A DNA stretch of 56,098 bases, filler included, from Sphacelaria rigidula (lineage: Eukaryota), in NCBI GenBank assembly GCA_964200075.2. It is 6 parts of 6 records of this genome, joined end to end, with 100 filler letters (N's around TTAATTAATTAA, not from the genome) between each part and the next. Parts side by side here need not be neighbours in the genome. Positions count along the whole stretch, not along the records: positions 28,101 to 37,366 come from CAXNAA020008882.1; 5 more parts are not named here. The stretch is one strand, 5' to 3'. Of the stretch, positions 1-56,098 are shown in pieces. Position numbers and translations under genes: made by a program. Each line of letters starts with the position of its first letter. Position 1 is the stretch's first letter. The notes under the pieces were generated by a model. It was not told where the DNA came from and did no database searches. It saw nothing but the letters and a program-made list of their open reading frames with translations.

Positions 1-3000
1 ATGCGAGGCCACCCAAAGTATTCTTTGAAACGAAACAGAGTCGGCGCCACACCACGGTGACCAGCCGACCGCATGTGAGCGCACACCATGAAGCGAGTTT
101 GTCGAGCCTCATCCGACGGAATCCACAGAACATCACTACTGCCAACATACACGCGAAACAAACCCTCATCAGCCGAGGCAGCTTGACCGAAAGTCGCAGG
201 AAAAGAATAAACATCGTCGCCAACTGTTTTGCGCTGCGCGGTACGAATGACGTCTAACGAGGGCAGCGAATCATCGGCATCACACGGGCTGTACACGGCA
301 ACAGAACGAACAGGCACGGTAGGAACCGTCACCCAGCCAGACAACAAAATTTTCCCAACAATTGCGCTCTCCAGGAATGTTTTCAATGGCATACCGATAT
401 TGGCCGAGCACTCCTTTCCAATTTTCAAGCCGTTGCGCCATGGACTTCGTCACCGATGTGATACACGCTTCGGGCTTTGAAATATAGTTCAGATTGCGAT
501 GATCGGTGGAAATGCAAACATCACCCCGAAGCAAGTACTCTAGCCCTCAAAATGTATTGACTCTCGCGAAACCTCCTTTGTCCACTGTCGCCCACCGCAA
601 CTGCGAACACTTAAAACTACCACTCAGAAATTCCAACGGTTCGTGTAACATGTTTTCGAGCGCAATTCCACTACTAAACTCTGCGACAGGCACTTGCGTC
701 AAAAACCTACCCCAGTGGGAAGCCGAAGCATCTGGAAACATCAGAAGAACGCACCCTGGACAAGGATGATACAGCGGCACCGCTTGCGCCACCAAATCTT
801 CCGCAGTACGCCATGCCCGCACACGATCCTCCGTCCAAGCGTCCTCCGGAATGGTACGATTACGCGCCACCCAGTTGGTCCGACGCGAAACCCCGAACAT
901 AAGTTGTTCCAAAAACACACAAAGCAGCGCAACTACTTCCGCCATGCGCGGGAGTGAAGTCCGCAACCAATTCACCGCCTGCAGAAACTGCATTAGTTCA
1001 CTAGCGGTTTGAGGACGCGTATGTTGCTCAAACCTTGGATGCGGGCGGGATCATGCGAAACAGTACCCTTGGAGTACACCTTACCACACCAAACCACTTT
1101 GCGCGCAAAAAAGGTGCACTTATGCGCAGCGACGAACAGACCAACACTCCCCAAGGGGTCAACATTTTCGTCAAGCAAAGCTAACAATGCTTCTTCGGTT
1201 CCAGCAAAATAGAAAATGTTATCCACCCACACTTTACAGTTTAGATCTCGCAAAATGTCAGTCAGCACAACTTGGAAATACGCCGTGGCGTTCAACACGT
1301 CCTGCGGGACACGAGTAGGCGTGAACAAACCGTCAGGTGTGACGATCGTGAAAGTCTCCTGAGCCTCCGGCGCCAGAGGCATCTATCTGCCAATACCCCT
1401 GGAGCAGGTCTGACTTGCCGAAGCATTGGGCTCCCAGCAACCCCCCGCATGTCCTCTTAGCTCGGCATCACCCCCGGAGACTGCTCCATCTGCGCATTCA
1501 TCGCCTGGTAGTCGCTGACCAACCAGAATGTGTCCCGCTTCGGAACCTCCATCGCCGGACTCGCCCACAGAGCCTGGATGCTCCTAACTAACACACCAAA
1601 CGCCACCAAAGCTGCGATGCATGAGGCAAGTCACTCGGTCTTCACCGGATTGTAACGGCGAGGCTTGACCTTCACAGCCTTCGCCTCTGGTTTGAGCTGC
1701 ACCATGAACAAAATGAATCCACGCGACAAGCCAAAACATCACGCAGACAATATGCGCCATCGGCGCTCAGGCCCTTCTGCTCGGCCTGCTGCACGCTATC
1801 CTCTAGCGCACGTTCTCGTACACCTGTCTCCTCCGCAGGGTCCATGAACATGTCGGCCCCGTGATCAACCAAGCGCTACACCACTTCATCCGCAAGAGCC
1901 TCCTCCTCTTTGGCCCTCTGGAACGACCGTATGGAGACGATCACACGCCACACAGCAAGATCGCTGGGGTTTTCCACGCCGGTTTGCACCGGCACAGCAC
2001 GCGAGCGTAACTTATCCAACGCCAGCGGGTACAAATCCATCCCGAGCTCCTTCATCGTCGCCATCCCAAACAGAACCACGTCGTCCCTGCGGGGCATGAC
2101 AGCGAACGTGATGGGCTGCAACTCCACAGCTCCCCACGGCGTACGCATGCTAACAACAATTGGCACCACTTTATGTGTAACCGTCACGGGAGCACACGTG
2201 GCCGTCTGTGCTGTTTGCGGTCCATTTTCGAACAGAAGCTGCAGCTGAGCGCTGCCAAACGGCGAAGAGATTTGTTTTAGTAACCCCACAACGATCGACT
2301 TGAGCACGGACCCAGAATCCACAATAACGCGAGCCATGAACGAACCTACGGAACCAGGCAAGGAACGATTTGCGCGTAAACATCCTGCGGTGCGATCGAC
2401 AGGCACCACACCTGCCGAAGAACCCTGGTCGTTACCAAGAATCACCTGACGCCAGGGCTGCGTTCCAGTACTTGGCATCGATAAATGAGGGTCGGCGGTC
2501 CACCCAGACCACGTCGCCGAAAATGCAGACGGCACTGTTACAGCCGTCGCAGCAGTAGGACATACACCAGACACAGATCCTGCCTGGCCGAGGGGATGCG
2601 AACTATTCGCTCCGGCATTCCCCACCGAAGTATTTGCATTTCCCACGTACACTGTTCGCCCCGGTACGGACGAACCAGAAGATCCAGAGTCACCACCTGA
2701 TGACGAAGTCAAAGAAACAGCCGCGGAGGAACCACCATCCGCCACCGATTGCTTGCTACCGCGGCCGCGGCGGCCGCTTCCCTCGTTGGCACGGCCCCAT
2801 CTACCGTGACGATCGCCTCGAGATCCTAATGAAACTCGCGCATTTCCTTGAGCAGCACCTTAAGCGCGAGGCTTGGGGCAGTCCTTAATCAGGTGTCCGT
2901 TGTCGCCGCAGTTGTAACACGCGAGCGTGTACGACGCTCGCGAAGACAGCCGCTGTTTCTGTTGCTGTTGTTGTTTGCGACGCGCACCACCTGCACTTGC

Positions 3001-3960
3001 CGTAGAATCGCGCCGGCCATGCGCCTCAATGAACTTCCAGCGGTCGGCGGCATCAAATATTTTGTTGAGCACCACCGTCAGATTTTTTCCCCAGTCGTCA
3101 TCAAACCTTCGTACGCTTCTGACATACGCCTTGAATTCCGGAGGCAAAATCCCGCCCACCAAAGCTGTGGTAACCGACTCGGCCGGGCCTGGCAACCAGC
3201 TCATGTCCTCCGCACGATACATGGCTTGCACCGTGAGGCTTTCAGCAAAAACCTCTTCCATCGATGAGTATCGATGGGTTAACCATCATCGCTCTATCCT
3301 TGACGGATGTTCCACCGCTTTGCTGCGTAGTAAGAACTCTACGCAGGTCTGCAGCCCGCGCAGGATCATGCGTACCGCCGGTTGTGGTGTACCCCGCATG
3401 CTGCTTCACAGCATCTAGCAATTCGTCGGAGGTCATAGCCCGACGGTCCTTGTACATGCCTTCAAAGCACCGATGAATGCATGTAGGGATGAGTTGACCT
3501 ATGATCACCCTAGAATGCGTTACAACTCCTTGAGCATTTGCAAGGTACAACCTCTCCAAATGGTCGAGATATGCGGCGTAAAAACACGTGATGCTTCCTC
3601 GGTCCACATCTCGCCATACTTTGGCGGGTCTAGCGGCTCACCTAACACCAGCGGCGCTGCTGCCGCTCGAGCTATGTCGTCTAGAATTCGAATATTTCAC
3701 GGAAACACTCTTGCCTGACTTGTGCGTTCTCCCGCCCACGGAGCGTCCTCTACTGCTGTGCGCTTCAAATCGTCTCCTTCCGCCTGCAGGCTAAACTACT
3801 TCCAGCTGCGGCCCCTTCTCCTCAGCCAAACTCCTCCAACAGAGTGCCGAGAAGAATGTCTAAATATTGTAGCCTCTGCCGGACGATCTGGAAAAGAGGA
3901 CTTCCAACGAGGGACTCCTCCACTATCACTGGCCTCGTGCCAGACAAATCCTTTATTCTA
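1..3960 (-). mobile_element. Decayed Ty3/Gypsy LTR retrotransposon, copy A (gag-PR-RT-RNaseH, integrase running off the segment start)
   Basis: Minus-strand ORF fragments in Gypsy order: gag with CCHC knuckle CYNCGDNGHLIKDC (2860-3261), protease VIVDSGS (1876-2745), RT ...TPTRVPQ...KVWVDNI (993-1382), RNaseH FPDASASHWG...FLSGSF...RWATVDK (547-993) and ISTDHRNL (280-534). Many frameshifts and stops. LTR limits not resolved, so the right end is approximate. Confidence 0.93.
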
Positions 3961-4239
3961 ACTTGTTGTTATCACGGAATTATTCTCAACAGATCACGAG
4001 CCAGGCAGCAAGGGGCCACACAGAAAAGGGCCATCAATCCAGGAACCCCGGTCCCCTGCCACTGCTCCAATCATGCATGCGGTTATACTGAAACCTACGG
4101 CTTGGTATCATTTGGCTACAGGTTTGAATTGTTAGAAGCCCACCATCTCATCCAAAAACCGACTCATGAAATATGTGTGAGCGCACGCCACGTTTAGCAT
4201 TACAATGGGCTAGGGTTATCCCGAGTTTGAAATAATCCT

Positions 4240-5200
4240 AAAGTGAAGGCGGGAATGTTCTGACACATATTATTGTGTAACTACTAACTTTAGGACCCCC
4301 TGAATGCGAAAAATATGGTTCCGGATGTGTAACCCCCACCGTAGCTTCACACCTAGGTGAGACCAGCAGGAAGGTAGTTGGGGAGGTCACGAATGTCGTG
4401 AGGACTGACGCAGGGTTCACAGCAGGCCACAGAAACACGAGGCCTACCTTCCGATCTCTGGAGATCTTCCGGTAAGTCGAGATGAAGAAGCTTATCGCTG
4501 ACAAGTCGCCCGTGTGGAGCTGTTTGCAATGGCGCTGCTACAAAAATGTTAAAAGGGCCTGTCAAATTCAGTGATATTTTTGGCTCATGGATCGTATCGT
4601 TGGGCAGCTCGCTGGCCCCTTGGATGCTTGTCGCCAAGTTATTGTAGATCCATACCCAATCGCCCAACCTTCCGGTTCGGGTGTATGTGCATAAGGTCGT
4701 AGAGGGAAGTGTTCAAGTTTTAGATGGATGACTCATGGGTCGTTGATCGCGTGTTGCCCATGGACTAAAGTATGTGTTTTGCGCTGTCGATAGCCTGCCA
4801 GTGTATGGTAGAATATATGATCCCGATCCGCATATTGATGGCCGTCGAACTTATCATGTTTGAGCATGGTGGCTGGTGGTCGAATCAAAAACAACTGAGG
4901 ATGAAGATTATTGGGAACGAGTTCAGTGGCTGCAGTGACGAATTGGTGTATGCCAGCATGGCATAGGAGAGATGAAGGTCTCAACATTCTGACGATCGTT
5001 CGCGACCGTCGACGAAATCTTGGCCATGGTGTGATCAACCCTGTCAGTACCACCATTGCCGATACACTGCTGGGCGCTCGCGGCGACCTTGCGGATACCC
5101 ATGAGCTTGTACAGGGCAGTGGAGAGATCCGCGGGAGAAGTGTTGACTGTTGTCAGCGAGGACTCGTTGCGGGCAGTCGTCATGTTTGATATGGCCGTGA
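4240..5200 (-). mobile_element. Integrase C-terminal fragment of a different Ty3/Gypsy lineage
   Basis: Frameshifted minus-strand pieces CPQRVLADNSQHFS / ALYKLMGIRK...GNGGTDRVDHTMA (rve core) and GDWVWIYNN...KISLNLTGPF (GPY/F motif). Sequence differs from the copy B integrase it abuts. Confidence 0.7.
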
Positions 5201-8200
5201 GCGACGCACGCGTGCATACAAAACATAATCGCCTACTTCGAAACTCGGCAATTCCAGCCCCGACGAAGACCCCTCACGTCTACGCGCACTTTCAGCTGCA
5301 ACACGCTCCTGCACTTGAACGTGGAAACATTCTTGCAAGTCCAAGACTCCTTGCAATGCACTCTTAATTTGAACATCGTCCAGAACATCACACTTCCATT
5401 CCCCCGCCGACGAGGACGCCAGCACCGGGAAAGACGTCCGAGGGGCACGGCCGAACATCACGTGATATGGCGTGCTATCGTGCCGACGGCGATATGCTGT
5501 ATTTAGCACCCCTTGCACAGCGGGCAACACATCCACCCACTCGGTCACCTCTCGACGCTGCTCGAGAAGAATAGAACGAAGAGCACGAACTACTTCCTTT
5601 ACCATGTGTTCGCACGTACCGTTAGCCCACGGAGAATACGCTACCGAAAACCGGTGATCAACGCGCAACGCCTCTCGCAACCGAGCCAAGATCGCTTTCT
5701 TGAGATGCGTGGCGGTATCACTCACCCACACACGCGGCACCCCAAAGGTTTGCACCAATTCAGCGAAGACGCAGCAGTCGATTCAGCAGTACACACTACT
5801 ACTGGTTCCAGAGCAACAAAATTGCTCAAATCATCCATGATTACCAAAATGTATCGGAACCCAGCATCCTCCGACAAACCTTGGGAAGCTAGCGGGCCAC
5901 TCTCGCCCACGTGCAAGAAATCAAAAGGAACGACTTCATTCGGCGTGGTCCCCGGACTGTTTCACCGAGCGGGCGGGGAACAACATCGCCCGCCCTCGAG
6001 TCAGCACAGCGAAAACACTGGCGGACAAATTCGCGCACATTAGCTTCTATCCCCTGCCAGACATAAAGCTCTTGCAAGCGCACGAGCGTCGCAGCCACAC
6101 CATGATGCCCGGCGTCGCGCATGTGCGCGCAAATCATCAGACGTACCTGCAACTGCTTGTCATAACTTGGAATCCACAAAACGTTTCGGCCACGCACATG
6201 CACACGAAACAGATCTTCATTGTCCAAGATAGCAGTACCAGCATCCGTCTCGAAAGATTGCACACCGCATCTTCGGCCCCAAGGTCTTTTCGTTGCGCAT
6301 GGTGGACAACAGATTTGGATGGCATCGAGTCATCAGGTTCGCACGGACCATACACAGCCACGGCGCGCGCAGGCAAAGTGGGAATATTCACCCATCGCGA
6401 CAGCAAGTCACCCCACGCGTTACGTTTACCCGAAATATGACAAATCTTGTACCGATACTGTCCTAATAAACCTTTCCACCCCCCCAATCGCTGTGCCAAC
6501 ACCTTCGACACAGACGTCACGCATGCCTCCGGGTTGGAAATGTACGCTAGTCTTCGGTGATCCGTGAAAATGTGGACGCCATCCCACGATAGATGCTCGA
6601 AACGACGAAAAGTGCTCACGATAGCGAAACCTTCTTTGTCAATCGTTGCCCAACGCATCTGTGAACCATTACCACTCAGAAAAGCCAGCAGTTCATGCGT
6701 CATGTCTTCAACCGGCAACCGTTGTTGCATTTCTGCATCAGGCACCTACGTTACAAAACTACCTCAATGAAAGTCGAATGCATCCGGAAACATCAGTATC
6801 TGGCAACCGGGGCGGGGATGGAACAGTGTCACGGCGTGAGCCACCAGATCCTTCGCTGCCGCCCATGCCCGCAGCCTGTCCTCCATCCACGAGGCGGGTG
6901 GAATAACGCAATTTTCGGCCACCCGCTTCGTGCGCCTTGCAGCCCCCCCCATCAGTTCTTCTAGGAAAACGCACAAGGGCGCCACTACTTCAGCCGTATG
7001 TGGCAACGAGGTACGCAACCAGTTCATTGCGTGCAGGAATTGCATTAGTTCTGCTGCTGTTTCTGGACGCCGCATGTCGGACAAACCTTGCAAGCGGACC
7101 GGGTCATGCGAGACGCGGCCGTGTGAGTGTACTTTCCCACACCACACTAGTTCACCAGCAAAAAAAGGTACACTTGTGGGCAGCTGCAAATAGACCAACA
7201 CTCTCTAAGCGAGCCAAAATTGCATCAAGCGTATGCAACAGTTCGTCTTCCGTATCCGCGAAGAAAAAGACATCATCCACCCAAATCTTGCATTTCAAGC
7301 CATCTAAAAGGTCTACCGTGACACCTTGAAAATATGAAGTAGCATTCAACACGCTTTGCGGTACTCGTTGCGGGGTAAACATGCCAAACAGGAGTCGTGA
7401 TTGTGAATATCTCTTGCGCCTCTTCGGCCAACGGCATCTGCCAGTACCCCTGTAGGAGGTTCAACTCACCGAAACATCGCGCACTCAATAGGTCTATCAT
7501 GTCGGATTCCTGATTGGGCATGACGCCCGGCGACTTGTCCACCTGATCATTGACGGATCCGTAATCGCTGACAAAACGGGAAGAGTGCTTCTTCGGCACC
7601 GTCATCGCTGGACTGGATCACACCGCCTGTAGATTCCTGAACACCAACCCAAACGCCACAAGAGCTCCCATGCAAGAAACTAACCAACTGGACTTTACCG
7701 GATCATACCTCCTCGGTTTTGCCTTCACCGCGGCCGTCCCTGGCTCCAGTGTAACCCTTATGGGTTCCATGCGCGCAGGGGGATCACCCCTCAGCGCACG
7801 ACGAAACGCGTTAACGTGGCGATACAATATGCCACGCAAGCGCTCCACTATTAAGACGGTGAGGCCATTTGCCACACCATCCGTCACGCTTTCCTCCAGC
7901 GCAGCTTTTCGCGCGGACTCTTCTTGCGCCGGCTCCATAAACATATCGGGGCCACGCTCCACCAAGCGTTCCACCGCCTCATCACACTCCTTGGACACCT
8001 GCCCCCCCGGCTGCTGGAGAGCATCGACCGACAAACTCACTCTGCGACTGGCCAAAAAAGCTGGCGTCTCGACACTCGAACCGGGCGACGGCATTTGCGG
8101 TTTTAGGGACTCTAACAGACGATCATACGGATCGACTCCGAGTCCCCGAAGCGTCGGTAAGCCCAACAAAACGACACCATCCGTCCCCGACATGATTGCA

Positions 8201-9150
8201 AACGATATCGGGGGTAATTTCGCTGGCCCCCAGGTAGTCCTAAACGCCAACTGTAGGGGAATCATACGCCCCATCACATTTATGCGTTGCCCCGATGCGG
8301 TGATGGCCTGCCGCGCCCCGAGCGAGAATGGAATTCGGATTTTCTCACCAGGGAGTAGACGCTCCAGCATCTCCACAATCAGCACCGACACGCTCGTGAA
8401 GTGAGCGCCTGAATCCAACACCGCGTTGACCGATATGGCTCCCCGCGCCCGTTGATCGGGGAGATTCTCGACCGGCACCTGCTCCGCCGACTGATTGGTC
8501 GTGATCCCCACTTGGCGCCACGGCTGCGCGCGCGGCGCAGGCATAGACGCCCCCGCTGGGGTCACCAGCACCGGCGGCGGGTACGAAGCCTCGCCCACAG
8601 AACCAACTTGCAGCGGTACTCCGGCCGACGCAGCAGCGGATCCAAATTTCAGCTGAAAACCGGCCGGCTCCGCCACAGGCGTCTCGCCTTGCTCTGCTGT
8701 TGGCGGGGCCGGCACCGAGCCCGAGACTGGAGAGGTCGGTCCCACCCGCGCCGCCCGTCAGTAGCCCCTGCGGCTGAACCAGACCCAGAACCGGACCCCT
8801 GCTGTTGCCGCTGCTCCTGCTGCTGCTGCTGCTGCTGCTGGGAACTCAACTGTACACCTCCACCGCTGGAGGATCCGCCTCCGCCACCACCCCGATTACC
8901 TATCCCTCCTTTGTGATTGCGAGGGCGCGCGGCACTCGTCTGCGCAGGCTCCCCCCCAGAAGGCGTTGGGCACTTCCGTGCGTTGTGGCCTACCTGGCCA
9001 CACTGATAGCAAGTAATATCGGCGGCGGCACTGCCTGCGGATTTTGATCGGCGGTTACGCGAGCTCGAAGACTGCGGCGACGAAGTGGATGACTTTCCGA
9101 ACACTTCAACCCTCCGCCTTGCCTGAGCTTCAGCCACCACGGTATCCATG
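5200..9150 (-). mobile_element. Decayed Ty3/Gypsy LTR retrotransposon, copy B (gag end-PR-RT-RNaseH-INT)
   Basis: CCHC knuckle CYQCGQVGHNARKC (8649-9149), protease VLDSGA (7618-8745), RT LLQGYWQMPL and KIWVDDV (7152-7605), RNaseH (6137-7201), integrase HHCC zinc finger HMRDAGHHG...CFRC (5889-6263), DDE core MDDLSNF / VSDTATH / NGTCEHMV (5180-5916). Same family as copy A. Multiple frameshifts. Confidence 0.95.
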
Positions 9151-9267
9151 AGTAACTACGGGTCCGACTTCCAATTCTTTTCGTGCTGTAAGTAACAGCA
9201 AATTGTGAGAATTGAGGTTTAACTCTGAATTGAGGCTCAAGTGGGCAACCCAACTTGCGAACTGTTT

Positions 9268-9367
9268 NNNNNNNNNNNNNNNNNNNNNNNNNNNNNNNNN
9301 NNNNNNNNNNNTTAATTAATTAANNNNNNNNNNNNNNNNNNNNNNNNNNNNNNNNNNNNNNNNNNNN
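9268..9367. other. Artificial 100-bp spacer (N44-TTAATTAATTAA-N44), repeated at 18635-18734, 28001-28100, 37367-37466 and 46733-46832
   Basis: All five spacers are identical, contain a six-frame-stop linker, and separate segments of 9266-9267 bp. Confidence 0.97.
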
Positions 9368-11618
9368 CCTAGCACTCTGTGACCACGGGTTCGAGAGATC
9401 GAGCTAATGTGACGGATACAATAATAAATATTAAAAATACGTGCACGTGATGCTGTTGAGTGATGATGTCACTTCGGAATATTTTTCTTGTCCATGTTTT
9501 CGAAGCAGCTTCAGTCAACGCCCCCGTCTGTCCGCCCTTTCAAGACTCTCTTTGAAACATATGAAACCTTCTTTTCACCAAAGGTTTGAAGGTTTTACAT
9601 GCACTTTCCGAGTGATAATTTGATGAAATAGGAAGCGTTAGGAAGCATGTAGCCCTGGCGCTCTCAAGTGGTGTTATGTGATATGATACGAAATCCGGCA
9701 TCCGGCATGCATGCCGGCTACGCTGTTGTGTGTCTTGTATCCCTTTCCTCCTCTCTGTGTTGTGGACATCAATTTCACCTTGTCCTGGAGTTTTTGGTGG
9801 AATCAATGCTGTAGAGTACGACGTGGATTGTACATAGTTCGGAGGTGTGGTTTACGCTCCAGGAATATTAGCGCGGTAAGTATACTGCGTCGTCACTGTA
9901 TGGGGTGATAATGCTTCCTCTGCATCCAAGCTTTCAGGCTTGGGATTGCTCTACAGATCAAATGCGTGTATGCATGTGTGTGTGCGCGCGTCGCGTCCTT
10001 TGTGTCTGTTTTCAATGTGCTGCCTGCCGACCACGCCGGTAGTGATGTGACTCGTAGATAACAGTATCTTTTTTGTTGTTTGCCCGCTCGCCTACTGGTC
10101 TGTTGGTCGTTGGTCGTTGGTCGTTAATGTTGTACTGATGCGATGAACGAAGAGCGACATGAGTATTATTGTGTTGTCTTTTTTTATGCACGATATGTAC
10201 GTACGTACAGTACATTAGGTAGTGTCGGTTTACCCATGGGTCGGAGTACTACTTGCTCGTAGTATCTCACCTCGTGACGATGTCGATCGATTTGTTTCAT
10301 GTATATATGTTTTTTTTCTCTTGTTCTCTTGAATTTTTTTTTTCTTATTTTTCTCTCTTCTGCAAAGTAATAAGAAAAAAAAGAAGAAATGGTTTCGATC
10401 GGAAAGGTATGTCCCGTCGGTGATTTGAACAATCGGTGCCATCTTGATTCACAGGGACTCTCTTGGGGACCCAACCATCCACGTGCAAAGGGCTCGCGGT
10501 CTATTACTGTCATTCTCCACTTGTCCGAGCACAAACGCGCAATTTGTCATCTTCTATTTAGCCTTATATTTGAACGTTTTTACCCCGCGATTTTACCCCC
10601 CCCCATCATCATCATCAACTGTTGAATCATTCAATTGTATATGGATATAATCAGATTTTGCCAAACCTCCTTCGAATGGGCATGCTATGCACGGAACGAA
10701 CAGGAGATCGATATAATATAAGTACAACAGACCTTTCACACGAAAAAAAGCTTGATCAAATATTAAATGTGCTACGTACAACCAAATATTGACGAGTCAG
10801 GCCTCTCTCTCTCATCTGTTTTCGCGTAGGTTGTATACCAGCGGTCGTTGATACATTTGACACTGCAGGTCGATGTATGTATTGTATCGAACATTGAAAA
10901 ATCTGACCGATAGTTCGACCGATAGTTTGGGGTGTTCGGAAGTAACCGAGTTATTGAATGCGTAGTCGAATCTCCTTCTTCCTGCTCCCGATTATTATCC
11001 TCCACAATCGTCACTGCCATTCCATCATCATATTTACTTTTGCATGCTCCAACCGTTATAGTTTCAAAATGAAATCTTCTTGTAGTAATCATACTTATAA
11101 TAATATGAACTACGGTGTGGGGCAATTTTGATGAGAAGCGAAGCACACCCCCGACAATAGATTACATTAGCAAAAAGTGCACTGCGTACAGAATCGAATG
11201 TTGCGTCCACTTTCACAACAGGCAATAGATCCGATACTGTACCCAGTACGCTTGTTGCGGATGTAGTCTATTGTCATTATCCAGCGTATGAAATGAAGCG
11301 AGAACGCCCCGATTTTCCTTCCGGCGGCCTGCTCATTGCCTTCGCTCGCCGATATTTTTGCGATATTTATAATGAAAAAAATACATATTTATATCGGCTT
11401 TTGATATATATATATATTGTCTTTCCCTTGTCCGAAAAATAAAATCCAACCAACCATCCATTCAATCCCAACCAACCGATTAATGAATGAATTAATTAAA
11501 CGTATATGATTTACATATAAGTATTTATTATTTTCGTTAGTTGCTACCGCCGATCTACAGCCCTAATTTTTTTGCATTCGTTGTTTCCTTGTTTTCGTTT
11601 TGTTTGTGACTTCTTCAG

Positions 11619-14600
11619 CATCGGCTTCGCGACCATCCCGGATAAATTTAACGCGGCGTTCATGCTAGTGGTGCTGGTGTGCTTGGCTTGGAACGTGATC
11701 GTGTTCGTCGTGCTCGCTCCGAGAATGTTCCCCAACTTCTGGTAAATATGTCAAAAAAGGATGCTCTTTGCTTTTGTTATGAGGCCGTGTCTTACACCTT
11801 TTGACCGCGAGGGTAGGTCACCTGCTGAATCGGCATCAAGATTCACTTGAAGAAAGTATGCGTCACCCAGATGGATTGTTATACTTGCACCGTGGTCTAA
11901 GGGTTAAGCTTGAGTTTTTTTAATTTTATTTCGACCAATAGCGTGCGTGCGGCGGAAAGAAAAGTCCGATCTGATCAGGTCGTCATATATATTTTTTCGT
12001 GTTGATGTTTTGTTTCTTGCCTTCTTCTGCGGGCTGTTTGGGTTATGGGTATGGGTGGTATGCTCCTTGCACTCTGTGACCACGTCGAGAAATCGGGCTA
12101 ATGTGACGGATATAATTATCATTAGCATTAGCATTAGCATTATCATAATCATGTCCACGTCATTTTATGTTGAAATGACGACTTATCAGATCGGAATTTG
12201 TCTTCGCCCCACCGCACGTTTTCGATCGAAGAATAATGTGGTAAGATACGCCCTGATACAGGTACTACTCCCCGCTGCATGGCCCAAGCCGAGTGCTACC
12301 AACTAACCGCACTGGAAGGCTTACAACAACAGTATGTCGGGGACTTTGTTTTGTCGTTTGTCGATCTTCTTTTTCCTTTGGTTTGTTTGTTTGTTTGTTC
12401 TCCCCTCTGTCCTTGCTTTTTCAATATTTTAACACGCCTACTAATAGTTTAATGCCTTCTTGATGGCAATTATTTATATTATACTACGACCGACGGCTAT
12501 TACCCACCCACCGTCCCACCCCACCTGCGCGATGATACGGATCGAAACACGAAAATATTTTTTTGGAACAAAAAAACGAAACACCACGAACGGGCCGGGA
12601 CAGGTTCATGCGAGCGACCGCTCTTATCGGAGACGCCCTGGGTCACAGTTGGGTGGGGCTTCTTGTGCTGAGGGCGATGGACCCGAGGCTGCAGACGCCC
12701 GTTCCCGTGGCGTACGCATACAAGATGATGATGTTTTTCGTGCCGGCGTCCGGGGGCAAAAACGCTATCGTTATCGGTGAGCAATAAGGGGAGCCTGATT
12801 GTTATTGTACTGATGTTGATATTGCTTGATGAGAGGGTGAGCACCAAAATTTGGATTTTTTAGTGGGGCTGAAAGTTCTCAAGTGGTTCTGCAGGCTGGT
12901 TCACGCTTCTGAGCCAGAATTCACTCATCAGCAAAATACATTTCGCGATACCTACTCAAAAGTCGCATACATGGTACGAGCTGGGCCAGTTAGAAGCGGC
13001 TAAAACTTGCTCACACCACAGCTTCCCCGGTTTCCCGATTGCACCCGATGTAAGCATATCCTGCGAAGTGTAGACCAACCTGGTAACACACGGCACCACC
13101 GTTGAATGAAGAAAAAAAATGAAAAAAAAATGTGCTGCATAATGTATAGCGCGGACGAAAAAGAAAAGAAAATATGTCGGGATTCGAACTCATGACCTCC
13201 ATAATTTGAGTTTCCCATCACTTGATTCATAGTGGTCAGCAGCGTCACGGGAAATGTTGAACGCACGGCCCAATTCGACGATTCTTGAGCTGAAATTCTA
13301 TGTAGACCTTCTGCACCCAAGGAAGTGATACTTCACGTGAGCAGCTGCAGATTCTCCTTTTTTTTCCTGGACTTATGGCATTATCTTGTTTTTGCTGAGT
13401 TTTTAAATGCCCATATATATATATATATATGTATATATACATTTTTTTTCTTTGCTGCTTACGTGATCTTCTGCATTTCGATCATAAAAAGCTGCTGTCA
13501 AAATTTCAGCGTCCAACCCCTTATATCGCGCCGTGCGTCGCCTGAGCAAGATTCACACCTACTCTTGGCTGGCCCAGCTCGTATATAATATCATACTGAC
13601 CGTCATGGACAAGTGAAGAGGGTGGCATAGCCGGATTGTTTTTTAGGGGCACCGCGGCGGCGCTAGGGGCGAATATATGCCTCGACAAATCAGCGCCATC
13701 TACGCGTCCTAGGGTAGCCTATGGCACATTCTTACAAAGTTTCGGTGCGTAATTAGAAAAAACTGATGCAATGGGGTCGTTGTTACGGGAAACTCACCTG
13801 AAAAGTCGTTTCGATACCGAATCAGGTTGTTGGGATTTTGTATCTTACAAGCTCGTTTTATCGCACAAAGGCGCCAATCTTCACGCCGATACTTTAGAGT
13901 TGGACTCTGAAAAAAATGCACTCATACGTTGTTGGGGCATTACGAAATTTTCGAAAAAAAAGTGTTTTTCATTTTATTTACTTCGCCGATTATCGGGCGT
14001 CCCAGAACGGCGTGTGGAGGACTTGTGACTCCCCAGGACCAATAACCGGCGAAAGAATGAAATTGGAAAATGCCGGTGTTTGAAATTTTCATAATGCACC
14101 ATAGTACATGTGTGCAGAGTCTCAGAGTCTACCATCAACAATCGACGTTTCGATACATGTGCGTCAAGTAGCCTGTAGCGTGGGCAGAACGCGGTACGGT
14201 TGTGTCCCATGTACCTACGTCGTGTCTCAAGCTGACGTGATGGAGTGAGTATGCCTGCCTGCGGATAGTCAGTTAATGAGTAGAATGAAGAATTGAAGGG
14301 AAAACACACTGAAAACCAACAACGGCGACAGGGATATTGGGGCATATAGTACCAGCTTAACTTTAATACTTCTGATGAGAAGAGTCCGAATAACGACCTT
14401 GATTGATTTGATTCGACCTTTCGGCGTTTCACGGTTGTTGTTTTTTTTCCTCCACATCGATAGTTTTCTCAATCTGTGGTTGTTGTCCCGTGGCCGATGG
14501 ATGCCTTCTCCCCCGTCTTTTCCCCCTTTCTTTATCTTTTTTGAGCATATATATTTTGCCCTATTGATATCCCTAAAACCACCCGCAATTGGGATGTTGA

Positions 14601-16098
14601 AATCTTGGTTCTCTATCACAATTCTTGTCATTGACCGCTCTCTGAAAGTTGGAGGCTAGTTTACCGGCGTTGGGCTACAAATGCTCATGATTGACACAAT
14701 TTTACAGATGTCGCTACCCCTAACCCTAACCCTAACCCTAACCCTAACCCCAACGCATACCGAGAACCCTCGGGCAAGGGCGGTACATACATTCCCTAGG
14801 AAAATTGCGGCCTTGGTAGACCCCAAAGTGGCGCCTGTGGCGCCGATTTCAACGACAACGCGTTCTGCGCACGAGAGGAGCACACGGGACTGTCAGCCCC
14901 ACTGGAATTCCGATTCTCGTGGTTCAACACTGGAATCAAGTAATATCAACCATGGATATTTGTAGCCCAACGCCGGTAAACTCTTCTTGAAAGTTGGGTG
15001 CTTGTTGTGTCTCATTCAGTGTTGATGCAATCTCATACTCCCATGATTCATCGAAACTTCGCTCATTCACTCCCTGCCTTGAATATCCATGGTCAATCGG
15101 GCAGGGCGAGCCTTGACCTGTGGGAAGCAGGTTTTGTGTTTCACGTTGGCCTCGCTTGATTTGGTGTGCAGAACACTGAGCTTGACACTTGTCATGGACC
15201 TGCGGAGAATAACCCTTGCCAGGGTGTGTGTGTTGGGTAGGGTAAATACCCGGGTACTCACTCTCCCGAATTTTGTGTTGCAATGATCCGATCTCCATAC
15301 TCTACTCAAAGAATGAGTAAATGTAGGTACAATTGCAACACTCTACCCAATATCTGGGTACTGCTGAGTACGATCTCAATACGCTACCCAAGTTTTGGAC
15401 TTCAGAGTACATTTTTCGAAAATTCCTTCAGTAAACGTAGGAAATGAATGCCCTACACAACACACCCTTGTTTTTCTTAGGTTTTAGTACAAGAACACAG
15501 GAAATGACACAGCTAGACTTGCCATGCTTTGACCCTGCTCGCCGTTCTCTGAAATCGTTTCCTGGATGCTCTCGAACGAAGAACAAACACGACTGAAAAA
15601 TGAGGCAGGCAAAACGAAAATATGTGAGAAGAAAAAGCGTGCGTCACGGCAGTACCGTGTACTTAAAATCATCATCTTGTACTCTTGGCTGTACTTTACT
15701 GTACCATCACGACACATGCTTTTTAATTTTTTTCAGTTTTTCTCTTCTTTTCTTTTCTTTTCCACCAGTAATTATTTTTATTTTTGTTTTTCTCCGTATG
15801 ATCGATAACTGATGGTTGACCAAACCATAACCATTGTGCTCTTGCTCTTTGTCATTTTTTTTTACTCGTATGTTGATATTCTCCCCCCTTCCACCACCAC
15901 GCTTGACTATTTTTTTCGGTTTCGGATATCTGTTCGGCGTCAGCAATGGTGGGGTGGATCGGCGTGTGGAAAGCGATGTTGGTGTGTTTGGTGGTGTGTG
16001 CTGCGTGGCTGTGGCTGTTTGACTGGCACTTCAAGGCGCGAATGCCCCATAATCAACAGAGGAGAGAGGACGAGCGGAAAAAGAGGGAGAGCTCTCCG
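11619..16098 (+). CDS. Sodium/glutamate symporter (GltS family), partial: three C-terminal exons
   Basis: Exons 11619-11741, 12604-12776 and 15944-16098 have AG/GT borders and compatible phases (TG|G = Trp, G|CA = Ala). They give IGFATIPDKFNAAFMLVVLVCLAWNVIVFVVLAPRMFPNFWFMRATALIGDALGHSWVGLLVLRAMDPRLQTPVPVAYAYKMMMFFVPASGGKNAIVIAMVGWIGVWKAMLVCLVVCAAWLWLF... This resembles the bacterial GltS C-terminal pattern WN...LAPR..P..WF.R....G...G....GLL.LR..DP......AYK. Upstream exons and the stop exon were not found. Confidence 0.8.
11783..12253. mobile_element. PIF/Harbinger (Tourist-like) MITE in a symporter intron
   Basis: Termini GGCCGTGTCTTA...TAAGATACGCCC, flanked on both sides by TGA (3-bp TSD). 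Internal imperfect inverted arms match the element at 16500-16687. Confidence 0.65.
12892..14175. mobile_element. Non-autonomous Tc1/mariner-like element (CAGGCTGGTTCACG TIR family) hosting a nested MITE
   Basis: Left end CAGGCTGGTTCACGC. Right end GCGTCAAGTAGCCTG followed by TA is a 12/15 match to the reverse complement. Same TIR as 23816-25302. Confidence 0.55.
12977..13581. mobile_element. MITE with CGAGCTGGGCCAG TIRs and TA TSD
   Basis: TA|CGAGCTGGGCCAG ... CTGGCCCAGCTCG|TA is a perfect 13-bp inverted repeat. The same terminus occurs at 50901, 53229 and 54333. Confidence 0.8.
14658..14982. mobile_element. MITE-like element with 25-bp perfect TIRs and an internal (CCCTAA)5 telomere-type tract
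   Basis: AGTTTACCGGCGTTGGGCTACAAAT (14658-14682) is the exact reverse complement of 14958-14982. CCCTAA x5 lies at 14718-14747. Confidence 0.75.
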
Positions 16099-16453
16099 GT
16101 GAGAAATTGTTGTACCCATAATATGTTTATGTAGTATATATACCCTTTTTTGGTCGGATTATTCTTGGTTCCTTGTCCTCTCGATGTTGATGCTGTTGCT
16201 GGGATTGTTCTTTCTTGTCGCTGCGACGTGATACATTGTTCTGGTTTACAAGTGAAACAATTGGCGAGAGCAAATAATGGGGACCAAAATAGAAAACAAT
16301 TTACATATATATATATATATATATTTATTTTTTCACTCACCAAAAACCTGAAGAAAAATATGGAAACGTGTGAGCCGACGAAAAGAAATAGAAGAAATAG
16401 AAGAAGGGAGATTGCACACCGCATGCTACCGCGTACATGGCGGACAATCACCA

Positions 16454-16486
<33 letters not shown>

Positions 16487-16499
16487 CGCTGTACTGTTA

Positions 16500-16811
16500 G
16501 GCCGTGTCTTAGCACATTTTTTTCGATCGAAAAAGTGCGGGGGAAAACAAGAAATTCCGATTTGATGGGTCGTGATTTCAACTATCGTAGTTCAGTTTGA
16601 ATATGGTTGAAATCACGACCTATCAGATCGGAATTTTGTTTTCCACGGCGCATTTCCGATCGAAAAATGACGTGCTGAGACACGCCCTTCAGGTCGTGAT
16701 CTCAACCATCTCCAAAATAAGTTACGACAGTTGAAATCACGACCTATCAGATGGGAGTGTTCCGTTTCCACCGCACATTTTCGATCGAAAAATAATGTGC
16801 GAAGATACGCT
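16500..16811. mobile_element. Harbinger-like palindromic MITE (16500-16687) plus an adjacent partial copy
   Basis: GGCCGTGTCTTAGCAC...GTGCTGAGACACGCCC forms a near-complete hairpin, preceded by TTA. The right arm is repeated at about 16730-16811. Confidence 0.65.
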
Positions 16812-17791
16812 GTAAGACGCGACCTTAGCTATGCTAATCGGGCCCCAAAAAGTAAACAGGCTGTTCGAGGACACGATTCCGACCAGAGACAACCCATGTA
16901 TTTTCGCAATGTTCCTTGGGATGCTCCATTTTCACGGGGAAGTCGAGCGTTAAGGCGACGCCCTCCCCGTTCAGTTTTGCGCCGAAAAAAAAAAGTAAAA
17001 TATATGTAGATTTTCGCGTACAAGAGTCATCATATAAAATATCAGCTTAGAGCATCCCCGAAGTATCCACACGAGCCGGGAGCTCCTTGGGAAGGACCTA
17101 CGGTCCAACACGCGGCATATCCGAAAAGCTATGCTCAAGGCTAGATCTTCGGCGTAAGCTGCAGGCTAAAAACGTGATAATGTCCCGCGTTCGGTGGTGT
17201 GCATGGTGTTTCTCGGGACGGATGCCTTGCGGGCCCCACGGTACGTCGATAGTTGGCGGCCGCGGTTCGCGTTCCCGCCCGCCACCACGCTTAGGGTGTA
17301 GTATATGGAGTGTGCAATCCGTCTGAAAAAGAAGCATCTCAATTGCTTTTAGCACAAATGAGAACGGCATGATCGTTTTCATGCAATCCTGGCGACGCAG
17401 CTGTAGGCATTAGCTCCGTAAGCGCGCTCAAGGTTTAGCTTATTTGAGGTTCTCGGGCTTGAATAAGTTTTTTTTCGAAAAGCTTAAAGAGAGCTTAAAT
17501 TGTTTGATAAGCTTATAATGTGCTCGAAACGCGCATGAAACTGCGATATTTTTTCATGCGCCTCCTGCAGCCAGTGCGTCAGCTGCTTGAAAGTGCTCCC
17601 TACGGCCTATGACGTGACTCGTCACTCGCTACTCGTCACCAGACAGGCTTCGATATTCAATACTCCTAACTGCCATGGTTGCGGGTCTGATCCGAAAAAT
17701 GTAGTCAATAAATATTTCGTGCAGTAGCGGTGCCATGGGGCCCATTGTACATTGTACAGCGTACAACCTACAGCGTTAGCTCATCGACTTC

Positions 17792-18172
17792 GTGTACATT
17801 AAGCAGCATAGAGGCTACACCGGGGAGAAGGTCCGCCAGCTTGCGGTTTTTCCCTCCGTGAACCCGGAGATCATGGCGGGCCTTTTGTCCGAGAAGGATG
17901 ACTTTTTGGTCGCGGTCTCGGGCGCGCACTCAAATTACGGTTTGCTGTCTTTTTGGGACGATAGCAAAACAAGGCTTTCCACTTGGTATCTCGTGGCGAT
18001 GGATATCGTACTTTTTCAGCCATTGTCGGCGTTTATGGAGCGAGTGTTTTCCATTTTCAGGGGGTATTTGGACTCCTGTCAGGGGAGGGCGTCGGGTGAC
18101 CGGATCGAAGCCGTGGTTATGCTCAAGTACAATCAGAGCCGGAAGTTTGACACGATTTCACATGTCGACTGA
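17792..18172 (+). pseudogene. hAT transposase C-terminal dimerisation-domain remnant
   Basis: LLSFWDDSKTRLSTWYLVAMDIVLFQPLSAFMERVFS...RIEAVVMLKYN matches the hAT W...A...L..P.SSA..ER.FS motif. No upstream catalytic region is visible. Confidence 0.75.
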
Positions 18173-19149
18173 TGGTACTGTAGATAATGGGGGGGGCGGG
18201 GGCGATAGCTTGTAGCTTGAAAATTGCCGGGCGAGAGGCCGAAGGCTGCAATACCCTGTGTCCAGAGGCTGCAATGACCTACTGCTGCATCATGTATGAT
18301 GAGTGTACGTAGTGTGGACACGTTGTTTCGATAGGTGGTTTGGGGTGCATTCAGACTCAATGATCGAAGAAGAGTTCTATTTTTCAACTCAAACAATTTT
18401 TAAAACCTCGAAGTCCCAAATTGTCGTCTTCTCCTCATGCTAGAAGGCGCGCCTCGTAAGGAAATACTGCCACAACGCCACAACAAGGACGCGAAGGGGG
18501 CGCATATAATACGCATATTTTCGCTGAAAAGGGCTTAAAATGGGGCATAGAACAAGGGGGGAAAGCCTATTGAAAAAGGGGGGGGGGGGGGGGGGGGGGG
18601 GGTACTTTTTTTTTGCCTTCCTTGGCGGTTTGACNNNNNNNNNNNNNNNNNNNNNNNNNNNNNNNNNNNNNNNNNNNNTTAATTAATTAANNNNNNNNNN
18701 NNNNNNNNNNNNNNNNNNNNNNNNNNNNNNNNNNCGCGCCCCCATGTTCTCCAATCACCCCCCGACACACCCACCATCCCCCCCCCCCCCCCCCCCTTAT
18801 CCCCCCTCCCCGATGCAAAAACTTTCAAACAAATCAGGCCGTCTACGGGGGCAAGATCCCATTGTCGGAAGACCTGATCCGAGATCCCCCCTTCAAGGGA
18901 GCCCGGCGCGTGCGGGGTTGCTGTGTACGAGACGACGAAACTCCCAATCCGAATCACATGACACATAGTAGTCGAAACACTTCAGCGGCAGGGGCAGGGG
19001 CAGCAGCGGCGCCTTCACCAGCCGGCAACGGCAGCTGGTAGCTGCTTAGTAGTAGCCCATAGCAAACGATACGCCTCAGAATTGTGGCAATCAATTTTGA
19101 TTCCTAATTTGCTGAGTGCGATGTGAAACTGCAGGCGGTCAGCACCTCC

Positions 19150-20340
19150 CTCTCACACCGGACGCGCCACTGTGACAGGCGGTCGTGGGGTCCCAGAATC
19201 CATGCCTGATTTATGGAGCACATGCGGTACGGAATTTGAGCTTCGCTTCGGAGCCGATTTTATTCGCGGGCCAAGCTTTGGTTTGGGATCCCAATCCCAC
19301 GCAAGGAACTGGGCGTACAGGGATGATGGGGGTAGTGATGAACGGGACGTGATGAGGTTTGGAGTGAGCTCCTGCGGCATCATCAGCCCACGTGTACGGT
19401 GATGCTGCCGTTGCTGCAAGGACATCGGGTACCACGAGCTAGGCAAGACCAAGAGGAATAGCTGATACGCGGTGCTGGCAAGGACAACGATCAAACCATG
19501 TCGAGCCCAGTCGGCCCTTTCATTGCCAGGTATATGTGGAGGACGAGAGAGCGGAGGAGAGGAAGGGTCAGCAAGGCGGAGGGAATCCATCAGTGGGCTT
19601 TCTGCTCACCACGTTAGAGGCAGACTTAGAGAAACCCGGGCATCCCTGTGCTCTGTTTCTTGGGGGGCAGTTTGGGGTCAGAGTAAGTGTTTCCAAGTAG
19701 TAGTTGTAGAGGAGGGTGTACAGGTGACAATAGTTGTGAGTGAGTATTCCCCTTTATTCTTGAAAGTAACCACATGATTGACTTCATTGCGTGTTGATCG
19801 ATGAAGATCACCAGTTGATTCGAACGCCCTTCACAACTCGCTCGGTGAGACGTATCTCGCTTTGAGGGCTGCTAGATGCAGAGCGCTTTTAACGCTGCCA
19901 CCCGAAGCTAAACCGCGCGCACATCGTGACTTAGTGACACACTCGCCGCTGACAGAGAGCAAGGTAGCAGCGTATTCACAAGATGCCCCGACAGTCATGA
20001 GCCCCACCTGTTGGATTGAGTGTCGAAGTTACAAAAATAATGAACGTTGCCTTCATCAAAGCGTAAATTTCGGGAAATCTTCATCCTGTGTCGACAAGTA
20101 TTGCACTATGAGAATTAGGCTTCGCCAGGGGTGAGGCAGTAGAGCACGGGTTCCGGAGAAGGATGTTGTCTTCCTCTGCTGCCGAAGGATATTCAAAGTG
20201 AGACGTCCTTTTCTTTTTTTGTCGTTCGGGCAAGGATATGGCCGTGACAGATGATAGGCAAGAAGAACAACTGACCGAGCAAGTACGGCGGTACCGCGAA
20301 CGCTCAACCAGGGTTCATGCGGTAGCTCTGTTATTCAGAG
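19150..20340 (-). mobile_element. Possible highly decayed retroelement fragment with RNase H-like motif
   Basis: Only HIPGNERADW (RNase HI GNE.AD motif) in ORF 19153-19590 is recognisable. Boundaries are a guess. Confidence 0.3.
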
Positions 20341-20859
20341 CTCGTTCTACCAGAGACGCCGTTGCCTAGGTTGCCAAAGATCCAGTTTCACAGGTTGAAA
20401 CGTTTCGAGTCCGCCCATGTATGTCACTGGCGGACCCCGTTCCTGATGCTGTTTCTCCGGTTTACAAATGTATCCTGGTGCTCATTACGCTCATATATAT
20501 ATGGTCTCCACAACTATTTTGTACTCATCATCTCTGCTTTGTATTGGGAATATTTGATACACAGCACCCGCCCACTCTTCCCAAACAGCCTCCGTCGCCA
20601 CCTTCAACCCCTTTCATGGGCGTCACGGCACCTCACACACTCATCCACACAGATGATGCCCATTCTTTTCAGGATTACTTTCGGCAGTCAAAGTAGAGAC
20701 GAGTAGTTGCCCGCTCGACACGACTCGATCAGGAACTGTCTTCGTGTTCTTCCAGGGAAGCGTTGCTGCTGGCCGTAGTATACACGACCCTCGAAAATTA
20801 TACGCTTTCCCCGCTGCACGATCCACGCCTCTCAAAATTTGCGTTTGCGACGCGCGAGG

Positions 20860-23062
20860 TCACCGTCTCCGGGTAGCGACCTGGTTACCGTTCGCAGACT
20901 CCTCCTTGGCCTCCTCCATGAGCTCGTCCATTTGCGAGCATACTCTCAACACTTCCTTTTTCGAGGTTTCCTGAGTTGGTTTTGGCGCAACACACAAGAG
21001 TACATGGACTGTGGTTTTAAAAAAGGACGAGGATGGTGGAAGTGGACACACGCACATGCAGTAGGTGCGGTTATGCTGCACGAGATGGCGTGGATGGCTT
21101 TCGGCGAATGGAGGGGAAGGGGGGGGGTCAGTAGGGTAGGAGCCGCGCAACCGACGAATTCCAACCATCGGATACTGCAGTTTAATATTATCTTCCCGAA
21201 AAAGTGTCGTATTCTTCAGTCTTCCGACATACCACCGTGAGCAACTGACTACACACTTGAATAAAGATGACAAACGGGAGAGGAAGGGAAGGAAAAAGAG
21301 GAAGAGAAACGAGGAAATGGAGTTACAAGAAGCACTTGCAGACAGCTCATGAGCTACCTTAAATATCACTTATTAGTGTATTGCTCCCGATCATGAGCTA
21401 GCTCATTTCGCCCCCCTTTTCCGTATTTTACTCCTTACAGCGCTGGACGCCGAGCACGCTGAGTAGTGCAAAGGTATCGCTCTGACTTGTCGGAACCTGC
21501 TGTCACGTGTTCCATCTTCTTGCACACGACATCTGAGAGCCCTCTTTGATGAGTTATTCATCGACGTGTAAAGAAGTGAAACAGATTCAATCGTACCATC
21601 CGTCGTCATTTTTGTGTGATACTCTTGTTTCGAGGCAGAACCCCCCCCCCCCCACAGACGCAAACACACACGTAGACACACCTGGAGCTCCCCGCCAATG
21701 AAGAGCTCGTCGAGGATATAGTAGGCCTTGTGAAAGTTGAAGATAATATCGAGCTCGCACACGTTCCCGAAGTAACGGTCCAGCACTTCCACGAACAGGT
21801 GGATTTTTTCAAGGGTGATCAGCTCGTTGTCATCTTGGTCTATACACGCAACAAAGAACAGCGAGGCGTACCTGTTGTGTGTTTCGTTCGCCCACGGTGT
21901 TTTTGCGGTTTTCATCGTCATCGTCGCACCACATCAAGGAAACACCCATGCCACGGGGGACGGGGAGGGGAGGGGAGGGGGGGGGGGGCATACGGGAACA
22001 GAGCAGAGACGAGGCCGAGTAAAAAGAATTCAAAGACCGGCTCACACCGTTTTCATGGCGCACAAGGCAACATTTTCGCTGAAAACTATATAACATCGTC
22101 ATACGCACGGGGTACCCATAACGGTTTCTCTGACCCACTTCGTATAAAACAGTCCGAGCGAGCCCCGAACCTCGAGGCAAAGACGCGAATTATAGTGGTA
22201 CCGAACTAGCGAAATGTCTTGGATTACACGGTGCACGTTACCCAAGAGCATCAACAACGAAAAACCGGACTTCGGTGGTATCGTGGTCTCCGCTGGACAA
22301 TCCTATTTGTAGCATGGCAGCTGGAAGGAGGACTTCGATGTGCGTTAATCTTTCGGCCGCGGCTTCAACATTCCGCACCTCTTGTAAACGATTTTTTTGT
22401 CTCGCCACTCAACAAAATTGCACATCTTGGGCGCACGTGCCAGGACCGTCGAGGTAACCTCTCGAACGGTGCGCGCTTTTTCCTGGAGTTTCGAAAACAA
22501 GAGCAGCGGACGCGAGAAAGCAAAGACGAAAACGAAGACGACTTGCCGGATCGAAAGCGGTGTTCGAACACAGAAATTGATCATTCGAAGGATGAAACAT
22601 GGGAAAAAGATAGTTTCACCTTCAACAGCAAAGCTCTCGTGCAGCAATTGATCGAGGATGATTGATGATGATGTTGATCGTCGCACTTTAACTGACCCCC
22701 CAGGGGTCCAACCGTGGTCTCATGATAGACATACCCAAGAAAACGAAACAATTATAATCCAAATTTTACACAACGGCTTCCTGTTTCACACATCTCACCA
22801 AGGCGCCAAAAAAAAAAGAAGCTATAGCCTTCAACGCCTTTTCTGACTCGACGGGGCTGTTTGTTAGCGACACATTCGCAACCCTCACAAGACGTGCCGA
22901 AACACATATGCCGAAAATATTTTTGGTATATTTATGAGCAACAATGACACAGTTCTCAACGCAAATCGAGTCGTCGACAGGTTTCACCTTCGCCGAGTAG
23001 GTCTGGTACCACTTCGTGAGTCGCGTTTTGCCTTGTCGACTGATGAGCAGCAAGAAGTTAAT
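20860..23062 (-). CDS. AP1S: AP-1 adaptor complex sigma subunit
   Basis: Exons 23062-22988 ([25 protein letters not shown]), 22482-22379 (EKARTVREV...[16 protein letters not shown]), 21871-21682 (RYASLFF...[35 protein letters not shown]) and 20970-20860 (ETSKKEVL...RRR-stop). All are GT-AG and phase-consistent. The initiator ATG must lie in a separate upstream exon; a candidate ATG|GT is at 23485-23483. Confidence 0.95.
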
Positions 23063-23815
23063 CTATCGGCGTCGTGTTGGGGCGGGGGTGAACGGGGCGG
23101 CGGGCGGGCGGGCACGAGCAGAGCAAGGGTTGATAGGGGGAAGTAAATCGATACTCGTAGAGCATTATACGAATGAAGGGTTTCGGTTTTTGTGAAGAAC
23201 CCTACAGTTGTGTCGATCAAGTGGTGGACAAGAGCATGCGGTTTGCCAGGAGCACAGACGCATAGGAACTGCATGTCGACGTGTAGGCTGCTTGATAAGA
23301 ACAGAACAGAACGACGCGCGATTATCAGATTCACACGCAAAAACAATCATAGTAATAAAGGAGAGTGTTATGAAAACACCGATAGCAGCGACAGGAGAGG
23401 GATTTGAGGATGACCGCAGCCGCAGATGGGAGACAGTGTGTTTGTTGGTTCAAGAGCCAGTGTGGTACAGTATTTCAATAACCATCTGAGTGTGAACAGA
23501 TGGGACCCAGATGTCTGTTGAGCTTCATCAATCGAATGCGATCCCGAATCACCGGAGGGATGCACACCGGAGCGCTCTAGCGTATATAGGCGAACAACGC
23601 CAACCTCCAAAACGGTGTTGCCTTTTAGACTTTCGCTGTGATCACAAAAAGCATTTGACTCTCTTGTTGTGAACACGCAATTGTCTGCTTTCCGTCTGAT
23701 GTATCAGACGCGCGGTGAACAACACCCCCCGTCTACCCGATATACCGCAATCGTTGCGGGTGAGCGTGAGGCAACTTGTCTGGCCTGCAACTGTACACAC
23801 CCTGTGTAAAGTATA

Positions 23816-25302
23816 CAGGCTGGTTCACGGAAAAAAAACAATTACACTCATCGGCAAAACTTCACGCCGTTTTAAGGAGTTAGACCCTGAAATTTTGCAC
23901 AGGTGTTCTATGGGTCATTACGCAACTTTGGAAGAACGAGTTTTTTTTTCTTCTTGATTTTTTCCACCGTTTTCTCGGGGTCCTAGTTTTATCGGGAAAA
24001 CTTCGATCCAGTCGGACCCCCGTAAAACTGTGAAAATTATACAAAACCTCGTCCTTGCAAATTTGCGTAATGGCCCATAGAACACCTGTGCAAAATTTCA
24101 GGGTCTAACTCCTTGAAACGGCGTGAAGTTTTTCGCGTTTGTGCGATGAACCTTGCCGTGCGACAAATTTTTCGGCAAATTACTAGATTTTGCTTGGCCT
24201 CTTTCGACGTGAACGTGAAAATTCAAGCACCAGTTAATCGAGTTTGGCCACGAAACTTTGTGGGGTTCTTCCTTAGGTGTGCGGCGGCAGAGCGTTCGCG
24301 TCAAATTTTTTTAAGGGCTTTCGTGCCGGTTTTCTGGGGTCCCAGAATGGATGACCTCGAAAAATTGACTTGGATCCCGTCGGACCCCCGAAAAACGGTA
24401 AACATTTCAAGAAATAGAAATCCTTCGTTGATCGAAACTTGCGTTATAATTTATAGCACATTTGAGCAAAGTTTCAGGGTCTAACTCCTATTAAATGTGT
24501 CAAGATTGCGCGTATGTGCGAGGATGTGAGCTTAAAATGTGCAAACTTCTGACTACTTGGTTTGAGTACGAGAACATCTTTGAGGGTGAATTTCACGTCA
24601 AGGAGAAGTTGTATGAGATCTTCGAGTTTCTCCACCAAAAATTGTACATGTGTTCCTTGGACCATCCCGGGACGCATCATCATGTTATTATTATTGTTTT
24701 TGAGTCATGATGTACCGTCCTTCGGGGGTCTTTGTACTGGGACCCCCGGAAGCCGTTGGAAAACGGAGAAACTTTGAACCCGTGTCAAGAACACATTTTT
24801 TCCGTTTGGAGCATCAATACTACGGAACTGCCAAGTTTGACGATGATCTGAGCTTTTCTACAACAGATATAAGCGAAATCGTCACGAGGCTCTTTGAGTC
24901 TTTCCTGCGTATCATGACTGGAAATTAGACGACGCCAAACTCCCCATCACCGAAACATGACGGTTTCGAGTATAATTCGACCCCGTTGGAACCGTTTTCG
25001 AATCCGTTTCTCCCGTTAGATTCTTGAGGTGGTCACTACGATTTGAAGCATGTGGGGATTCGGTGGAAATTGAGCTTGGAATTCGTATTTCCGATTTCGG
25101 AACAGTTTGAAAGGCGCTGATTGGTCGAGACACATTTTTGTCCATAGCGCCACCGCTATTGCCTTAAAAAAGAGCCCGGCTATGTCACCCTCTTTGTCTG
25201 TTCATTGCGGTCAGTATGATACCATGTATGCGACTTTTGGGTGCGTATTGCAGAAGGCATTTGCTGATGACAGTTTTTTTTTTTTTTCCGTGAACCAGCC
25301 TG
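23816..25302. mobile_element. Non-autonomous Tc1/mariner-like DNA transposon
   Basis: TA|CAGGCTGGTTCACGGAAAAAAAA ... TTTTTTTTCCGTGAACCAGCCTG|TA. An internal inverted repeat of about 75 bp (about 23857-23930 vs 24058-24132) is present. No transposase ORF. Confidence 0.85.
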
Positions 25303-26912
25303 TAGGCCTGTTCAAAATATAAAATATTGATCTAATATTGTCCAGTGTGTGCAGATTTTCGTTCCAATAGTGAGCGGGGCGCATGTACTGCATGCACCCA
25401 CGTTTTAGGTTCTATTGACTATGACTTGACCCACAACGCACAGTAAGATATAGTACATCTCGTTGTCGAGAACGTGCTGTAGGTCGGGAGTATGACTCTC
25501 TGACATGTCGCGCCTAGTAGGGAATAGGGAGGTATACCACACGCCATCTTGCGGTGTCTGCGCCTTCAGTATTATTCTGTGCAGTCCTCCAGTACGAGCT
25601 GTTGAATAAGTGGGTTCCACTACCGAGGAAGGCCGGTGAGCGGTGCTAATACTGCAGAAACTGATCTCTGCGCGTCTGCGCATGCTTCGCTAGTCAACTT
25701 AGAGCATGACCTTCCAGCTACAGCGGATCGCACTTCAGCAGTCACCAGTAGAGACGGAGGAAGCCAACAACACGGTGCCAACGGATGACCCATATACTGT
25801 ATATGTACAACGCATGCGATGTATTGAGGTACCGACTACATGAATAAGGTCAAGTGCGTGGTGTTGTGTTGTCGTCCCATCTATTCTGGACGCCAGTCTA
25901 CACCTTTCGGTACATGTGGGCGCATCAGCCGGGGTCACACAGGAGGAAGGTCTCAACACAGGAGCTTTTTCTTCTCCATTTGTTTTTAGTAAACCCCCTT
26001 CCTTTTCAAGTACCAATTGAAATCTACGTACAAGACAAGGCCACTCTCTTGACTTGCTAGTCAATAGCAACAGATCTTGAAGTTGGCGAGGTAATGTTCA
26101 CATGTTGCTGTATAACCCTTCAATCTGTCGAGCATTCATCAGACGGGGAGGCACGCCTATTGTAGTTCTCTAGGGGGTGGTGGGCAGCCTGGGATAGCTA
26201 CAGAGCGCGATACCCTGTGTTCTGTCTCTGTTACAGTACACCAAACAAGCACCATCGTTCTAACTGAACCGCGCATCGAAGCTACCGACGCAACAATCAG
26301 CACACCTGACGATATTTACATGAACAGCAACTACATACGACAGTACAGCAACTTCCATCAGGCTTCGAATGCTCACCATCTCGACTCGCTGGTGATGATA
26401 CTTCGCGTGTCTCCGCAGCGCAGCGCCTTAGCGTGACTTTGAGCTCGGTTGATTTGCTTCCTCCACCGGCTGATGATAGCAAATTCTCCGATCGGGGCGA
26501 AAACACTTTGACTGCTTTGGCTCTTTCGTCTCTTGGAAATATATTAACTCGTAAAAAAACTGCACTGAGCTCCACGTGTGTTCTAATCAGCCACCGTCCA
26601 AGACCAGGCAATCGATTCTTCAGCGGATCAGCAAGAGCACTGTTGTCTCCTATCGCTTGCACCCCTCCTTATATCGCGTATGTTATTGTCGTTTTTTAGT
26701 GGTCATTTTCCAATGGCCCAAACGTTTCCTGCCCGAACGAGCAGTTGTCTGTGAGCACACTGAAGTACCATCGCTCCACACGGATCTCGACCAGCACACG
26801 GGCTGCAGGGCAGTCGTTGGATCTTCATCTGTTCGATTACTCAGCCTGGCGGCAGCCCCTGCCTTTCCTCGATAAAGGGTGCCGTACAGTACAGTCTAGA
26901 CGGAGTTGCGCA

Positions 26913-27044
26913 ATGAAGAACAGCATGAGGTACGGTAGGGTACAGGCCACGCTTTTGGGCATGCTGTCCTGTGCTGCTGTTGCTGCCGCCTTCGTGCCTG
27001 CTGGTCGGCTGCTGGCCGTTAGTGGTGATCAACGGGAATGCAGG
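26913..27044 (+). CDS. First exon of a probable plastid-targeted protein (bipartite presequence)
   Basis: MKNSMRYGRVQATLLGMLSCAAVAAA-FVPAGRLLAVSGDQRECR followed by a GTGAGA donor. A basic N-terminus and hydrophobic core end in AAA-FVP, the stramenopile ASAFAP-type cleavage motif. Product unknown. Confidence 0.55.
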
Positions 27045-27509
27045 GTGAGATGTGCTGATTATTCAGCGAGACCGTGATAATGTAGGCACACCCACGCTGT
27101 CCAAGGTGTATGTATCTGTATCTAACTACGTGTGCGTACGATAACACTCCCCCCCCCCCGTTGAACACGGAATGTATGTTGGGGTGTGCAACAGGTGGCG
27201 TTTGTTTTGACAACGAGGCATCGGCTCGTGTAATGACTGCAAGAATGTAGGGTGATGCAGTAGGTATTGCTTCCCCCTCCCCCGTGCGCACATACGCTTG
27301 CGCGATGTGCGTAATAACTAATCATGCGCTTGCACTCTACATGTGTTGTCCTTGAATATCTTTTTGTAGCCCGTGTCGGAGAACTTGCAGGTGGTCCACC
27401 GTCTTCTGTATACTGTAGTGCAGTAGATCCTGCGATATTCCTTCGTGTTATCAGCATTTGCTTTGTATGCCGAAAGGCCTTTCTTACCACACCCCTGCTG
27501 ATTGGCACC

Positions 27510-27910
27510 CTCTTTCACTGCGCTGGTCCACCGTATGGTGAATCATGCGCTGCGGCCGCGTTCTATCGGGGAAGGACTCTGTTGCGTCGACATGATAGGG
27601 GTACGGCAGTTCGGGTGGAAGTATGTTCGCGGGCGTCCAAAGGGCATCAAATTACCAGTCGGGGTGGTCGTGAAGTGTGTTCGCTTAGGATTCACGTTGA
27701 CATTTCGAGACGGGGATGGGGTGATTGCGTGAATGCTCGAGCTCATGCTAGTTGATGAATTGTTCCTTGTCGATGCCCAGCTGATGACTTCAGGGTTTGC
27801 GAGACAACGGGAGATTATTTATTGGTCTGGAATCGGTACGATGCGGTGGCTGCGTTGCGGTAGGCGGCTGCCTGCAGAGTTCGGGTTACACTCTATGCGG
27901 TTTGGGCCAG
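27510..27910 (+). pseudogene. Tyrosine recombinase remnant (DIRS/Ngaro- or Crypton-like element)
   Basis: Frameshifted pieces AFYRG...TAVRVEVCSRASKGHQ (SK(T/G)DQ-like motif) and MLELM...AEFGLHSMRFG (H-S-x-R box II motif of tyrosine recombinases). Confidence 0.6.
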
Positions 27911-27925
27911 CCCCCCCCAAAAAAA

Positions 27926-28000
27926 AATGGTGAGGCACCCATGAGGCAGTGTAAAAGCTGTGGCTGTCTCGGGAAGTGGCGATACCAGAAAATAAAGCAA
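27926..28000. repeat. End of a dispersed repeat (MITE-like); an inverted copy lies at about 28378-28444
   Basis: AAATGGTGAGGCACCCATGAGGCAGTGTA...AAGTGGCGATACCAGA matches the reverse complement of 28380-28444. Confidence 0.6.
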
Positions 28001-29829
28001 NNNNNNNNNNNNNNNNNNNNNNNNNNNNNNNNNNNNNNNNNNNNTTAATTAATTAANNNNNNNNNNNNNNNNNNNNNNNNNNNNNNNNNNNNNNNNNNNN
28101 TTTTCTTCTTTTTCTTTTGTAGGGTGGGGGGGTGTGGGGGGTATGTCGGGTTACTCTTGTTCTTGCATGCCATAGTCATAAGACCATTGACCTCGTATCC
28201 CTACAAAGCCGGGACGGAGCACGCCGGGTTTTCGCCGGACAAGGCTCGTACTCAATCACCAAGCGCGTTTTCGGCGAGTCGCATGAAGGGTGAGCTGTAT
28301 CCTGCTAATATTTTGGTCGGCCCGAAGCCTACTGATTATCTTGCATGTGGATGACAGTCTACAATGAGTTGCTTCATTGTCTGGTATCGCCACTTACAGA
28401 GACAACGCGGGCTCATACACTGCCTCATGGGTGCCTCACCATTTACATACTACGTAGTACGATTATCCCCATTGTGCGGACTTGAGTTTCTCCCACGCCG
28501 CACAACATGATCTAGCTCTACTACCATAATGTTTTACAGCGCCGTTGCCACTCTACGCCAACCCAAGAGTCTAGAGGTGAGGGAGGGGAGGGAGGGGGGG
28601 AGAGAGAGAGAGAATATATACACGGTACAGTAGTATTTTGTCGAGGTTCAAACGCTGGTTGTTCCAAAAAAGAACAAGCTAGTATGAGGATGGTAAACGC
28701 TTTATTCTCCACCTTGTAAAAAGAAAAATATATATTCAACGGTAGGGGGTGCAACTTTTAATCCAGTAACTTTCTGACGCTGCACACTAAGGTCCAGATG
28801 TTTGTCATCCAGAGGCTCCTAAAGTGCAGAGCCCCAGAAAAAATTGTGCACCCCTACCGTAGAAGGCCTCAAAGGCGACGTTGCCCCACTCTGTCGTTAA
28901 CCGACTCTCAGGTTTACATCCCCGACATGAGTCGTGTCAAGGAGTGATGCCGCGATAGTCCCCCCTCAGAAAAACAGCCGGTTTTGAGGAGGCATTTCTA
29001 CATGTAAACCAAAATAAAAAAGCCGAGCACACCGAGGAGTTGGGAACTCCCACGCTTGCGACCGTATTCGCCGATGTCGCAATTTACGCCTATATGAGGG
29101 GCTTCGTAAAGTCTGACACAAGTGATCATTCGTTGCATGGCCACTTTCATCGTGATAAATGTGGGGCTGTTTTTTTGGGGGGGGGATGGGGGAGGGGTAT
29201 CGCGCATCACTAAACGGTAGGGGTACCCGAAAAATTCTCAGGGTGGAGTTATTACAATAACAGCCCCCTGTCTCATCCAAAAAACGACTTACTAGATGAA
29301 TAAGAGCGCGCCACTATTAGCATTCCAATGCGCTAGGGATCTCTCGAACGATTTTTAAACGGGTGTCATGACCCATATTCTTATGTAGCTCGTACGTTTA
29401 GGAGCCCCTCAACGAGAAACATGTGGGCCCAAATATGCAATCCCTAACGCGGCAAGATTCATATATTTACCCTCACCGAGAAACGTTAACCCTTTTGGAA
29501 CTCACTGACAAAATTTGTTTTGTGAATCGGAATCATTTTGACTTGAAAATGACTGAAAATGATACCTATTCACAAAAACAGAAATCGTCAACTGGTTCCA
29601 AAAAGATTCATCTGAGAAAAGAAACACGTTTTCCGAAACTTGCATTGTTTTGTTCATCGTCTTTATCGACCTTTCGGCCAGCCCACTACAAAGAGATGTA
29701 TTTTTGTCAGGTTATTCGGGGGTGGTACTTTAGACCCCCTCTCCCCTCTGCTCCGTCTCGAAAGGGATGCGTGGTCAATAGTCAAATGACCAAGGCAAAC
29801 AACAAATGAGTACGCCCCTCCCCCCCCCT

Positions 29830-30182
29830 CCCTCCTCTGAATGAGCTCAGTCTCCGCCCCGGTATTTGCCTCGCGCTTTTCCTACCGTTCCATCATACTT
29901 TTACTCCTTCCGTTCGTCGGGCTAAGTCCGTGCTCGCAGTCCCAAGGGATCAAGTCATCTCTTCCCACCAGGTACATACATACCTGATATTTTGGTATCA
30001 CGGATTAGATCATGACCAGCACATTCCCGCATCGCGTCGACTCTTGTCAAATCCCCTTCGCTACGCACGTGCTCACGTTTCCAACGACGGAACCCAAATT
30101 CCACTGAAGAGAGACATCTGCCGGGATTCGAACCTGGAACCTTCCGCCCTCACTGCTATTAGTCAACCAGTTGGACTCCCCA
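29830..30182 (-). mobile_element. tRNA-derived SINE-like element
   Basis: The minus strand has an A-box-like AGTCCAACTGG and a B-box GGTTCGAATCCC (30123-30134), but no pairing acceptor stem. A non-tRNA body follows, and its 3' limit is approximate. Confidence 0.5.
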
Positions 30183-31640
30183 TCAGAGTACAACAGCTGC
30201 ATCGATCGAGCAATGCACCAGCACTCGCCCGTGCGTCAACACCCATGGAATTATTTCATCATCTCTCGTTCTTGCGTTGTCGGATGACGGAAACCAAAAA
30301 TATAATCTGTCGAAATTCGAAATCATGAAAAAAAATGCCCAGACATCGATGATGTACCATAATACTAGATTGACCACCGTGGCGTGGCGACTGCGCAGTG
30401 GAGCCTTCCATGCATTCATTGCGACATCGGCAGGACAGGTACTATAATAAACGTACACCGTAAAATACCTCACATCTTGTTGAAACGCATGCAACGAAAT
30501 TTGTAAAGTAAAAAGTTCGAAAGCCACGTGAATGGACCAAACGATAACAAAGCCAACGAACCCCATCCCTCAACATGACGGCGTGACATCACCGACCTCC
30601 GCGTCGGACGAGCAGTCCTTCCGTAAACACGCGGGGAAGCTTGCGAAATGGTTCTAGACCGGACGCCTCATTCCACGACTAGTTGATACCCCGCAATGGA
30701 AATACAAATCAACAGCTCTATCTACTGTCGACAGACGCGATCACCGTCGGTCGACCGTAACCGAACGACCCTGTTCACGCAGGGGCACCGACCACATAGT
30801 ACACATACAAACAAGAATTCTGCTGCACTTTCATGTCCATCACTGTCCAGCTGCAGCAGCGGCAAGGTAAACTCCGCCAAGGGTTCCACGTGAAGGCCAC
30901 AAAAGCAATGCGAACCTTAACGGAGATGCTGCAGAGCATACTATTGACTTCATCGCAAAATGAACCATCGCCCGGAAAGCTCGCTAGACGAGAGAACCAC
31001 GAAGCGGGCGAGCTCCTTTCATTGTATATACTGAAAATCCAACACCAAGCCTCACATCCTACGCCATTTCCACTTCGTATAGTGGATCAACACATATTCA
31101 CCTACATTTACATCCACCAACAGAGAGAAAAGGAAAAGGCACCACAGTTTGCTGATTCGTCCAAAGTCTCTGCCCAAGGAGGACATCACCGTCGATCAAG
31201 GAGTTGAGACCAAATCACATACTTTTACTGATAACTTTTTCCACTCAGAAAACTGGGCGCACCTTTTATCTTTGTCTAGCCTCGAAGAAAGGGGTAAATG
31301 AGTCATGCTCTCTGTTGCATTGCTGTTACTTCGTGTACAATCTGTCCCTCCCCCTCCCCTGGCAGCGCGCAACACTAGAAGCAAGCCCATCCTTATCCCG
31401 CACATCACAACCCGCGACATCTTCTGCGTCTCCTCTTTGAAAACATGTCCATCCATATCCCCTATATAACACCCCCTTTTCCCTTCTGTATTACCTCCTT
31501 TGGCGTATCACAATTGCTTGGTGTCACTCGGAGGTACAACACCTTGATCTCTCCCTCGCCACCGGACTCTTACCACGGAGAGTCCTTCAAGGGCATGACA
31601 TTCTAAATAAGCAGTAAGCGACCTCGACAGCATGTTCTTC

Positions 31641-34600
31641 TCACGGCCGGGTGCCTACATCAACGTGCTCCTCGTTCGCTTCCGCATCAGCTTGCTCTTC
31701 CATTGATGCTGGCTCCGTTGCTGGTGTTGCTATTGCTGAACTGCTTTCGTTCGACGTGGTCGTGGGATCCTTGGCAAGCGGCGGCGCAGTGGTAACAGCG
31801 TTCCCCGACATAATCGGGAACGATCCCACAGTGGCGACCGGCGTGGGCCATGCAATGTGCCCCTGCTGTACGGGTTGCGCCGGCACCGGCACGCCGAGAA
31901 AACTCGTTGCCGGGACTATCCTCGGCCCACCCACGCCCGCATTACTAAGGCCAGCAGCTGCGGCCGCGGCTGCGGCTGCGGATCCCTGCGCTGCCAATGC
32001 ATTGTTTGCGCTGGATGCCGCCATGTTGGTGGCGGCGGCAGCGGCGGCAGCGGCAGCAGCGGCGGTGGTGGTCGTGGACAGCAGAGACGGGTGTGCTGTG
32101 GTGGCAGTCGTAGAGTAGGAAGGGACCTGCGAAGACGACGAACCCGGTGCACTCGCGATGCCGACAGCGCCCGCGGCGACGAAGCTCTGCGCGTGCTGAG
32201 GAAGGGAAAGGCTGACACCGGCGGCGCCGTTGCTGCTACTCGAGGCGTGAGATGCGGCGCTGGAGGCGGAGGTGTTGAAAGTACGCCTCTTGATCGGGCC
32301 TTCGTTGATGCCAGTGATACGGTGGCGCCGGAGGAACCGGTGGCACCAGGAGTTGATCTTTCCCTCGTGTTTGCGCATCGCAGCGGGGTCGTCGTGCGGG
32401 ACTATTCCAAACACGCCCGGCGAGAGCTCTTCCGCCTTTTCCTTCAGCAGCCGCGAGGACACGGGGAACTCGCCCTTGGACTTGATTTCCTTTATGTAGG
32501 CGATCAGATCGTCCTCGATACCGATGGTCAACGGCGCTTTCCCCAGAGAAAATGACTTCTTGTTGCTCATGTGGTTTGACCAGCTCGCCCCGCCCAGCTC
32601 CGCCGCCTCAGAGAGAGCATTTTCCATCTCAGGCAGGCGCCGCATCCACTCTCTCACGCTTTGCGCTTCTGGAATGCCCAACTGCAGCGCCGCGTAGCGC
32701 GGGCCTATAGTCCCACCTTTTGCCTGTTCGATTGTTGTACATACGCGCGTGGAGCAGAAGAGAAGACGATGAAATTTTGATTTGAACAAGGGCGGATACG
32801 GCAACAAAAAATGAAATTTTGAACGCAGTGTAGTGGGAAACGGTTCACTCAAAAGCAGCGGAGGTGGAAAATTTACCGTCAGACAGACCCACTGATAAGA
32901 CTTAAGGATAACGTCCAGTAAAATATTTCACAAGGTTTTTAACGGGAAAACGGGATGGGAATATTTCTTGTGGTCCCCGAAAAAGAGAGGACGTGATGAA
33001 TACTCGCTTCGTAAATCTAAAAGAAATGTGATGAGACGGGACGGGGATTTGCATCCCGTCGTGAGATCTCGTCTCGTCGCGGCCGTCCTTGCGGAAGCAT
33101 AGGTGTGAGCATGTGACCCCTCGAGAAAAACGCGCTGAAACCATGATTTTGTGCTGTCGATGCTCTCACGCAGTACGAAGAAAAACTAAGCGATTCTCAC
33201 ATACACAGCGCTTAAATCGAACAATGATCAGAACAACCAGCGAAACAGCCGCGTGGAACAACGTACCAAAGAGGCTAGAGCCCAACACGGCATAAAAAAC
33301 CCGAACACAACCTGGGCAACAAACTAGCACTCGACCACCGGCACGCTGCACCATCCTCTACGGGGAGCGCTAAAACTTCCGTCGATTTGTGTAAGAATAT
33401 GTCTCACATCTGGGAGAGATCCAAGTATACGCGAAGATGTCTTCGATTTTCCATGGGATTGTACAGAATTTTTCGTATCATGAATTATGAGGGGAAGTAG
33501 CCATGGTCGTCCTCGGAGGACGGGACAGCGACGGAAAAAAACGAACGGGAAGGGCTCGGGAAGGGAAATTCCCTCCGAAAGTAACACGGCGTACCTGTCC
33601 CGCTCCACACAAATTGTCACCAGATTTCTTCCACTAGAACTTGGATTCTCCGTCCCAAAAAAATTACGATCAACAGGGCACACAGCACAGGCGACACTCT
33701 ACTCACTTCTGGTACAGCACACAATACTGTCTTGTAAGATCAGCTGCTACGCAAAAAATCGTGGGTTTTTGGATGGGGCAATCAAACATAGCGCAGGAAG
33801 GCGTCCAACTATTATCTAGATTCAGCAAAGAGTGCTCGGAGGCAACAACCTTCAACCTCGTGGCGTCGAATGCAACAGATGATCACACGTGGATCAATTA
33901 GACTGGGAAAAAGTGTGAAAATAATGTTCTGGAGAAACACCCTTCACGAGGTAAGGTGTGAAGACCACGCACGGGACACACAGCGAGTTTACAGTGGGGA
34001 CGGTACTCATGTACAGAGAGGAGCTGCTCACCTATAGCAATATATATATATATATATATAAAGGTCACCCGCAGTGAAGGTCAGTCGTAGATATTGTTCC
34101 GAAATGAGCTATGATGCCAACAGGGTTAGTACGAACGGTATAGGAGTACGGCATCACGGGGCGAAGCATCCCCCTGGGCGATGGGTCTCCGACGTCAGTT
34201 TCTGGGACAGACGCGTGAAACTGATCGTAAATTCAGCAATAATATGATGTATCTAACCAAGCATGAAAAATTCAACAATATAAGTTATGTATTTCCAACA
34301 AGATCACCTCGGCGTAATGTCCGCAACTGTGGCTAGAAACTGAATCAATTTGGGGTTATCCAGGATTTTGTATGATGTTCTACATCATTCACCGCACAGT
34401 GCACTCAGTACAGTATACAGTATACAGTACCGTTCCAGACATTGGAATCTGTCTGGAGATGTCTCGAGATGATGTCTGGAGATGCCGAAAGCAGGAAGGA
34501 GTGCGTGTGCATGTGTATGTGTTTGTTTGTTTCGTCTGGTCATTTACTCCCGGCCCTCACTAGATTAACATAGTTCTAGGGATGCAGCAGGGTACGGAGA

Positions 34601-35563
34601 AGACGGCACCTACTGTACCTTGTCCCCAACAACAGTAGTAGGAATAACAGGAGTGTACCGAACTATACTACATCACGAGTATACATTCTGTACAACACGT
34701 ACATACTACAAGTATCACACCTGGCCGTTCGGGTCCTTAGACAGAGCGTACTTCGCCACCTTGATCTTGAAGTCGAGCGAGTATCTCTTCCGGATACCGC
34801 CACCCCCGGGTTGCTCCGCCTCAAAATTCGGTGGCCTCAGGTTAAGCCTCCGACGTTTCGGCTGCGGCGACTGTTTACCCTTACCCTTGGCACCTCGGCC
34901 ACCGCGCCTTGATGACCCACCAGACTGCTTGCGCTTACCAGCGCCACCGTGTCCCTTTGCCCCCGTCCCAGATCCAGACGACGAGGATGGCTTCGAATCC
35001 GAGCCACCTCCCCCGCCGGTAGTACCATCTCCGCCACCTAAACCGAGCGCCATTGCTTCATCATCTCCAAGGTCTGCTGCACTCTGCACCTTGGAGGTCG
35101 GTTTGCGATGCCTCGTGCTGCTCCTCCTAGGCGTGGCACCATCTCCTCCTCCTCCTCCTCCTTCCCCGGCAGGCGGATCGCGCAGGCTGGCCAAAGTGGC
35201 CGATTCGACCGCTTGCCCCAGGACCTGGAGCCCGCCATAGACCCGGGCATTGGTTCCATCAGTACCAGCACCGTCCCCACTTGCGGTATCACCGGACGTA
35301 TCAGCGGCGGCGGCGGCGGCTGCAGCGGCGGCGGCGTCCTTACTCTTGCTCTCGGCGGCGGCGCGGGCCGTCTCGGTTTCGATGGCGCTGTCAAGTTGTT
35401 TTTCGAGACTGCTCGGTTCACCACGCTCTTTGGTTTCGGAAGAGGCAGAATGTTCGGGGGAAGTCTCAGTTTTTTCTTCTTTTGGCGCTTGCTTTTCAGA
35501 CGAAGGGGTAACAGAAGTAGGAGGAGCGGGAGTAGAACCAGGACTAGCGCATTTTGAATCCAT
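31641..35563 (-). CDS. CENP-B/pogo-type tandem HTH DNA-binding protein without a DDE domain (641 aa, two exons)
   Basis: Exon 1 is 35563-34721 (MDSKCASP...IRKRYSLDFKIKVAKYALSKDPNGQ, CAG|GTGTGA). Exon 2 is 32723-31641 (AG|AKGGTIGPRYAALQLGIPEAQSVREWMRR...LTIGIEDDLIAYIKEIKSKGEFPVSSRLLKEKAEEL...SWCHRFLRRHRI...stop). The junction is phase 0 and there are no disablements. First HTH is Brinker/psq-like, second is HTH_Tnp_Tc5-like. Confidence 0.85.
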
Positions 35564-36521
35564 CCTCGCGCGTCGCGGCTGTTTATTATCAGGGGGGTGA
35601 TAACCTGCTGGTATGAGTGCGTCGTGTATCAGGGGGGTGTTATGCCTACACGTGGCCACTGCCTTTGTAGAGAATGGCAAAAGAAAATTACACATTTCGG
35701 GAAATGACATCATATCAAGTTGTGATTATTGAGATGTTATCTCGAAAATCTGCTGTTTTTGCCTCTGTAGATGCACTGAAGAGGGTGTCATGTGGCGCTT
35801 CACCCTAGCTACTGTTGCTATCGCTGCTTCTACTACTGCGTTCCGGGTGGCCTCGACCTCTGCTTTTATTTCATCTCAGCCATGGAGTAGAACTACTACA
35901 ACAGGTGATACAACGCCAGAGGCTGATTTCGTACCGTACTCACAATACTCGTAGTCTTGTTGTATAGAGGACACTGAACGTCAGACGAGCGACATGTACC
36001 GTACTGCACTGCACTGAGGCGCTGCGCCAAGTCAGACACGACAAGGTTGCACTTATATATCCCGCTTCTCTACAACAGTACAGCACGAGCATTTCACTGC
36101 AGTATCATAAACTGTAGTACAGCCCAGCACAGTAAAGCAACGGTGCTGTGATCAGTTGAACGCCAAGGACATCGAAAACCCATTTCAAACGGGGGTCAAG
36201 GATATTCGGATACTGTACTCTTCAAACTAGCTCCAGCAAGCGCGCGTAATCTTGAACGGAGCTTTGTTCTCATCCTGATGAATGCCACGTATCTATCCGC
36301 CATTTGCTACGCTAAAACCGCGCGCGAGCAGACGCTCGTGACAGATGTACTGGTCGAGATAAACAAAAAATGGGTACCCGGGATCAAGTGCTGAAATGTT
36401 GGAACTGACAGATGCAAGTTGAAGTAGTGACCCCAGCCACACGCCCTTGGACCGTGCAGCATGGCACCGCATATTGGCCGGTCCCACTATTTGACAAGGT
36501 TATGTTTTTGAGAACACAACC

Positions 36522-36681
36522 AGCATGGCTCGTGTGCTCGAGTCATCACTTTTTACAACAAGCAATGACTCGTGTGCTCGAGTCATCACTTGATTTTACA
36601 ACGAGCAATGACTCGTGTGCTCGAGTCACTACTTTTTTTTTTTTACAACGAAAGTTTCAACGAGCAATGACTCGAGTGCTC
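36522..36681. repeat. Short tandem repeat (four units of about 40-55 bp) with a palindromic core
   Basis: GCAATGACTCGTGTGCTCGAGTCATCACT-type unit repeated with T-rich/ACAAC linkers. The core TGACTCG...CGAGTCA is an inverted repeat. Confidence 0.75.
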
Positions 36682-37140
36682 GCCGTATTATCCCTTTCGG
36701 GACCGACCCCCTACTAACACGGGGTTGACAACGTGTTGGTGAAATGATTAAAAATAAGTCCGGGAGCGACCTGATCAATCACGACGAGGCAAAATTTTTC
36801 GACCAGGCCCGAACGACCAGCGCGGGGACTGTTGCCGAGGGTGATGTCACTGCAAAGATTGTGTGGGCGCCCTATCCCTGGCCCAGATAAGCCTTCCCAG
36901 GTTTCCAAAGCCAGGATGCTCGGAGCATGGCTTATCGTATTACTTGCATTCAGTATGTCGTTCCCGGGATTTCCCGGGAGTTTTTCGGGTCGCCATCCTA
37001 TACTAAAACGTAGTAATTACACTAACAGAGAGTGGAGTGGGGAAAACCGGGGAGGAGTGTACATGCCACAAAGTGGTGACTTTCACGAGGCACTAAACCC
37101 AGGTGGGCCGCGGAAAGACAAGGAACTACCGTCATGAATT

Positions 37141-37366
37141 CCAGGGAGGGATACGTGACACACGTGACACATTTGAAAAAAAACGGGGAAAAAACGAAAC
37201 TTTGGGCCATTTAACGCTACGTAAGGTTTGATGTTTTGGACGGGACAAAAGCAACGTAATGTGATGTCACATGTGGACCTTGAAGCAGTGTCTCTTGGTG
37301 TTTTCCAGATGTAAAAAAATGCTGTTTTTGTGAATTTTAAACGTGACACGTGACAAGTTACATATT
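37141..37366. repeat. End of a hAT-like MITE (CAGGGAGGGATACGTGACAC terminus, GTGACAC sub-repeats); an opposite end of the same family lies at 37467-37529
   Basis: CCAGGGAGGGATACGTGACAC is the reverse complement of GTGTCACGTATCCCTCCCTGG (37509-37529). Confidence 0.6.
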
Positions 37367-38450
37367 NNNNNNNNNNNNNNNNNNNNNNNNNNNNNNNNNN
37401 NNNNNNNNNNTTAATTAATTAANNNNNNNNNNNNNNNNNNNNNNNNNNNNNNNNNNNNNNNNNNNNGCCCAAAACGTCACGTTCACGTCACGTGTCACGC
37501 TGTGTCACGTGTCACGTATCCCTCCCTGGAAAAAATAGACTTATCTCACCCACCGCTGTCGCGACTTGCTGGCAGTGTTGCACCCCTATTTATTTTCAAC
37601 GGGAAGGATAGAGGGGTTCATCCTTGCAATACCAACAGTAGAAGAGAAAATGAAGGACAGAAAAGAGAGCCTGGGTACGGAACGACTTGCATTCCAAGCA
37701 CCGTGGAGAAGGTGAGCCCAGACGTTTACGGATCTTCTTCTTACTGTGGTAGTGACGAGAATGTTTTTGCCCGAAATATGTACCTACATATATATATATA
37801 TAATGCTATGGAGGGTTCCGAATCATTGCACTAACAGAGAGTAATACGCTGTGCTTACGGGCTATGCAAGGAGCACAACGGAACATGACGTATGGGGGCA
37901 AAGTTTATCGGCTGTTGGAAGACATCAGACGCGGGGTACTAAACACAAGATGACATCATATGCAACGGGGTAATAACAGACATCAGACACTGGATAGAAT
38001 ATAGGATACGGGATACATCAGGCATTCAAGACAATCCCGCTTTACTCGTCTTTGAGCGATATGTTGAACAGGGTAATACGCGTATGTTCCGCTGAAGAAC
38101 GAGGATGGCTTATGCAACAGCTTGAGATTTAACAGTAAACGGCTAAATGAGCTCAACACGCTGGAAACACGATAATTTCGTTACAAGCACATAGTTTTGT
38201 GGTGATTTGATATTAAACGTAGGACGCACGAGACATGATTGAAGACAGGCTACGACGACGACGACGACGACGACACTAAGCACACCGCATACTGCGCGAG
38301 AAATTTCAATATGCACGACATAGAACGCACACACAAAATCCGTAACAAACGCAAAGACACAAAATAGAGAATAAAACATGACAACGCTATAGCAATGACA
38401 ATCAAACGACGACAGATGAAAGAACCCAAACACTGCACGGCATACTGCAG

Positions 38451-41400
38451 AATGATACACCAACACACGGAACGGAGGGAAGGAGCCTGGGTGCCGCAAG
38501 ATCCGTCCATGGCTCAGCTTCGCCAGCTCGTCACCGAGTACTGCATACTCCCGGTCGGTTCACAACAGGTCCGTCCATTGAATTGATCACACAGTGGGCG
38601 TACGCGGCGGGGTACCGCGGGGTTGCGTTGGGGTGGGATGGGATAGGCGATGTCGCACGAACCATAAGGTTACTCCACCAACACCCTCCCCAACGATATT
38701 AGGGTGACTTGAACCCTGCTTATTTTCACCGTGTAGTATCGTACCTAGTACCTACCCCTATTATCCTGTCAGTGTGTGGGGGGGTGGATGGTGGGGTGTA
38801 CTCGTGCATTGCATGCCTCCTCTGTTGGACCATTCACGTCGCGCCGTTGACGAGACGGAGCCCACGATTCAGTCATAGGTGTACTGCATCAGTTATCCGT
38901 ATTCCTCACGAAGTGCACAAAAGAGGCACGTAAGGGACAGAGCGAGATATACACCATATGTTCACCGTAGAACGTATATGTCGTACACACGTAGAACATC
39001 TGGATCCGCAGACACGTTTGTCCAACGTTGGCAGAATATATATGTCAAGTTGAGAGCAACTTTCGGAACACGTTTGTCAGGTGTCGCTGCCAGTGTAGAA
39101 CAGCTTCCCCAAACGTTGTCGAGACATGGCGTGTTCCGAAAGATATGTCCAGAAACAAGAAAAAAAAAACTATTGAAAAAAAAAACTATTTTCTGTTGTA
39201 GGTATGCCAAAAACCCAACGCCAAACTATTGCTTCATCTGCAACCACCCCGAACATACTTGGCACAGCAACAGTAGATGACGATACGCAAGGACAATAAC
39301 AACAGGGCTGTACTCTTTCGGCAACGGAAGCAAGAGTGTCGCGCGTTATCGAAGCAGTTTTCTCGATCTGTGTCACGCTGTACCGCAGGATATAGCCGGA
39401 TTTTTTCTTCCCCCAGTCCCGCAGAAGTCGATGAAGGATTGATGCCCTTCGATAGAACGACACATCGCCGACGGTGGCTGGTCAATTGCTCGTACTTTGC
39501 TTTCCCAACGGCAGTCAAGAACAAATGTCTCATTTTAGCCTGTCATCCCATTCTATCTACATCACCAGTGCTTATCTTTTCAGGCTATCCATCTTCTATG
39601 GGCTTGTACCGACCGTTATCATCGTTTTTTGCGTTGTCATTGCCCCCAATACTCAAACGTCGCTTTGTTCGATGGAGAGCGCCCCGGAGCGAGCAGCCGC
39701 TCGGGTGAGGGCGGGGGCAGGGGGGCGGGGGGGTACTGACTGGTTGAAGAGTACCGTTCCGTACTAAACTCGAACGACAAGCCGTTCTTGGAACAGATAC
39801 ATCATGAGGCATGGGCAGCTCGTCCAACACGGCTGAACATGATCAAAACATGAAATCGGCAAAGATGAGTAACCCCCCTCAGTCCCCTTATCTAGTAGAT
39901 GCTTTTTTATCGAGGCACCTAGAGATCGAAGACCTTTGATCCCCAAGCACACTGCGACTGACTCGTGGAAATTATCATGTCGTAGGGTACTTGTCTCTTC
40001 TGTGTACATGTATCCCTACTGCACATCTTCCCCCCTCCCCTCTTTTGTCCTCCTCGGGCGCGCACGGTTCTCCCGTCTTCTTCTCTCCGTTTCTTGAGGG
40101 AACACCGCGCGGGTGTGTCCGCATAGGGATTGGTCTTGGTCCATTCCGGAGGAAGGATGCACTATTTATCCTCAGACACGCGCCTTATCGTCGTCTTCCA
40201 CACAGATTTTCGGGATTGGCAGTCACCCGTCATTCGATATTTCGGTCATCTCTGAACACTCTGCGGTTCATCGTCTCTCCCGCGCCTTACCGGCGATTGT
40301 GCCTTATCCTCGCCAAGATTCATGTTCAAATGACCTACAGGCTGATTCAGCGTGAATGCCCAAAATCTATTCCCCACTAGATACAGAACGCAAAACTGAC
40401 CCGATGAAAACAATTTTGGTACCATAGTGACCCCCACGAGCAAGCGAACAGTGTGAGATGACCAGATTTTTCTTGCGCCCTTTGCCGTGGCCGTGGTGGT
40501 GAAAATGTTTCTCTACCAATCAATGGCCCTCGAATCGTTCTGAAACTTGAAATATGATTCCCCGACTCATGTTGTACCCAATTTCATCACGAATCAAACC
40601 TTAGTAACCGCCATCAGGTGGGAAATCTAACGCAGAAAAAATTCGGAAACGGTTTGTATGGGATCGAGTTATACCCCCAAAACGAGGCATTTCGGTGATG
40701 TGGGGTTTTGGTGCCGTCGGATTTACATTCACTGATGATATGCATTGAAGACCCAGAAAGCATATTCATGTTTTCCCTTGTAAATTTTCGTAAAAATGCC
40801 CCGATCATCCTTAAATTTGGCAGTTTGGTAGATATGGGTGCTACGGATGGGGAAATAAAAGTCGAGGTACATTACAACGTTTATCCGCTTTTTCTCAGCT
40901 TCCGAGGGTCCCACCGTGAAGACCCCCCAGAAGCCGGTACAAATTGCTTCGAAAAAATAAGAATCGACTCTGACTCGTCCCAAGGTAGACCAAGGAATGT
41001 TCGTACCAAGTTCCGTTGCGTAATTCGAAGAGCTGACCCCAAACGGTCGATTTGAGCTCAAGCGCACAAGGAAAACGTCGGTATCATTTCTCGCACTATT
41101 ATCAAGTAATTAGAGAGGCTCCGCGTACATCTGTATATACTTCAACGCACAAACGGCCAACTGCTCACGCCGCTTTCCGACGTTTAGATTTCCCCTCCCG
41201 GGAACCCGGATATCTGGAGAAATATCGAAAAAAAACTCGAAAGACCCCATTAATTCAGCCCTTCCAAATATCTCAGAGCGCCCGTATGCAATATTTCAGG
41301 GTTTAACTCCGGGAAACGGCGTGAGCAATTTCTGGGGAGTATCTTCCATTCGTTCACCCTGATCCGGCCTGTACGGCATTATATATCGCTGAGCCTAAAC

Positions 41401-41781
41401 GGCAACACGCCAAACACGAATACATCACGCTCTTCCTCGGGCAACTTCAATGGTCATTTCCAGCAAACTGTGTTTTGAACAAAACCTGTCCAGCAGACCT
41501 TTTGAAGAAACTGATTGGTCACCCCATCACGTCTCGGAACCTGTACGATACAACACCGCCCTTCTCGTGCTGAGATATGTAAAAAAAATCGTGTGTAGTG
41601 TATGGAAGAAATGTAATGAGCGCCGAAATGTTGGAGGTATCCCTGCTAGGAGGAGGAACAGAGTTCCGTTTCGAAAGGGAAGCGTGGACAATGTTCAAAT
41701 GACTAAAGCGAGCAACAAATGAGTACGACCCACATCCACGAGGTCAATGGTCATATCACTTCGGCATGCAAGATCACGAGT

Positions 41782-41831
<50 letters not shown>

Positions 41832-42227
41832 CGCCCCCCCCCCTCCCCCCCTCTCCTCCCTCTNNNNNNNNNNAAAAATAAGACACCCCCCCCCACCCCG
41901 GCGCCCCCTGTCATACCCCCTCCGGCTCCAAGAACCCCGTTCCCCCCCCCCCCCCCCCCCACTCGCCCCTTCCCGCTTGTTACCATGGCGGCTTCTGTCC
42001 ATTACTCTCTGTATCCCAGTTGAAGACGTCTTTGAATCCAGAGCATAACCTGAAAGCGGTCATGCTATATGGACCAGGGGGCGCCGGCAAGACTATGCTG
42101 GTCGAGATTATCGCCTCAGAGGTACGTGTGTATGTAGTATGAATGAAACATGGTATGAAACACAAACGGGCTTGTACGGGTGTTGTATCCAAACAAAACT
42201 CTTTGTCTGCCTGTCTGTCTGTCTGCC

Positions 42228-42259
<32 letters not shown>

Positions 42260-45200
42260 AATCTCTCTGTGTCTGTCTTCCTCTGTTCCTGTCTCTGTCT
42301 CCGTCTCTGTCTCTCTCTCCCTCCTGTGATATGTACTGCTATACACGTGGGGACTGCTGACATGAATGAAAAAAGATATGGCCACATTCGCAGTGTTTGG
42401 CTACAACGGGAAGGGCTTTGCGAGAACAACATAAATTCTCTCTGTCTGTCCATCTTCCTCTTAACTGATGGATGAATGGAGTGTCTCACATTGCTCCTTG
42501 AGACCACGGAATCATCCCGAGGAAGGGAAGGGACTCAAAGCACGACAAATAAATAAAATAATAATAATAAAAATGAGCATATTGTTCCGTGCAGGGGTTG
42601 CCCTGTGCCTTGCTGTAGAATATTGTATCCTCCAAACCCGGCATGTTTCGTCCATTAGAGTGGAACATCTTGACCCCCCACCCCCCCCCTGTCGATTATT
42701 GAAGGTAGGAAATACACCGGGCTAACAACGTACTATTTCTTTCTAGACGTACAGACGGCCTATGATACAGTATGGAGAACTATGCTGTGGGAAAATATGT
42801 GGGAAACTGGCATGAGAGGGAAAATGAGAAGAATGGCGAAGAAGATGACAGGATGTGCGAAAAGTGCTTTGATGCTAGACGGGGATGTATCGAAATATCT
42901 TTTTATCTTACACGGAGTTTCATAAGAAAGTACGGCATCACCCACCTTATTCAAGGTATTTATTAGTGACCTGATGGTACCAACTTCAGCAGCAAAGCAA
43001 GGACTCAAGGTGGGGGAAGATACGGTATCAGGATTGATGTTCGCGGATGATGTCGTGGGGATATCAGAAACACCGGAAGGATTGCAGAAGCAGATAGAGA
43101 AGGAGCTCCAATACACTAGGAAATGGAGAGTGACAGCGAACGTAAACATATGCGGGGTGCTTGTATGCAACGAAGATGAGAGAAAAAAACTGGTAGAATT
43201 CAACTGGAAGTGGGGAGAAGAGGTACCGCCGATCGTGGACCAGTATACATACCTTGCCGCAGAGATATCAAACACCTGTTCTCAGGATGCACAAAAAAAA
43301 ACAAAGTGGTGGAAAAGGGTAAAGCAAAGATAGGCAGGATAGAGGTGATCCTAAGAGGGTCGAACCTAAATACTAGGATTAATACATGTATTCCGATGAA
43401 TGTGATTGTACCAGTTCTGGAATATGCAGGACAAGTATGGGAGGGGAACGCGAAGTTGGTGAAGGCGTCGAAAACAGTACATATGACAGCAGCCAAGAAA
43501 ATACTCGGATGCACAAAAACCAAGAGTAATACAGCCTTGAGAGCGGAATTGGGAATGTGCCCACTTGAACGAATAAAAACATGAGACAATTGAAACGGCA
43601 ATGTAGCGTAAGGAACGTGCAAAAAGAGAGATTGCCCGCCATCGTTAATAGGGCTGCATGGAAGAAAATTACGGAAGGTCAGGCTAGAGCAAGGTGGGAT
43701 AGCGTAGGCGAGAAAGTATGGAAGGAGATAGAAGGAAACCAAGACGAAATACTGTCCATAAGTGAATGCGACGGACGCAAGACAGAAGAAAGGGACATGA
43801 TAGAAGTAAGTGAAAAAGAAATGCTGAGACGGAAAGTTGACGAAAAAGAGCATCTAAAGATACACGGTTAGTTGAGAGAGGGGGTGGGCATGAAGACATG
43901 CGTGCATGGCCTAATGGACTGACTCTGCGAAAGCATTGAAACTCCGATTTCGGGTGGAGAACCTGGACCAGCCAGAAAGAAGCAAGATATATACCAGTAG
44001 TCGAGTGGAGGAAGTAGATGCACAGAATTGCATATGTGGCAAAGCAATACAGAGTAGAACTTAATATAGTGGCAGAATGTGAACAATACAAGCAGGAACG
44101 GGACGTGCTAGAGAGGGAAATGTCGGAAGTAAACGAAGGTGACATGCAATCGTTTGATGCGCCAGACAGTAGGGAGAAAACGATGTATATACCAGGAGAT
44201 AGATGGTGGCCACAGACGGCGAAACAGAAAGGAGATAAGGTACGTGAAAGGTTTTTGTATAGTGTATGGAAGGAACGTAATGAGCGCCCAAATATTGGAG
44301 GTGTATCTGTAAGTAGTAGGAATGGTGCTCCGTCTCGAAAGGGACGCGTGGTCGATGGTCAAACGACTAAGGCAAGCAACAAAATGGGTACGCTCCCCCT
44401 CTTCCCCCCTCCCTCTTCCCCCCCGTTGTCTAATTCTACAGCAGGAGATAAATAGAAAATGACACGAGAAAGACGAGTGCTGCGGTAGAGCGGAAATAAC
44501 GTGAAACAAATTCCAGCCACCTTCAGCAAAGTAGGATCAAGCCTTTGACTGGTCGCTGAAATTGTGTTGGCTCATCGTTTGCAAGTGGTCGGTGGGAAAC
44601 AACACTTGTCTTGAGCTTGTTCTGGCACGATACAAAACGCACCCCACCCCACCCCACCCCCCTAGCCCCCTACCCCCCTACCCCCCTACTCCTTCCTTCC
44701 ATGCCGCCTCCTGACATATATTTCGCAGGCCGTGTTTCTTCATTTCCTGCGCTCTTGTTCAATCTCTCCCTCTCCCTCTCTTTTCCCTCTTTCCCTCCGT
44801 GTCTAGCTCGGTGCTTTGGTAATCAATCTGTCGCCCAGCAGGTTGAAAGGGTTGTTTCCGGGGAAAACCGGCCCCGTGAAGGCGTTGCACATGGCTTTCC
44901 AAGTGGCCAGAGATGCATCCATGGCGCCCGTAGTGATCTACATAGACGAGTGTGATCAGGTGCAACAGAAATGAGAAAATGACGATGAAAGGTGCTGCCG
45001 TTGTTGTTGATCAAGTACACAAATATAAATATTATGCTTCCCTTGTCCCATAAGTAAAGGTGCCTAAATTTGTACGGGTCCTTCACGACGTCCGATCGGG
45101 TTTTTTTCATGAACTCTACGGTGTTTTTTGGGTTAAGAAAATGTGTTTAGAACTTGCAGCTCGTGCTTGAACCACGCCGCCGAACGGCTGCAAAAAAAGT

Positions 45201-46378
45201 AGCCGGCCCAAAAATGGCCGTTTTTTGCCCCTTTCCGAGGGGGAAAAAAGTGTCGTTTTTTTTTTTTTTCAATCGCGTGGGACTTCCTGGCAGCAAGCCC
45301 CAGTGAAGGCGGGGGCGATTAAAAAAATAAAACATAAAATCGACACTTTTTTTCCCCTCGGAAAGGTGCAAAAAGCGGCCATTTTTGGGCCGACTACTTT
45401 TTTTGCAGCCGTTCGGCGGCATGGTTCAAGCACGAGCTGCAAATTCAAAACACATTTTCCTGACCCAAAAAACACCGTGGAGTCCATAAAATAACAAACA
45501 AAGGATCGGACATCGTTAAGAGCCCGTACAAATTTAGGTACCTTTACCTATGGGACAGAGGAAGTATACATATAAATGGTGATACGATCATCGATGTTGA
45601 AAGATGATGACAAGATGATAACTTTGGGACGTTCTCGTTTTATTGCGCTGCGCTCAAACTGCCCATCGATTGGGTGGGTGAGTCACAATTCCTTGTAGGA
45701 AATACTGTAGCGCTGCGGACCGGACAGCGGACATTCTTTCGTTTTGACGGTACAGGCCGCTCGCTGTTATCTTAGCCGCAAGTGCGCCTCCTTTACTCCG
45801 TAGATTAGGAGGGCTATTCGAGCGGTTTCCGGGGCGAGCACCGTGTCTGCCGGTCGCCCTGTTGATTGTTGCTTCATGGTTTCGTCTTTCCCTGGCTAGT
45901 CTTGTTTTTTCGCAGATATTTTTGAGAGCTGTTTTTTTTTGTATAGTGTACAGTTTGCTTTTGTCGCAGTGGCAGCACTTCATTTTCGTGTGTGTAATGG
46001 CGGGAGAAACGTTTGAACGGAAGATATATGGATGATGCTTTACCAAGATTGCCGCACTCCTACACGCATTCACAAAACATGGATAAGTTAGTTTCACTTT
46101 CGCACATCGTCGCGTCACGTCACTTCATTGTCGTCAACGAGTCGAAAGGTTGACTGGGGTGCTGCTATACTACCACTATAATATGTAGCTACATACGGTT
46201 GTTGCCACCGAGGACCGACCCGGTCGCCGTTGCTTTTCGGGGTCCTGTTGTGGCTTTGCTTTTGCATTTACCTCAGATGTTTGCTGGAGGCGGGAAGAAG
46301 GGCAAGTCGTCGGACAAGGAGGGAGCTGCCCGCTTCAAGAAAGATATCATAACCTACAAGAATCAAGCGTTGCAGCCA
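38451..46378 (+). CDS. IQCA1: IQ- and AAA-domain protein (IQCA1/DRC11-like, nexin-dynein regulatory complex), partial: four internal exons
   Basis: Exons 38451-38568 (MIHQHTERREGAWVPQDPSMAQLRQLVTEYCILPVGSQQ), 42020-42121 (…KAVMLYGPGGAGKTMLVEIIASE, Walker A), 44807-44959 (LGALVINLSP...FPGKTGP...APVVIYIDECDQ, Walker B) and 46277-46378 (MFAGGGKKGK...ARFKKDIITYKNQALQP). All are GT-AG with phase-0 joins. The PS....RQ..T.Y.ILP.GS segment and the PGK.G motif are characteristic of IQCA1/DRC11. Confidence 0.85.
40460..41371. mobile_element. Partial non-autonomous DNA transposon related to 23816-25302
   Basis: Ends ...GGCCTG|TA and contains TTTCAGGGTTTAACTCCGGGAAACGGCGTGA, matching the internal repeat near 24096-24127. 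Left limit is approximate. Confidence 0.45.
42760..44392 (+). mobile_element. 5'-truncated, decayed non-LTR retrotransposon (LINE) in a DRC11 intron
   Basis: RT motifs SGLMFADDVVG...GLQKQI...KWRVTANV...YTYL and VPVLEYAGQVWEG...ALRAELG (ORFs 42974-43584). The 3' tail ...GACTAAGGCAAGCAACAAAATG.GTACG recurs at about 41590-41727 and about 29750-29815. Confidence 0.88.
45037..45564. mobile_element. Stowaway-like foldback MITE (arms of about 240 bp)
   Basis: The whole element is an imperfect palindrome around a loop at about 45277-45325. The right end TATGGGACAGAGGAAG|TA reads TA|CTTCCTCTGTCCCATA on the other strand, and the left end is CTTCCCTTGTCCCATA. Confidence 0.85.
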
Positions 46379-46655
46379 GTGAGTGAAAAAAAGCATTCTA
46401 CCACGCGTAGTGTACCGTAGGTTTTGATTGTTCTGTACACGATGGAGCATAGTGATATGATTGATTATTGTCGACCACCCATGGGTCCAGCCGTGGTCGC
46501 ATGATAGACGTGCCCAAGAAAAACAAAACTGAAGCACTCGTCCAAACACACGAAGGAGCAGAAAAAAAGTCGGACGTAACGGCATAGTAGACTAAGGCGT
46601 AAAAAAATAATCATAAGAAAGAAAAAAATCGACAAAAGCAAAGCGGCCTACTTAC

Positions 46656-46658
<3 letters not shown>

Positions 46659-46688
<30 letters not shown>

Positions 46689-46732
46689 TGTATGTATGTA
46701 TGTATGTATGTATGTATGTATGTATGTATGTA
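46659..46732. repeat. (TATG)n microsatellite at a segment end
   Basis: Seen directly. Other microsatellites: (CA)n about 16455-16484, (TA)n about 34041-34060, (TGTC)n about 42204-42259. Confidence 0.95.
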
Positions 46733-47799
46733 NNNNNNNNNNNNNNNNNNNNNNNNNNNNNNNNNNNNNNNNNNNNTTAATTAATTAANNNNNNNNNNNN
46801 NNNNNNNNNNNNNNNNNNNNNNNNNNNNNNNNCATTTCCCCCTCTAGCACATTCCATTCCTCCTTGTATAGCTCACATTCTGCCACTATATGGGGGGTGG
46901 GGGGGTGGGGCTGGTTAGTGAACCTTCGTACACTTGAGAGAATGGATGGTATGCAGTAGCGGCCCGCTCATAAGAACATGAAAATCAGCCTCCACCCGAG
47001 TTTCATGCCTGATACAACGGCCTAATGTACTGGACTGAGTGTAGCGGTCGTCGCTGAAGCTCGACTTTCCCTCTCATGTTTGTAAAAATGTTGATGTTGG
47101 CCTGATTTTCTTACAACCTCGTTCCTTACGAGCCGGCCTGTATGCATGCGAGCATACATATTCCCCTTCACGCGCTGTTTTTTGCCTCTCCCTGTCTGTA
47201 GGGGCGCCGACAGACCCGGGATCCAAACCGATCAGTGAGGCATGGCATCCCAGGACACGCCCTCCTTCATTAGTGCCCGCATCGACTACTTGTTCACTAG
47301 TGTCAAATACATCGGGAGCTGGCGACACGAAGTCGTGTGTGTATCAGTGAAATGACGGCCACCACCATTTCCTCATGCCGTTTGTTGATTAGATGACTTG
47401 ATACTACGGTGGAGTAGCTATCTTGTTTCTTGATCTTTGCAGGTGTACGTATTTGACCCCCTTTTCAATGTACATGATATGTGATAAACTAATTTATATT
47501 TGCGATAAAGTGTGCCTTCCTTGTTGTAGGAGTGCAGACAACAAAAAGTGAACGGCACACGGTGTTGCACTGTACTGTACTAATTGCTGTAACGCCGCAG
47601 TGAGACACTGCCGATGGGTACTGTAACGATTATGATAGACTTGTACTCTTCTTGAAACGGTTTCTCCAAAACGAAAACAACCACAGAAGTGAGGGAAAAA
47701 AAACGTCCTGCAGTACGGTACGGGTACCATCGTCACCACGGTGCAGACAGGGCATAGAGGAAACCGAGCATTGCATTATAGTACCAAGTACACAGATAC

Positions 47800-48228
47800 C
47801 TGACGGTAAGGCCACCGCTTGATGCCGTACTTCCGACAGAGCCGCTTGATGATCGTGGTACTGACTCCCATCATCTTCGATACCTCCTCAATAGGGTACT
47901 CGAAATACCTCTCCAAATCTCTCAGGGTTACCCGCTTGCTAAAACCTCGCTTCGCCCTCTTGTCTTCCACGGAGGGTAAGTCATCATAATCATCATCGTC
48001 GTCGTCTTGCTCGCCAGCGGCCACAGCGGCGGCGCGGGCTGCCGCCGCCGCCTGCGCCGCTGCCGCCGCGGGCGCCGCCTGAGCTACCGCCGCGGCCCGA
48101 GCAAAGGCCATAGCAACAGCGGCCTTCTCTTCCTCAGTCATAGACTGCGCTTGTACAGCTGCAGTATTCGGAGGCGGAGCGTTTGGTGGTGGTTGAGTTG
48201 TTGCTGTTGCTGAAGTCGCAGTTGCCAT
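47800..48228 (-). CDS. RWP-RK domain transcription factor, first coding exon (partial gene)
   Basis: ATG at 48228. An Ala-rich and acidic N-terminus is followed by KRVTLRDLERYFEYPIEEVSKMMGVSTTIIKRLCRKYGIKRWPYRQ and then a CAG|GTATCT donor. This is a canonical RWP-RK domain. Later exons were not found. Confidence 0.9.
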
Positions 48229-49701
48229 TATTTTTTGTTTCCTCTTGGAATGATATGTTTTCCGCTGTTATCTTTGACTGCGTTTCCCCAGAGGAAGAGA
48301 GCAGAATAGAGAAAGAAAGAGAGAGAAAGAGCCAATGATGATGATGACAAAAACTACTCTTGATTTTTGTAGTCGCTGTGTGTGCCGCAATAGTTGGGGT
48401 GGCTTCTGGTTCGTGTTGTTGTGAACCCGGCCAGTCAATACGTTGGATCGGGCCGCCGCAGACGTTTGTGTAGTACTCTCCCGGGCTGAACTGTAGAGAG
48501 GAAGATCTTTTTGGCTGCGCGCGTAGGGTTGTGCCTCCTGGCCTTTGGTGAAGTGGGTTCGTTTGGCCCGCTTGTACCTCTCCAAGCCGAACAGGTACTA
48601 CAATATTCGCCAAAAAATGCTAAATGTGTCATCCTCTGTCTGAGGTGGCGAATACAGTTGCTATCTTCGGTCAGACCCGCAACCGCAGCAATAAAGTAAG
48701 ATCACTAAATGATAACATGGAATAGAGATGGAACAAAACAGAAATATATCGACCTATATATGTGATATACCCCACTAGTAGTAGCTACAGTGCTGATAAC
48801 TTGAAAAGTTGAAAAAAGGTTATCGCTGGTATGCGGATCGACCTATATACAGCAGCGCTCGTGGTGAACTCGATCTCTGTTTTCGGTGATCATGTGGTGC
48901 GAGCAAAATATTTTCGCCTTCAAATCTCTTTTATATGATCAAACCTACTGCTTTCGTATCACGAACAGTTTCACCCATATCCCATGAATAATGTGTGCAG
49001 CGCGGAATGGGATTTAGTGAATCCACAAATAAATTGAACATGTGAACGGGCAGCGATATATATTACATGGACAACGATATATTGTCTACGCGATTAAGCT
49101 AAAACATAGTTATAAGTTGCGCGCGCAATTTTAATTATCATACTAACTACGTCCCCGACATGCTGCGTGCCTGGTGCAAAAGTTATGAAGCGCTGCCCCG
49201 TTGCCTCTGGGATTAATCTCCAGTGTTGAAATTTCTTCACATCTGTCTGCCTAAAGGAGTGTCAGGAAGAGATATTGTAGCATTACTCCTTCAAGTCCGC
49301 TTTTTTAAAGGGTCGGCGGACGTACGGACTGCTGACCGCGCGGCAGTGGACTGGACAGCAGGTACGGACGGGGTGAAGTGTGCCGTCTATCACATCAGGC
49401 AAAGCACCGAGACCGCGAGGAAAGAGGAAGGACGACAGCAACTGAACGGAACGCAAAGAGCACATCCCCTTGATCATTGATTGACCCAAATTAAGCTCTC
49501 ACTTGGCGCGAGATATAGTCACGGCAAGCACGTCGAAGCCCACAGCTGAAAAACAACCTACTCCGCTCGCCGTGTTCAGCCTTCCCAGGAAAACATACAG
49601 CTGACTGTACCTGCTCAGCCAGCGAGTCCACCTCCTCGCTACAACTGCCTGTGCTACAGTCACGACAGCAAGAGGGTTTCAGTCATAGCCGCTCGAATAG
49701 C

Positions 49702-49911
49702 ATGGACGAGGATGCTCTATTTGCTGAATTTTTGGGAGAGATCAAAAGCGTAGCTGTCACTTCGTCAACGGCCGATGGTGATGGTGGCAAGGACAACGAC
49801 AATGATGACGCGGCGTCGGTAGGAGAAAACGAGGATGCGGCGGCGGCGGCGGCGACGGCGGCCGCTGGCAACGGGGAGGATACCAACAAGCGAAAGGGTG
49901 ACGTTGTTCCG
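49702..49911 (+). CDS. First exon of an unidentified protein, divergent from the RWP-RK gene
   Basis: ATG at 49702, MDEDALFAEFLGEIKSV...EDTNKRKGDVVP, 70 codons, ending at a strong CCG|GTAAGC donor. GC-rich coding-like composition. Confidence 0.6.
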
Positions 49912-50900
49912 GTAAGCCTTATCGTGCGGTCCTTGCGTCGTAATCACCTCGTCGTCCTTCCTTTAGATGCCTCAAACTGTGCTGCAAACCACGCTCGAAG
50001 AGGAAAGACTGATCGTCCGGGCTCGAACCACAATTCTGCCCAAGTCAAGATTAATGAAGTGCACTGTCTGCACCACCCGGAGAATGCGGTACAGTGTGTA
50101 CCGCTCCGTGGCACTGGGAAATTGTAGCCCCACCAAGTCATTAGCCAGGGGTTAGGGGGGGATGGGCTTTTGCTTGTTATGCGTTGTTTTCCAAAAAAAA
50201 TATGCGTCTTGTTCAATAGGGGGTCATTTTTAAGCGGAACCCCGCCGAGGCGTTACAATTACTTGGTTTTAGTGCAGAAGACCGAAATACAATAACGCAT
50301 CATATGCGAATTATGCAACAATATAAGAAGCAAAAGCCTAAGGGCGGGGGGAGTAATACGCCGCGTACCCCGATACAGCACTGCACTGTAAGCACCGGCG
50401 TGTGGAGGAAAGCCAGAAACGCAATACGATCCCAATTTTTTGGGGGGTGTTATACTACGTTGGGCGTCATCCATTGTATGCAAACTGCTGTCCCATTTCC
50501 AACTCAAGTAGCTCTCTTGGAATCATTGATCGACAGGCCAGTTCATCAGTCGAATGGACAGGTTTTCAGTCCAAAGGAGAATGTCACGACCCAGATTTCT
50601 CGCCCTCCGGGTTCGGAGGGTTTACCCAGGAGAGATGACCCAGCCCGGCGGTCGACAGGGTTTAGCTCTTCTAGACGCGAGGTCAATTATGGAACGATAT
50701 CGTTAGGTGCCCTTTGAATCCTGTAGCTAAGCAGCGTTTCTCTGGTGCCAATATCACTCCCGATGACGATTTTCACGGTGATAACGTCGGAGGTCGACCG
50801 ATGACCGACGGTAGCATCGAAGTGCCAAGTCGACCTGGTGCGATGGAATATGTTGAAAATCGTCCGACTTCAGATGTTTTCAAGAAAACACGATCGAGTA

Positions 50901-53229
50901 CGAGCTGGGCCGGCCTAGACGCGAATTTGTGGGTCGCAGACCCCGTCTCAACTCAATTTTTGGGAGTTGGACTTTTAAAATTGATACTGAGAAAGAATAG
51001 GGCATACTAAAAAAGTGACAAGCACCGCATCGAGTTCTTTTGTTTTCTTTTCATGAGTTAGGCTACTTCTCATGTATAAAAAAATAAATCTTTTTGAAAA
51101 GTACATTTTCGACCCTTCTCAATCGTTTTTCGCCCGAAAAGAGGGCCAGGCGGATGCTGACACCTTGGAATGACTTGCTGCGCTCGTTGAGACCGTTCCA
51201 GAGGACCTTTGCGTTTTCCGTAGGTCACAGTTTTGTTTTTGACCAAACTTGCATTTTCAACCACATACGGTCAACTTATTAAAAAAACAGGGTGAAAACT
51301 GCCATTTTTCTGATAAGTCGACCGTTTGTTACTGAAAATGCAAGTTTGTTCAAGAGCAAAACTGCGACTTGCGGGAAACGCAAAGGTGCTCTAGAACGGT
51401 CTCAACGAGCAGAGCAAGTCCTTCAAAGGTGTCAACATCCGCCTGGCCCTATTTTCGGACGAAAAACGATGGAGAAGGGTCAAAAATACACTTTTCAACG
51501 AAATTTATTTCTTCATACAGTATCCTTCGTGGCAATAACAAGTACCTAGTTATCAGGAAAATGCTGTCACCTCACAAAAATACAAGAAAACTCAGGGTGC
51601 TGCTCAACTTTTTTTTAGCATGCCCTATTCTTTCTCCGTATCAAATTTGAAAGCCCAACTCCCAAAGTTGAGAGGAAACGGGACAAATTAGAAACCGGGC
51701 TGGGCAAAATTCGGAGCAATATCTTTCAGGCCTTTCACTGGCCGAGTTTTGGTTCTTGTCTTATGAATCTTTGTGTGGGACCTCGCGAGGCCATAACAAA
51801 CCAGAAAAAATGGGAAAGGTTGACATGTAAAGATTTTTTTTCACTTTCTCAGGACGTTTTAGTATAGTACAGACCATATCTTCACGAAAACGCCCATACC
51901 TCTCCAAGAAGAAGAAAATTGAAGGGCCCGTTTTTTTTTCGGCATGCCTCTGCGATTCTCCATTATAAGTTTCAAATCTCAAGCTATTAAATTCGAGCTG
52001 AAAAGCGAAGATGAGGTCCGAGAGCATTGCCCTTTGTCCCTGAAAACTCACCTAAAAGAATAAAACAAATGAAGAAAAAATGAAGAAAATGGAAAACGTT
52101 TTTATTCCATTATTCACTAGCGATTCTCCATATGGAATTTTCAAAGAACAACTCTCGAAGACTGAGACGCAATATCCAGATTTAGTGCACTGAGACTTTC
52201 TGCTCCAATTATGTTGATTTCAGTACGAAACCTTATGTGCGCCATATCTCGAGACAGATGGCGAATTAGGCAAAAGGGGGTATCGATCGTCTCCCCGTGC
52301 TCCAGAGAAGGTCCACACCAAAAATCGTGATCATCTGCTATATATATCGTTCGGGGTTTCATATAGAATTCAGAATGGACGCTACTGGTATCTCCGTAAG
52401 GTATAGGAATTACTTGACGTGGGATTTGATCAACGAGAAAGATTGGCTCAGACCTTTGAGCACATAGGCACCTTCCTCATGATCAGACGATTAACCCTTC
52501 TGGTACTGGCAATGAAAAAATGCTGATTTCGAGGTGCTGATTTTTAGAACAACGTATGGTTGATTGCTTGCAGCTTCCAAGGACAACTATTTTGCCCAAG
52601 GCGTGTTTTTCAGACCCGCGACAGCTTCAAACTGGCGGTGAATCGCGTAGATCCTGTATCGCACCTCGATCCTTCCACGTGTGGTAAGGGGATTTCTGTG
52701 TGCTCGGCCATACTACTTTGTGTCTGTGATGTGGCTTAGCACGCTTGCCAAGTGTCGGGTGGGTACGACCTCCGGACTGCAACACTGTGCCGCAGTGCCA
52801 CACGGGACTAAATATATAGAAAATATACAGGTGGTGCTGATTTTTGTTGCATGGAATTTAGAGGCCGCGGTGCTGGTTTTTGCTGTTTGCACAAAGTTGA
52901 AAATGCTTGACCCGTTGTGTCCTCTCATTCGATGGAATTAACCCGACTAACCCAATCGCACCGGGGCGACATTTTTGGTGCAAGCATGACGTAAACTATG
53001 TCGGTGGATTCTTCTGTGGCCTTCCACCGTTCAAGTGGTTGTTGTCGGTATTTTATTTTACCATATTTTCTTCTTTGTCGGCGCTTGAGATAATGAGGCG
53101 CCTGGACCGGGGGCGGGAGGGCAGGGTTGTCAAAGGGTTAATACAACATGCGGATCATGGACCAACTTGTCTGTGTCGATGAGATATTGCTTCAAGAGCT
53201 TAAATCCACGTGTAGCCCGGCCTAGCTCG
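50901..53229. mobile_element. Large non-autonomous mariner-like foldback element, copy 1
   Basis: TA|CGAGCTGGGCCGG ... CCGGCCTAGCTCG termini (1 mismatch). About 50940-51680 folds back on itself. 52141-52490 and 53142-53229 are the reverse complement of 54333-54790. Confidence 0.8.
52495..53137. mobile_element. piggyBac-like non-autonomous element nested in copy 1
   Basis: TTAA|CCCTT...AAGGG|TTAA. Removing it restores ...GACGA-TTAA-TACAACATGCGGATC, collinear with the uninterrupted paralogous site near 54406-54430. Confidence 0.8.
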
Positions 53230-54332
53230 TCGCAATTTTGGAGCCATGTGGAAGTAAGTCCCTTCATAGATCAGCTCTTTTTGGAGCCGTTCAGAATTTT
53301 GTTTTTGAAAAAATCAAACGTCTGCGAAAAGAACACTCTTGTGGAACAAAAGTCGTGACAAATTTCGAACAACAGTGCCGCCCAAAATTTTGAACGGGCC
53401 GTCAGCCTTGGCCAAGCGTTCAATGTCGGGTGACGATTGTGAACGCCTGGCCGAGATTCGAGGACCCGTTTAGAGTTCGGCGAAGAACTAAAATATAGCA
53501 AATGTCGTGTTTTACTGCACTTCAACGCACACGCACGCCGTCCCTCATGTGCTGTAGCTATCTCTGTGCGGTGGTGTGCTTAGACCTTTCGAAAATGGTT
53601 TCGTCTCCACGGGGATTGCCTGAGCTGCTGTACTGTTGTTGTGGTCCGCTCTGTACATAATAGTTTTAGTCGGCACGCAGTCCTATCATTTCAAAGTTAA
53701 AAATGCCGCCATGTGCCAGTCCTGCGCCAAAAAACCCCCGGAACATAATCTAAGCTCCCATCCCCTAGCGTACTTTTGCAACGCCCAACCTCAGATCCAG
53801 ATACATGAGCTTGTTGATTGTTGTTTGCATGACGTGTGGCCGAAGTTTCAGCGCCTTGCAGCAACGACAGCGCGCGTATGACCGTGCCTCCTGTGCTGAA
53901 TATCTGTACCGGTGGTACCGGAACGGCTTTTGTGTAGATGTCATTATCCAGAGGGTGTGCCAGCACTGATCTATGTTCGCCAGCACTACACTTTCCTAGG
54001 TGCTCATGATGTGGAGACGATTGCACCACCATGTCCACATATGTGGTCACTCACGGTGCACAGAATCTGGCTTGCGAGAGGGCCGTCTTGAGGGCGTTCC
54101 GAGGGTATCTCGGTATTCGGTCAGTTCATATTGCTCGGTGTCCGAAAGGAGCTGTTCACCTGTGCACATACTGCCTGTGTGATGTCCGACTAGTGCGCCA
54201 AGTTTCACGGGGATGACTCCACCCAAGTCGAGAAATTAACAAGCAGAGTTTCTGTCCAAAAGTCTAATGTTTTTTGTACGCGGGCCAACTACGGGTATTC
54301 ACAAATATAGTGCGGACATTCTGGTATATGTA

Positions 54333-56098
54333 CGAGCTGGGCCAGCCTAAACGCGGATTTATGCTCTCAAAGCAATATCTCATCGACACGGACGAGTTGG
54401 GCCGTGATCCGCATATCGTTTTGATCGTCCAACCAAGAGGGAGGTGCCCATCTGCTCAAAAATCTGAGCCAATTTTTTTCTCGTTGATTAAACCCCATGT
54501 CTAGTGATTCCTATACCGTATGAAGATAGCGTCCACACTAAAATGTATTTGAAACCCCGAACGATACAGTCAGCGGATGATGGCGATTTTTGGTGTGGAC
54601 CTTTTCTGGAGCACGGAGAGACCATCAATGCCCCTTACCTTCACCTAATTCGTTATCTATCCCGAGATATGGCGAACATAATGTTTTACACTAAAATCAA
54701 TAGGCACTATCGATGGATGCCCTCAATCTTGATATCGCGTCTCAGTTTTGAGAGTTGTACTCTGAAATTTCGAATGGAGAACCGATAGTGCATAATACAA
54801 CAAAAAATCAGCTTTTCCGCTTCGTTTTCGTTTTTTTTTTTTGTGTTTGTAGGGTAGTTTCGAGGAGAATTGAACATTGCTCCTAGACCTTTTCTCAATT
54901 CCTTAGCTCAATTTTTAGAGTTGTGATTTTCAACTTGGCATGAAGAACCACAGAGGTACGCCGAAAAAAATGGACTTTTTTTGGGAGAGGTTCGGGCGTT
55001 GTCTTAGAAAATGGTCGTTACCATACCAAAACGCCCTGAACCAACGAAAAAAATAAATCAAAACCAACCTGATCCATTTTCCTTGGTTCATCATGACCTA
55101 GCGAGGTCCCGCACAAGGTTTCAATACCCAAACACCAAACGCGGGCCGATAAACGGCCTGCAAAATACTGTTCTGAATTACCACCGGCCCGGGTTTTGTA
55201 AGGCGAAGTCGCAATTTTTACTTGGAGTTGGACCCTGAATTTTGGTATGAACAATTAACAGGGCATGGAAAAAAAGTTATTCCGGGCCCCAAAGTTTTTT
55301 TTTTTTCATGAGTTAGGCTACCTCTTATGTATAAAAAATTAAAACTTGTTGAAAAGTGCATTTTTGACCCTTCTCCATCGTTTTTCTCCCGAAGAGAGGG
55401 CTAGGCGGGTGTTGCCACCTTGGAATGACTTGCTCTACTCGCTGAGGCCGTTCCAAAGCACCTCTGCGTTTTCAGTAGGTCACGGTTTAGTTTTTGGCCG
55501 AACTTGCATTTTCAATAACAAGAGGTCAAGTTACCAAAAGAATGTCAGTTTTCCCCCTGTTTTTCGATGACTTGGCATTTTGTTATTGAAAGTATAAGTT
55601 TGGCCAAAAACGAAAGTGTGACCTGCGGGAAACGCAAAGGTGTTCTGGAACCGTCTCAGCGAGTAGAGCAAGTCATTTCAAGGTGTCAACATCTGTCTAG
55701 CCCTCTCTTGGGGGGGAAAAATGACGAGAAAGGGCCAAAAATGCACTTTTCAACAGGTTTAATTCTTTTGATACATAGAAAGTACCCTTAGGCTACTTCT
55801 TATGTATCGAAAAATGAATCTTGTTGAAAAGTGCATTGTTGACACTTTTTCATCGTTGCCCGAAAAGAGGGCCGGGGGGACGTTGACACCTTGGAATGAC
55901 TTGCTGTGCTCGTTGAGACCGTTCCAGAGCGCCTTTGCGTTTTCCGTAGGTCACGATTTTGCTTTTGACCAAACTTGCATTTTCAATAACAGACGGTCAA
56001 GCTATCAGAAAACAGGGGAAAATTGCCATTTTTCCAAGGGTCGGACAAGAAACGATTCGTCTGGAAATTACTTGATTTTAGTATGATGAATCGACTCG
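54333..56098. mobile_element. Second copy of the same foldback family, inverted relative to copy 1 and running off the window end
   Basis: TA|CGAGCTGGGCCAGCC start. Reverse-complement homology to 53229-51700. A module of about 220 bp is present three times in alternating orientation (about 55306-55530, 55585-55780 and 55788-56010). Confidence 0.8.

Follow-up and report, generated by a model that had tools for sequence, protein, structure and literature searches.

Does the brown alga Sphacelaria rigidula carry a host gene made from the DNA-binding head of a pogo transposase? A sequence-only reading had proposed as much for 31641..35563, on the minus strand of the 56,098-nucleotide stretch of DNA analysed here (the window). 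Vertebrates, insects and fission yeast are known to have turned pogo transposases into DNA-binding proteins of the host, as described among other sources in passages of PMC7386202 and PMC4231638. The window consists of six contigs of ~9.27 kb joined by N44-TTAATTAATTAA-N44 spacers, and the gene's own contig is 28101-37366 only. Part of the original argument was that the frame of this gene is intact while transposon ORFs elsewhere in the window are broken. Because the window joins six unrelated contigs, that contrast means little.

The gene has two coding exons on the minus strand, 35563..34721 and 32723..31641, which fall within stop-to-stop ORFs at 34715..35725 and 31641..32927. A scripted join gave one frame of 1926 nt, that is, 641 codons and a single terminal stop, as expected from the earlier description of a two-exon, 641-codon ORF without disablements; the peptide strings quoted in that description were all found in the translated ORFs. 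Coding exon 1 (34721..35563, 281 codons) opens with an ATG at 35563 flanked by A (-3) and G (+4), and encodes a Gly/Ala/Ser-rich N-terminal tail, then a basic cluster, then half of the first HTH domain (HTH1). It ends at 34721 with GT next, and AG stands just before exon 2 starts at 32723. The 1997-nt GT..AG spliceosomal intron between them (32724..34720, minus strand, phase 0) lies inside HTH1, which bears out the proposed 2-kb intron splitting the first HTH. Coding exon 2 (31641..32723) comprises 360 codons and a TGA at 31643-31641, and beyond the DNA-binding part it encodes an Ala/Ser/Thr/Pro-rich tail with 25% Ala. The corresponding NCBI protein, P0001, carries no annotation beyond 'unnamed protein product'; its junction is identical to that of the two-exon model, and its start codon is probably ~170 codons too late. 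Other frames and the opposite strand at the locus also give ORFs of 166-271 aa.

The gene is spliced as predicted. In X5, X6 and X7, three RNA-like runs from two studies, one contig apiece carries the exact exon joint across 34721/32723, the junction at which RNA data had been suggested as a check and lack of expression named as an adverse outcome. These contigs skip 1997 nt with ends CT..AC, equivalent to GT..AG on the minus strand. Joint depth was 0 in the DNA-like run X1, which reads through the intron. The RNA label of X6-X9 is an index guess ('RNA?'); we take the runs to be RNA because of the spliced contig and because most intron bins, as well as bin 36135-36443, have no coverage, the uncovered intron and upstream bins in X5-X7 counting only jointly with the splice joint. 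The RNA-like contigs end upstream at 35627, 35628 and 35656, which sets a minimum 5' UTR of 35564..35656 (minus strand) that holds no ATG. In the other direction all three pass the stop codon and stay colinear with the genome for 1648 nt, to 29993, with no second joint, giving a minimum 3' UTR of 29993..31640 (minus strand).

The encoded protein appears to retain the head of a pogo-type transposase. A basic cluster, KRRR, lies at 34847..34858 (minus strand), where an NLS-like PKRRR had been noted ahead of the HTH, and is followed by LNLRPPNFE at 34820-34846; the pattern of a basic cluster and L.L.PPDF is common to transposase-type relatives. HTH1, of the Brinker/psq-like kind, is divided between the end of exon 1 (34721..34798) and the start of exon 2 (32616..32723), the latter carrying an invariant Trp, W137 of P0001. 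The second HTH domain (HTH2; 32310..32519, P0001 residues 180-249) corresponds to Pfam HTH_Tnp_Tc5 (PF03221), with matches of 28.2 and 28.0 bits (cutoff 22.2; E ~2e-6) that span profile positions 4-64 of 66. In the 641-aa protein the DNA-binding part occupies residues ~240-420. BrkDBD gave 12.1 bits on HTH1 (E 0.19), under its Pfam cutoff of 23.4. The proposed bipartite pogo/Tigger module is upheld by sequence for HTH2, and its first half falls short of the Pfam cutoff. No other Pfam match was found in the protein at E up to 5.

Predicted structure points to both HTH domains. The AlphaFold model has pLDDT >90 over most of P0001 residues 70-250, arranged as 3+1+3 helices. Its best match among solved structures is 1hlv_A, CENP-B(1-129) on DNA (Foldseek E 0.028, prob 0.99), to which it aligns over 126 of 131 residues with an rmsd of 4.9 and a VIA Z of 6.5. 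Both scores are modest, the Z value lying in a range common for helical models. The Brinker DNA-binding domain (DBD), 2glo, aligns over the HTH1 three-helix unit (Z 5.5, 58 of 59 residues), and the HTH1 region of the model also aligns to CENP-B domain 1. Abp1 (1iuf) ranked 38th in Foldseek, at E 3.4. When PDB sequences were searched with the family profile, the sole match was 2elh_A (E 0.57). That neither the CENP-B nor the Abp1 PDB chain was found by this profile at E up to 10 supports the claim that the gene arose independently of both. As leads only, ESM Atlas look-alikes (scores 0.85-0.90) all carry HTH_Tnp_Tc5, BrkDBD or CENP-B_N.

What is missing is the catalytic part. A Pfam search found no DDE_1 domain (PF03184) in the 641-aa protein, none in the 32 other ORFs that reach 70 aa or more on its contig, and no Pfam domain in the 1648 nt of the 3' UTR; tblastn of the transposase-type relative P0014 on the contig returned no match to P0014 residues beyond 217. 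The idea that low-complexity sequence stands in place of the DDE domain agrees with the Ala/Ser/Thr/Pro-rich tail. With the DDE catalytic domain lost, the protein is predicted to be unable to cut or paste DNA. The model could instead be incomplete, with a DDE exon lying beyond the 9.3-kb contig or confined to an alternative isoform, so that a full transposase is made; the contig is short, and rare isoforms are dropped from short-read run contigs. However, the three RNA-like contigs read past the stop without a joint over their 1648 colinear nucleotides, so that no downstream spliced DDE exon, the outcome named beforehand as contrary, appeared up to 29993; the contig lacks DDE by both tblastn and Pfam; and the relatives P0003 and P0004 likewise end without DDE. 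We therefore give an overlooked DDE exon very little credence.

Relatives that keep the DDE domain reveal the likely source of the head. P0014 (580 aa) joins the same head to DDE_1 (E 6.5e-18); its 163-aa alignment with the gene product shows 33% identity and 3 gap positions (pairwise E 1e-26; library E 1.2e-12). Its last two catalytic Asp candidates are separated by 34 or 35 residues, a spacing compatible with DD35D, and in P0013, P0017, P0018, P0023 and P0027 a DDE domain begins with the N[MA]D[EQ][TS] motif. Given the DDE-bearing P0014, the source is best explained as a pogo-like transposase, in line with the origin first suggested. The direction could in principle be reversed, or there may have been none: a long-standing host HTH family might share the module with transposases by common descent or host capture, in which case the gene was never a transposase. 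The tree leaves some room for this, being unrooted, with support of 79/71 on the one branch that splits DDE-less from DDE-type rows (18 of 27 rows kept, those covering under 100 residues of the DBD slice being dropped) and with an uncertain position for P0020, a further DDE-less relative. Yet the whole N-terminal layout of basic cluster, L.L.PPDF, HTH1, linker helix and HTH2 is common to relatives that continue into DDE, and pogo transposases across eukaryotes have this bipartite module as their ancestral head, both as general knowledge and in passages of PMC7386202. A host-first history is accordingly hard to credit, and we retain descent from a transposase.

Other relatives lack the DDE domain, as the gene product does. 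These are P0002 (98% identity), P0003 (80-82%) and P0004 (53-54%), of which P0002 may come from the same or a sister species; further relatives are exon fragments at 59-68% identity. Word-based homologue searches with alignments, limited to 8000 candidates among which low-complexity words probably took up much of the room, added P0029 and P0030 but no longer orthologue with a name. In the exon-1 relative P0030 the intron position is the same as in the gene. Among metagenome contigs, 595 pattern matches from a tighter alignment yielded 0 confirmed by tblastn. P0025, a 274-aa repeat protein that matched in 3 stretches at E 2.1e-4, seemed unrelated and was excluded from every alignment.

At the protein level, the head changes far more slowly than the tails in the DDE-less relatives. 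P0002 differs at 2 of 113 DBD positions versus 19 of 218 in the rest (Fisher p 0.016), P0003 at 21 of 117 versus 135 of 221 (p 1e-14; 3.4-fold fewer in the DBD) and P0004 at 72 of 167 versus 167 of 237 (p 4e-8). The tails contain conserved blocks of their own. An N-terminal block at residues 108-131 (35171..35242, minus strand), which sits upstream of the start Met of the NCBI model, is identical in P0030 at 22 of 23 aligned residues from Y on, and a C-terminal motif, GGPR..ATSFLG..GHIAWP, at residues 546-576 (31839..31931, minus strand) is recognisable in P0002, P0003 and P0004. Were the gene a relic that is still expressed but has no function, a fragment immobilised not long ago and drifting neutrally with its frame open by chance, these patterns would be poorly accounted for. 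Long ORFs do arise easily in GC-rich DNA, such DNA encodes the low-complexity sequence that makes up some two thirds of the protein, and ORFs of 166-271 aa exist in other frames and on the other strand too. Against this, relatives at 80% and 53% identity preserve the frame across 11 and 15 inferred indel events, respectively, the DBD of P0003 is the slower part, and both tails hold conserved blocks. Neutral drift is in our judgement highly improbable.

The gene is also single copy by depth in one DNA run. In X1, the contigs over the gene have a depth of 62.4-62.5, like that of unique flanks, and no additional ones cover it at a likeness of 90% or above. Depth summed at this threshold was 56-155 in gene bins versus 1e5-1e7 over the flanking repeats, the surrounding highly repeated DNA occupying 28101-28700, 29646-29954 and 36444-37366. 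Within the 9.3-kb contig, whose ends are repeats, no TIRs bracket the gene, the only bracketing inverted pairs being 18-20 nt long at 80-83% identity. The early remark that no TIRs were seen is hence borne out, and the dispersed near-identical copies with TIRs that it was set against did not turn up. The spliceosomal intron and host-like depth also led us to set aside a viral (phaeovirus) origin.

These data bear on whether the gene still belongs to a mobile family. An internally deleted, non-autonomous pogo-like transposon copy would likewise lack DDE, and its product, if any, would be a truncated-transposase-like repressor. According to passages of PMC4231638, pogo elements commonly lose the DDE through internal deletions, and highly repeated DNA flanks the gene. 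Such a copy is nevertheless difficult to reconcile with single-copy depth, the absence of further contigs over the gene at that likeness, the lack of bracketing TIRs on the 9.3-kb contig, the 2-kb spliceosomal intron inside the HTH at a position shared with P0030, and the motifs outside the DBD retained by DDE-less relatives down to 53% identity. We consider it improbable.

The reading that we favour, and hold to be likely, is that the gene is a domesticated, DNA-binding-only pogo derivative whose product is, by inference, a nuclear sequence-specific DNA-binding factor. The host gene would descend from a pogo-type, Passer-like transposase with BrkDBD and HTH_Tnp_Tc5, and would have kept only its N-terminal part, a nuclear-import-like basic cluster and the bipartite HTH module, with the DDE lost. 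The protein would enter the nucleus, and its two HTH domains could bind a specific site of roughly 15-20 bp, much as CENP-B(1-129) does on the CENP-B box. Short conserved motifs in the otherwise disordered N- and C-terminal tails may recruit partner proteins, and the product may act as a transcription or chromatin factor. A bolder and rather doubtful extension is that a brown-alga-lineage family of factors built on the Passer-like head still recognises the terminal repeats of the source transposon and their MITE derivatives, the dispersed ends forming a binding-site network independent of animal and fungal CENP-B, JRK, POGZ and Abp1. If true, such recognition of MITEs and terminal repeats would silence elements or wire nearby genes into a regulon.

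Pogo-derived DNA-binding host proteins are a known kind, and the S. rigidula gene looks like one more case, in a brown alga. Mammalian CENP-B and fission-yeast Abp1/Cbh, pogo-derived proteins that bind centromeres, have a bipartite HTH head, as the S. rigidula protein appears to. CENP-B also has a central domain derived from the DDE and dimerises through a C-terminal domain, whereas a Pfam search at E up to 5 found neither domain in the S. rigidula protein. A further counterpart is Drosophila CAG, described in passages of Mateo & Gonzalez 2014 (PMC4231638) as pogo-derived, CENP-B-related and without a DDE domain; as proposed for the S. rigidula protein, it is a host protein that keeps the pogo-type DNA-binding head. 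The likeness is one of architecture, between an insect and a brown alga, and the Ala/Ser/Gly-rich tails with their own conserved motifs belong to the S. rigidula protein.

Among transposons, the nearest counterpart is Passer, whose pogo elements combine BrkDBD with HTH_Tnp_Tc5 and are recorded in stramenopiles in passages of Gao et al. 2020 (PMC7386202). The resemblance is one of features rather than phylogeny, namely a putatively shared domain combination and the Asp spacing of P0014, which fits DD35D; unlike Passer elements, the S. rigidula gene has no DDE, TIR or TSD on its 9.3-kb contig. Both stramenopile rows shown from the Passer sheet of PMC7386202 (n = 2) are oomycetes, and Ectocarpus, Phaeophyceae and Saccharina have 0 occurrences in its 8 supplement files. 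A full-text literature search returned no report of pogo domestication in brown algae among the matches listed, and the main texts of two large brown-alga genomics preprints contain 0 occurrences of 'pogo', 'transposase' or 'domesticat'. If confirmed, the gene would be an independent domestication in a lineage with its own origin of complex multicellularity, and a candidate lineage-restricted DNA-binding regulator for brown-alga biology. In animals, Brinker (2glo) and the pipsqueak-type CG11849/dan (2elh) are DNA-binding-only proteins whose HTH is of the type found in the pogo head, at sequence similarity to the S. rigidula protein that is not significant; they have a single HTH, whereas the S. 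rigidula protein appears to have kept both.

The gene occupies the minus strand at 31641..35563, within two stop-to-stop open reading frames (ORFs; 34715..35725 and 31641..32927). Read from the DNA, its start ATG lies at 35563 (A at -3, G at +4), the last base of exon 1 is 34721, after which comes GTGTGA, exon 2 starts at 32723 just after ..GAACAG, and a TGA stop occupies 31643-31641. Joining the exons by script gives 1926 nt, or 641 codons with a single terminal stop; the junction, the length and the peptides quoted in the sequence-only reading were all correct. The source organism is a brown alga, and its database protein for this gene, P0001 (471 aa, 100% identity, named by NCBI 'unnamed protein product [Sphacelaria rigidula]'), coincides exactly with the last 471 residues of the 641-aa protein.

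The gene is transcribed and spliced. None of the twelve public runs for the locus is recorded as RNA, and four were compared across the whole contig. In run X1, a 4518-nt contig crosses the intron (32081-35294) and 30 of 30 bins are covered, so that X1 behaves as DNA. Runs X5 (study P1), X6 and X7 (both study P3) each yield one contig of 3638–3667 nt that spans 29993-32722, skips 1997 nt with GT..AG ends on the minus strand, and resumes to end at 35627, 35628 or 35656 (69 nt at 35295-35363 are repeat-masked, with record coordinates colinear there). The splice joint has depth 0 in X1, and X5, X6 and X7 have zero depth in most intron bins and in bin 36135-36443. Together, the joint and the empty intron bins show spliced mRNA in three runs from two studies, bearing out both the expression and the 34721/32723 splice that had been proposed. 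The same contigs pass the stop codon and remain colinear for 1648 nt, which indicates that this transcript has no downstream coding exon, for a DDE domain or otherwise.

The NCBI model is probably truncated at its N terminus. Its start Met lies 170 codons 3' of the first ATG in the RNA-like contigs, skipping 35053-35563, and the 93 nt from 35656 to the ATG at 35563 contain no other ATG. Upstream of the NCBI start, the gene shares two blocks with its exon-1 relative P0030, Y-GGLQVLGQAVESATLASLRDPP (22 of 23 positions identical) and RRSS.R.R.PTSKVQS, and the P0030 ORF likewise begins MDS... The ATG-free 5' stretch, the conserved blocks and the common start thus favor the 641-aa reading over the 471-aa model. 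Both tails of the longer protein have low complexity, with 18% Gly, 15% Ala and 14% Ser in the first 235 residues and 25% Ala and 14% Ser in the last 221.

Between the tails lies a predicted bipartite helix-turn-helix (HTH) head, or DNA-binding domain (DBD). Pfam searches upheld the HTH_Tnp_Tc5 assignment (28 bits, above the cutoff of 22.2) and the absence of DDE_1 from the protein; the proposed BrkDBD fell below its cutoff of 23.4 (12.1 bits, E 0.19, P0001 residues 86-147). AlphaFold2, given an alignment of 27 rows, models most of P0001 residues 70-250 with confidence (most blocks of 10 residues score 91–96) and leaves the remainder disordered. Helices at 93-104, 119-126 and 131-139, a long helix at 141-165, and helices at 178-194, 201-211 and 224-244 make up a predicted pair of three-helix units linked by a helix. 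Among PDB structures, Foldseek ranked CENP-B(1-129) on DNA first (1hlv_A, E 0.028, probability 0.99, TM 0.53 by target), with no match at E 0.001 or better. 1hlv_A also headed a search independent of Foldseek, with 126 of 131 residues aligned over model residues 84-247 at Z 6.5 and rmsd 4.9; the Brinker DNA-binding domain ranked third, with 58 of 59 residues aligned over 86-151 at Z 5.5. Because helical models often reach Z values of this size, the structural match is consistent with the head assignment rather than proof of it. A family sequence profile run against the PDB returned only the psq-type 2elh_A, at E 0.57.

No catalytic domain or mobile copy accompanies the head in the sequences searched. 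In a tblastn search of the window with P0014, a 580-aa relative carrying head plus DDE_1, only its residues 56-79 and 82-217 matched, on the two exons; neither a P0014-like element nor its terminal inverted repeats (TIRs) appeared. Elsewhere on the contig, 32 ORFs with a length of 70 aa or more contain no Pfam family, and we attribute one sub-threshold match among them to chance. The best inverted pairs bracketing the gene on its 9.3-kb contig are unconvincing (18–20 nt at 80–83%), in agreement with the reported absence of TIRs. In X1, the gene's contigs have depth 62.4–62.5, neighboring unique pieces have 57.7–65.9, and summed depth over gene bins is 56–155; this single-copy depth, together with the lack of a further copy at a likeness of 90% or more, speaks against dispersed near-identical copies.

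Relatives of the gene are few and of two kinds. When the first 150 residues encoded by exon 2 were searched exhaustively with HMMER against 1.84 billion representatives, just 27 proteins reached E 0.001 or better, among them an unrelated repeat protein (P0025) that we set aside. The DDE-less kind comprises P0002 (98% identity), P0003 (80–82%) and P0004 (53–54%), with tails rich in Ala/Ser/Thr/Gly and a common C-terminal motif, GGPR.V.ATS.LG...GH..W, as well as short exon-sized fragments at 59–68% (P0005-P0012, P0015, P0016, P0022). The transposase kind is typified by P0014, whose head is 33% identical over 163 aa with 3 gap positions and is followed by DDE_1 at E 6.5e-18, the only such domain in 24 scanned proteins; 34 or 35 residues separate the last two candidates for its catalytic Asp. 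P0013, P0017, P0018, P0023 and P0027 stop just past N[MA]D[EQ][TS], where the DDE domain begins. The common layout reaches upstream of the HTH, with a basic cluster and then L.L.PPDF. In an unrooted maximum-likelihood tree of 18 rows, built after 9 of 27 were removed for covering under 100 residues of the DBD slice, one branch (support 79/71) parts four DDE-less rows (P0001-P0004) from five DDE-type rows. Separately, P0020 (428 aa) lacks a DDE domain and has Gln/Ala-rich tails, with an HTH1 nearer to that of P0014; it could be either a distant orthologue or another, separate DDE-less derivative.

Differences from P0002, P0003 and P0004 fall at 2/113, 21/117 and 72/167 aligned DBD positions, versus 19/218, 135/221 and 167/237 elsewhere (Fisher p 0.016, 1e-14 and 4e-8). 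We count 2, 11 and 15 inferred indel events, respectively, with the frame intact in all. This protein-level contrast, which is not a dN/dS, shows the head to be under stronger constraint than the tails. Intron position is shared with P0030, which reads ..DPNGQ then V.., entering GT at the gene's intron codon. Fragments P0005-P0009, P0011, P0012 and P0016 start about 11 codons before the gene's intron site, read across it and end after ..SRGRV; these ORF borders suggest that intron positions differ in more distant relatives.

Gene structure and expression are well documented, and the core of the earlier proposal is supported: the gene fits a domesticated pogo-type transposase cut down to its DNA-binding head. 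By analogy, its two HTH units would bind DNA sequence-specifically in the manner of CENP-B(1-129) on its 17-bp box, an expectation drawn from established knowledge of 1HLV, the title of that structure and the fold match. Short conserved motifs in the disordered tails would serve to engage partners. We infer nuclear import by way of KRRR, as well as DNA binding, its targets and the biological role; MITE ends, suggested in the sequence-only reading, are a speculative target. The suggested independence from mammalian and yeast domestications gains support, since the nearest DDE-bearing relative is P0014-like and the family profile detected neither CENP-B nor Abp1 chains among PDB sequences.

Pogo domestication is already known to recur; the present case would be a DNA-binding-only form, for which Drosophila CAG, as described in PMC4231638, offers a DDE-less precedent. 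The source transposase may have been Passer-like, judging by the features that Gao et al. 2020 (PMC7386202) give for this pogo family: BrkDBD plus HTH_Tnp_Tc5, DD35D, and occurrence in stramenopiles. The two stramenopile rows among those listed in the supplement's Passer sheet are oomycetes, and brown-alga names are absent from the supplement files. Among the matches listed by full-text searches, none describes a brown-algal gene of this type, and the words pogo, transposase and domesticat are absent from the main texts of the Phaeoexplorer preprint (10.1101/2024.02.19.579948) and a 2026 brown-alga transcriptome preprint (10.64898/2026.04.27.720984).

The 56,098 bases of the window are six pieces of about 9.27 kb each rather than one chromosome stretch, with the gene on the fourth (28101-37366, 9266 nt). 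Spacers of the form N44-TTAATTAATTAA-N44 at five places (9268-9367, 18635-18734, 28001-28100, 37367-37466 and 46733-46832) join separate contigs, so features on different pieces are not genomic neighbors. The earlier contrast with all the other transposon ORFs of the window has no force as evidence, because it sets unrelated contigs side by side. Positions 41864-41873 are an extra gap of 10 N. A perfect 23-nt inverted match (37139-37161 against 37509-37531) links the end of the gene's contig to the start of the next across the spacer; it is no structure of the genome, and the two contigs probably have a common repeat family. High-copy repeats with many joints and loose ends in X1 flank the gene (28101-28700, 29646-29954 and 36444-37366), with summed contig depth reaching 1e5–1e7 at the contig ends and at 29646-29954. 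Within the repeated stretch upstream of the gene, a ~43-nt unit with a palindromic core (..GACTCGTGTGCTCGAGTC..) occurs in four tandem copies at 36511-36695. Positions 29488-29608, just past the transcript's mapped 3' end and adjoining a high-copy stretch, hold a hairpin-like element made of two short inverted repeats, one nested in the other (34 nt at 71%; 22 nt at 91%).
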